A DNA stretch of 64,000 nucleotides from Massalongia carnosa (GCA_965645245.1 OZ287069.1:434001-498000); one strand, 5' to 3'. Shown: positions 1 to 64,000, counted from the stretch's first letter. Notes: generated from the letters alone by a model not told the origin. A program made the numbers and translations.

Positions 1-6
1 ATAATG

Positions 7-1938
7 TTAGTGAGCTAGTCGGCTGGCTTCATGCCGACGAATCCTCAGGCCAATGGTACGCAGAACTTCATAATTAGCATTGATTTGCTCTGAAGCGACG
101 GCGTCGTTTGGTTCCAATTTTTCCAAGTCAGCTTTAATAGCAGCCTTTGTGTCATGCCACTCTTTATCCATGGACAGTCGTTGCTTTCCCTGGAATGTAG
201 CCGGCGCAATTATCTTACTTGCCTTTACCGGTGCTTTTGAGCACTGAACAAGCTTTGCACGCTTTACACCTTCTGAATGGGAAGAGCTGGAAGTTCGCCG
301 CTTGGCCGGAATGCCATGATATGATGAGCTGGCCGACGAGGGTGTTGGGGAGCTGCTGCCAGTAGAAGATGCTGGGCCAGTATAATCATGAACTCTCTTC
401 ATGTGATCACCTAGGTTCCAACGGCGTGGGAAGCCATTTCCAGGCGTTGAGCGCTCACAGTCCGGAAAATGACAAAGATGAGGTTTTTCGCCATGGCCAT
501 GCATTCCATGGGCTTCTCTTTCGTGGCGCAACAGACACGCAGTAGAAGAGAAGGGAACTTCAACACAAGAAGGAACCTTGCAACGATATGGCTTGAGGTG
601 AGAATCCAGATGCTTGCTGGAAGATTTGGTTAGTATTTTCAAGGATAGGAAAATGACTGGAAATCTTACTCATAATTGCATTTCAGCTTCTGGGGCTTAT
701 GGGTGCAATCCTCTGAAATTGCAAACGGACAATGATAAAGATTATCTTTCCCAGGCCCAACTTGGTAAAGTGCGTTTTCCCGAGCGGTGGTAGTTTCTCC
801 TTCGCTTGACCTTCTTTGGACCGGAAATGTGGATGCCATGCACACTTGGCCTGGAAATTCACCCTGGGGCCATGAATCCATATTCGAAAGCACTGGGCGC
901 TGGGGTAACCCTATAGGCTTCAAAGTACTGCATATTTCGTCAGATCAAGCAAGCATATCACTATTGCTGAACAAACCTAATATCTGTGCTACCTTCTGTG
1001 TAAACCGTAGGTGGGAATTCCATAGCATCACCAATACTGAAGTGTTGGTACACCCCTCCCTCTTCCTCATAGGTTCCTCGTTGTGTAGCATGCCAAGTAT
1101 CTTCCTGAAGAGCTGGTGACATAGGTGCATTTGGCAATGCTACTAGGGTACTGCTTTGGGACAAAGAAGAAGATACAGAAGGGTCAACAGCTAGCAAAGG
1201 AGACCAGGCCGCAGGTTGAGAACCACATGGAATAGCCGCGCTCAGTATTTCATCACCTGCCTGGAACGGCGCTGCTGACCATGTTGAGCAAAGTCCAGAT
1301 TCATCGGCGACGCAAGCAGCATGAACGGTTGCGGAGCTAGAAAACAGTGAATCACCATTCAAAGGTACCTGGTATGGCCATAGATCATGAGAGTACTGTT
1401 CTCTTAGAAAACTCATGTTGCCATCAAAGTCAAGGCCTTGGGAGAAATCCAGACTTGAGTCTAGTCTTGCAGCAGCATTGGCTGTACACGTATCATCATA
1501 AGTCATCATTGATCCATGGGCTCCGGAAATCTGGGTAGAATGCTGCAAAGAAAGATGAGAAACAGCAGAACGCGAAAGAGAAAAGGATCCGGATATTTCT
1601 GGCTCCACACAGGGTAGCGACGGGTCAAATCCATTACTTACACCAGACTGATCAGGAGGTGTAGAGTGCAGAAAAGCATCTGATCCAGATGTGCTGTTAG
1701 CAACCCATTGTTCGACCTTGGCCGGATTGAAGAACGTTCTGTGCTCCGAACTATGATCCCGATTTGGCACAATAGAGCTGTTCCGGAGTGGACAATATTC
1801 ATTCGGGTAACTTTCATGGGGAATCACAAGAGAATCTTGCTCCATCGGATGATTCAAAGGCTTTAGAACTTGCGTCGAAGGGGTCTTCTCACGGACACAA
1901 CTCCCAGAAGGCGAACTATTCTTCCTACGGATAGCCAT
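7..1938 (-). CDS. C2H2 zinc-finger transcription factor (3 exons: 1938-977, 927-670, 616-7)
   Basis: ORFs 961..1938, 666..923 and 7..642 join in frame through GT-AG introns 928-976 and 617-669. C-terminal fingers: CPFAISEDC...KHLDSH, CKVPSC...HEREAH, CHFPDC...HMKRVH. Confidence 0.85.
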
Positions 1939-4900
1939 GCTAGATGTATTTGTTTTGGCTGAGGTTGAAGATGAATTGGTTTTGCAGTGGCTAAATCCAA
2001 TAATTAGTTTATGAAGTAGGGCAACGAAGGCGAAGAACAGCAGTGAGGTAGATGAAGCGAATGCGCAGAGGGTATGAACATAAAATGTATTGAAAGTACT
2101 GTCTCAGATTAGCATATGCGGTAAAGGATCGATTACGTCCAGGCACAAACCGAGCAACAAAAGGCCGCGACAATAATCAAAAAGGTCTAAGTCACGGCCA
2201 CCAGGTCCCCAAAAGAGAAGACATTCCAAATCGTAGTCCAACGGCAGAAGATCCGGGCTCCGTGGAAAGGAATATTTCAGTTCTACAGCCAAGAGACGAA
2301 ACGGCTAGATTAGATGCCCTCTAGGACATTCGAATAAGTTAGTGGTTTGGCAAGATGATCCAAAGATTGCAACGTCAACAATGGACTACATACAAGGTCA
2401 TTGTCAAAGAACTCGATTTAGAGTTCAAATCGTAGGCAGGCTCAGCGACCTAGATATGATGTCCCGGTTAAGCTTAAACTATACAGATTGCCGAGAAAGT
2501 CTCTAGCTCAGCCGTGAACAAGTTGTTGAAGTCGAGGAATCTCCGAGAGCATAGACGGAAGATCCGGTCTCAGCTGTAGAAACCAGGTTGTGAACAAGAA
2601 ATGGGAAATTTCAGTCCACATCGGAAGGAATCTATCCGTGGATATAACCAAGGCGGCTTGCGGTCGAATACACTCCCCGAAGTCCATCCAGACGGTGAAT
2701 GATAGATCCTCTAACATGGTCACGAATTGAACGTGAAAATTATTTATTCGCAATCGGTACCAAACAAGTGTCAATGAAGACAACATGCTTTTCCCGCGCA
2801 ATTTGCCCCAACCAAGACAGCGGTTGCCGGTCTGGCGTAGAGCTTGTCCGAGTGATGAGTCTCTAGCATCCAGATCATAAACCGCGAGACGCATCGCTCA
2901 ATCCAGAAAAGAACGGAGGAACTCTAGAATATGTGCCGATGGCGAGTGTGCAGATCCTATTTCTTCATGGTCCAAATCCTGAAAGAACAAATTACAGTCC
3001 AAGAATGGAGCCTGGGAGGTGTCCCGGTGTTCCTCGAGGCATGGGGCGATAAATAAAATAAAAGCATAAGATAACGACAACGAATAACAGGTCAGGTCCG
3101 GACAGTAAAGAAAGCCGAATGGCTCGCAGCAAAGAATAAAAAGTAATACCTCATTGTAGGGTCCTGTATCTTAAGCGGATGCTCAGTGTTTCTTGAGGCT
3201 GTATGCGGAGTGCAGTGACACGCTTTGTGACAATCGGGCCAGCAGCAAATTTGGGAAATCTTAAAGTAGACGGTACGTAAGGTCCAGGCGTTATATCAAA
3301 CCTACTGTGAACGGTTGATGTTTATTGCGAGGTAGCGAGTTAAAGACGATGGGTGAGGGACGGTGCATGTATACAGCAATAAGTATAACAAAACAGATTG
3401 AGGATACTATGAGGATTTAGAAGGGGATGGGGAGGGCACAGCTTAAGTCCAAGTGGACAACACATCGGGGTGGGGGATTGGAATTGAGAGCAGGTTTTCG
3501 GCCGACGAGTTATCTGCATGGTTTAATTAGAGTATGATGCAACTTGAGAGCATGGTGTGTATGTGAATGGCTACTCGATGGTCACTCGATGTTGTTGCTG
3601 CAGTCTTTACTGCACGATGAAAGATTTTGGCACATTGCTATCGCCCATTCGGGAAGACGACTGACGTGTCAATCCTGCCGGGAACAACAATCAGACCAGT
3701 CAGCGGCACAAGGCGTGGCGAGTGTGAGACAAACCTCACTAAAAACTCATGCTCGCAATTATGACTAGGTACTCAGCCAAGTTGTGCAACTTGAATCGAA
3801 GTGCTCCAAACGGCTTCGAAAGGCCTGCATCCCAAAGCTGAAAAGCAATCGATAGGCTATGAGCAAAAGTTTTGGCAAGAAGGTGCCCCTCCTTCCTGGC
3901 GCCTAGTGCCAACGCGCCATGTCAAGATAGTTTAACCAGTACATGAGAAGATAGCAACGAGGCTAGAGAATGAGGCAGTAAATTAATATTCTATGAAACC
4001 ACAGGGCCGTTATGGGAAGAATTGTTTGATCACCAAAACAGAGAGATTACCGAGAAATCTCGACTCTTTGTCGCCTCTCAATTATGGCGGGAAAACAAAC
4101 GCTTCTGTCCAAAGTACGCACTTCTCTCTTACCTTTTTGCCGTCATGTTTTATAGTCTCTAGGAGTTGCGGGATTACTCTGCCAAAATTCTCTGGCGTCG
4201 GAGGAAATGTGGGGGTTAAGCATCTTTCAAGCTCACATCAAGACGTGATATGACTGCAGATGCTCCCTTCGCATGAGGCGTCTGTCAAAGTCGACCATCA
4301 CTAGCAATGGCTTGGACAGTGTGAAGCAATGACTTATACTTTGTATTCCCACACTCTCCGCGCCAGTTGATTCGACATTAAAATGTGCAAGGCTGTCGCA
4401 GGGCTAGCGGCGAACTTGAGAATAGGTTGACCTCGATCCATACATATCCTTGAGATAACACGATGAGTGGGGTGGCAGTACGCTTTCCTAACCGGCCCTT
4501 GACTCCTCGTATTCTGCCAAGGTAGTCGTTAGCAAAGCCTTGATGCGTAATGCAGACCAAACTAGAATAGGGAAGTTCAATCCTTCAGATAGGAGTGAAA
4601 GATGATTACATTTTCTTCGTTCAGTTGGCCTGAAGACCATCAGATGAACTATGCATTGGGTGATATCATCATGGGATTGAGATTAAGGAAGCTGGTCGGT
4701 CGCATGAGATGAGAAAGGCTCGCACTTACGTTTGATGAATTCCTTGCTGTAAACCACAATTAACTGGCCCAGTCAATTACTTATATGTAAAGTAAGCCTT
4801 AGTCCAAACATAATAACTGCTCTATACCTCTTCTTAGCCTTAGGTTAAGTAGCGGTGTGATAATAGCAGATGCTAAGGGAGTTGTTCTTGGGGCAGTATC

Positions 4901-5324
4901 TCTGGATCGATAGGTCATAGATCTAAAGCACACATTGCGAAGATGTGGAGTGGAGGTCCAAGAAAAAGCAGGAAAGACCTGATGAAGAGAATATAGAGAA
5001 TGAAAGTATTCAATATGCATTAACAGGAATTTTGCATCTGGAAAACACCTTTAACATGTAATCTACCACAATGGCACCTGTAGAAGCTGTCACAAGAAGT
5101 TTGGTGATATACGTCTTTGTACTGTAATTATATGTTCCGCACATTCGTAGGCGATATGCTGATACAAGGAGCAGATCGAAGCAGAGAATTCTGAAGCCTG
5201 TGCGCAATGCGGCCTCAGCCCTACCCGTCTCGGCTCAAGCCGCGATAATGCGAATGTCTTCAAAGTTGCGCATTGCGCCGGGGTTTTGATGTCGGTATAG
5301 ATCACTCACATTTCGAACCCCATT

Positions 5325-6271
5325 ATGGCGCAAAATATATCCCCAAAGATAAAACCAGGCGAACTTCTAGCTATTGACTTACGCCGCGCATTATCCCGCC
5401 TGGAGCATAAGATTCTCTCCTCTCCCCCCAACTCCCGCCTACAGCGCTCCAGCCATGAACGGACCAAAACGGCCGCTGTGAGCGCCTCCTCCTCCATCTA
5501 CCTCCTCCCTTTCTCCTCCGCATTTCCCTACTTCTTGCACTCAAAACGCTAAACCCTCCCTGGTCTAAATAGAACCTTGAATACGCCCGTGGTCTCCTCC
5601 TTCGGCTCGAGCAAGAATCCACCTCCATCAAGATTCAATCCCGAAAACAAGCCGCCCAAAGCACCCTCCTCCACCAACGTGCCCTTCTCAAACGCATGAC
5701 CAGCCGTCTACATGAGCTCGATGAGCTCGACACCTCAGACGATGATTCCGCCTCTTCTTCATCCGAAGATCTCCTGGCGGCTTATACTAGCACTACCAAA
5801 GCCAAACCGCCGCCCACTGCCGCAGCTCCTCAATCGCCCGTCCTCGATCGTCGCAAAGAAACGTCACCCCACTCCACCCTCCGTAACCGCCACCCCTCAG
5901 CCCACCCAGCGCAACCCCCCACTCCTTTCTCCACCACCACCACCACCAGCATCCCTCCACTCCTCGAATCCTCCTCCCAAACCCAAGCAGCCCTCACCTC
6001 CTCCCTCCTCACTCTCGCCACCGCCCTCAAAGACTCGTCTCTCGCCATCTCGTCCTCCCTCGCCCAGGACGCCGAAGCCCTATCCCGCGCCACCGACGGC
6101 CTCGATCGGAACGCGACGGGCATGCAAGCAGCGGGACAACGCATGGGCTTGCTGAAACGAATGACGGAGGGGAAGGGATGGTGGGGACGGATGATGTTAT
6201 ATGCATGGATCGCGGGCTTGTGGGTGCTGGCGCTGGCGCTGGTGTTTGTGGGACCGAAGTTGAGATTTTGA
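5325..6271 (+). CDS. USE1: Use1-like ER SNARE (vesicle transport protein), 2 exons (5325-5477, 5573-6271)
   Basis: Intron 5478-5572 (GTGAGC...GCTAAA...TAG) joins ORF 5325 to the frame of ORF 5696 (NLEYARGLLLRLEQE). Coiled-coil SNARE region followed by C-terminal TM anchor KGWWGRMMLYAWIAGLWVLALALVFVGPKLRF, typical of fungal Use1. Confidence 0.75.
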
Positions 6272-6656
6272 AGGCGTGGGGGCTCGCACAGAACTAATAA
6301 TTGGTAAACTTCTTCTCATCCACTGACAGTCTCTTGTATCTACCACCGCCCTGCCATTACTTCCTTCCCCGGCCCCCCTCTAACTCCCGAAACTGCCTCA
6401 TCCCCCCCACCCCAAAAAAAAAATCCCAGCGAAGGCATACAGAATACGCGATTCCCTCCTTCCTCTCTGCCAAAATTCCATCTAATTCCACTCGGCTCCA
6501 ACTCCAGCTCCAGCCTTGATCACATTTCATCGCCTTACGTCTATACATTTTCGTTCCCCCTTTTTCCCCTCGCCTCCTGCGGGAGCTACTTTAATCCTCG
6601 CCTCGCCTCTCCTCTTCTTTTTTTTAAGTTTATTTTAGGGGGGCTGTCCAGGAGTC

Positions 6657-6683
6657 AAGCTAAGCTAAGCTAAGCTAAGCTAA
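6657..6683. repeat. (AAGCT)n pentanucleotide microsatellite
   Basis: aagctaagctaagctaagctaagctaa, about 5 units. Confidence 0.8.
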
Positions 6684-6920
6684 TATCAATTCATCTCTAA
6701 TCTCTCATCTATTATTTTACATTATGGTACAGTATGCTTGCTATTTAGTTGGTTTTCTACTTTATGTATTTATATGTATGTATGTATGTGTATCTTTCTG
6801 GAATAAGAAGAAGGGGAACTTGCATAAGGGGAGAAACTGGAAAAGGGGAAAGAGGGAATGAGAATGGGAATTGGAAATCGTGGTCTGGGCTGGAGTGGGT
6901 GAATCGATGTGATGGAATGG

Positions 6921-6945
6921 GATAGGATAGGATAGGATAGGATAG
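6921..6945. repeat. (GATAG)n microsatellite
   Basis: gataggataggataggataggatag. Confidence 0.8.
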
Positions 6946-8448
6946 ATAGATTGATGGAAGGACGTTGGATTTTTGCAAAAGGAGGGAAAGGGAGAAAAAC
7001 GAAAGAGAAAGGGGAGCGGGGGAAGTTTGATGCTTGAGCGAACTCCAGCTGACAGAAAGGGGGGGAATTGTTGAAGTAATGTGTATAACTAGTTGAAAAA
7101 TGAAAAAAAAAACATGGGTAAGGATTATGAGCAATGATGATGGGAAAAAGCTCAGGGATTAACTACTCCGGTGGGGATGGGTGGGGGGAGGGGAGGCGGG
7201 CAGGAATCATATATAAATACATACAATCGGCGGGTTTGTAGCCAGCCCCAAAATCCCCCCAAGGCCCCGGTTTCCAGGCTCGAGAAAACGCTCCGAGTAT
7301 GTATACGTAAGGAAAGAATTCCTTTTCCCCCCTTCTTTTTTTTGGCATCCAGGTCTAAGTGTTTTTTCCCCCAACTTCTCCTCCTCCCCTTGCATCCCCA
7401 AAGGATCAGTTATCTCACAATGCCCATAACCATCCGTTGCCATTTCCCATCCTCACATCCTTACATCCAGTCTTCTTTACCCATCTTCCTACTACCTCCT
7501 CGTCTTTCCGTTTCCCCACATTTCCAACCCAATTTTACCTCAAACGAGATAACAACGCCAAACAAACCGAAAATCGGGTTGGCCCTTTTCGGTAAACCGG
7601 GGCAAAGAAAGGGCTTAATTGAAGGAAAGGAAAATGAGAAATAGCCGCTGGATTATCTGCGTTTCCCCTCACGACGTCGGAAGAAGAACGAAAAGATAAA
7701 TAACCGTTTTGCAAGATAGGGTCTCCATGTGGGAAAACGGGTAGCAATCTGAAAGGTCTCGAGATAATAAAACCCTGTAACTAAAAAATTCCGGTGGACG
7801 AAGCTGTTCCTTACATAGGGCTACACATAGAACCACCCTCGACATCCTTTCGAATGGAAGCTCCCCCGACCATCCGTGTTGCTCGAGCCCTTCGTCGGAA
7901 CTCTACCCTTTCGAGGAAGAAAAGAGCGCACAACACGAGTGCTGTAAAGAAAATACAAGATGAGACGAGAAAGGCGTTCGGTTGGCAAAAACACTATCTT
8001 CATAGAGCTGCCACAAAAACCCCCCACCCCCCGACCCCCCCCCATTCTTTCCATATTAAACCTGATGTTTTTTCCCAACACGTTGCATTCCGATCCATGT
8101 GCAGAAGACTTCGACCGCCTGCGCCACCCCTACCACTGCCGCTAATCCCGAGGACCCTTGGTTCCGCCAGCAATTCGTTTTTGAAAGAGACTCCCGGAAG
8201 CAGTGTAAGAAAGAAAAGAGTAGCCGGTGACGGAACCAATGTGAACGGTGTAATTGTGATGGCGGTCCGATGCGCTGGGTACGAATATTCGGTACAGACA
8301 GGGATGGGGAACCCGAAAGCATCGCCGTGGCTAACGCCGGATGGTGCGGATGACAAAAGAGTTTGGTTTCGTAGGGTCGACCGCGATTTTTTACAAAAAA
8401 CCTCCACTCAGTTCAGCTTTCTTTCTCCAACCAATTCGGGGATCGGAT

Positions 8449-9802
8449 CTATAACAGACCGCAGTCACGGAGGTTCTCCTGAATTATAATATCTAAACTC
8501 ATGGATTAGCCGCTTGCACGTTGTCGATGTCAGAGAGAGAAGATACGAACCGTTCACGGCAGCCATGACGAACCGAATTTGCGTGGTGTCGGTAGCACAC
8601 GTGAAATGGGTGTAGATCTGCTTGGTCTCGTGCTGATTCAAAGAAACGAAGCGGTTCAGAATGTAGTCGCATGCGGCGGCATAATCAGGTCCACCTTCAG
8701 CAACATTAGACTTTTGGTGTTCCCTTCCGTTGGATCCATTTTGGTTGAGCTTGCCTTCATAGTCCGGGAAGTAGTTCTTCATCGGGCTCACCGGTAGCTT
8801 TTCCTTGAACCTGTCGATCTTGTTCAGGAACAGGATGATGGACGTCTTGACAAACCACCGCGAGTTGCAAATGGAGTCGAACAGCGTGAGGGCCTCTTGC
8901 ATCCGATTCACCGTCTCATCTTCGAAGAGCAGTTGATCGTACTCGGAGATGGCCACCAGGAAGAGGATGGTGGTGACGTTCTCGAAGCAGTGGATCCACT
9001 TCTTTCGTTCGGATCGCTGCCCACCCACGTCGAACATGCGGTAAGTAAGCTCCCCAATGATGAAGGTCGTCTCGGTGATTCCGGTCGTCTTGACTCGAGA
9101 TCGTAGTACATCCTGATCGTTGGGCAGGTAATCAGGTTGTGCGATTCTTCCGATGGAGTCAAAGTAACTAGGGAAGAGTTAGCGTTGGAGATGTTGAAAC
9201 GCAATGCTCTTGTGTAGGGATTCCAAACACCCCAAGGCGAGACAGCTGGTGTGGAGTGGTGCTAACCGCGGAGATGGCATGGGCAACTTACTATCGGGCT
9301 GAGTCGTTGAGCTGGTATTCCCGTGAGCGTTTGAAACATTCCTGCACTCCAGCGTCTTTCCATAGAGCATCGATTGCGCCACCAACCTCTGGCGGTAAAC
9401 TCTCGCCTTCTATCTGCGCGGGTTGCATGAAGATGGTTTGAACGTGATATTCGGTCCGTTGATCGTCCAAAGGGAGCTCCAACGACTCCATGGCTTCAAG
9501 AATCACGCGCATTGACTGGACGGTATTGCTGTATATGATTTCCTTGAACGATTCTCGCTCATCACGGGAATAGCTGCCTTCGTGAATGAGTTTCATCTGC
9601 TTCAATATGGTCGACTTTCCCGACTCTCCGGCTCCTAGATGGCGATTAGCCGTGTGCTTGGTCGTGTCGCGCAGACCATCGTACCAAGCAGCAGCATCTT
9701 GATCTCATTGCGCTGTGATAGTTTATCGCGTTTCAATTGATTCTCAATCTCTTCGTTCCTCTGCTTCCCCTCCTTCTCCTCCGTACTCATACCACAACCC
9801 AT
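8449..9802 (-). CDS. fadA: Heterotrimeric G-protein alpha subunit, fungal group I (FadA/GNA-1/CPG-1 type), 5 exons
   Basis: [28 protein letters not shown]-terminus (myristoylation/palmitoylation site), GAGESGKS P-loop, [16 protein letters not shown] and TCATDT motifs. The last exon reads [14 protein letters not shown] with TAG at 8449-8451. Confidence 0.95.
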
Positions 9803-10142
9803 CGTGATGGTTGATGACCGAGTCCGCAGTCCGCGTCGGCAGGACAAGGCTGAATTCGCAGCGTCACGATCCGATTGTGTTTGGGATCCTGCCGTTGCCG
9901 TAGCCTTTCAGTCAGTATGTTCAAGCCCCGATGATAAAAGAAGACGAGTTCGGCTGGTTCTAGATGCCATGTAAAGGAGCTGCAACTAGTGCGTACGAGC
10001 AACATAGGGTGCATAAGTCACATAACCACACTGCAGGTGTCGCAGTGATGAACGGGGGTTGGTACCGGAACATTGCGCAAGGGTCAGCTTACCACGAATG
10101 ATCCGCCACGTACTCTTGGATTCGTTTTTGGTATTTGGCGAT

Positions 10143-10166
10143 GGGGGGGGGGGGGGGGGGGGGGGG
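10143..10166. repeat. Poly-G tract (24 nt) upstream of the G-alpha gene
   Basis: Uninterrupted G run. Confidence 0.9.
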
Positions 10167-10587
10167 AGGGGGGTTGTTTGGATGGTGAGTATGTTACAAT
10201 CCGACGTGCTCAAACGATGGATGGTTGATGAACGGGATCAAGGTTTGGCGTACCGCCAGTTCAGAAAGAAGGAGTGGGTAGGGGGGGTGGGTGCACTCGG
10301 GAACTTTTTTGACACTTGGACTTTGGAGAGGACGGAGCTAGCGGGACGATCCAGGATGGCGGGCCAGCAACTTTTCGTATCGCAAAAGTGAAACACCGGA
10401 GAGTTGAATGGAATTGGAGGGGTGTGTTGTTTGGTGAGTGAATCCTTTGATGAGAAGGGAAGGCAAGTGAAGGGATGAACAGACGAGGGAATTTGGTTGG
10501 GAAAGAGTACGGAGTACGGGAGTAGAGAGATGATGAAGTCGGAAAGACGTGGAAGACCGTTTTACGAGAACCCAAGAGCATGAACCT

Positions 10588-10676
10588 TAGGGTACCTAGG
10601 GATCTAGGGATCGAGGGATCTAGGGATTTAGGGATTTAGGGATTTGGGGATTTGGGGATTTGGGGATTTGGGGATC
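10588..10676. repeat. 8-bp G-rich minisatellite (TAGGGATC / TAGGGATT / TGGGGATT), about 11 units
   Basis: Tandem units whose sequence drifts progressively along the array. Confidence 0.85.
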
Positions 10677-12227
10677 TATCTTTGTATGAGACATGAAAGT
10701 TCAGATGTGAAGTGAGAGAGAAGGAGACTTTCAGGCTCAAGAAGCGAGCCTTTTTTTTTTCCCCTTCCAATAATCCCCAATCTGTTATTTTCGCCCCTTT
10801 CTAGTTCTAGATTCAGGAGAAGCTGAAGGAACAAAGGCGCGGTATGATTGGGTCCGTAATCAAAAGTCAACGGGACTAGCGGAGACCTGGAACCTTGCTT
10901 AGAGCGAAAGATGAGAGGATGAGAGGATGAATATAGACTAGCCCGGTGGAGAGAGCGATTCCCTTTTGCCCTAAGGCACCTCAACCCATTAGCATCGAGG
11001 GCTAAACAGGGCGACAGGGCACTGGCACTGGTGGCACTGGCACAGGCACTGGCACATTTTAAGAGGCGGGGTGTTTGTTTCGCTTAATACCTGATCGCGA
11101 TGGCCACGATGGCCGCGATGGTGATGGCGATGAAGAAAACAAAATGGGAGAGGGGATGGAACACGGTACCTAGGAACTACGAATGCAATGGGATTCTGAG
11201 AATAAATAGATAAACATGGCACGCACCTCCCCATTGTTCCTTTTCTCCTTCTTCTTCTTCTTCTTCACCTTCTTCTTCACCCCTCCACAACGAGGCACAT
11301 AGGATTCGAAGGAGCAATGGGATCATGTGAGCAAAGATGCAATTATTCATCGATGCTCTCGAGTCAATGGGTATGGTCACAGCGAACGCATGTTGTTCTT
11401 TAACTTTTGCGTTCGATAGGGGGCCACCGCTCAACCCCGTGCACGTACAGAGTATGTACCTTCGGTGTACTCTGTACAATGCGCCATCCATGTCTTTGGG
11501 CCTGAATCCGAATCACTTCCACACCACTCCGTGCGCTGTAGATGCCTCATGATTCAGTTCCACACCGACATGCCATTAGTTACTCTGTACCTCGGTGTAC
11601 CTACTACGCTGTCTCTGCCACAACTCACAAAAGTAACCAACCCCCACCCCCCCTTTTCCCTCCCTTTCTCCTCTCCTGCGGCTCGGCAAGGCCCCCAAGC
11701 TCATGTCTGTCTGGCCATCTGTCTGGCTGACGCACAATTGGACAAGAAAATGACGGGGTCCAAATTCCGAACCCCCTCAATGGTCTGCAGTGCAATTGGC
11801 GTCGTCGGTCGTTAGGCAGCATATCTGAAACTCTGTAGCTGTCCCTTTTGCTCTCAACGTGCATTAAACGAGGTTGAGGGATTAGAACCAGGCAAAGCAA
11901 CGCAAAAGTCGTTCCACCTCGTCACGTCTGGATTTTAAGTAATGTGATGATCAAACCGCTTCTGTTCTCGCCTCTCAAGAAGAGGATGATGCTTTACTTA
12001 TCGACGTCGGCGGCTGGATGAAGAGTCGAGGAAAATCAATGCAAATTAATCCTAACCTCCCCCATAGTTAGCGCATCTTCGAGCGCCACCCCCCCCCCCC
12101 CCCAAATCGATCCGTCCGGTAGCGTTCCTGCAATGCCTCCTCCAATGATTGACGTCGTAGTTCGCTTGGGTACATCACGGGCCCTGGAATCTGTAGAAAT
12201 ATCGTCAGAACTCGAAACAGCATCGTC

Positions 12228-13229
12228 ATGTCGTTTCCCACCACCCAGCGGACCCAGCTTGGCGGGCATGGTACCTCTCTTCGCGCTTGCGTCCGCTTCA
12301 TCGTCAAAGAGGCTAACCTCGATCCATAGCCTTTAACCACAACCAAAGCAGCAATGCCGAAGCAGAATACGATCGCTTGCGAGGTCTGGCAAGGCAGGAA
12401 CAAGCCAAGAAGTCTTCGTGTCTCGATCGCGTAAGCGAAACCTCTGCACTCTTTGACTTTCCTGATGCTTCACAACCATTGATGCTGATGCTCCGGCTTC
12501 CACCTGCTAGGCGCACCAAGCCTACGAACGCCGGGATGGCGCCGCCGCCCACGAGCTTTCCGAAGAAGGAAAACGACATGGCGCGCTGATGGAGCAATAC
12601 AACAAACAAGCATCCGACTACATCTTCCGGGAAAACAACGCCGTGGGCCGCGTGGACGGGGATACTATCGACCTACATGGGCAATTCGTCCAGGAGGCCG
12701 AGGACATCCTAGAGCAGCGGATCCGATACGCGCAGTCAACAGGGCAAACGCATCTCCACGTGTAAGTTCCCTTGATGTGTTTCTGTCTTGGGACGCCATC
12801 GCCCCCGGAGGGGAAAATATATGAAAAGAAAACCCCCCCCCCCCGGCTGAAATCCAACTTCACAGCATCGTCGGCAGAGGCAATCACTCCGCAGACCACA
12901 TCCAAAAGATCAAACCGCGGGTCGAGCAAGTCTGCCAGCAGTTGGGTCTGCAGTACTCTACCGAGCAGAACGCCGGCCGCATGTACATCAACCTGACCGG
13001 CGGCGCTGCGCCTATGCCACCGCAATTTACCTACAACAATGGCGGAGGGTACGCGCAGCATTATGGGAATCAGCAGCAGCATCAACATCAGCAGGGCGGC
13101 TATCCGGGCCAGCAGCAGCCCCAGCAGCAGAACAATAACAACAACCAAAACGCCGAGATAGAAGCCGTGGTGAAGAAACTTCTCCCGCGCATCATCCGGA
13201 AGCTGGAAGGCTGCTGCGTCGTCATGTAA
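12228..13229 (+). CDS. Smr (small MutS-related) domain protein, DUF1771+Smr type, with Q/N-rich tail and C-terminal CCVVM
   Basis: Spliced reading MSFPTTQRTQLGGH|AFNHNQS...EYDRLRGLAR...|AHQAYERRDGAAAHELSEEGK...TIDLHGQFVQEAEDILEQRI...HLHV|IVGRGNHS...NAGRMYINL. IDLHG and IVGRGNHS are Smr motifs. Confidence 0.8.
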
Positions 13230-15592
13230 ACGGGGTAAATGCCTGCAATGACCGCTCCCACACCTCTCGCACCACATCGATTAGATGAGCTTTCCAGAAG
13301 GCAGGTATGGGGAAGAGATATAAATAGACCAAAAAAAAGAGGGGGGGGTGTGCTGCCGGTGGGTGCCATGTTGTGGTTCTGTCTACATTATCTGGGAGGC
13401 GTAGAGAAAGAGGGAAAAGAGTCTTTGAATATAGTACCCCAAAGTTTCTTTCCTGTACCGATTGTATCCATATTTCCCCCCTTTCACTCCTGACTCTTCG
13501 AAAATGTTTTTTCCCATGGGTGTGAAGAATTACATAGGTAGATTGGACACTTTCCCCCAATACATGGGAAGGAATCTTTTACGTTAAACTGGATTATGGT
13601 TTTATTTATGGCTGATGGATAGATTACCCCCAACCTCCCCTCTTTCTCCCCTGATTGGGATTTTTTTTAAAAAAACACATACCGCGCTTCGGAATAGGTT
13701 TCACTATGGGGGGTGAACAAATAGATGCCGAGAGTTAATTGATGGGAATTCTTTTTCCACAGCGGGAAGGAATCTTACGTTAACTGGGTTATGACCGATA
13801 GATAGATTACCTTCCCCCCAAGGCGAGAATTTACACCATCCATCATCCTTCCCCTCCCTCCCTGTCTCATATAAGGTACCTTTGGATATCTATCCTCACC
13901 CACCTCTTTTCTCTCGCACGAAACGCGAAGGAAAGTTCGACCATCCACGGGTTGTGGTTGGGGAATACCCCCTGCTGGATACTCTATCCTTAACATACTT
14001 GTTGTGGTGGGATAGAAAGCGCATGCTCTCCGAGGTTTAATTGTTCCGTGTCGGAGGAAGGGAAGGGGGCTCATAAAAAGGGTTCTGACATCAGAGCAGC
14101 TTGGCATCATTCATATATTCAGCAATACCAACAGCCTGCCCATCGAGCAGTAGTATTTCTTTTGTGTCCACTGTAGGCCCTCCGAGCCTGGTGTTCAGTC
14201 GAGCTTCCCACTCCTCCGCTATCTCTACCTGCTCCAGGTCATCTCATTCGCACTCCCACCTATTACCCCTTCTCACTATCCGGGGGGGGAGCCGCGACAC
14301 AAAACGAGAGTTTCTCTGTTCGCTCGTTTGTCTGCATACTTAGTAGGAAAGGGGAGGGTTTCTGATCCATTCGAGTGGGTGGGTGGGGAGGTAGTAAGGA
14401 GGTAAGTTAGTAAGTTGGAGATGGGATAGGTGATGTTGATGTTGATGTTGTTATATACTGGGGAAAAAGTCAAAGTTGCTATTTTGACTATTTCCTTTCC
14501 TTATTCTCTTTCGGTGCCCGCAAGCGAAGAACTTGTAGTTATCCAGCCAGCCATTCCTCCTCCTATATTTTCTCCCTGTATCCTGCCTAGCTTTGAGAAA
14601 AACCGTTCTTTCGGTTTGATGAGCATACATACATGCCATACGTCGGGTTTACTTTCATTCCGAGAGACTTTTGTCTAGGATGAAAATAGGCAGACCGTAA
14701 ATCGAGTAACACCCACGGGCGGAACCAAGAAGGGAAAAGAGGCAGAAAAAACACTTGCTCGCTAGCCACGAGTTTCTTAGCTGAACGTGCCGAGGTTTGA
14801 GAAAGGTTGGTTGGATCGGGGAGTGGGTGGATGTGAATGAATCATGCTTCATCCTTTATGTCTAGAGGGGCAACTGATAGCATTTATAGATAGGTAGGTA
14901 TATAGAAGATTTTTAGGTTCGCTGGTACGCATTAATTGGGCTGCCCCATGCTCGTTTGAGCCACTAGGCGCCTCTGTCGTCGATTAACGAAGGGTTTGAA
15001 AGCTTTGAAGAATTAAAGAGGTTACCAGATGGATGAGCGACCCGACAACATCTAGGAAACCTCTTTTGTAGTGGCATTCGGTCGGTAACGGAGGGTAGTA
15101 CAGTTTAAGCCGAAATCTTCATATCCAGTGCGCTTGAATCCTCGTACACGCTTTTGCTTCGCCCACCATCAGACGCTTCATCCTTATGGCCTGCCACTTT
15201 TAAGCGCCTGCGTAGCAGTTGATCCAAATGTGGTGGTGGCAAGAGTTGCCTGTCCGAAGAGACACGAATGTAGAAGACCAAGAAGAGGTAGCCCGTTTTT
15301 GCCAAGAGCCTGACCTACGACGCATTGGTTCATGATGATATTGGGATAGCAATACCAGCAGAACCGACACAGGGCTGGCTCCCAACAACTGCATCGGTGC
15401 TTAACGGTAGGGCAGCAGACCGGATGCCGGAGGCCGGATGCCGGGGACAGGTTGCCAGAGACGAGCGAATCGACTGCTCTTTAGTGATTTCAATCCCAAT
15501 ACTACAGGAGTACCTAAGAACGACAAACCTTTGAAGAAAGCATAATCCTGTTGTATCTGCAAAACCTATCCACCAAATTCCTGGGACATGGT

Positions 15593-16877
15593 CTATCCAC
15601 TCACGACCATCCTATCCAATATCTTTCGAACACCTTCCCCACGTCCGGCTCCTTCATCCATGACATCAATCATGGCAATAGCCTTCTCCTTGAGATCCCG
15701 CAGTGTTCTTCTGCAATATTCAAAACTCCCCGTACTTTCCATATAGCTGACTGCGTACCTTTTTACCACCTCGTCGGTGGTTTTTTGTTTTAGTATATTG
15801 ATTAGCTGGAGATTTTGTGGATTCGACCGAATGCTATGGATGATAGGGAATGAGAATTTTCCTTCGGTGAGATCTTCGCAAAGCCCTTTATTTTCCGTGT
15901 ACTCGGTGCTCGAAAGGTTCATGTAATCATCACGGATCTGGAACAGGAGGCCAATTAGATTGACAAGTGGCACGCAATCCCTATAGATGTCAGCATATCC
16001 AGTTAAAAGGGCCTTCCAGTAGACCATACGTATTGTTGCTGCTTTCGGCCTGCATGAGCTGCACAGCCAACCTGAACAGACCTCCAGTCTTATTGCTCAC
16101 CATCTCCAGGTAATCCTCTTCGCTTGGGCACGTCAGCGTATCACGCCAGAAAAGATCCATGCCCTGCCCCCGATGTAAATTGCACAGCTCATCGGTATAT
16201 ATTTGAATGGCGCTAGGGTTTGCAAGTTTTAGTAACTCTTGCAGGGCACCAAAGTAGACATAATTGGCTGAGTTTATTGTCTGCGCTGTTCCGAAGATGC
16301 TGTGCGCAACGGGTATTCCGCGACGCAAAAGTGAGTTATCTTCAACATCATCAACGCTACAAAACCTTAGCATGCAAAAAATACCGATGCGTTTGGATTT
16401 CCATCAGACTCACAGCAGAGACGCAGTGTGAAGCATCCCCACTACCTTCGTAATTATTACAAGGCTCTCCTCCGGAACTCTGAGCCATTCGTTGAATGCC
16501 TCAACGAGCTGCTTCCGTATATCCTTCCCAGGATGATCAAACAGATATTCGTATGGCCCGAGTAAGATTTTTTCTTTTTCTTGTGACCATGGCTTCCTAT
16601 TACCACGTCTGTGACCATCTCCAATCGTCAATGGAGGGTCTGGGCCAGGCGGGCTTGATGAAGATGCTGTGGTATGAAGCCTCCGGCTTGGGTTTGGAGC
16701 TATCCAATCGCCTTCCGGCACTGGTTTCAGAACCAGTTTTGTTGGGCTAAGGTAGCTCATGTTGAGACCTGTTGAACTGGTGCGGGGAGGAATAGCATTT
16801 GGGGATGGACAGTTCTCCGACATTAACATCATTGGTTTACTCCCTTCAGAAACAGAGGAGCGAGGGGTTTCAAGCAT
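15593..16877 (-). CDS. Geranylgeranyl diphosphate synthase (al-3/Bts1 type), 3 exons
   Basis: HPGKDIR, first aspartate-rich motif [27 protein letters not shown], second motif [20 protein letters not shown]. Confidence 0.92.
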
Positions 16878-17425
16878 TTTGATGACAAGAGGTGCGCTGT
16901 CAGATCGATAGTGAAGATTGGTAAAGGAGACTGATAGCAATTACTTCCGAAAGATATAGGGAAAAGATATGCATAAAACCAAAGTAAAAAGATACTCCGA
17001 GGTCACATTAATTCGAATGATGCTGCCTAAGGATATAAGATAGTACAGCGTATCAATGGCGTAATTGTCACACTGTCAATGCTTTTCCAGTGCATCATGC
17101 GTCATAAAGTTAACTTTAATGGTAACATAGTCAGGCAGCGGTTGGTGAAAGGCTGCCACTTCTAGCTTCTTTGACGATGCAACGAGAAGCCATGAATAAG
17201 ACTCTTCCAAGCTTTGCGAGGCTATCTTCTAACTTCTAGGCTTCACTATGTCCAGTGGCCATGGCTTACCGGACAGAGCGATCGGCCACTTGTCCCGCCG
17301 GACCCATATCTAATGCCCAGCCAACGAGGTTTGTTTACGCGGGATGATTTACACAGAACCTCGGTACTAACGATTCATCAAGACTTTGATCTTAGGATTC
17401 CTTAAGCTTCAACTCCTCACCCAAA

Positions 17426-18490
17426 ATGGAATCATTACTCTCTCTCTCCTTTGACTATCTCTCCTCCTTCGACGGAGTCAAGATAAAAAAGGGTTTGCGA
17501 CAGCTTGAGGGGCTCCTGGCGCAAATATGTCTCTCAAAAGCAGCAGCCACCTCAGCAGCAGAACGGCGACGATCAATGGCTTTCGGCGCGCCTTCCGAGC
17601 AATCCCCCAAAGAACTGGCGTCACTGAAAGACGACCCGGCATTCAGGGAATTCTTCAAGCTACAGGAGGGCTTTGAATGGAATGGTGGGTGCAGCAAATA
17701 ACGGCATGAATCGGCTTTTTTGCATGACCGCTGAGGAAGTTGAAACAGTGGCCATTAGACTTATCGCCTGCCTAGAGCGGCTTCTTGGGAAAGGAAGCAG
17801 TAGGATTCCTGCTCCTTAAGATATCAATTGAGGTAAAGGGGCCAAACGCTGATATCACCCAGACGGCCAAAACGACCTTCTCATAGTCTCCACCCTCGAC
17901 CTCCTCCAAGGAATCCTCCTCATGCACCCCCCCTCACGCGCTCTCTTCTCCCGAGAAATCTACATGAACGTTCGTCTGCCCCCTAACACTTCAAATCTAA
18001 CTATCTACTAATAACTCATCCCCTTCAAAAGCTCCTCCTAGACCTCCTTGACCCTTCCTCCTGCCCTGCCATCCAATCAGGCACCCTCCTCGTCCTCGTT
18101 AGCACTCTCCTTGACCAACCCCACAACACACGAACTTTTGAGAACCTCGACGGCCTACTTACCGTAACCTCGCTGTTCAAGACCCGTTCCACGAGCCGCG
18201 AGGTGAAGATGAAACTAGTTGAGTTTCTGTATTTTTACCTCATGCCCGAGACTCAGATGACGATGATGGGGAACGGGAGCAGCGGCACATCGGCGATGGC
18301 GGAGAGATTCCAGCGGAGTCCAAGCAAGCGATTAGGGAGGAGTGGTAGTGGTGGTGGAGTTGGGGGCGATGAGGGGGGGACAAGGACGACGGAGGAAAAG
18401 CAGGCGTTGTTGGGGCGGTATTTGAATAACGTGGAGGACCTAGTGGAGGATTTGAGGGAGAGCGCACCGTTTGGTGCAAATCTGACCTAA
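17426..18490 (+). CDS. Septation initiation network subunit Cdc14 (S. pombe Cdc14 / A. nidulans SepM type; not the phosphatase)
   Basis: MESLLSLSFDYLSS...KKGLRQLEGLLAQICL, DPAFREFFKLQEGFEWN, KMKLVEFLYFYLMPE, RTTEEKQALLGRYLNNVEDLVEDL; multi-exon. Confidence 0.8.
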
Positions 18491-18696
18491 AGGGAAATTG
18501 GTCCCAGTGGAAATTGTATTCTGGAGGTGTTTAAGGGAAAGGAAAGCATTGACATAAGCGACTAGCATTTATCGGGAGTTGAAGGTTGGTGCTAGCAGGA
18601 CCTGAAAGGGCACTTGAACACCTCACCCTGTTGAGCAGCAACGGGTGTTCGTCATCATTCGAAAATTTAACAGATACGATGAAATATTGGTATTCG

Positions 18697-19992
18697 CTAT
18701 GCCTTCACTGGAAAATAAGACTCTAATATCCTCACCCTATGCTGCACCAGATTCTCAAATCTTTTCAAGCCCCGGATCATACGCGTGTTTTGCCAGTCCA
18801 TCTCTTCATCCAGCAAGACATTTGTATAAGCATAAACGCTCGCATCAAACAAGCCTGGCTCCTCGGCAGCGAAAAACCATCGATTCTTGCCGAGAAGTTT
18901 CGACATCGCCGAAAAAGCTCGCTCGCACTCCCTGTAGAGCAATTCGACATCGATTAATGGTGCATAGTAGAGAAGCTCCGACTTGGCGGCTAACCACAAG
19001 TTGTGAGCGAGTTTTTTGCGGACAAGGAAGTTGGAGGAGCAGGAGGTGATGTAAAGGGGATAGGCGACTCTACTAAAGTTGGAGGGTTCGATGTAAAGGA
19101 AGTAGAGCTAAATCTAATGTTAAGATCACAATTGAGATCTAAGAGCCTGGAATTTTTACCCATGCATTGCGTATTGGTTTGTCAAGCAGCGCCATGTAAG
19201 CCTCGTATTTGGTGCTGGAAGGCTCCTCCCACAAGTTTTCTGGCCTCTTTATCTCCAATTCTTGATCCTGTTTCGTAGAATGCCCTGCACCCACTAGATA
19301 CATCAATATTATAATAGGCTGTCCGAAAGGGAAATGCGGATTTACCAGTTGTGTCTCTCCATGCTGCTACAGTTGAGGTAGGTTCGCTCTTTTGATCATA
19401 TTTGGCCACGAGAGATCCGTTAGAAAACTCATGATTGTTTTGTTTACAGGTTGAGGGCTGCAGCTTTGAGGCTGTCTTCTGTGCCTTCACGCAAGCCCAT
19501 CGTTGTAGTTTTGTTGATGGTATAGCAGTGCTATTCTCTGTGGCAACCAACACCGAGCAAGCGGGGAGAAGGAACGGTAGGGCTCCTGTAGGAGATGCAT
19601 GGTTGTTTGAGGGGACTGTAGAGAAAGGAATGGCCTTGAACCTTAGATATGCCTGAAGAGTTGAATTAATATGTGGTTACCACACCAGGGCGTACTGCAG
19701 GCGATTTATTTACCTGCCATTTGAGACAGGCAGGGTTAAAGGACGGAGACCCAAGCTCTGCTGCAATACTTGTAGTGAATACATATAGATTATTTTTGGT
19801 TCGATCGGGAGTTATTCGTTGGGGAAGTTCATTTAGAGCATATGTCTGCAAAGGAAATCGATTAAAGAGGCGCTTTATGGGTTCTGGAGTGATGAACCAT
19901 GGCCATCGAGTCTCCGACCGTAAGCTTCCTGATTGAGCCGTTTGAAGTGGTTGAGCAGGCTCCTTTTTAGAGCTTTCGCCATGTTGTGGCAT
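18697..19992 (-). CDS. SAM35: Mitochondrial outer membrane SAM complex subunit Sam35 / metaxin-like (GST fold)
   Basis: PEPIKRLFNRFPLQTY, PSFNPACLKWQ|AYLRF, SNNHASPTGALPFLLP, C-terminal AFSAMSKLLG...WFF...PGLFDASVYAYT; several introns. Confidence 0.75.
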
Positions 19993-21086
19993 TGTTTAGA
20001 TTCTATATTCATCAAATTTCAAGAACTCGGATCTGAAAACCTTTCAGCCCTACAGGCACAACCTGGCCGACTCATCTCTCCTTTTCTTTCTATTCGCTAC
20101 CTGCTCATTTATCATCCTCTCCTTCACTTTCTCCGTTCAAATCGAAGGGTAGGTGCACTCGGTCTATTTTTATGATTCAACTTGACCAGGTTCATTGCTC
20201 GTCTTCAACCCAGACAGCCAAGTCAACGCATTGGCATTGCTTTGCTAGCATATCATCTAATGGCCCAAATATGCATAACATGAGAAAGACACTCCATTCA
20301 CTTCCAAAGCTTTTGGACATGGTAACAACCTAAGCCTTTGCCCGTTTATACAGTTGAAAAGAGATTTCATATTTATATTCAATGTCTACTTTCACGAGCA
20401 AAAGACTTGTTGCAGTAGAGCGGTACTCCGTACTGCGAACCCACAACACAACAACTTTCAAAGCTAAAATATGCAGAACCGTGGTATCGGCGAAGCTATA
20501 TGCCGTTCGCTAGTGAGAACCATTCAAGAACCTTTTGTTCTGTATGCGACCACGCGGAAGGGCCTCGACCTGGCTTTTCAGGCAATTTCAAAAGATATCC
20601 TGACCAGATACCCCCAATTAGATATTGGTGACTCCGCAAGCATCAGAAATCTAGCAAAATCTATCAAGAAAGACTAAAATGGTCTTGATGTGCTAATTAA
20701 CAATGCTTGAGTATACTTTGATCATGAATATTCCTTGGAGAATGTCCACCAAACACTAGATATCAACTACCGTGGAACTTTAGAGGTAAGATTATAGTAA
20801 GCTAAGGTAGTCCCCCGTCGCATCTTCGCTTCAGGCTTTCAAATTAGTGGTAGATGTGTGAGACCTTCATCCCTATCATGGGACGCAATGGGCGCATCGT
20901 CAACGTATCCTCTACACTCTTGTCTTTGAGGCGATACGATGAAAAGATCCGACAGCGCTTTAGAGAATCGCGGGGTCTGCAGGATTTGGAGAATCTAACT
21001 AATGAGTATCTGGTAAGCTAGAGCAAGCGCTAATTCCCATCTCATCACATTGACCCAAGGGGGATACTAAGGCCATAACAGGGGTA

Positions 21087-22907
21087 ACGTAATTTACCCT
21101 CATTCGGGTCAGCCCCCCATTCGGGTCAGCCACCCAATCGGGTCACCCCACCAAAAAAAAAAAACCTTCGCCCTACACCAAAGAAAAATATTACATTGCT
21201 TCCACCATCCCCAAAACTAACTAAAAACATTACTATCCATCTGCATTTCCTTCCATACGGCCTTTGCGAACTTTACTTTACCATTTAAAGCATGGTACCG
21301 TTCCTTTTGTTTGGCCAATGCTTCTTCCTTCCTCTGTTTTTCCTCCGCAATCGCCTGCCCTTCACCCACAGTCAGCACCCTCGCTTTAACACCCCCCTTT
21401 CTGGATGCTTTTTGACGTCCCTGAGCCTTTTTATCAATCAGTTCTTGATTGGTGTGTCTTAGAATAACCCTATCAGCGACGGCATTCAAAGCAGTTGTTT
21501 TAAGCAACTCAACATGCGCGCGAAGAGATGGAGTTATACAGGATATAAGGGCATCGCTGACTTCCTGGATTCGCTGCTCCGTTTGGGGGGCATCGGTGAC
21601 GGTGTTTGGATAGGTAGGAGGTGTGATAGGCCTAGGCAACTTGCCTAGAACATGCCCTGGATTAAATGGGATGAGGCCTGCCCCCCGCCATGCACTCATG
21701 ATGTTAGTAGTAATGGCCTGTTTCCTAGCCACCTGAATAAGGCGCAAAAAATCTAGCTTAGAAATAGTCACAGCCCCGTAACGTGATTGGCTGGAAACGA
21801 GTTGTTTATAGGCCTTAGATAAAGGGCCAAAACACCGACATCCAGGGGCTGCAATAAATGAGTTGAATGTGGTGGCAAACAAAGGGGTATGATTTTCTCT
21901 TGGGCACAAAACTCCATAAAAGGAATGGAGACGTGACTCTCATGGCCATCTACAATTAGCATCCTATACATGCCTCGTTCAGGTTTTGTATGCTTATTGA
22001 ACACCGTTTGCAACCAATGAAGGCCTATCTCCGCATCCGTCCAACCATTGCGACTGACCCGAACGGTATCTGCCTTCGTCTCCATGGCATCATACCATGC
22101 AGGTTGAACTTGGGCACCTTGGAAAATGATATAAGCCGGAAGAACTGTTCCGCGGGATGATATGCACTCAATAAGAGAAACCCAGTCCCTATTTCCCGGA
22201 TGCACATTGAATGGTGTTGTTGTTCCTTTGATTATGACCTTCGAACTGTCTGCGATGCCCATAGCAAAGCCTTTTTCATCCATGTTGTAAGTATCTTCAT
22301 CTGAAATCGCATATTTGACCAAGGTGGTCGTGTACAATTCGAACCAATCACGCAAAATTTCGGGACTACCAGCGTCCTTTCTGGATTGATCGAGGTTTCT
22401 ATTGTATTTGATTTTGAAATCGGGATGCCTTTTCAGGAACTTTTGATACCAATGACGACCCAACGGATTTTTGTCCCCTTTGGCGTTCAGGAGACTTCTG
22501 GCCATGCCTTCCAAATGTTGGATACGAGGCGGCCAACCCCATGAGGTCATCCGCTCTATCCAATCAATCAGAGCCTGTTCTTCGTGGACGGATAGCCTTT
22601 GGGCGGCTTGATGATAGTGTTTTGCGGCCCGCCTGCCTTTGAGCCGGGCCTGTAAAGTCGACTGAGGAACTCCGTAAAGGCGCGCTATTTCCCGCTGCGA
22701 AATGCCCGGATTTTTGGCTAATTCTTCGATAGCCAACTGTAATCTAGTAGCAGAGTCAATTGTAGGCATATTAATGGACATTTTATCTACAATTAATAGA
22801 TAAAATATATGGTGGTGGTGGATAAACAGGATAGAATTTTTTTCGGTCGCTAGATTTTAATGGGGTGACCCGAATGGGGGGCTGACCCGAATGAGGGTAA
22901 ATTACGT
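21087..22907 (-). mobile_element. Fot1/pogo-family DNA transposon (Tc1/mariner superfamily), 1821 bp
   Basis: Perfect 42-bp TIRs (ACGTAATTTACCCTCATTCGGGTCAGCCCCCCATTCGGGTCA), TA target duplication at 21085-21086 and 22908-22909, internal transposase. Confidence 0.95.
21217..22781 (-). pseudogene. Fot1-type transposase (psq HTH, CENP-B HTH, DD35D) with one frameshift
   Basis: YNMDEKGF, LIVDGHESH, LLQPLDVG triad. The reading frame shifts at the T-run 21829-21832, where GVFGPL is split between ORFs 21768..22781 and 21217..21909. Confidence 0.9.
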
Positions 22908-23732
22908 TACGCGAAGAATTGCATCGAAGCTCAACATGGATGGCCAAAACAAGCGTATGGGGTCAGCAAAGCAGCCGTGAATTTCTTTACGGCTGTGCTG
23001 AGTCGAGAGCAACCTGAATTAATTATTAACGCTTGTTGTCCTGGATGGATTTCGACGGATATGGGAAGAATAGGAGACTTAAAGCCAGTCAAAAGCCCAG
23101 GTAAGCAGATTGTAGAGCCTCGAGAACACTTTAGATTTAATGGAGAATTGAAGTGGATGGAGCCAAGATCCCTATACGACTCGGCTTCAAGGATATTGAT
23201 AGGATCACAGGGAGATTTTGGGCCAACCCTTTTTCTTCCGGGAGAGGTGAGGGTCAGATTATTGACTGGTAGAGTTGGCTGCTTAAAGGAGATGTTTTGC
23301 TATGGAGCCACCACACGAAAAGAAGTCGTTGAGGGAAATTTTGAAGCTGTTATACTGCGAATCAGGGGTGAGGTGTCTCTATGCTTTTGAATATCCGGCG
23401 AATTACAGAGTACTCGTACCATTCGAAGCAATGATGTTCTTTACCGCCTAGTTCATGCGGGCTAGCGTACCGAATCCCGGCAATACCCGGGAACAACTAA
23501 TCCCCCACTTGAATCTATTCAGAGGAGAATTGACGTGCTACCCCACGAAATACGGAACTAGTGACTATGAAATATCTGAAGAGCTGACCGGACATTCCTA
23601 GCTCGCTACAACATCTGACATATTCCATTGTTATTCCCCATACAATTTTTCAACTGGCTCAGTTGAGCGCTGTTCTTCCTCCTTTGAACAACCCATGAAT
23701 GAGAGCCTGTTCGGGGCGGCACCATCTTCTTC

Positions 23733-25454
23733 ATGCCTACAGACGAGTTTGGAGACAAATGGGCCTGGTAAGCTAAACCACTTTCTTACCTGGGCATGAC
23801 CATGCAACAAGTTCTTCCTCTGCTTAGGTATGCATCTAAGATATTTCCAGTGAACCCTGCATTCGTGGCCATCGCTCGACAAAATGCGAACATTTCGATA
23901 GATTCATGATGAGGGTAAAAAGACCCGGAAGGCCTTTATCAACCTGCCCACATGCCAAGGCACAGTGTACGTGTGGTACGGAAAAGGTGATCATGATCAG
24001 GATGCCCAAAGGTCAGAAGCCGTGCGCGAATATGCTTTGCAGGACATGAACAGATTGGTCTCTAATATGGTTTAGGATCGGGTTGTCACTGTGTAAGGGC
24101 TCCGGTATACCCACAAGTTACTGACCAAGATGGGACGCCCCAAACGACTGTTTCTCGTGCTCCAATAACCCCTAATCCTGCACAAGCACCTCTAGCCGCT
24201 ATTAATGCTCTAGTACAAGGATCAAATGATGAATCATTTGAGCCATCCCTCGACCCTCCTAACTTTCCGCACCCACAGAAGCCTGAGCTCTCAATATCTG
24301 TCTCAAATCACCTTCGTCAAACTTCTGGATCTGCGATCGTCAATGAAAACCTATTTCTGCTTACAGAGACCCCATCCGTTGATGCCCAAAGAGTTCCACA
24401 GAACGACAGACTTCCAGCGTCTCCGCTTTCAATGGGACGTACAAGACAAAACCCGGCAAGTCGCAGTATACTAAAAGAGAACCAGGATAGGGTGAAGTAT
24501 TCCGGTTCTAAAGCAGATAACCAAACTGAAGCTGCAGAACCTCAAGTGAAAAATCATTGTTGCTGCAGCAAGCCTCAGGAATCCCCTTCATCGCCAGCTC
24601 TCGGAAGTTTTCATCAGGATTTACCAAACACACAAACTTTTTCGTCAACGGCCAACCCGAGCTTAAAAACATCCACGTACCAGAATTCTTCTACAAGGCT
24701 GATAGAGCCTATTTCAGATAATGCTAAATCCCATAATCACGTACCCTATACCTCAGGTTTTGCCCAATTTTATAGTCCCCATACCACCGTATACAGCATG
24801 CCCGCGACGTACGCAACTGCGGAAAACCCATTAACTCAAAGGCAGCAAGCATATTTCCAACGGAACGCTCATATATATTCTCAACAGGTCCCCCATTATG
24901 CTCCTCATGGTGTTATTGGATCAGCCGCACCTCCTGCCGAAGGAAACGGCATACTCAGTCTCGCCCACACCTGTACCTGTGGCCCAAGCTGCCAGTGTGT
25001 TTTCTGTGTTGCTCATCCCTATAACGCACCAACAAGAGACCGTGTTCAGTCCCTAGCTCATCTACTTTCAGATGATGGGGAGTATGGACCCAAAAGCCCT
25101 CTAAAACCGACCTACGGTCCACCCTTTCATAACGTTGTGAATTCGAACAACACAGAATCTGCGACGCATCGTATGCACATCGATGATGTACTGCATCCTT
25201 CAAATTTGAACCAACCTGAAGGGCTTTCCCCTGAACGATACAACGAAGTGAGTCTTTCGGAGTTGCCTACCACTAGCCTAGACGAGGCTTCGCATCCAGC
25301 AGTTTCATCTTCGGGTTACCTGACAATGGAGTACGAGTATGACTCGATAGAGCTAGGAGGTTGTACAGACGCCTCGGGGACATGCCGATGCGGAAATTCC
25401 TGTACCTGTGTTGGTTGTCTGACTCATTCTGGTCACGATGGGGAAATGCTCTGA
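23733..25454 (+). CDS. Copper-fist DNA-binding transcription factor (Ace1/Haa1/Cuf1-like)
   Basis: Spliced N-terminus MPTDEFGDKWAC|EPCIRGHRSTKCEHFDRFMMRVKRPGRPLSTCPH (intron 23768-23850). Cys-rich clusters CTCGPSCQCVFCVAHP and CRCGNSCTCVGCLTH in ORF 24432..25454. Confidence 0.85.
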
Positions 25455-26117
25455 TGCATGCCGCATGGATGATCACGAGCTAAAGATTGTTAAATGGAAC
25501 AGAAATCTCGGAGCGAATGTAAGGACGATGAAACCTTTTCCAAGCAAGCATGTGATATAGGTGTTTAGCTCATCATGACTACATGAGCGTTTACGAGCTA
25601 TACCCCCATCAGTTGGCGTTTTATTCTCTGGAGTCTTCCTCAGGAAGTGAAAACCGTAGGGGGGCTTGGTTGCAGGGCATGAGTTACACCTGGGTCATAT
25701 GGACATGAGCCCCAATTGATCTTTCTGGGTTTCATGTTCATGCTGTAAATGTAAGGGATCATAGCTGATGTTTTCCGATAGGTAGTGAGGTGGTAAACTA
25801 TTTCAGAATTAGAACAAGTAACCCACGGCCTCACACTGATGCTCAAGATTTCGATGATTTGCTTGGCTTGAATAGTACTATTTTCTGGTTTCATCTATGT
25901 GTGTTGCCTCTAACGGTTTCATTCAACCGCTATTCACTCTCTTGTTCGATTCGATCTATCATTTAACCTACCATCTTCATGCGCATACTAGTTATTGCTT
26001 ATACCTTTGTATTACTTTTAAACAAAGGATCTTGTTCTCAGCATTGAAACTGGAACAACCTTTGCTTGCAGCTTTAGATTTCGGTCCATCCCCAGTTTTA
26101 CGTGCACACTCATCAAG

Positions 26118-27515
26118 ATGAACTGGAATGGTGGTTCCCTATCACGGTCCCGAAATGCAAAGACATCAATCTCCGCAGTCCAGAAGCGTTATTTTGCCAA
26201 AGTAAGAGGGACGGTACAGAAAAGGCCGCAGTCTCCACCGGACTTAGACCTTGCTCATTATAAGCGTCCCGTTCGAGTGGAGCGGTCTCCTTCAGGTTTA
26301 AGCCTGGCTCACGATCAGCCCCAAACCCCCGTCCTAGTTTCCTCACCTAGCATCGTTGCAGCTCACCATACACCACGCAGCCGAATTACGTCAACCGCTT
26401 CTCATAAGCGGCAGCCTATCTCTTCCTCTCCCCAATTACAATACAAGGATTCGAACCGTCAAGTTCTGCCTAAGGCTACTGTTAAGCTCTCTCGAGAGGA
26501 AGATATAGGAGCCAAAAGGGTTAAGCTTCTAGCTATGCCTGATTGGTGTGGAGTGAAGTTCTCCCAGAGATACTCTACCCCAGTAAAGATAAAATTCCCC
26601 GATATTGAAGATCGTGATCAGATTGGGAAAAGGCGCTCAGTCCGTGACGTTCATCAGAAACGGCGGCGATCAGATCATCGCCAACACCGCAAGCCTGAGA
26701 AGAGCAGCACTAAAGAGGACAGTCAACTGGCAACTCAACCATATAGCCTTCATAGCGAGAGAGTTTCGAATGAACAGATGAGACCGCCTCAGAGAGATAG
26801 CTCAAAAGCTAGAAAGACAATGACCTCGAAGCGTATCAGCCCGCCAATTAAATCAGATGAAATGCTATTCTCGTATGTGACTGCCACACAAATGAGCCCA
26901 TCCTCTAACTCGGACGAGTTACTTTTCGAAACTGAAACCATCCATCATCGTCGTCGACAAATTACTCCGCCGCACTATACAAGCTTACCAATACGAAGAT
27001 CATCACCGTGTCACCTGTTACAACAAAGGAAGATGTCGCTCACGGTTGAAGTTCCTCCTGAAAGTGGTATACAGGCCAACTTTGAGGGCGACCTCTCTTC
27101 ACGGCACCATCAAGATATCTTAGATACTTCTCTAAAGAATCCGACTACGCCTGAGCTGCCAGCAAAGGCTACTACTTCCGTTGAGGAGCCAGCGAAACAC
27201 GTCTTGCGCAATCTTAAGGAAGAGAGGCCGCAATCCGCGAATACTATATGGTACAATTTCGTTGGTGGACCTCAGCTTGAGAAGGATGAGCAGTACGATC
27301 ATGGCCCTAGAAGTAGACGTCATCAGCTAAGCATTACTATCAGCGGAGCTGAGATCTCTTCCATGAGCGTGCAGCCACCAACCCCTCCGTTATTAATTTC
27401 TTCTTCGCCAGACGTGTTAGGGTGGTCTAACGAACGACTGATCGAGCAGACGGTCGTCTTCAAAATACCTGCACGGTTCAATCCAAAGGTGCTTTTAGTC
27501 CAATTATACTCATGA
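26118..27515 (+). CDS. Mostly disordered S/R/P-rich protein with an N-terminal MNWxGG...QKxYF motif (possible HEIP1/C12orf40-like)
   Basis: 465-aa uninterrupted ORF beginning MNWNGGSLSRSRNAKTSISAVQKRYFAKVR. Confidence 0.6.
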   Translation: MNWNGGSLSRSRNAKTSISAVQKRYFAKVRGTVQKRPQSPPDLDLAHYKRPVRVERSPSGLSLAHDQPQTPVLVSSPSIVAAHHTPRSRITSTASHKRQPISSSPQLQYKDSNRQVLPKATVKLSREEDIGAKRVKLLAMPDWCGVKFSQRYSTPVKIKFPDIEDRDQIGKRRSVRDVHQKRRRSDHRQHRKPEKSSTKEDSQLATQPYSLHSERVSNEQMRPPQRDSSKARKTMTSKRISPPIKSDEMLFSYVTATQMSPSSNSDELLFETETIHHRRRQITPPHYTSLPIRRSSPCHLLQQRKMSLTVEVPPESGIQANFEGDLSSRHHQDILDTSLKNPTTPELPAKATTSVEEPAKHVLRNLKEERPQSANTIWYNFVGGPQLEKDEQYDHGPRSRRHQLSITISGAEISSMSVQPPTPPLLISSSPDVLGWSNERLIEQTVVFKIPARFNPKVLLVQLYS

Positions 27516-28835
27516 GAGTAACGAGTTAACAAATAGTGTCCTCCAGCAACTCCTATCAAGCCGAGAGTCTGCAATGATTTATAGGCCAAGCGCCTCCGAC
27601 CAAGATGACATTGAGGACTAAACTATGTCAAAGAGAAGTGACTTTGATGGCATCGGCACCCTAGGCTATTGCGTTCGCTATTCCTCCTGCGACCATCTCA
27701 TGGTATTTATCTGCTCGTACATACTCCGAATTTCCTCCATTGATTTTATTTCGTATATTAAACAATCCCTTCCAAAACCATCTTGCCAGATTCCCTTGTT
27801 CCCAAATGACAATCTCGTTCCACCCTCATCATCGGAGACAAGTTAACCTTATATAGCGCTTCCGCTAAAAAAAAAAAAAAAATACCGTCCTATCGTAATA
27901 TGCAACATCCGTTCAAACGCATGTCGTCCCTTGGCTCTTCAAACCTTCCACTTCTCCACCTACTGGTCTTGGTTCTTCACCTTAGGTCATACAGTCCGTA
28001 CAACCACCTCAGACTTTCCACCAAATTCCCTCCTCTTCTTCTGCTCTGCACCCCCGAGGTCGTATATCTCGACTAGCTCTGGCAACAAGCCAAAAAAATC
28101 ACAAAAAAAACCCCGGAAATCCCATTGGCGCAAAAATAGCAGAAGCAAACTAATAGTTTCCGGCACAAACAACAGCATAGAACGGAGGAACTGACGGGAT
28201 AAGGGAGGCGGAGAGTTGAGGACCTTGATGATGGATGAGTCCTGATAAATATCATTTATTGATGGAAGGCGGATGTAAGAAAAAGGGGGAGGAGTTGGCG
28301 AATGAAATCAATTGGAGATGAGCTGCTGCTGAGGGGAGCTTTGGGAGATTTGGAAGGGGAGAATGAGGAGGAGAGAGATAGAGTTGCGAAAAACAGGGTA
28401 TGAAACATACTAGAGATGGAAATGCAAAGGAAGGGCACGAAAAACATGAGTCTAAAGTTCTCTTCCAGGGGGAGAATTTGGGAGAATGAGAGATAGCTGG
28501 CAAAACAAACAAACGAAAAAACGGGAGAGTAGGGAGATGTGCTTTCTCTTAACGAGTATCCGAAGTGGGAAGTTTCTAGCTACTTCTAATAACGACACGG
28601 CCTAAGATGAAGATATGAGTGACATGAGCGATGGTCCTATTAGGCATTTACCCCCCTTATCCAACAAACTCCATCTCCCCTTTTCCCCCAACCCAAAAAT
28701 CATCCACGAGACTCTATGCTTGATGATAGAAAAGTGATATAAAGAACAGAACATGTATGGCTACGGGGAATCATAACATCACGCTATCATAGTATCCCTT
28801 CCCTCCTTAATCATTTCAAGGGCCGTAAACCCCCT

Positions 28836-30932
28836 TCAGCCTGGAGTTGTCACTCGCTGGCCACTAGCCAGCCGTTGGACAACCAGCTCGAGTTTCCTCA
28901 ACCGTTCAGCTTTCTGCTTCACTTCCTTCCGCAGCCGATTGATCTGCCTTTGCAGGTCACCCGAGCTGTGCGCTGCCGCCTCCACCACATTGTCGTCATC
29001 CCTGTCGGTCTGGTCGTTATCGTTGTCGTTGTCGTCGTCATCGTTATCGTCATCATCATCATCGCTGTTGTCATCGTTAGATTCTCGCTTGCGCTTTCGC
29101 TCATTCCCAGCACCGCCGCCAGCACCACCCGCTGGCTGGCACTTAGAAGACGCTGACGCCAAAACGGCAGTCCCTTTGACAAGCGGCAGCAACGACGGCG
29201 GCGGAGAGTCTTGCTCACCGCCGACCCCCCGGTGCACGCGGCGGAGGTGCTCGGAAAGGTTCTCCTTGCGGGAGAATCCCCGGCCGACGCTGCGCTTGCA
29301 GTCGCGGTAAGGGCACACACAACTTGCTTTGGGCCCGCCGTGCTGGCGGTGAACTTCCCGCTGATGTCGAAGTAAGCCGCCCGAGTAGGTGAAGCCTTGG
29401 ATTTTCTCGCACTCAGGCTCCTCGCAGACGTAGGGGCGGTTGTGCTTATCCATGTGTTTTCTGGAGGAGGTAAGGCTATTAGTGTCCACTTTCTTAGATG
29501 AGAGGTTGAGGGAGGGTTCTGAAGTGAAATGGCTCTAGGCCTTAATTAGGCAAACATACGTATATTCACATTTCCTTGAAAACACACGAGGCTCGACTGT
29601 ACAGTGTGGATAAAAGCAACAGAGCAAACCATTCTCATTTCTCGCCGGATCTATTGACCTGACGCTGCCATCTTGACGGGGTTGGAGGCTTTCTATCGTA
29701 CTGGATGAGGGCGCATAGGGGCCACCTGGACTTGGCCCGTATCTAGATGGCGATGACGACATGTCCTGAGTAGAGATGTCACCGTGAGAACTGGAATCTG
29801 GCATATCTTGTCGGGGGACCTTAAGGCTAGATCTAGGCCCGATGTTTCCAATAATGTCCGGGAAGGAGGTCACCGGTTGATACCTAAGATAAGGCTCCAC
29901 TTCGCCTTGCGGCTCAGTCCCTTGACGCGTCACAGGTAAAGTTTGAGGCTGATACTGATGCTGATGCTGTTGGTGTTGGTGTTGGCTAATAAGCTGTTGC
30001 CCGTTGCTGAAGGTACAACACTGCCCGTCTATAACTCTATCCCTTTGTATACAAGGCCGCAAACGAGTCGCTGAGGCCAAATCGAAGTCCAAATCGAGGT
30101 CCAAATCGGAGCTTGGTGATATGTAAGGATCTTCAGACGTGCTAATTGAATAATTAGGCACCAGATATCTAGGGATAACCGTAGAGCTATTACGAGCACG
30201 TGCCAAGTCCTGTGACAGCGCGTCGTGTGACTCATAGCTGGTGTTAGCGCGGTCGCCTGTGGATGGTGGCCATGCTGAATCTAGTGGCGGGTTTGGATAT
30301 GTATTCGTGTTAGTCCAATTTCCTGCTTCTGTTTCTGGTGATGAATCAGTGAATGAGACTTAGTATTAGTTCTGGAGTTACTCATAACACTTCATAAGGT
30401 GTAGCTTACGTGGATCTGTATTCGGAAAATAGTTCTCGCTTAAGAGGTCGGGGGCTAGCCAAGTCCGATTCCGAAATGGTACCCGCGTCATCCGAGTATT
30501 TGTAACATTGTCAAAGAATTTCCAACATACGCCCCATAAAATTACCAGCGAAGGCTTCACGTTCCATGGCCATGTTGTGTTGAGCGGTGGCTGGCCGTTG
30601 GGCCACTCCGCAAACCACCCTTTTTGGCTCAGATGCCTTTGTTGCCAGTATTGGTGCCAGTGTAGTATATCAGCTTCCAAGAGTTTCAAGGCATTGTGGA
30701 CCAAAGCTTCAGCGGCCGCTTGTTGCAAACACCGAAGGAGGTGCTCGAGATTGGCCACGAACTTCTCACATTTGAGATGATTGTCAACGCTGCTGCTGTC
30801 ATAGCCGCTTGACAAGACTTGGAGCCTGTTCAGCAACAGCGTCGTCAAATCAAGAATGTGGCGGAGTTCGGCGTTGCCGGTGGCAAAGGTAGCTCGTTGC
30901 GCATCATATCGAAGGAAGCGCTGATCTTGCAT
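28836..30932 (-). CDS. C2H2 zinc-finger transcription factor with N-terminal WPWNVKPSLVILWGVCW segment (exons about 30932-30410, 30334-29560, 29460-28836; may extend further 5')
   Basis: ORFs 30378..30932, 29535..30206 and 28836..29489 join in frame via GT-AG introns. Fingers CFYPHC...KHMDKH, CEEPEC...HQREVH, CPYRDC...HLRRVH; D/N-rich tract and C-terminal coiled coil. Confidence 0.75.
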
Positions 30933-33140
30933 AGCAACGTCACTGATCGAGTCGCCATCAGTCTTGGTATGAGAATCAAGGTCGTGGAGCAGCCTAGATT
31001 ATGCGGCATATCAGCTACAACCCTATATAAGAGCAGAATATATTCACGTTGATATCTCACGCTTCTGAACATATGGTTTTTCCTGGCCAGTCTGTGGCAA
31101 AGCGAAGCTTCTGCTGCGACTGTCAAGAGCGCTAGGTGGACAGTCAGCAGAGGTAGATCTCGGGGATCCGCCAACTATACTTATTGATTTTCTCAAACGC
31201 ACGAGCTTCAAAGTTGTCGTGGTGATATACTGTCAACGGATTAACCATTTGTCTACGTGCTTTGATCCGGGACTTGAAACACTCCTTGACGTAGAGCACA
31301 AGGCTAGCGAGCCTAATTGCTGCGTAAAGGGAAGGGGATGCTCGAGGACCTGTAACCGATCCGTTGTCTGAGACAACCATGTTGACAACCATGTTGGCGA
31401 CGAACTTTGGTAGGGTAAGGATGTTTGAGAGTCGGCGAAAGGTAAATCGTGATGCTTGAGATCTTATACTTAATATACTACAGAGTTGCCTGACGTTTTA
31501 ACTAGGCTTGGTCAACGATTGCCTTATTCTCAGTCCTTTTCGAGGCGTGGCCGTGAGTGCCAAGATTCAAAGCATTAGATAAATTGACAGAGATATGCGG
31601 GCCACATGAAATGTTACATCGAAATCGATGTAAACTACCATCATACAACGACAAACTGGGCGCCTGACTATATTGTGGGTTAGATTGTGAGGAAGTTGCG
31701 AGAGACAGGCTCTGACAGGTGTGGAATTTGCCGAAATACCTGAATATTTGCGACCGAGTTGCCTCAGTACCTCAGACGCTCTAGGAGCCGTCTAAGCCCC
31801 TCCGGGTTAGCCTTTTTCGCTAAGCTCCTTCGGATTAGCGTGCCAGCTAACTAACGTGGCTGCGATAGCACGTCTGAGCACAAAACTCAATATTACGGTC
31901 AGATATTCGTAATAAATCGTGTATTATTTTTCGACATTTTGACGTCTTGCTTTTTCGTTTGACACAGGCTATTTCTTCGAAAGAATTCAAGTAGAATTGT
32001 ATAGAAAGTTTCCTGAAATTCCTGTTCATTGTAAAGTTCATGTGGGCCGACAGGAAGTGGGCCACTAGGCGGCGGAGCACCAGATGCATTGGCTGAATTA
32101 GCTGAAGCACCGGAGGTGCCGAGGAGAGAAGGATCCATTGAGGCTCTAATTGCAGCGGACTGGCTGCGGGTGACCATGGAAGAATCGATGAGAAAGTTTG
32201 GCCTGAACGACGAAAGGTCAAATGATGCTGAAAGGCGAAAGCGGTAAAAAGCAGCACCCTTATTGCGATCACCGGATCGTGCTAATCCGGAGATATAGAG
32301 CAATTAGAATTGAAACGAGGAGATATTCTCTCAGCAGGCATTTACTACTGGAAGACGGGATTCACAGGACTACACAACGTGATGATCACAATAGAGGTAC
32401 AAATAGGTAGGATCGGGTCAAAGGATAGACTAAATGCTATCCTTTTGAAGTGCTTGATCATTAATCTATATAGAATAGAACAATCCACAATCTAAGCTCT
32501 TCTTTCATACCTTGCACATACTACCTGGTATTTTCGGTCTTCGAAACACTTGAGTAGATGAGACTAGGCAGGCGAGCTAGGAGAGGTGAGGCGAGGCGAG
32601 GGGATACTTCGTGTACTACGAAAACAACCTCCATGATAAGTTAAGTCCCCAGACTATGCCTAACTGGGTTAGACGGGACCTTATTGTCTTGGTGACTGTA
32701 CGGAGTACTCCGTACCTATCCCACATAGTCACATAGGCCAGTCTTACGTTCAACGAACGCATACTCGGCCTACCCTATTACAAGAAGCATTGAAAAAGGA
32801 CCTCTTTTCGATGAGAATTTTGAAATTATTACGATCAGGTGCTAGACACTTCAAGGAAATATCGCTGACAGAATGCACAGATATGAATGATCGACTGCAC
32901 TATCGAGAAAAGATATACGTTTCGAATTCACACGTCCTGAAGATGAGACTTCTTTGCAAGTCCGTTCACGATAGCGCCACACAACAAGCTGCGCAACAAG
33001 CTGCGCATCAGGCCGCGCAACATCAGCAGGCCTCGCAGCAACTGCCTGCTGCTGGTCCACCCTCTTCTCACCATACTCCGGGTCCCAGCGTACGGCTCCT
33101 CCACCAAGCTCTGTAGTCGATCATTTCGATCGAGTCAAGA

Positions 33141-34197
33141 TGTAATACGGATGGCGCTAGAGGGATACGTGATCGCCTAGGCGATTACGGGATTAACTAG
33201 CATGAGCCGAGCCGTAGTACGAAGTCGCATAACCGTCGAGGTTGCCACATCGCCATCTTGACACAACGCTACCTTGCCACAACGCCACCTTGCCACACAA
33301 CTTCGGATTAGTTGTTATCACGTTCTAGACTGCTTACAGATCAAACACCTGTCGAGGCCGCGGTGGTAGATTGCCATGGAGTGTAAGGCGAACTCCTGTG
33401 TGGACACTAGCCGGGAACTCTATATGGAATCTACTGGCCTACTCGGAGCTACTCGATCTCTTGATGGATCAAGAGTTGTAGCAGGAGGCACGGCTAGCTG
33501 GACGCAGCTTGAGCTCGGCCTCCCCGGTGTAAACTTCAGCTTCCACCTTTATTACTACGCTGGTAGTGATGTCGGCTGAATGAACCTACATGACCTCGTT
33601 GTCTAGACCTTGTGTCTAGAGGCAGGTCCGCAGTGTAGCGAGGGATTCAGTCGGAGGTAACCTTCTATCGCTACGTTGGTAGTGATGACGGCGAAATGAA
33701 GCTACATAGCCTCGGCGTCTAGACTTTATGTTTAGAGGCAGGCTAGCAATGTGGCGAGGGATCTAGCCGGAGGTAGAACTGTTCTACCTTGCAAGGGAAG
33801 ATCTAGAAGGCTGCTCGAGGCTGACTAGATGATCAGCGAACTTCGAGTTCGTGGATGAATCCTGAGAGATGATTGAATGTAAGATGAAAAGGTCAGATGT
33901 GGGTTGCAAGGCTCCTAAGGTTCCAAGAGGCTCCCAAGGCTATAGGCTTGAGGTGAGTAGAATAAATATCAGAACGAATCCTGTAGTATTCGTTAGCAAT
34001 TAGTCTTTATTCTATGAACAACCTATGTTTGACGAGATCTCTTGATCTAAGCACTTTCACATCCGTTAGTTCTTTGGATCACGTATACTCTCGGAGACCA
34101 GCACGTAGTAGCTATCTTTCACCTCTCACGCTGAGCATTTCCCCTTGCGAGATCAGTGTCGCTCGTGATTAGCTTACTGGTCTCGTACCCCTTTACA
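33141..34197. mobile_element. Solo LTR, 1057 bp, nested in the Gypsy integrase
   Basis: TGTAA...TTACA termini, 5-bp TSD CAAGA at 33136-33140 and 34198-34202. Removing it restores the integrase frame (VK|IFDLL). Confidence 0.85.
33555..33775. repeat. Diverged tandem duplication (116-bp period) inside the solo LTR
   Basis: ctacgctggtagtgatgtcggc...ggaggta (33555-33659) versus ctacgttggtagtgatgacggc...ggaggta (33671-33775). Confidence 0.8.
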
Positions 34198-35538
34198 CAA
34201 GATCTTTGATCTTCTGCAACGTCACTATTATTGACCACGATTCTATCAGTTCGTAGCAAGATACGTGCAACATTGTCAAGTTTGTGCACGAAGCAAGTCC
34301 TCTCGTCAAGAAAAAATGAGAGTCTTGAAATCGTTATCCGTCCCGAAGCGCCGCTGAAAAGATATTTCGATGAACTTCGTGACTGGGCTTTCAGAAAGTA
34401 GTGAATTCGACGTCATATTAGTGATGATCGATCGTCTATCGAAACGACGACACTTTTCTTTATGCCTCATCACGATTAATGCTCAGGAACTAGCTGAACT
34501 CTTTCTTCGAGATATTTGAAAATTACACGAGTTGTCAAGCACCGTAGTATCGAATCGCGGAATTCTCTTTGTATCGGAATTTTGAAAAAAGCTCTGTCAA
34601 CTACTGAGTATCAAGAGCCTGTTATCAACGACCTTTCATTCAGAAACGGACGATCAAATCGAGCGAGTAAATGTCTTCATGAAACAGTACCTTAAGGGCG
34701 GTTAGGGTATTCGGACATAGTCTTGAGATGGTCTCAAGATCCCGGACATGTCTTCGCTACACCGGAAGGTTACCGGTTTGTATGTTTTTTTGAGCGCTTT
34801 CCTGATTGAGATGATTCAACATTGTCCTGCACGTGTAAGATAGCTCAAAATTCTGCTTGTGTTTGGTGAGAAATATCTGCAGATTATATAAAGTCTGATA
34901 TCATTTGAGAAATACGATAGTCTTGAAAAGGATATATCTCAGTGAAATTCATATTGGCATGAACAGTGCTTTCCATTAAAGAGCATCTGACAATGATTTA
35001 AAGATCGTCACAGTTTTGACAAGATCTCAAGACCTTCAAGATCGTATTCCGGATAAAACGATCAGAAAACAATCCTATTAAAGAGATATCACGTCCATGC
35101 AACCTCGTTACAGCTGAGTTGTATTCGAGTTCACATGCTGTATTCGCCTAAATGATGATTAGGGAAACAAGTTATTGATTTAGTGACAGCTTCTAATTTA
35201 CAGCTCTATGAATGCTATCATCCTCATGCCATGTTTCCCGTTCTTGTTGCTGTCTCGCACGATCTAGTCTTGAATGGCTCCATCGAGTCATTCCCGTACC
35301 TCCTCTCACAACATGTATGAAACCGATGAAACAAGGCAGATAAGAGACGTGCCTTGAGAATCTGAAGAATAAGACTGTTAGCTTGAATTGCAATATGCGC
35401 AGAGAACACAACGTACCAAGCGACCATGTAGAAGAAAGGGCAGCCTGACGCAATAAATAAATTAGTCTCAGTTCTTTCATACAGGTTTGAATGCGATAGA
35501 TCAATCACCGAATTTATGATGGAGAGTGTCGGCAAAAC

Positions 35539-37583
35539 TCAGCTGTTCTGACCTGACAACCCCTTCTCGCCTGAGGAGATTCCAGAGGAGATTTCTAAAA
35601 CGGCCTTCTCGGAAACGTCCTTCTCGGAGACGTCCTTCTTGGAGACGTCCTTCTCGAAAATGGCCTTCTCGTTCTCCAAGAGAGTCTGCTTTGGCATGAC
35701 TCTAGGTTCTCTATCGTCTGCTAGCTGTAGTTGCATCATCATTGTCAGCAGAATGGGAAGAACTCTCACAAAACTTCAGCAGCATTGAGTATGCTCAAAC
35801 ATTGCTTGACATGTTGTTCTTCCACCCGCAATTTAGCTTTGATGGCATTCGACACTTTGCTTGGTAATTTGTCGTAAGTGACGTGAGGACTAATCCTCAT
35901 ATATTGCTGATCTTGACCAAACCGAGCATGAAAGAGTAGCCTCAACGCTCGATCAAGTATTTCCAACGTCTTAAGTCCTCGACAGTGTAGATTCTTGTCG
36001 GTGACAAGCTCAACAAGTGTCGCAAGTTCATTTCATCTTGATTGTATTGCTCCTGCTCGATTGAAGTTAGTTTGCTGTAATTTTGTCTCAACTTCTTGAT
36101 CGTTGTCGTCTCCAAAACAATATCTTTCAAGGCAGTTATCTCATCTCCGTCTTCATCACTTTGAAAAGCATCACTATCATCCGATGTCACCTCGAATTCT
36201 TCGTCATCTTGCAGCATTGTATCCGCGAATCTGTCAGGTCTCTGACGTTTTCGGGATGCAGGATTCGTGACTGTACTTTCGAGATCAATGTCCATTGAAT
36301 CTTGCACCATGATAGCTAAACTACCGCCGGTCTCCTCGTCAAACTCGACATTCATCGGACTATTTGAATCCTCTGTGCGAAGAAATTTCATTTCCTTCAG
36401 AATCTCGTGTCCTCTCTGACTCTCGTGTGCCTCTTTGACGTATTTATTCGACTCACAAGCAGGTTCTGCACCTCTGACGAAAAGGATCGAGTGGCTAAGT
36501 CCACCACGGCCTTGTCTGTTTGCTTGGAGTCTCGATATTGATCATGTGAGTTCTTTGTCACAACTCGAACAACCAACACCGGTTCGGTTTGAGAAACCTG
36601 CAAGAGAATGCAACGATTAGTCTTTCGTATCGGTACGAAGGAATTTCACGCTCTTTTCAGATAACATACCCGAATTACTCGAGACCAAGCCTGAATTTCT
36701 GAAGGTGCATTGATGGCTAGCGTTGCCACTAAAACCTGACAACAACATCGATCCAGATTTACTCCTTGTGCCGACACCTGATACATTATTATCAAAATCA
36801 GCAAGGAATCTTTAGGATCGTTGAATCTTTTGACAATATTCACGCGCTCTAAATCCGTCAATCCAGCGTTTAACACTCCGGTCTCCACGTATGCAAAATT
36901 AACACACACTATCCCAGAAAAAGGCGTTGAGTGGTACATCTCCTGTAATCAGCAACTTTCGTGGCTTGTCCGTAATGGTATGTGGCAACACATAAGTATG
37001 AATTTGATATAGTATGTATCTCATGGTGGGAGCACCGTAGGTCAGAAATTTGAGTTTTTCCGAACCAGTAGTAACATCAGAGTCTCCTTCTCATTTCACA
37101 AGATTAATGATATGATGAGCAGTCACGCCTTTTGCTCGAAATCGGTTGATATCGTTGGCCAAGGTGTTATGACCTATTTTTCAAAGCATGCGGTCGAGTC
37201 TACTGAGAAGAAGGGAGGCACTCACGAGAGTTAAATGTCATAATGGTGCTATGATGTGTGAGAAATTATCGAATCCAGCTTTCTGAATAGCTGTCATTTG
37301 TGGTTTCTCCGTCTTCTTGCTCTTTCAATCTTTTATAGCTTGAACAAGTTCCCTGCATTCATACATTAGCTTTAATTTGCTCCTCAGATTCATATCGATA
37401 TGAAGGATAAGCCAATCGGGCATGAGCTCTATGTACTCATTGGGACTCCGCTGCTTCTTCTTCTCGATATGGCTCATTCTTGAAAAACTTGACATGAGTT
37501 TCCAAGTTCTCATTCGTCATCTTCTTATCTAGGTATATCCTTCTTTACTGCTCTCCTCGTTTTTCTAGGCGTGATCGGGATCG
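35539..37583 (-). pseudogene. Truncated SNF2-like (superfamily 2) helicase C-terminal domain plus acidic tail
   Basis: RKLLITGDVPL, ERVNIVKRFNDP, SAQGVNLDRCC, EIQAWSRVIRV|SQTEPVLVVRV (motifs IV-VI). Several in-frame TGA stops and a frameshift; no Walker A or DExH motif visible. Confidence 0.6.
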
Positions 37584-38093
37584 CCTGAAAAAAGGTAAGT
37601 TAAAAGCTTTAGATGAAGATATCATAAGGAATAAACATTTTCTTTCATGATGTGGATAAGTAGAGGCTGAAACCTGTGATAGTGTAATGTGTGATGAGGT
37701 TGTATCTCAAAATCAAGTCAGGCGATCATACCAGTTTAAGAACTAATGATCGAGAAGAGATCGATAGTAGTACTCAGATGAAAAAGGAACGAGCAACAGG
37801 ATTGAAAGAATAAATCAATGACGGATGGGAAGGAAGGTAAGAAAGGTAAAGATGAAAGAGGATAGATTAAGTGAAATGAAGATCAACGTTAATCTTTTGG
37901 GCTAGCGAAAGTGTTGTCCTAAATTCACACAACATCAGTTCAGTCGTCATGACTATTTTTTTTACAAAAAGTTGACTCTCCATGTACAATGTAACAAATC
38001 CATATCTGATTCTATGTTACTGTTTGAACTTATTGTCGACACGACGACATGTGAGGATACTGGCTCATTGAGCGTACGATTAACAGGATCAAT

Positions 38094-41015
38094 TTAGATC
38101 TTATCTGGATCAACAAAGAATAACGGGATCACTCTATCCGTGTCTGTCTGTTGAAAGAGGCTCAACTTTAGAACCTCGTCTTTATAAGAAGCGGTCTTTA
38201 GCAGTCGAATCCAAAGGAACACTCGCTGAATATTCTCAAATGGTAGACAGTGAGTATAAATTTGTCGAAGCTGAGCATATGTGCCAGAGCGGAGTCGAAG
38301 AAAGTCGCCAATATGCAATGAGAAACGTTTGCCGGTTGACCTGACAGTAAAGGAGCATTGTTCATACCAGTACAAAGGCTTGTTTCCCCATTGAACGCCA
38401 TTAAGGCCATACCCGGTCATAGCAGTCTGCATCAGTTGCCTAAATCGGAGCTCTGTGGAGTTAGTTATTCTGATAGGAAGACCTTGATTTTGTCCATAGA
38501 AAAGTTTGAGCTTCCCCCGCACTGCAGGTTTTAAATGTGAGGGAGATTCTAATAGACAGTTATTTGTCGACTCCTGATCGTCTGTTTGTGGGCGATCCCC
38601 GTGGAATAATAGACTTTCAAGAAGAGCTGGGCAGTTCAACTTCAAACGAATCATTTCCAGAGTGATCTCCGGATCGGTATGACGAGATGAGCCATTCGAA
38701 AGAGCGACGACAGGGAAGAGGATAGCGGCTTTCACTAAAAGCTGTCGTTCTGGCTTTCGATGATTTGTTGACAATACGGCTTGCTTAAAAAAGCGATGTT
38801 TGTCTTCTCCAAAGAGAACATTAACGTTCCACAGAACACCATACTCCTGCATGACTCTTTCGAAATGCATACCGATATGAAAGTTTGGCAGCTTATCGGC
38901 CTCGCCATTCCGAGTAGTCACTGATGCAGAAAGTCTCATGTCGGGATCTGACACAAGATTACCAACGGACGCCTCTTCAAATGGAGTGTCTGTATCACCA
39001 ATAAGGGAGTTTATGGATGTTTCAGAAATCGATGCTCGTCTAGAACTGATAGATAACTCCTCAGTGACAGACTCACTTTTCTCGTTGTCTTTCTTCTTTT
39101 CTTGTCGTTTTGGATTTTGTGCTGCATTCATCAGACCTAGAAAACATTGTCGAGCATTGACGATTTGATTGTGAAATTATTGACGATCTTTGAGGGATAA
39201 TTCGAAAGACGAGATTAACGTGTTACTCCATGTGAGTTTCCCAAAGCAAAACACTATCAAATCATCATCTGAAGCGCAATGGCGACGTTCTTTAGGAAAC
39301 TGAATTTTCAATCCATTTCGAAAAGGCTGTCGTACATGACGGTTTCTTAACCAACAGCGAAGAAGTAGAGGTATTACGACTGAGGCACAAGCGCATCCGC
39401 TCATACTCCATGAGGCCATATGAATAGCCGGAGACTGTATTCGGCCCCAGCCAGGTGGAAACGGAAAACAGTGCAAGGCAGCTGTAAACTCTTCAGCAGC
39501 TCGTTTCGTGAGTATTTTCGTGTAAAGAAAAGGGTACAATCTTCGTACTAGTCCGTAATACTCGCTATGAGCCGGATCCGGTGGACAACTCATGATAAGA
39601 TCAAGCGCCGGGGTTAATGTCTGAAGCGCAGAAGATTCGGGTTTGAGCCCATTTCGTGTAAGATATGCCAGTCTCTTTGTCTTTCCTTTCATTGCTAGGC
39701 TTTTTTTCGTATAGCCAACACCTCATGATGATAACGACCATGAAGTAGAATATCCCGCTGCAAATCTCCTCGATTATGGAGGCCCGCATCATAAAAGCGA
39801 CAACAATAGTTGGCACGTGGCCCAAGAAACCCTCCGGAGGCTTGCTACTGCTTCATATCACCAAGATATGCTAGAATCGGGGCCCAAGCCGCTTGTTTCT
39901 GTCCATTAATTTCAAGAATGCAACCACGATCCATGTTTCCTAAACTGGTATGAAGACAGTTCATCACATCGTTAAACTCGGATCCGTGCGGGCCAAGAGC
40001 AATGGTGTAAGCATTAAAACTCTTTTGACGTTCCGAGGCGGGCAAGCCTGCTGGCATGGCATAGACACCATTGATGGAACGATACATGTTTCGATATAAC
40101 CCGAAATCGTCGATGAAAATGACAAGGGGATATGACTGAACTCCTTTAATTAGCTGTGAGATTAGGTACTCTCGACCAAAGACTTCTAATTCTAAGTCCG
40201 CTCGAATCGGTGATGAAAGATTGATTGATCTAAGATCTCCTCGCGTGACGTTGTATATCTGACGAATTAAGATAGGCGTTGTAGACCGTACCTGATCATT
40301 CCTACAAATTGCAACATCGAAACGGCGAGCTAGAACATGCTCGGATAAGACATCTTGATCCGCGTCTTCTATCAAAAGCAACTGATCTTCGGGCTAGTCA
40401 AACGTGACCGGAACTGAATATTCGTTGACGTTCTTTCTACTTATCAAAGGACGAATCCTGACAAGAGTTTGACCTAGGGTCAAAGATCGCGATCTTTGAT
40501 CACGTCCAAAAAATATGACCTGTCCGCAGTGACTTTCATGAATAATCCCACATTTATCATTGCCACAGCGATACTGCACAATGTCAGAGGGGAAATAGGG
40601 GATGAATCGGGAAATCTCGCAAAATCAGTGCAACATGTACGAATAGAAGAACCCCAACTGTTTGAATGCCAGTATTCCGAAGGGCTATCAACGATCTCTG
40701 CAATATCGATATGAATATTTCGTTGAGTTGTGGCTGAAAGTAAGATACTGATAATAATTCGAGCATCGAAGTAATAGACGTTGGCTTGAGCCAGTCTTGG
40801 TGTTCCGGTGGGTTATTTTTCTCGTCGTACTGATACCGCTGCCTTCTGAATGAATGGAACGGGAAGGCGCTTACGGCACCAGGAATGCAAAGTTGATAGT
40901 CGCTTTGGCAAATTTCGCACTTCATGAGTGTCTAGCAATTGCAAAACTTCGAGCAGGCCATCATAGGTGCGTCGCTTGATGCCTTCTTTATCACACCAGA
41001 GACCGAGTTTAGCAC
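38094..41015 (-). pseudogene. Large DDE-type transposase remnant resembling the Plavaka / CACTA(EnSpm)-related group
   Basis: LGLWCDKEGIKRRTY, EYWHSNSWGSSIRT, PLVIFIDDFGLYRNMYRS, LGPHGS, YLGDMKQ*, PDPAHSEY, PNFHIGMHF...EYG...GEDKHRFFK. Broken by stops and frameshifts; family assignment from motif recall only. Confidence 0.55.
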
Positions 41016-41103
41016 ACTATTTCAGAACATTAGCATTCGTCTTTACTGCTTCGCGCTTTCTTTCGATTGCACTATCATTAATGCTGATATCACAAATACA
41101 ATC

Positions 41104-42023
41104 ATGAACGTATCATCGTCAAATGAAGAGGTCCTTGAACCTTTAACGCAAGCCGAAACACAATCAGGATCAATAGCGGCAGAAATATCAACCAAAAAGA
41201 CGCGGAGAAGAGAGCCCATTACCTCCGAATGGAAACTAATAGTCATGCGAATGGAGGCTTCTTTGCGGCCATTTGCGCTTCGTTATGGCAAGTTGAACGC
41301 AGATCAAATAGCGCATATCGTTCGAAATGCAATAAGAGAAGATGTGGATGAGGAAGATATTTATTTCAGGAAGGGAGTCACCAAGGTGCAATCCAACGTT
41401 TCAACGTGGAAACATCGCTCTCTAGCGTGTATGGAAGTATGTAGCTTGCTATTAGCGTTTATACTCGACTTCTGACTGTTTTTAGGACTACATACAGCCT
41501 GCTATCATGAGAGACAACCTAGGGCTGCTGGAATGCGAGAATGACTCGAGCAGGCTATTCAAAGCCTCTGCACAGCAATATGATCATCATGATGCTGAGA
41601 CAGTCTTTCCATGGGCAGCCAAAACTTTGATGTTCCACGAGTCTTCAAAGAAGGATGCAATGCCTCGAGGGCCCTATTGGATTAAAGGTAAGTGACAAGG
41701 CATACGAGAACTGATGAAATTTAGATATTGATATGAAAAAAGAATATTTTTTAAATTTAGCGGTCAAGACGAAATTGTACTTAGACGTACCCAGAGCCGA
41801 AGGCACAGATCGAACCTCTCTTTTAAAGTTTTACGATACATTTCCTCAAATGGCAAAATATCAAAACATTAAGCCATATGATTTAAAATTGAAACCAGCT
41901 CGGGCAAAATGCCTGAGAAAGGGATCGTCGAATAATCTAGAGATGGAGGAGTTTGGCGCTATCATGGATGAAATGGAGGTCACCGAGGCCGAGGACGAAG
42001 ATGAGGACGAGCTTAGTTCGTGA
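41104..42023 (+). CDS. Hypothetical protein (3 exons), divergent from the transposase remnant
   Basis: Introns 41437-41485 and 41688-41724 join ORFs 40939.., 41507.. and 41733.. in frame. Acidic C-terminus; no recognised domain. Confidence 0.5.
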
Positions 42024-42213
42024 ATGTTTGCTTTTTTGTACTGGTATGAAGAAAAGATGTTTTGCTTAGAGTTGTTGATGCAGCCACATTTAGCCTCAGG
42101 TTTGTTCTAGATAGCTGATAGCTTGAGCGAAGAAAATGTTTTATTTGCACTCGACTCTAACACAAATAAAACCTTGAGATCACGTCGATCAGGTATTATA
42201 CTGGCTATACTCC

Positions 42214-42429
42214 CACGCGGTGCGAAAAATAGTTGACACACCAAAAATATAAAATAATTATGATAGGATACATCGTTAAGTAATACATTTCAAAAAAGTT
42301 AAGGTGAATTTGAACACATAACCCTATTACTCTATCAAGTCTGTTTTACTGGTTCATCTGTTGTTGATTTTCTATATTATGTTGCGTACTGACGAGTTTT
42401 GGTATGTCAACTTTTTTTCGCACCACGTG
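42214..42429. mobile_element. MITE, 216 bp, 33-bp TIRs beginning CAC, 5-bp TSD ACTCC
   Basis: CACGCGGTGCGAAAAATAGTTGACACACCAAAA versus reverse complement of right end CACGTGGTGCGAAAAAAAGTTGACATACCAAAA; ACTCC at 42209-42213 and 42430-42434; AT-rich non-coding interior. Confidence 0.9.
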
Positions 42430-42434
42430 ACTCC

Positions 42435-42591
42435 GTCCACCCTCTGCTAAGCGAGGTGATAAGATTATCCGAGCCGATGTTATCTAATCTCTAGGCTAAG
42501 CCTAATACGGCATCTACGGTTTCTGTAGGTGCTCTGTCCATCTTGGGCAGTCGTAGGTGCTATGTTCATTAAACTGTTGAATATTCAACAG
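42435..42591 (+). repeat. Dispersed repeat copy 1 (probable transposon terminus)
   Basis: Homologous in inverted orientation to 55185-55347; shared blocks include ctaagcgaggtgat, ctaagcctaat.cggcatctacggtttc and gtaggtgctatgttcatt. Confidence 0.75.
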
Positions 42592-44438
42592 AATATTTGC
42601 GATCGAGATTCTTTTGTCTTCTGCTTAATTTTCAGATTAGACAATCATATGTTATATGCAAAAAGCTTCAGATATCGACACGACTTCGACAATTACGAAA
42701 AGACAAAGATATGCAGCAAAAATGCTATATTTCGAAGACAATTCAGCTGTTCTTGATCACTGAATGTCTCGATGTCTTCGATCAGCAATAAAATGTATTT
42801 TGTTCAGCTGAAAAAGTTCAAAAAAGCAGATTCATGCATTTGATATAGATCGAGATGAAGATCTTCAAGCAGCATAAAGAGGCGGTGATTCCTCATGTAA
42901 TTTAGCTATTCAGTCGTTCAGAATTCAGTTCAGCAGATAGCTAAATTTGAAGTATCTACCTGTATCACGTTTGCCAAGCACTTCTCTTTGCCTATCCTTG
43001 ATAGCCCTAGACCCTCTTCTCCTGCATCCCGCTGCCGTATGCCTAGTTGGTTTTTTCGTTGGTCGTCGGTAAAGGCGTCTCGCTTTTTTCTGCTTCTCTC
43101 TCTGAGAGAAAGCGGGGATGTAGGACGTTTTCGAGGATTTCGAGATGAAGTCTCCGGATTTTGACTATTATATCTCAAAGAAGTCGAAGGAGAAGTCATA
43201 TTTACTATAAGAAACCACCGCAAAATTTTTAGAGAAAGCTAAGAAACTTTCTAATATGTAGAGCGAGGTTTCTTATCCCTCACCAGAAAAAAGCCGGTCT
43301 TTTCGTCCGAGTTTCTTAATCAATCTGACTGTATTCGGATTGAATAAGCAATGCATGATCAATGAGTCTTCTCTTTTCTGAACTAACCCGAACTTCTTTC
43401 TTTCTGAATCACTGAAAGACTCTGTTCGCCTTGCAGCAGAGATGAAGAAGTTTCTTGAGCAATCCTAACATCGCGGTATGCAAAGCCCCTCCCGCGGTTT
43501 CGTTCGATGATGTCTTGTGTCATCTTTCTCGGTCCTGGATTCATCTGCTTTGCACCCCAACTCTTCTTCGTTGCTATCTATTGGCCCTCAATCTTTCCCG
43601 TCCCTTTTCACGCATGTGAAGGGCAACCCCGGAGTCTTAGTTCATGCATCAGCTACAAAGGCCATTCAGCTGTTGTCGAGGAAGGGGTGTTGAGTAACAA
43701 CGTCGTTGCATCACGTCGCATGAATATGTGACAAAATATTTAGCTCGTTCCCAAAATCTGCTAGTCATCCTATCGATCGTAACCGAACAAAATCTCTACC
43801 CAGAAGAGACACATATGTTACCGAGGGGGAGGAGGGACTCCGAGGGGGTTGGAGGGGTACATGAGGGGTGATCGGGACTAGACTAGACTAGACATAGGTT
43901 GGGATGGGTTGGATGGATGATTGCTTTAAAATTCGTTGGGAGATTAGGGGAAGCTGAAGATGGGAGGGAAGAGATGAATGCAGGGGAGTTGGTGGGAGAC
44001 GTCTGAGAATTCAGGAGGAAAGGGGTGATTGGGAAACATGATATCGAGCGTGTATGGCCGTAACTGCAGCCCCCCAAACCGCGTCGGAGGATTGGAGAAT
44101 AGTTCCAGAGAAAAGGGTGTGTATGTATGTAGGTACTTCAGGTAGATGTTCTGTGTAAAGCATCTAAATCTCCCCTATGTACCGCGTTTCAGAATCTAGG
44201 TAAAAGATATCTTGATCCACACTTCTTGTTTATGTCCCTCCTGAAAGATGTTCCATATTTTGTAGTAATCCCAATTTCAATTTGATTGCCGTTCTCCACC
44301 AAAATAACAGGATGTCAAAGTGGCCATTACTAAGCGAGCTCGGCCCTCAGCCCTGTCACTCTGTATATAGTCATCTCCCTTTTCTGTAGTAGCAAGTAAG
44401 GTCTTCGCCCATCATCATCTATCTGACACAGGACAGCT

Positions 44439-46781
44439 CTATCCAACCGGCCCATCTTTCCCATCCGGCCTCGCCTTCCACTCCCTCGTGAACATCTCCC
44501 TCCCCATGCCCCGGCCCTTCCCCTCCAGCCTTGTAACTTCCTCCACCGCCTTCACCAAATCAAAACTCACACCTTCCCCCACTGCGCTATCTCCTCTGTA
44601 CTCAGGGTGCGCCCTGACAAATTCGCGGATCCACCTAGCACCCGTCCACAAGTCACCTGAGGCGCGGCGGCGGATCAGATCGAGGTAGCGGGCGAGCTTG
44701 CAGCGGGTCTCAACGTCGACATTCATGGAGTTGAGGTAGCTTTCTACAAGGGGAATGAGACCTGGGAAGCCGGTGCTAGCGGCCTGGCCGTTGATGATTT
44801 CGTCAATAGTCATAAGCGAGTATTCGTCCTCGACGGGGCCGACTGGGGTGGGAGGCCGGGAGAAGTGTTGCGTGGGGGTGTTGGTGCCGGAGATGCCATT
44901 GTTGTTATGTCGTACTGGGCGGGTAGGGAGCGGATCGTTGCGGAAATAGAATTGGCGGTCGAGGACGGCGTTGCGGGCGTGAGCAGTGTGCATGTTCTGA
45001 GTGGTGAGGGGAATAGGGATGTAAAAGTTCAAATCGAAGCTAAGGATGGCGCGGGTAACGAGGACAATGAAAATGGAGAATGCAGCGTTCTCGTAATCGG
45101 TGATCTGGATTTCCATGGGACGGAACTCGACGCGCCAGCCCGTATCTTTATCGTGAGGAGGCGGTTTGAAGCGCATATGCTGCCAGTTGGTCGATTGGAG
45201 GTTCTCGAAATGATCGGTCTTGTTCAGATCGAGTTCCTTGAGGTCCTCGGCGAATATTACAATCGGGTCACGGATGAAGAGGTGGGCGAAGTGCGTAGCG
45301 AGGAGTTCGTCCATTCCGCCATCCAACAGGCGTTGCTTTAGGTCTTGATCAACAATGAGGTCGGGATCCATGTATTCCTTTCGGAGACGTGGGTCTTGCG
45401 AGATGTATGTAGAATTGGATGCGTATCTTGACTTGGGCACTCGCCATCGTCCCTGTTTGAGAGGCTGCAATATTAGCCAGCCGGTGGTTGCCTAGCCGTT
45501 GTTTACTCACTATTTCACCGAGCTCTTCTGGAGTTCGATCGTCTACTGCTCTGCTGATTTGATCCCATCGGACATCTGTATCTGCAAGAAAACCTTTATA
45601 AATAGGGGTCGCAGCTGTTAAAGCAAGCATGATAGGTCCCAGTGGGCTCAGCTGATCATACAGCCGCCGGCCTTCTGTGATATTTTTTGCCTGAAAGGTG
45701 ATTTGTAGACAGCAACTGCCCATTCCAAACGCCATTGCATCCATGTAAATATGATTGTCTTTTACGGCGCCATTCCGGACATCTTCGTCCTCTGGCCATT
45801 TGTGAAGGTCGTAATTAACCGTAGGATCCCTAAATGGCGTGGGTGTGTTCACATCTTTGAAAATAGGAACATTGATTTCCACCTTCCGACCCCTCCGGGA
45901 TCTTATGTTAGCTGCCAGCGTTGGAAAGCGTATATGAGGGTTTGCAATCTCATCGGGGAGAAATTGGGACCGTAGCCTTTCGCCAGACACTGGAAAATAT
46001 GGAGAGAGAGCTTCTTCTCTACCTAACCGTGGAAATGTCGTCAAGGTTATTGGATATTCGTTGAAGGCCATATGATCTTTGGCGATTTCTCTCCTACTCC
46101 GACGAATCAGCCCCATGAAGTTCTCCCCATTCAAGGGGTGAACCAACCGCCATTTCATATTATGTTCCACATCCAGCAGATCTTTGAAGCCGATGCCCCA
46201 CGGTTTCCCGGGGGTTGCTTCTAACATGAATCGACCGAATTCTGGATGGAAGATGGGAAGTGGATCAACGTCTCTATCGAAACATGAGCTTGACAACATT
46301 TCGCGAAAGTGCCATTCTAACCTCGCTACCAGTTGCAAATCTGGCACGCATCCTCCTTGCTTGCACAAGGCCTCATCCTTCGCCAATGCATCAAGGATAT
46401 CCGCCTGTCGTAGAGACAATTTCACCTTCCGGGTCTCATTTTCGAAAGCCATCACAAGGTATTCTATCTATAACGTCCATAAGCCCGTACTTCTTAAGCT
46501 ATTGCGGATTTAAATACCTCGTCTCCCCAACGCAAAACATCCCGCTCTTTACCTTTCGCGCGCCGCCATATCGCAAGGAGTTGCTACACAATCGATAAAC
46601 CCCAACTCTGAAACATTGCGCTGACATGCGGAGCCCGTACCTCGATCCCCCAACTTCTCACGTGGTCTGCATTTTTCTTAGCTTCAGGCCATTCTAATGG
46701 CGTCCCGATGGCTCTTTGAATGTAGATTCGTCAGCTCATTCAGTGCGAAGAGAATCAGTTTGGGGCTCACAAAAGTCCCAT
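44439..46781 (-). CDS. GSH1: Glutamate-cysteine ligase catalytic subunit (gamma-glutamylcysteine synthetase)
   Basis: MGLL|AIGTPLEWPEAK start, HPEFGRFMLEATPG, HIYMDAMAFGMGSCCLQITFQ, PKSRYAS, HFENLQSTNWQHMRFKPPP, GWRVEFRPME; multi-exon. Confidence 0.95.
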
Positions 46782-48371
46782 GATCCCAGGAGTTCGCCAA
46801 ATCTTTAGCGACCTCTAAGGATAAAGACCCTTGCAATGATGTGATCTCCAAAAGTGCTATACGGAGTATACTCCTATCCAACCAAGGATTCCCACCAGTA
46901 GTTTAAGGTGGCATTTGCATTTCAGCCCAAGTTGGGGACCTGAATTATACATCGACAAGCACGCTTATGAAATTAAGTGGGATTTGAGCTCCCAAGCCTA
47001 GCACTTAATTGCTAATCCACGGCCAAGATAAGTAGCAATACAGACGCCAGCAGAGGAATGGCTGGAGTGAAGGATGGAGCAAATTAAGGTACATGACGAA
47101 ATATCTAACCCTTACTCCGTGGGTTGATGACCAAGCCCAAGAAGCGTCCGATATTTCGTATGTAAAAGAACCTGGCGGTCCGCTAAGCCCTAACTAGCTA
47201 GCTTAATTAGGCCACGTGTAAGTAATGAAACTAAGGAGTTCTTATCCAAAATAAATTCATCCAATTTCTGGCACTCAATAACCACGAGCATGCAATCAGC
47301 ACAAAGGTAATGGAACATGGCATCAAGGTTGGTTTCGGTTTGTACGCTGAAAATAAGGGTTGGTTTAGTAAATAGTAGTACGATTCCTACTCTTGCAATT
47401 CATCAAGTACAGACCTTCATCCTTGTTTACTTTCGACCTTATTGTCCTTGAGTTTTAGACAGCTACAATGATCACAATCAACCGAAAGACATATGCCTCC
47501 AAAAATCAAAACTTTTTGTTGTTGTCTTCCCTGGATGAAGCCGCCAAACTATCAGATTCGGGGAGTACAACGTAGGAGCATGACAGCATCCCCGGTCACA
47601 AGGCACGCGCGGCACTATATTGATGAACTAGGGCTTCGCCAGCGCAATTTGTGCTACTCTTCGGGTTCAAGATTCTTTTTACTGATACCCTCGTCACTAC
47701 TAGTCGTGAGATGCCTCGACAAACAACTCCAACGGAAACACAAGGCTTTACGCAATAACTATTCCCTCGGACTGTTCTATTCCATTCTCTTTCATCTCTT
47801 ATGTGCCAAAATATTTCCTTTTCCCTTTTTAGAGCTTTAACCCCAACCAGCGCTTGATAGATTCGTTGGCAACGTCTCCTCACATTCCCCAACTTGTCTC
47901 ACCTCCGCATTTCATTTCGTCATTAAACGTATGACGTCGTACTCTTGCATACTCCTATCGACTTTGCACCTCACCTCCCACAACCGCATCTGTGGCTTCT
48001 TTATGATTAGCAATTACGGCAATGATCATTGACCGGAACACCAGCAGAGCACCAGCATGATCTTGAAGTCAGCTGTTGGTGAAAATAATCTGAAGGACGC
48101 GTTGATCTCCTCGCTAGCGCAGGCAAGCGGCATGTCTAGTCTGAGCTCAAGAATTATGTATCTCTAATCGTGTACGCCAAAGGGGTCTAAAACCACAGCT
48201 ATTATATAGGCGGCTACACGTCTGCTACAACAGAACCATATTTACAACCTCCCACATCCAATCTTATCAGTGCTATATTTCACCGCTTGTCTTTTTCAAT
48301 AGCTCGATTGCTAGAGCTCGAATCTCATCCATACCTGGGCTAGCATTCTACTTCGCTCCTCTCACCCTAGA

Positions 48372-48611
48372 ATGTCTTCCCAAAACCAGTCGCAATCTCA
48401 ATCTTCCGGATCCAATCAAAAGCCCCCTCAGGGCACGGAGGGCAACTTAGCTGCCCAGCGCCCCTCTACACCAAAAAATGGAACAAATAAAGATAGCGAT
48501 TATCTCTCCCCATCCAGCCAAGCGTGCGAAAGTGGGAATGTGACGCCTTCTCAGCAAGGTGTGAAGAGGAGGGACAGAAAAGATGTTTCCCATCGGCCTC
48601 CTGGGCAGTAG
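48372..48611 (+). CDS. Small S/Q-rich hydrophilic protein (79 aa), putative
   Basis: ATG in good context (AGAATGTCT), TATA-like attatatag about 170 bp upstream and a pyrimidine-rich leader; no domain recognised. Confidence 0.35.
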   Translation: MSSQNQSQSQSSGSNQKPPQGTEGNLAAQRPSTPKNGTNKDSDYLSPSSQACESGNVTPSQQGVKRRDRKDVSHRPPGQ

Positions 48612-49461
48612 AGGTCAAAGAGTATGTCTCAGGGTCTGGAGGAGAGATAGTAGAAATGCATGGAGATGTTCCGGAGATTGAGAAGAGGATTTCGGCCGCT
48701 GTGGTTTAAGAGGAACGAATAACGAGGACAGATTCCGACTCGAAGGGAACGCGTGTTCATGTAGCATTTTTGCTTCCTAGATGAAAAATCAGAATGGCTT
48801 TCAGGTACATATGAAGCATCAATACTATGTCTTGGTTTCATTCGCAATTTTGACCTCGGAATTTAATCATGATGTGTAATATACTTTTTCGGTATTTCGG
48901 CATCTACTTCTGCTGCTTCAAACATGAACAAACCATCCTATAGCTTTCTATGAGCATTATATGTTATATATATCTTTTCTGCATATTTTTGGATTAGATA
49001 TGAACGGTCAACCTAGTTTTGAGCGAATTTCCGGAAGCTTTTGTCACTGCCTCTGAAGGATTTTTCGCTGCCTCACAAGAAATCGTCCTTCTTCCGAATA
49101 TTCCCAAATTCAATAACTCCTGGGCAGCCTCTCATCGAAGCCATTGATGGCTTAATTAAGACCATTAATAACCTTAAAACTGGAGTTATCACCCTTAAAT
49201 CTGAGGTTTCTTCTCTCAAAACTGAAGTACTGTCGCTTGCAAAAGGGTCTGCGCGGACCCTGAAATGGCCACGACACCTCAAAATTTAGCGAAAATAACG
49301 ACCAACCAGCCAAACTTCCCTCACCGTCTATGTGATAACTATGCATTGTCACCTGCTCTAGTACTGAAATTCGTAGCTGTAGAAAATAGTCACTGCCATC
49401 CCCAGCTCCTTCGCCCTTGCCCGCTCTATTTTTCGTCAAATTCTCCCCCCCATTCTTCGAC

Positions 49462-51534
49462 ATGAAACTAAGAGGTCCTCGCTCAAAACGAGCGAATACC
49501 GGGCCTCCAAATGCCTCGACAGAGCCTGTAAAGGCAAAGATAAAACTGACCTTGGCGGGGCCGAAGGGCAAAGATGCTGTCGACGACGATGATCCCATAT
49601 CGACGCCAACCTCAGCTCCGAAGGCATCTCGCAGGCAAAAGATCGTTCCCAAGACAAAGCCCCCCCCCCAAGCAAAGTCTTCCAAAGCAAAGCCTCCCAA
49701 AGCAAAGCCTCCCAAAGCAAAGCCCCCTCCCATTATCAAGCCCAGGCCGCCTCCCGGCTCGAATTATTATGCATCCCTAATGGTCCCGGATGACGAAGAT
49801 GATACAATTGACTCGGAGAATGACGTAGATGTAGAAAGTGTCGAGGGGAATGTCGAGGAGATTGCCGAGGGGAATGTTGAGGAAGAAGTCGAGAGTGCTG
49901 AGGGGAATGTTTTCGTTTCTGCTGCAAAGAAGATTGTCAAAAATGCCACTACTAGAAAGCCAAAGTCAAATCCACGTACCAAGACCAAGAAGACGCCCTC
50001 GTCAGACTCGCCCATTGTCATCACCTACCTGCTGAATGTGACGGTGATGTTTGAAAAGGATGTCGTTCATCAGATGTCCAGTACTCGAAAAGTTAACTCG
50101 GAATCGGAATTCGAAAAGAGATTATTTTTCAGACCTCATCTCAATGAGATGAGTTTAAAGGCTCAACGTCATGCAGATGACAAAACTTTTGCTTGTCGAC
50201 TAGTCAATGTCAAAGCCACTGTTGCATGGAATGGCATCAAACCTCAAGAACGTATGTCTCTGATGTTGGAAGAGTCTTGGCTTCCAATTGAAGAAGTCTT
50301 GATTTTCCGATATGAGAATGGAGCAAAAAGTTTGGCCGTCGATCTAATCTATCAATTCGCTCGGACCAAAAGCGGTGAAATTCCAGAAGATCCGACCGCT
50401 GCCGTTTCCAAAAAGTTGGGAACGGCCACCTTGAAATTGCAGAAGGAGTTGGAGGAGAGGGCCATTCTTCATGGTCAGACAGTTGAAAGAATGACGGCTC
50501 TACAATCTCTGCATGTCTGTAAGAAGAAGACATGTGAGAATTTCGGCCGATACTGTTGGAACGATGAAGAAAGAGATCAACATTACATTATCAGCAGTCA
50601 TCAGTTCGTGGCTTGGAATAAGGCATTGGATGATGACGTTTCGGGAGTCACTTCTCAGATGCCTCCATCGACTATCAGGGAAAGTATGTATTCGCAAAAA
50701 GGTAAAAGGAAGACTGCATCATCGACTCCGAAACAGGAAAGTCAGGAAGATTCGACCAGACATTTGCATCCCATCTATCAGCATCCCGCGTATCAATCCT
50801 TCCCCCCCTGGGCATTTGCCCCCCCCTCGACGTTTGTCAACCCCTCAGCATTTGCCAACCCCTCGGCATTTATTCCTTCTTCACCACTTCCCCAGCTTCA
50901 TTCGTCCCAGTTTCCTTCTTATTCTCCTTCTCAAGCTTCCGACTTCGGACGTCATCGAGACGAAACGCCTGTGGATCGAAGAGATCGTCAAGGAAGTTAT
51001 GCCCCCTCCGTCGTCGCCCCTCCCGCCGCTCCGAGCAGTCCAGTGGAGGAAGATTTGGAAGACTATGTCAATTGGCATATCCAATCCAAACCTCATCTGA
51101 AAGGCGTACTGAGGCATGCGTACGATCGACTGATGGAAGGTGGGTACGATTTAATGACTATCCAGACATTAAAGGGTATTGAGCATCAGTCCTTCTGGTC
51201 GAAGCTGAGTATTCCTCCCGGTATCGGAATTCAGCTGGCACGAGATGTCAGCAAATTTGGAAGACAGATGCAGATGCAAATGCCTCCGCCTTCCTCTCGG
51301 CGAATGCCTCCGCCCCCGTCTCGGCAAATGTCTCGACGTCCACGTTACCTGCCAACTTCGCAAATGACCACTCAGGCCAATACTCAGGTCATAAAAGAGG
51401 TGGATGAGGAAGAGGTGGATGAGACACTAGGGGAGATAAAAAGGGTTGATCCGAGAATGGAAGATGCCATTGAGGAGGATGAGTTGGAAAATACGTATAA
51501 TCTAGAATACGACTATGCCGAAGAAGAATATTAG
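49462..51534 (+). CDS. Transposon-borne hypothetical protein (690 aa from the first ATG)
   Basis: Intact intronless ORF inside the TIRs. K/P-rich repeats (KAKPP)n, acidic stretch, Cys/His motif CKKKTCENFGRYCW...H, P/S-rich linker, possible SAM-like helical domain, acidic tail. Confidence 0.8.
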   Translation: MKLRGPRSKRANTGPPNASTEPVKAKIKLTLAGPKGKDAVDDDDPISTPTSAPKASRRQKIVPKTKPPPQAKSSKAKPPKAKPPKAKPPPIIKPRPPPGSNYYASLMVPDDEDDTIDSENDVDVESVEGNVEEIAEGNVEEEVESAEGNVFVSAAKKIVKNATTRKPKSNPRTKTKKTPSSDSPIVITYLLNVTVMFEKDVVHQMSSTRKVNSESEFEKRLFFRPHLNEMSLKAQRHADDKTFACRLVNVKATVAWNGIKPQERMSLMLEESWLPIEEVLIFRYENGAKSLAVDLIYQFARTKSGEIPEDPTAAVSKKLGTATLKLQKELEERAILHGQTVERMTALQSLHVCKKKTCENFGRYCWNDEERDQHYIISSHQFVAWNKALDDDVSGVTSQMPPSTIRESMYSQKGKRKTASSTPKQESQEDSTRHLHPIYQHPAYQSFPPWAFAPPSTFVNPSAFANPSAFIPSSPLPQLHSSQFPSYSPSQASDFGRHRDETPVDRRDRQGSYAPSVVAPPAAPSSPVEEDLEDYVNWHIQSKPHLKGVLRHAYDRLMEGGYDLMTIQTLKGIEHQSFWSKLSIPPGIGIQLARDVSKFGRQMQMQMPPPSSRRMPPPPSRQMSRRPRYLPTSQMTTQANTQVIKEVDEEEVDETLGEIKRVDPRMEDAIEEDELENTYNLEYDYAEEEY

Positions 51535-51585
51535 ATTAGATTTCGAAATGAGACAGACAAGATGTCTGCAGACAGCAATCTAGAT

Positions 51586-52625
51586 CTAGATCTGAATAGT
51601 GGGATACTGAATACCGGCCATTCTAAATAAATTTCCCGGGTCTCCCATTCGACTTCTTTCTTTGACTGCATCCCGAAGAAATTGTCCGAACCCTCCATAC
51701 ACCTCTGTATATGAGAGACTCATCTCTCCATTTCGACGAATCCATGCTTTCAGCAATGCAAACGACGTCTCAATTGGATTGAAATCCGGAGAATAAGGAG
51801 GTAGTCTTGCCAAGGTGACGTTGGCAGCCTCACACATCTGAATGAGATCGTCATTCCAATGAATTCGAGCATTATCTAACACTAAAACAGATCTAGGACC
51901 TCCGTCGGCAGTGCAATGAGGAAGGACGTGATTTAGAACAAAATCATTGAAGATCAATGCAGTTATGGAGCCCTGATGCACCTCCCAAGCTATATATCCA
52001 TCGACCGTAAATGCAGGAAGAATGCTCCATCTCTTTGACCTTCTCAAATCCTGAACCATGGTCGCAGGAACACCGGCCGGTGCCCAGCCGTATCGACGAT
52101 CACCTATATATGAGATGAGAAGAAAGATGAGAAGAAGATAGGAAGATAAATACCGGTTCTTTCACACGCGGCACTTTCGTCTAGGAAGACCAATTGCTCG
52201 GCAGTCCAACCTCCTAGTCATTGCATCCAACCGTCGCGTAGAGTTTGATTCCGTTGAGCTGCCTGACGTCTCACCTTCTTTCGATTCCAACCAAGTCGTC
52301 TGAGGGCACGACTGACAGTGGATTCGTCGACGGAAATCTGAAATTCATCCCAGACAAACCAGCACATTTCATCCAGGTAGGCATGGGGGCGTTGCTCCAG
52401 GAATTCCAACAGTTGCAATTCATGATACTGACTCAACTTTCTAGGTCGATGACCAAGAGTTATTTGTGGAGCGACGACGTCTCCAAAATTCGTCCAATTG
52501 GACCTCATCAATTGCACCTGCCGAAGACTGACTCCGGTGACAGCTGCTATTCTTTTGTTATCGTCATTTCTTACAAATCTGAGGGTAATTGTCTCCCTCA
52601 TGGCGGGACTGAGGGGGCGAGGCAT
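51586..52625 (-). pseudogene. DD34E transposase (HTH + DDE_3), one intron (52104-52153), one premature stop
   Basis: VFLDESA, VLDNARIH, LPPYSPDFNPIE with 34 residues between D and E. 330 codons after splicing; TGA at 52218-52220 in WMQ*LGGW. Confidence 0.9.
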
Positions 52626-53624
52626 CTTGACGAAAAATAGAGCGGGCAAGGGCGGAGGAGCTGGGGATGGCAGTGACTATATTCTACAGCTACGAATTTC
52701 AGTACTAGAACAGGTAGTAATGCATAGTTATCACATAGACGGTGAGGGAAGTTTGGCTGGTTGGTTGTTATTTTCGCTAAATTTTGAGGTGTCGTGGCCA
52801 TTTCAGGGTCCGCGCAGACCCTTTGCAAGCGACAGTAACTACTCTTGGAACAGATATGAATAACCGGTTCGAGAATCTCGAGCTTCGTATGTACGTAGAG
52901 TTAGATCACTCCTACTCCAAACAAAGCTTATTATTCTAATACTATTTTACAGTGCCATCAATCTTCTTCCCCGGTTACATAAGTCTCACATAATAAGCCA
53001 TTAGACCACACTTCACCGGCTTCACAATGCACGGAATATGGCTGTGGAGACCATTCCAAAGACTATCTTTGATCTGATGCGTTTGAGAGGTCAGTTATAA
53101 TCTCAAGGGAGGATTTTTCAGGCAATTAAATTTTGATAGATCCAGCGCTATCGAGCCTGTTTAATGCGTACGGGTTTTCCAGGTGATGAAATTGCTGAGC
53201 TTTGGGGGGGGGACGTTAAGTACATACACAACTCATTAATACTGTTATCGATGTTACCGATGTATACATACAACACTGAGAAGGGCTCTAATGTAACTAC
53301 GAGTAGATATTTACTTTGCCGAGGTAGCCCTAAATGAACAAGTATAATTTACGAAGCTCCTCCCTACAGTGTTTGAACAGCAATGTGCAAGCTGCGCTTG
53401 AAGGTAACTACAGTATAGTAAACTACAATTTGCTTCACCGTTCCCACTTTCTGAGTTAATTTCTTTGCTGTGTGTTGCAGATTACATGACCTTGATTTCT
53501 GCTCTAGCTGGTGTGTAGAGCCAGTTAAGATTTACGATCTTTGCATCTTAGCAACCTTCACTTTGGTGCGAAGAGCATGTAGGTTTCTTACATCTTGTGG
53601 ATAAAGCCCTCAGATTCAAGGAAA

Positions 53625-54963
53625 ATGCCTCCGAAAGGTTATACAAGTAAAGTCCGTGTACTGGATCGGTACAAGGTGGTTGGCTTCATCAGGTACGTTG
53701 CGCAAGGCCCATGCTGGCTATTACAAGAGTACTGATATATCGTCTTGAGTTTAGTTCTGGTACGTATGGAAGAGTCTACAAAGCGGTTGGCTGGAATGGC
53801 CAATCAGGCGTTTTTGCAATCAAGAAGTGAGAAAGACCGGTTCTACGCAAAATTTAACGTATCATATGTTAATGTTCCGAGTCGGTAGGTTTAAGCCGGA
53901 TAAGGAGGGTGAAATAGTTCAGTACACTGGTATATCGCAATCCGCCTGCCGCGAGATGGCGTTGTGCTCAGAACTCTCGCATCCTAATGTCATTCACCTG
54001 GTTGAGATCATTTTGGAGGATAAATGCATATTCATGGTGTTTGAGTATGCTGAACATGATTTGTTGCAAATAATACAGCACCATGCGCAGCCATCGAGAC
54101 ACCCAATTCCAGCGTCAGCGGTCAAATCAGTGTTGTTTCAGCTTTTGAACGGACTTCTGTATTTACATACCAATTGGGTGCTTCACAGGGATTTGAAACC
54201 AGCCAACATTATGGTAACGTCAAAAGGAGAAGTGAGGATCGGGGATCTCGGTCTTGCACGAATTTTCTATAAGCCGCTCCACTCCCTATACAATGGCGAT
54301 AAGGTCGTAGTCACGATCTGGTACCGTGCCCCAGAACTCCTTCTTGGAAGTAGACACTATACACCAGCGGTTGACCTTTGGGCTGTTGGCTGCATATTTG
54401 CTGAGCTTCTTTCTCTGCGCCCAATTTTCAAGGGCGAAGAGGCCAAAATGGACAGCAAAAAGGCAGTGCCGTTTCAACGGAATCAAATGCAGAAGATAGT
54501 GGAGATACTAGGCATGCCTACGAAAGAGAAATGGCCAGGCCTTTTACATCAGTCAGAATATACTCAACTACAAACATTATCCTACGCGGTGCGAGATATA
54601 GGAAACGGTAGGTCCTCAGGCCTGGAATCATGGTATTGGAACACTTTGAAAACCTCGGGATACCAAGAACCCCAGACATCCGGTCCCCCAGGGCAGGAGG
54701 GGTTAGACCTTCTTTCGAGGCTACTGGAATACGATCCTACCAAAAGGCTGACCGCACAGGAGGCACTGCAACACCCGTATTTCTCAGCAAATGGTGAGAA
54801 AGTCACCGCAAATTGTTTTGAAGGGATCACCACCCAGTATCCCCACCGAAGAGTGAGCCAAGATGACAATGATATTCGGACTGGTAGCTTGCCTGGAACC
54901 AAAAGAAGCGGGCTTCCAGATGACAACATTGGCGGAAGGCCCACTAAAAGGATTAAAGATTGA
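53625..54963 (+). CDS. SSN3: Mediator kinase CDK8 / Ssn3 / Srb10
   Basis: GFIS|SGTYGRVYKA, FAIKK|FKPDKEG, GISQSACREMALC cyclin-binding helix, HRDLKPAN, DLGLAR, VVTIWYRAPELLLG. Confidence 0.95.
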
Positions 54964-55184
54964 AACTGTCGGATCTCGAGGTCTAATTCAATGCAATATA
55001 TAGTTTGGAATACGACATATTTAAGCCACAAGTCTCAAGAAGAATTGGGGAAGCCGTGAACTCTAAAATGGTGTTATCATCAACCATGGCAACATACAAT
55101 CAAGCGTTTTCAGCATGTTATGTAGGGGCTGGACCTAACAATCACTTGGCTTGACCATTTGGAAATTTTTTGCGTTGTTACACG

Positions 55185-55347
55185 TGTTGAATATCCAATT
55201 CCTACCAGCACAATGAACACCTATCAGTTCAATGAACATAGCACCTACTGCCCTAGATTGACAGATCATTTACGGAAACCGTAGATGCCGCATTAGGCTT
55301 AGTCCCAATATAAGATAAGATCACCTCGCTTAGAAGGGGTGACCAGT
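55185..55347 (-). repeat. Dispersed repeat copy 2 (inverted relative to 42435-42591)
   Basis: aatgaacatagcacctac...gaaaccgtagatgccgcattaggcttag...atcacctcgcttag matches the reverse complement of copy 1. Confidence 0.75.
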
Positions 55348-57251
55348 AATAGGAAAAGATTGCTGCATAGCAACTCTTCATCCTTAACATCACGGTCATA
55401 CATACCTTTATTATTACATAGCCATATAGCCATAGTCATATACCTATTTCAACAACACGAAAGCCGTCAATGGACCGACTGAGGAAAATCGGATAGGTAT
55501 ATGACGATTACGACCGAGCTATATATAGGTGAATGAAAACATGTGCGTGCATAATTAGATCCTCCTTATGCGAAAACGATTCCTGAAGTTCTGATTGATC
55601 GGGATCTTAGTTTCGATGCCCTGAGGGGAAAGAGAATGTACGAATTGTAAAGAGAGGGTACGATTAGGGTGTACGAGCTGTAAATGGATTGTATGGATAG
55701 CGGGACCCTAAGTATAAGGCGTATTCTAGGTCGGCCGCCTAACCTAGCAAAATATCTTCTTGCTACCTGCATACAAATAGACTATCATGTATGCATTTAG
55801 GTTCTCGATTTTGTGAGTAGCATTCAGTTGCCTCAACTCATTTATTATCATAAAAGGTTCGATTCCTATTAGCGCTGGCCTAATGGTATGGTGGTGGTTT
55901 TTTTTTCTGCATGCTTCATAATATCCCTTACCATAGCAATGAGCGCCAGTTTTACTCTTCACTTATCTGTTCTTGGTACTCGAACGCAAAAATACCGGAT
56001 AGAATAGGACCATCCGGAAGCAATGCGGATGAGGGCAGACAGCGAAATAATGTCCTCTTCTTACGCAGGCGGAATCTCTTCAAGCAGTTTCCACCTAATG
56101 GCTGGACCGTCATGAGCTGGCAGGAATCTCTTTCCATAGCCTTCGTCCCATGCTCCGCTGTGCTAGTAGCATTTATCAAAGCATTAGATAATCTGCTTAC
56201 GTACATGAAAGCTCTCAGCCAAATGCACATGACCTCACATTAGCCATTGGTTATCTCCGACTATAGTTTTGGAGTAAGCAAGGCTATGTCTTATGAAACT
56301 TTGTAGCGGAATTTGCACCAGCGATGCTGGAGTTCACCCAGCGAGGTTCCCATTTGGAATTTTTTTTTTCATACTTAAATCTCCTGTTGTATATGTGTGG
56401 TCATACACTGCCCTGGCAATTAGTTCTTGATCAAGTCAGGCCGTGCTGTAAGGATTACGACGTATTTCGAGTTGCGCCTTGGTTGTAAGCTCTGCAATCA
56501 AAATCTAGGAACCCTTAGATCCCCGAAGAACGTTGGGCTAGTCAAAATTAACGTCATTGGACCATCTAAGGAGATACGAAAGCCCGCCGGTCTTGCGCCA
56601 TGCATCATGACTTTGTACTACAAACTAAAAGGATCTTGGTGGCTTCAACTTTTATGCCCTCTCATATGGTTTTTTTCACTATAGGGCTCTTTCAAAATGC
56701 AAGATGTTCTTGTCTCCCGAGGGTTTTGAGGATTGGTTGCTCATAAATTCTCAAAAGGAGTGATCCCTACGGTGTTCCCAGGGTTCTATGGCTTGGGCTG
56801 ATTTTCGGTGGTGGAGATAATTTTGGTTAATTTGATATGCTCGGTCTTCTGTAGGCAGCGTGGCAGGTGGGAGAGAGATCCTACCCACCTTACATGAATT
56901 TCCTACGCCGCTTTTGAGAGAAGAGCTTGGAAAGACTCGGAGTGGATTTTCAATCATAACAAGTTGCATTAAAGAGAGAGAAGGGGATAGATATATGCTG
57001 TGAGAGTATATTTCTGCTGCGACGACGTAAGGAGTGAATTAATGATCGCAGCAAGCGTTCGTTGGTAATTGTAGCGAGATGTGTCATGTGATTGCTCTTA
57101 TCCTAACCTTTCACTGGCCCTCTCTAGCCCCTGAACCCATCTAGATTAGGTCACACGGCAGTGCCTGAGAAATAACGTTAGCCTTATTAGGCAATATCAA
57201 AAGATCAAAGTTCAATATAGCAATTGTGCTCGCTGCAGATGACTTGCATGG

Positions 57252-59210
57252 ATGACCAGCCGCAACCTTCTACCACCGCGAGGAACTTGCGACACCGAGT
57301 TCCCTTCGAGCACCCCAAGTCCAACCATTTATACCCCCTTCGAAGACACAAGTCCGCACCGCTCCAAAGTATCTTCGCGACGGTCCTCGCCCTACGGAAT
57401 AAAAACCCCCACAACCTTCTCCTTACCTTCGCTCCAACCCGGCCGCTCGAGTTCCCCAGAAGACCTACACAGGGAAAGATTTGGAAGGGGTTTCGCTCAG
57501 AGAAGTGGCCTTCGTCTCGGTTTGGAGGACGAGGACGAGGATATGCCTGGAAGACTACCCATGCATAGCCCTGGCGATGGCCACTCTCAACTGCCTTTGC
57601 TGAAAGATGAGCGGGGTAGAGCGTCCTACGATTCCCCGCATGGAAGTGCACGACCTGCGTTTGCTGCACGGCGGTCCACTTTTCGAAGCAGGAGTCCGGA
57701 GCAGAACAATACCTCGGCGACTCGGGACAAGTATGCTTACTCCGTTTTATTTTTGTTGATAAGTCTCGTTAGCTTCACCGTTCAGACAGAGACGGCGGTT
57801 TATATACAGCATGAGTTGGGGTGGAACAAAGCGTATTGTATGTTGTGAGTCTGCACTGTTCTTTGAGAGCTACGCTTTGGTTGACAGGTTCTCTTTAACT
57901 GGCAGGTATTTGACACACGGTTCATGGGTACTGGTATGGCCGGTCATGCTGCTTTTCTTACGCCTGAAAAATTGGAATAAACCCTGGCGGACTTTTTGGC
58001 GGCGCCACGTCTACATTCTCCGCTCGACAGCCCAAATGGTTCAGTCGCAAACCCTCCATCTTAGCACCCACGACACTCAAAAGTCACCTGTGTTTTACAT
58101 GCTACGAACAACGGTGATTGTCACTACAGCTCTGACGGTCGCTGGCGGCTCGTGGTACGTGGCTGTGGATCTGACGTCCGCAAGCGACTTGACCGCTATC
58201 TACAATTGTTCTGCCTTTTTTGCCTACGCTTTCAGCATCCCCTTATTAAAAGACAAGCTACGCCTCGACAAGATTTTTTCCGTAGTCGTCGCCGTTGCTG
58301 GCGTTTTGATTGTAGCCTATGGTGACGTGGGCGCTGCGGAAAAGGGCGGCATCTTAGAGGGGCCCATTGATGCTGGGAAAAGCGAGACGCGATACCGAGC
58401 CATTGGCAACGTCATCATCGGTGTAGGCAGTGTGCTATACGGATTATACGAGGTACTGTACAAGCGACTGGCTTGCCCCCCCGAAGGCGCCAGCGCGGGT
58501 CGGGGTATGATTTTTGCCAATACCGTGACCAGCCTGATTGGCAGCTTCACGCTTTTAGTGCTGTGGATCCCATTACCCATCCTACATCTCACTGGCCTAG
58601 AGGAATTTGAGCTTCCGCGCGGTCAAGCGGCGTGGATGCTCCTGATCTCTGTCCTAGCGAATGCAAGTGAGTGAACTGTACCCCCAAAGCCCTTACCCTG
58701 CCAACATGCTCATCCATCATGTAGCCTTCTCCGGCGCATTCCTTACTCTCATTTCCCTTACCTCCCCGGTTCTTTCCTCCGTCGCGTCCCTGTAAGTCTT
58801 TCTCTCTTGCCCTTCCCTTCCTTCGTGCTTGCATCCCCCTTACTAATCACCTTTTTCAAATGACATCAAGTCTCACCATCTTCCTCGTTGCAATTGTGGA
58901 CTGGTATCTGAAAAATGAGCAGCTCTCGCCCGCCGCTATTGTTGGCGGTCTCTTCATCGTCGCTGCCTTTGCGCTGCTAAGCTGGAGCACGTATCGCGAA
59001 ATGGACGAGGAGAGGCGGAAACGGTGCGTTTTTTTCGAGTTTTGGCTTCTTTTTTCTGTCCTTCTCTCCGCATTTCTTTTGCTTCTCCCCCCTAAGGTTT
59101 TTTTTTTCATATATACTCGGAGCGGTGCCGGAGCGGAGGATCTGGCTGACTCATGGCTCGCTTTTCTCAGACTTGAAAGCGAGATAGTGGACTCAGACAG
59201 CGAGGATTGA
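57252..59210 (+). CDS. DMT/EamA-family membrane transporter (SLC35F / Thi74-like)
   Basis: Multiple TM helices; SFTVQTETAVYIQHELGWNKAY, ASDLTAIYNCSAFFAYAFS, GSVLYGLYEVLYK; four predicted introns. Confidence 0.8.
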
Positions 59211-59865
59211 AGCTTGGTCGGTCTATCGGTATAGGATGGGGGTTAGGCAGGGGCCTGTTTCGTCCTCCCGGTCCCGGAAGACTAGGGGCCCGTTCATGCC
59301 TCTTCTCGTTCTTTTGGGTGGGAACTGTTTTCTGGCATGACCCACTCGCTCAAAGGTTGAAGGAGCAACAAGCCCCAAAGTATTTACATAATTGTTTTCC
59401 TCGAAAGGAGCACGCAGGCAGGCATTTTGGCAGTGGAAGTGACTTTGATTTCCCCCCACTTTCAGCATTTTTCTAGAAGACCGCAGCCGAAGCGGCTTGG
59501 TTGGTTCTTTAGGATATATTTAGATCTGCGCCTATCTGTTTGTTTGCATCGCGAAAGGAGGGGCATTTGGGTGGAATTGCGTGTTTCTACAGAGCAGAAA
59601 ATGGAAGGAGAGGGGAGGGGGGTTATAAAGGAAAGATAGTTTAGAAGGAGAGATAGAGCAGTACATGTAGATGAGGAGTCTTTACATGTCGCGTTTACAA
59701 GCGAACCGGGAAGTGACAGATATTGGCATAAGCTGTTTGGCTGCAAGCCGTTTCGGTTGACGAGAAAGATAGCTGAAGCTTGATAGCAAAACAAGGCAGT
59801 CCGAGACTTCTTCTTTTCTCTTGCTCGTGGTTCAAGCTAGCGGCTCACGAAAGAACCCACTTCCT

Positions 59866-61031
59866 TCAAGCGTCCGCCTTGACTGCCTCGATCTTCGCCT
59901 TGACACGGGCGACTTTCTCCTCTTTACTCAACTTTGGCGTTAGATGCTTCTTCGACTCCCGCTTCCACTCCTCCTTAGTCTTCTTCTTCTCACCTCCATC
60001 TTCCTCGTCATCCTTCTTCCACGGATCCTCGCGGATGGCCTTATGCGCCTCCTGGTAAAGCTCTTCCAGTCCGTCGGCCTCGACCTCGTCGTCAATGTAT
60101 CCCTGAAACTGTGATTTGTAGCGCTCCTCGTCGTCGTCCGCTAGCGTCTCCATGTACTCCGCCACGTGCCCACCGAAGATGTACTTACGTAGTGCCTCCG
60201 CGTCGAGCTCTTTGGTCTCATTATCGTAGCCGGGGAAACGGTTCTCCGAGTGGGGAATCAGAATCCCGCCATCCGAGGCGCCCTTCATGGCGCCGAAGAT
60301 GCGAGCCCCTGTTGAGGTGCGCGCAAGTCCGACGTCGAGAAAGCATTTGAACGGGCGGCGGGACTCGCCATCGATGTCTGCGGCCTCGGTGAGTTTGTGT
60401 TCGCCGTCGGCCTCCTCGACGCCGGGGAAGTCATCCGCGAGTTCGAGTTTCGAGAGGGCCCGACGGGCAATGAGGAGACCGGTGGCGTAGGCGGCAGCCC
60501 AGTTAGTGAGGCCATGCTTGATACCGTAGCGCTTGAGCTCGTGCGCGTATGCGGCACAGAACACTTTGTCACCCGTGATCTCAGACGTAACGATTTGAAT
60601 CACGATGTCACGATTGGTGAAGCGCACTACCAGGCGGTATTTCGGGGCATTGTATTTGTTTTTTGCTTGAGTGATGAGGCGCTTGCGGGCATAGTAATCA
60701 GTTTTACCAGCACGACGGCGTTTGTATTTAGTTTGATAGCGGCTAACGAGGTTTGTTAGGATGGATATTGGGTTACGAAGGGACGAATAAGACGGTTAAG
60801 ATGGACAGGTGCAGGGCGGAATGAGATAGGATGAAATAAATTTAAATACTCACCTATAATATGCGCTGTTTTTGACCAATTTCGTGAACGGCTAGGTGGT
60901 GAAGAGTGCGAGTCAGCAATTTGCGCTTCAGACCATCTCCGAAGCTTCTTGCAGAGACTCGAGGTCGTCGTGCCCAGTTTCGGGCAGCGAGTTTGAGAAG
61001 TAGTTGGAGGCTAATCGCGTAGACTCACCAT
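59866..61031 (-). CDS. RPL5: 60S ribosomal protein L5 (uL18)
   Basis: ATG followed immediately by an intron, then [73 protein letters not shown]. Confidence 0.97.
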
Positions 61032-64000
61032 GACGGTTATTGGTTTAGCGACCAGTCAAGTTGAAAAGGTTGTAGTTGTGGAGAAAGTTGAGAGTTGAGT
61101 GATAATGTAGAGTAAGAAAACATTTGTGGGTTTGAAGCCTCGCTTAACTTTTTCAGGACTCGTAGGTGAGGTGGGCGACAAGTTACATATATTATTCATG
61201 GTGGGTGACGAATCTACATATCATCGAACCTATCCAGCATGCTGCGGGTGCTGAGTGAGTCTATTAGGAGTCCATTGAATGTGTACGAGTATTTGTTCGT
61301 CGAAGAGTTTTCGAGTCGGTTCTAGAGATATATCTGCCTAACCATGATCGAGCTAGAAATGTAGATCACCAATACCCAAAAGATTGGCTCTCCATAGATA
61401 CCTCGTACTGCTTCGTTAGACGAGAATATTACCATATTTGATGGTATCAGGATTGGCTGTCAACGTAAAATGCTGCTCATGTCTCTAATCCCATTTTCCA
61501 GCCTGAGTTAAGGGCATTGGTCAGACGCTCTTCAAGATACTCCGAGGGATATTTCCAACGCCAAAGTAATTGAGCCGGAACGATTTGGGTACAACGCGCG
61601 TGTTCTCTGAGAAGACAACAAGGATAGAATAATGAAAAAACCGAAAACCTTGTTCAGTCCTCAACGTTTGGAATTTTTAAAAGAAAAACAAAGACTATAA
61701 ATGGGATGCCACGCATTGATTTAACTCAACAAGGTCTAGAAACGTATTATTGTAAGTCACCTGGTGATAGACAAACTTTCCATGATTTGCTAGTTAGGAT
61801 GAAACCAAATGCCATAGGCTCCCGATATCTCATCGCTGGATTGAAGGAACAACAAACTCAAGAATGCGAGGTACGCTGTTGTTGAGAGATATAATAGTAT
61901 GCAAAGCAGTGATCATCCAATGCTCCAAGAGCCAGCAATCCTTGATCGCCCTGTCGATCCTAACAAGCGACCGTCATTGTTGTTGCTTCTTTTTCTGCCG
62001 CGTATGAGGCATTTGTTTTCACATCCTTGCGAGTCTACCGCCTCGTCACCACAGCGCCGGTAGTTGTGGGGTGCGCACTTAGTACAAGTACCTTATAAAC
62101 TGATTTCGATGTCATATTAGCTTCAGCCTAGAGGGGGCATGCGGTCTCGAAATGTAGGTCTTAGCGACTTCACGTGGGATAAGGGAGATGACTGGAACTT
62201 TTGCGTACGTTTGTACAAAGTAACGGCTTCATGTTTGGGTCTTCGAGCGAGCTTTCGGAGGATTGAGGAGGTAATTAGGGTTTCTAAGGGATAGTAGATA
62301 AGGCCAGGCAAGTGTATCTATACGCCTTTCGCTGCGATAAACACTTTCCGCTCAACGACCTTCGGAATTCCGCCGTCAAAAGCACGAAATCTCACATGGG
62401 AGAGCTGCCAATCAGACAGACGGTGGAGCCTCACGATGTTCAAAATCTAAAATTGGAACGATGTAGGCGTACATGTACATACAACTCCACTCAGGCGACA
62501 ACCACGGTTTCCATTTAATATCACGCAGGTCAGACTAACGTTTCGTAGGAAGCAATGGAAGCACATGACTCCGGTTCAAAGCTTGCTGAAGATGATGTAA
62601 GATTATGCGAGATTAAGTCAAGTCGACGTACTCTATACCACGCACCGCGTCGCCTGACATGTTTCTCTGCCCTCCACAAAGTCAAATCCAGGTGCATAAT
62701 TGATTAATTCATTTGCGTACATGACTGCTGCTTCATGTATCTAGTACAAAGTACGGAGTATGTCAAAGCAAGAAGGATAGGAATGAGAAATGTTCTCCAC
62801 GAACTGGGTTCGTTGGGGTGAAAAGCAGTTTCCATCGTCCCGGCCATTCGGTGCATGGTTCTGGCAGCGGCAGATCCTTCGGAGTTTCTTTCGAATAGGG
62901 AACGACTCCTCCACCCATAATCGGACAGATCTCCCCATTCGACGTCCTAGCCTCAGTCTCTCTCGACCATCTTCTTCAACGATCACGAATGAGCCTTCCC
63001 GCCACCTCGTGCTGCTAGTCCGGCTTGAGACGTGTGTTCCAGAGGATTTTTTTCATTCTTTTAGCGCACTCGAGCAAACCCTTCTAGAAGCTTACTGTAT
63101 CGAGTCTAGTGGGATTTGTAAACCTCGGACATGTAACCCCATACTCTGACACTAACTTTGCCTCTTCCTTCCCGAGGCTTCGCCCCCAAGATCAAGGATG
63201 CAAGGCATCGACAGCACTAGAATGACTAGAACGAGCTTTTCCCCACTCTCGTTCAAATGGACTTCATTGATTCGGTGAACAAAACCAGATAACCCTCAGG
63301 GCTACTCTGTAAGTTGGACGGATAGCTTCAACATCGAGAGCTGTCTGTTCTCGATTCATGCTGGAGCATGGTACCTTGCCTTAGCTACATACCTCCCATT
63401 CCGATCGGGGTGATATGTCCAAACTTACTCAGTACTTGACTATGGTACAGAGTGAGTCTGCATAGAGTGAGTACGTCTGGACAGCATGTTTCGGGGGGAT
63501 ACATTAGCCTCACGTGCTCGAACAGCCTACAACCTATTCTGATCTAGTGTCCGCTTCCGTGATCCTATCCATAGCTACAGATAGTACATTGCATCACGTA
63601 GGCTGAACGATGGACGATAATTCGATGATTTGATGATTTGATGGTTGTGCATGTTTTACATTCCCCATAATCTAACCAATGAAGATGAAGTCGCACCTGG
63701 CCGACACAAGGGTCCAGCCCCCTGTCCCAAGCCTTTCGGCGAAAAGCCTGAGATAAGCAAGCAGCAAAGGAAAAAGAAGGGAACTTTCTTCATCGCCGCA
63801 TCAGGAACCGCCAAAGCCTTCGTTTACTCGACTTGTCACCTGCGCTCTTGTGTGAGGCAACGGGCAGTTCTGAGCAAACCGGCCATTAGGCTGCACACCC
63901 TTTTTGACATCGCGATGGCTGTCCTGCTGAACTAGGAAGGCAGACCGACCCTACCGCGATAAGTCAAGCGATCTACGCCCACTCGCATGCACGCAGCTTA

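Follow-up and report, generated by a model that had tools for sequence, protein, structure and literature searches.

Typical Tc1/mariner elements carry a transposase gene only. TBE, Tec and Dici are the accepted multi-gene exceptions in the IS630-Tc1-mariner superfamily, bivalve L31 elements have two ORFs, and Ant1 is an element of Aspergillus niger. Elements of the MuDR/Mutator type have a MULE-type transposase and a duplication of about 9 bp. Tc1/mariner elements are described as more common in fungi than any other DNA transposons (PMC5751038), some fungal Tc1 elements are reported with long TIRs of 141-169 bp (PMC9977792), and impala is named among the DD34E Tc1-like fungal elements (PMC3203195). 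Dici1 and Dici2 of Diutina catenulata are described with three CDSs and TIRs of 8 or 33 bp, the central transposase (473-477 aa) being accompanied by an orphan of 143-146 aa and a transposase relic; by the same account, 22 relatives are without such genes (PMC13469147). The ciliate TBE and Tec elements are DD34E ITm transposons with three ORFs, of which the extra conserved ones are under purifying selection (PMC7325037). Maize MuDR is described as having two convergent genes with promoters in TIRs of about 215 bp, the second gene being of unknown function (PMC3440606). For Pyrenophora tritici-repentis, a 3.4-kb Tc1/Mariner 'Osmo-CC transduplication' is reported with 46 members, 31 of them near-identical and full length, with transcripts that map to the element and a similar pair in Alternaria (PMC3538342). 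Finally, VANC of VANDAL and TnpA of Spm are described as proteins that activate the very transposons encoding them (bioRxiv 10.64898/2026.08.24.746577).

Here we analysed a window of 64,000 nt from Massalongia carnosa (GCA_965645245.1 OZ287069.1:434001-498000), which holds a two-gene Tc1/IS630-type element at 49230..52835. Its features are as follows.

49228..49229, no strand: target-site duplication TA, left.
49230..49439, plus strand: left TIR, 210 nt, with an inner part that is CT-rich when read on the ORF2 sense strand; candidate ORF2 promoter/start site.
49462..51534, plus strand: ORF2, 690 aa, intact in the window copy; a basic, Pro-rich N-terminus is followed by two folded regions and an acidic tail.
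50011..50361, plus strand: ORF2 aa 184-300, predicted beta-grasp (ubiquitin/PB1-like) domain.
50425..50706, plus strand: ORF2 aa 322-415, long helix and Cys3-His motif, W385, PP401-402; putative metal-binding.
51034..51270, plus strand: ORF2 aa 525-603, SSP motif and predicted SAM-like helical domain.
51535..51585, no strand: 51-nt spacer separating the convergent stop codons.
51586..52103, minus strand: transposase exon 2, with the second D and the E of DD34E (spacing 34); Pfam DDE_3, E 3e-20; NF033545 IS630.
52104..52153, minus strand: predicted 50-nt GT-AG intron of the transposase; position the same in family B.
52154..52625, minus strand: transposase exon 1, with two HTH motifs, a GRPR-like linker and the first catalytic D; Pfam HTH_33, HTH_23.
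52627..52835, minus strand: right TIR, 209 nt; candidate transposase promoter/start site.
52836..52837, no strand: target-site duplication TA, right.

The earlier note had described near-identical TIRs of about 210 bp with TA duplications around two convergent genes, and this proved exact to the base: the repeats of 210 and 209 nt are 96% alike and differ at eight places (seven mismatches and one indel). We also reproduced its ATG positions (49462 for ORF2, 52625 for the transposase), which lie 22 and 1 nt inward of the left and right TIR, respectively, and its 51 nt between the stops. Neither ATG is within a repeat, and ORF2 makes up 57% of the element. Overlapping ORFs of 193 and 195 aa were rejected as genes, being alternative frames over repeats, and a composite transposon was rejected since internal TIRs are absent. 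No direct repeats of 12-16 nt at up to two mismatches were found inside the TIR.

Two features are absent from the earlier note, a predicted intron and a premature stop. Removal of the 50-nt intron (52153-52104), a frame-restoring prediction from sequence, gives a transposase of 329 aa in which D149, D234 and E269 form the DD34E signature, and it gives an open 329-aa frame in 4/6 other scored copies of the same family (family A). The window copy itself has a premature stop at transposase codon 136 (52218-52220) and is therefore non-autonomous, with ORF2 intact; at this site the contigs of 4/4 sequencing runs carry another base. These contigs contain neither a splice joint nor a start site and so do not bear on transcription. 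TA was present at 13/13 family-A ends and 29/30 family-B ends scored, as well as at the ends of families C and E. Together with the TIRs and a DDE catalytic domain preceded by an N-terminal HTH pair, this TA duplication places the element in the IS630-Tc1-mariner superfamily. Pfam DDE_3 and HTH_33 were above cut-off in the transposase, the family-E transposase scored 111 bits against NF033545 (cut-off 100), and the spacing from the second D to the E across 30 elements was 34 in 23 and 33 in 3, with 4 not scored. The conserved second gene departs from the single-gene trait typical of the Tc1 family (DD34E), and the element is filed as a Tc1 variant rather than a canonical member, an assignment made from DD34E spacing, TIRs, TA and domain matches alone.

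Four diverged families with the same two-gene convergent layout (A, B, C and E) are present in the M. carnosa genome, with copy numbers of about 8, 25, 2 (with further derivatives) and 12 or more; all four have TIRs that share CG (positions 5-6) and TGCAAAA (positions 9-15). Family A comprises about 8 near-full copies at 98-100% and one fragment, and read depth on the element is about 7x that of the flank (3057 versus 435, run X1). Copies of families A and B are young, at 0.2-1.1% from the majority base; heavy RIP was not seen in these two families (C>T in 38/108 and 171/414 changes; CpA in 14/38 and 45/171), and some of their copies keep both genes open. The window element is a young member of a fungal cut-and-paste transposon family that has multiplied recently, and these properties of families A and B make the function of ORF2 directly testable in this genome. 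In family D (at least 15 copies) the transposase is dead and ORF2 is deleted to half of its SAM-like domain; since this family spread with both genes broken, neither gene is needed in cis. The copy numbers also bear on the idea that ORF2 is a brake on transposition or a host-benefit gene, kept for that reason. Purifying selection and linkage, described below, are compatible with any function that benefits the element carrying the gene, but the ORF2-bearing families stand at 8-25 recent copies here, and a pure brake would favour ORF2-less autonomous mutants, whereas the ORF2-less forms examined in this genome are transposase-dead. We regard this idea as improbable.

Linkage of the two genes was assessed in metagenomes at informative loci, that is, transposase loci with enough downstream DNA, and from the transposase side only because ORF2 alignments were too variable for a scan. 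A convergent ORF2 homologue was found at 40/48 such loci, or in 30/36 clusters at 90% nucleotide identity. All 111 of the 111 ORF2-domain matches were downstream of the transposase on the opposite strand, inverted repeats surrounded both genes in 21 loci, and the controls gave 0 matches. An ORF2 match was absent from 8/48 loci; most metagenome loci without ORF2 look truncated or deleted, and L141 is possibly a genuine relative with one gene. The earlier note had set copies lacking the second gene against its proposal of a dedicated accessory factor. Such copies do exist, as deletion derivatives (family D and several metagenome loci), but the proposal stands, since the examined family-D copies are transposase-dead and most of the metagenome exceptions look truncated or deleted.

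The same data argue against reading ORF2 as a host gene that was taken up by transduplication and does nothing for the element, which is how the similar-sized Pyrenophora element was read in 2013, as described (PMC3538342), and with which the existence of 482 unnamed clusters of ORF2 homologues without genomic context would be compatible. No stand-alone homologue appeared among 51, 48 and 64 genome matches, all of which lie at or near element copies or have the family-D breakpoint (five were not opened individually); position and orientation are the same in those 30 of the 36 metagenome clusters; and constraint has been kept inside elements over saturated synonymous distance. Capture is thereby largely refuted and in our judgement very improbable. 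Word-based searches for ORF2 homologues returned mostly proteins of this same assembly, none of them named, the Atlas clusters near ORF2 at 0.90-0.92 were mostly from Basidiomycota and Oomycota, unnamed and usable as leads only, and a viral-contig scan with ORF2 gave no match.

ORF2 evolves under purifying selection, with a dN/dS of about 0.1-0.3. Between families A and B the pN/pS was 0.35 (0.28-0.44) for the ORF2 core and 0.15 (0.08-0.25) for the SAM-like domain, with ORF2 synonymous sites near saturation, like those of transposase exon 1. The ORF2 and transposase trees of 30 elements have 16/27 splits in common (shuffled mean 0.2, maximum 2) and the corresponding distances gave a Mantel rho of 0.43, an agreement that physical linkage alone would be expected to give too. 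Median identity among these elements is 19% for ORF2 versus 49% for the transposase, ORF2 diverging much faster. Taken together, the architecture, the copy number and youth, the fixed convergent linkage in deeply diverged elements, the purifying selection on ORF2 and the matching trees are established with near certainty. The view that the second gene is a dedicated accessory gene and not cargo is strongly backed by linkage, selection, tree match and the lack of a stand-alone copy in this genome.

MURB and the Myb-like protein of Harbinger are proposed transposition cofactors, and the main rival to our preferred explanation is that ORF2 is one as well, binding the transposase or the TIRs and aiding entry into the nucleus, pairing of the ends, choice of target or integration. 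The near-obligate linkage and the tree match are consistent with this, the TIR sequence common to both upstream regions would keep the two proteins in balance, and the PB1 and SAM folds that ORF2 resembles are protein-interaction modules. However, the transposase has parts for DNA binding as well as for catalysis, and DD34E relatives with one gene, Tc1-MP1 and others, are described (PMC9977792, PMC13469147). In addition, families A and B have apparently swapped a tract of transposase exon 2 but not the ORF2 next to it, and one locus (L085) shows a well-supported conflict between the ORF2 and transposase trees. On balance, we consider a cofactor role unlikely.

Neither ORF2 nor its homologues had a Pfam match above cut-off, ORF2 had no NCBIfam match, and comparison by sequence with solved structures gave no match (best E 0.03). 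Foldseek with the ORF2 models gave nothing at E<=0.001 from either PDB or the viral library; for the core, it ranked superantigen beta-grasp domains highest, a likeness that we read as one of fold only. The region at aa 184-300 was modelled with a pLDDT of 91.8 and the predicted order strand-strand-helix-strand-strand-helix-strand, that of a beta-grasp with two helices. Its best structural match was the PB1 domain of NBR1 (Z 6.7, rmsd 3.2 over 83), and 7 of the top 9 rows were PB1 domains or PB1-bearing kinase fragments, although the PB1 matches, at Z 5.8-6.7, are tied by a streptokinase beta-grasp at Z 6.6. The hallmarks of PB1 are a basic lysine, an acidic OPCA surface and a DxEGD motif; inspected by eye, the strand-1 lysine and DxEGD are not conserved in ORF2, which has only acidic residues before helix 2. 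Further along, the motif W-x-C-x4-C-x-N-x4-C-x8-H (C353, C358, C365 and H374) is a probable metal-binding site. Among 98 aligned ORF2 sequences, C353 is kept in 97, C358 in 94, C365 in 97, H374 in 96 and W385 in 97.

The SAM-like region (aa 525-603; pLDDT 93.9) is found in 36/37 ORF2 homologues of at least 500 aa. It was modelled as a helical bundle, its best structural match was the tankyrase SAM domain (Z 7.4, rmsd 2.3 over 62), and SAM domains dominate its match list; a search of 50 ORF2 sequences for Pfam SAM gave no match at E<=1, and an Atlas SAM cluster at 0.81 is a lead only. ORF2 is thus predicted to carry PB1-like and SAM-like folds, two types typical of self-assembling proteins, at middling Z scores of 6-7.4, and fold likeness shows no function. 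Solved examples of both modules, NBR1 PB1 and tankyrase SAM, form filaments. No HTH or other known type of nucleic-acid-binding domain was found in ORF2.

In our preferred explanation, this lineage of fungal IS630/Tc1 (DD34E) transposons keeps a conserved second gene facing the transposase. Transcription of each gene would start in the TIR at its end of the element, and the ORF2 protein would assemble with itself in the nucleus and, acting in trans, sustain the expression of its own elements in the face of host silencing. As a whole, from the two-gene element and TIR-driven genes to a trans-acting, self-assembling, counter-silencing ORF2, this explanation is plausible and could nearly as well prove right as wrong. 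Action in trans and polymer formation are what we infer from these data, and the role itself, as a counter-silencing factor or activator, is proposed tentatively by analogy and is rather open to doubt. A regulatory or host-facing role is favoured by a transposase that has both HTH and DD34E parts, by the fast divergence of ORF2 and by the filament-type modules. ORF2 likely helps the element to stay active; a need for such a gene is not known in the Tc1 class.

The promoter and start site of each gene probably lie in the inner part of its TIR, given the geometry and the MuDR precedent; the predicted place is the CT-rich stretch, past the ATGs found at TIR positions 100-112. Co-regulation of the two genes, which the earlier note proposed from the shared TIR, is possible, and the two TIRs differ at eight places. 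Almost nothing but TIR is upstream of either ATG in families A, B and E. The pyrimidine fraction is 0.78 in the 50 nt before the ORF2 ATG, versus a window 95th percentile of 0.68, and 0.74 before the transposase ATG; outside families A and B a CT-rich leader is not clear. The TIRs of family C and of several metagenome relatives are shorter, and the ATG there is 40-150 nt past the repeat. Among relatives, TIRs of 34-215 nt were seen, some of them truncated at contig ends, and the distance from TIR to ATG ranges from about -5 to +150 nt; the close spacing of family A is therefore not a general feature.

A further possibility is that ORF2 acts on RNA, either shielding overlapping convergent transcripts from RNA silencing or tuning transposase output. 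Some SAM domains bind RNA. The stop-to-stop gap, measured at 17 loci, ranges from 2 to 654 nt (median 163); in 8/17 it is 2-51 nt, so that 3′ UTRs would overlap the facing gene, and antisense RNA of MuDR is described as arising by failed termination (PMC3440606). In the other 9/17 loci, however, the gap is 163-654 nt, and we think an RNA role improbable, if somewhat less so than a brake.

A clade that keeps a second gene of 600-750 aa over deep divergence would point to an unrecognised step, be it silencing escape, assembly or targeting, and hundreds of 'hypothetical' fungal proteins would be explained as transposon genes. A single similar element has been published as cargo; no family-level description of a two-gene fungal Tc1 lineage was found in the open literature, Repbase and subscription papers being outside the search. 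That single element, the Pyrenophora Osmo-CC transduplication, is by its description alike in size, fungal Tc1/Mariner TIRs and two coding regions, and its second ORF was read as cargo from a coiled-coil Pfam match. That profile, PF08946, matched no ORF2 sequence among sets of 50 (E<=1) and 54, and the Pyrenophora match is perhaps to a lineage-specific coiled coil. Set beside the window element by description only, it could well belong to this two-gene family, in which case the published gene-capture case would be recast.

The fungal DD34E Tc1-like elements such as Tc1-MP1 are like the window element in TA duplication, TIRs and an HTH-HTH-DD34E transposase, but they have one transposase, to which the window element adds a larger conserved convergent gene. 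Dici1 and Dici2, as described, are similar in that they are DD34E elements of the ITm superfamily from a fungus, have CDSs besides the transposase, duplicate TA and went through recent bursts; however, a three-CDS layout and a transposase of 432-478 aa set the Dici family apart from an element with two genes, 210-bp TIRs and a 329-aa transposase. The ciliate TBE and Tec elements also combine DD34E with extra conserved ORFs under purifying selection, but are ciliate-restricted, and their accessory zinc-finger protein and tyrosine recombinase differ from ORF2 by description. MuDR, as described, similarly places two convergent genes behind TIRs of about 215 bp. It belongs to the Mutator superfamily, whereas the window element has a DDE_3/IS630 transposase and TA duplication, and the likeness, one of layout alone, is presumably convergent. 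VANC and TnpA, from plant Mutator-like and CACTA elements, serve as the model for the favoured function of ORF2; unlike ORF2, in which none were found, TnpA is described with HTH DNA-binding domains. A possible but doubtful extension of these comparisons is that a widespread, unnamed fungal Tc1-like clade encodes, from a mirror-image TIR promoter, a polymer-forming counter-silencing protein (PB1-like, Cys3-His, SAM-like), which would be the fungal counterpart of VANC and TnpA in a MuDR-like design reached independently in ITm.

The two-gene element is real and not an artefact. Occupying 49230–52835 between two TA dinucleotides, it carries terminal inverted repeats (TIRs) that differ by 7 mismatches and 1 indel and enclose a transposase gene and a facing second gene, ORF2, with 51 nt between the convergent stop codons. 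On recomputation, all figures given in the earlier note for TIRs, start codons and stops were correct, but its two-gene description had overlooked an intron in the transposase gene and a stop at codon 136.

Features of the element in the window
49230–49439, left TIR
49462–51534, + strand, ORF2, 690 aa, start 22 nt past the inner edge of the left TIR
52625, − strand, transposase ATG, 1 nt past the inner edge of the right TIR
52627–52835, right TIR

The predicted intron (52153–52104) is 50 nt long with GT-AG ends and has the identical position in family B, a related two-gene family in the same genome. After splicing, the transposase would be 329 aa long; it has HTH motifs, a GRPR-like linker and the residues D149-D234-E269, that is, DD34E. 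Codon 136, a stop in the window copy, has a sense base in contigs from 4/4 public runs; the frame is open in four of the six other copies scored of the window element's own family, A (a seventh lacks the 5′ end). Identity between A and B is 85–87% across transposase exon 2 and the spacer (51480–52080) versus 55–77% elsewhere, and pS is 0.32 there versus ~0.7 outside, a jump likely reflecting recombination between the families. The flanking genes encode glutamate-cysteine ligase and a CDK-type kinase, both with introns; the host is probably a filamentous fungus. A small host-side reading frame (49001–49229, 52838–52945; left side translated, right side judged by eye) seems to be interrupted by the element; its heptads are coiled-coil-like and the frame itself is shifted.

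The genome assembly (52 Mb in 25 contigs) contains four such families, A, B, C and E, and the convergent gene pair is present in 4/4. Family A has ~8 near-full copies at 98–100% identity and one fragment, in agreement with a read depth of the element ~7x that of its flank. Family B has ~25 copies of 3.67 kb (TIRs ~205–213 nt, ~70% nucleotide identity), family C has 2 near-full copies of 3.5 kb (TIRs ~153 nt; identity to A 58% in transposase exon 2 and 27% in ORF2), and family E has at least 12 long copies of 3.7 kb (TIRs ~149 nt) with an intronless transposase that is 31–44% identical. The ends of all four share CG at positions 5–6 and TGCAAAA at 9–15, and TA was present at 13/13 family-A ends, some of these loci being halves of one copy, and at 29/30 family-B ends scored. 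In A and B copies 0.2–1.1% of sites are off the majority base and CpA bias is not strong; family E has a milder CpA excess (93/192 C>T).

Of 8 ORF2 copies in the assembly, only that of the window is free of a frameshift or large interruption, and a short-read contig spans 49412–51423 gap-free. Most breaks in the other copies are of 1–2 nt and lie in homopolymer runs; some may be assembly errors. The ORF2 tail contains a 15-nt unit (51395–51423) that encodes an acidic pentapeptide; in two family-A copies, on contigs C17 and C12 (loci L007/L010 and L008/L009), this unit is expanded to ~20–35 in-frame copies. On contig C4 (2128783–2135032; loci L004 and L067), a family-A copy abuts or lies inside a copy of family D, with one end joined to a partly duplicated TIR.

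Family D is a non-autonomous 2.6-kb derivative of C, with at least 15 copies versus 2 of its parent. In most of the 10 copies translated, transposase exon 1 has the same deletion together with the same stop and frameshift. Exon 2 carries a ~290-bp insertion, and of ORF2 nothing remains but the final half of the C-terminal domain. The second gene is thus dispensable in cis; it is also conserved, selected and co-inherited.

The earlier note had proposed that ORF2 is a dedicated accessory gene, and its linkage bears this out. Three single-protein searches of the assembly (51, 48 and 64 matches) found no stand-alone host homologue; among the matches, two 5′ pieces were classed by position, at distances of 1 kb and 11 kb to a B copy, and three short ones by the family-D breakpoint that they carry. 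Searched against 1.84 billion representatives, an ORF2-core profile from the four families matched 482 clusters at E ≤ 0.001, 87 of them at 1e-10. Among the best 150 of the 482, long homologues follow a single common plan, and the C-terminal domain is present in 36/37 of at least 500 aa. One 632-aa homologue lies on an element-sized contig of 3704 nt. No Pfam family scored above cut-off for the homologues scanned (54 in one set, 50 in another).

Linkage was assessed from the transposase side by a metagenome scan, from which the best 80 of at least 476 confirmed loci (at least 595 candidates) were kept, so that the sample is skewed to close relatives. Where the downstream sequence extended for 1300 nt or more, 40 of 48 loci had an ORF2 homologue convergent to the transposase (30/36 after clustering at 90% nucleotide identity, 28/33 at 80%), as did 14 of 32 shorter ones. 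All 111 of 111 ORF2 domain matches were on the opposite strand, downstream of the transposase, and at 21 loci of this sample inverted repeats enclose both genes; the same profiles gave 0 matches on the remaining window sequence or on reversed loci. The 8 loci without a match were judged by eye: L136 and L140 are elements of 2.1 kb that retain an apparent ORF2 start, L149 has sub-threshold remnants within 1.3 kb, L083 amounts to a remnant of 1.06 kb, L084 is truncated, L132 enters a simple repeat and L146 is degraded. L141 (2900–4100) carries a divergent DD34E-like transposase with no ORF2 match in 2 kb downstream, and may be a genuine one-gene relative.

Synonymous sites between A and B are near saturation (pS 0.71 in the ORF2 core, 0.73 in transposase exon 1). 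Over the whole ORF the pN/pS ratio is 0.46; it falls to 0.35 (0.28–0.44) in the ORF2 core and to 0.15 (0.08–0.25) in the C-terminal domain, with an approximate corrected dN/dS of 0.08–0.27. For 30 elements (the 40 with adequate coverage minus 10 more than 90% alike), the ORF2 and transposase trees have 16 of 27 splits in common, against a shuffled mean of 0.2, and the distances correlate (Mantel rho 0.43, p 0.0005). Since linkage by itself yields congruence, the trees show long co-inheritance, not interaction. All listed conflicts between well-supported splits involve locus L085. There the transposase lies near families A–C and ORF2 near E, with another inverted-repeat element between; an ORF2 swap or nested chimera is possible. 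Median identity is 19% for ORF2 versus 49% for the transposase, so ORF2 is diverging much faster. As the earlier note inferred, ORF2 is more than cargo; that it is inert is very improbable.

A model of ORF2 residues 184–417 (98 sequences; pLDDT 91.8) includes a beta-grasp domain; PB1 domains head its structural matches (NBR1, Z 6.7, rmsd 3.2, 83 aligned), with streptokinase level at 6.6. A long helix follows, then a W-x-C-x4-C-x-N-x4-C-x8-H motif with Cys and His conserved in 94–97 of 98 sequences, which likely binds metal. As modelled (pLDDT 93.9), residues 525–603 resemble SAM folds, with tankyrase at Z 7.4 (rmsd 2.3, 62 aligned). Foldseek gave no match at E ≤ 0.001 for the modelled domains and the Z scores are middling, so we call them PB1-like and SAM-like, not members. 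PB1 and SAM folds often form head-to-tail polymers, and filament structures are among the fold matches. Basic stretches in ORF2 suggest nuclear import.

Start codons lie at element positions 211/233 (A), 214–222/233 (B), ~216/221 (C) and ~165/159 (E). In A, B and E at most ~25 nt of non-TIR DNA precedes either ATG, so any element-borne promoter must be in the TIR. The 50 nt upstream of all four A and B start codons are 74–84% pyrimidine (window 95th percentile, 68%), and CT-rich start regions are typical of filamentous-fungal genes. This arrangement does not hold throughout: family C has ~65 nt between TIR and ATG, and in metagenome relatives the TIRs are shorter, with the ATG (chosen mechanically) offset by as much as 150 nt. 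Nor is the CT-rich leader a general feature. MuDR provides a direct precedent, its convergent gene pair having promoters and start sites inside ~215-bp TIRs (PMC3440606). We consider it quite probable, on this sequence layout, that the TIRs carry promoters. The family-B TIR contains an ATG (L021:1581 and L021:4926), absent in A, from which either gene can be read in frame; the two B proteins could share nearly identical first ten residues.

In the mechanism we propose, each gene would be transcribed from the TIRs, the transposase would cut and paste at TA, and ORF2 would act in trans as a self-assembling factor. Of five possible roles we tentatively prefer that ORF2 keeps cognate elements expressed, in view of the apparently complete transposase, the fast evolution of ORF2 and the existence of such activators in plant elements (VANC and TnpA; bioRxiv 10.64898/2026.08.24.746577). 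A cofactor role, in which ORF2 would assist a transposase that itself looks complete, is somewhat less probable, action at the RNA level is improbable, and a brake or host benefit is more improbable still.

By its predicted DD34E transposase the element belongs to the IS630-Tc1-mariner superfamily, though not to its canonical one-gene Tc1 type. MuDR has a similar layout, but the window element is no Mutator. Ciliate and Diutina (yeast) ITm elements are also multi-ORF, but their extra genes differ (PMC7325037 and PMC13469147). Such a second gene is not described in the accessible parts of PMC9977792, PMC5751038, PMC5576322 and PMC3203195, and a term search of PMC2836289, likewise partial, returned nothing relevant. 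A family-level description is absent from the literature searched; Repbase, outside that search, may hold unnamed examples. The window contributes young, little-mutated copies, linkage counts and predicted folds. Closest among published cases is a Tc1/Mariner element from Pyrenophora, 3.4 kb long with two ORFs; it has 46 members, transcripts map to it, and it was interpreted as gene capture (PMC3538342). It may belong to the same two-gene family.
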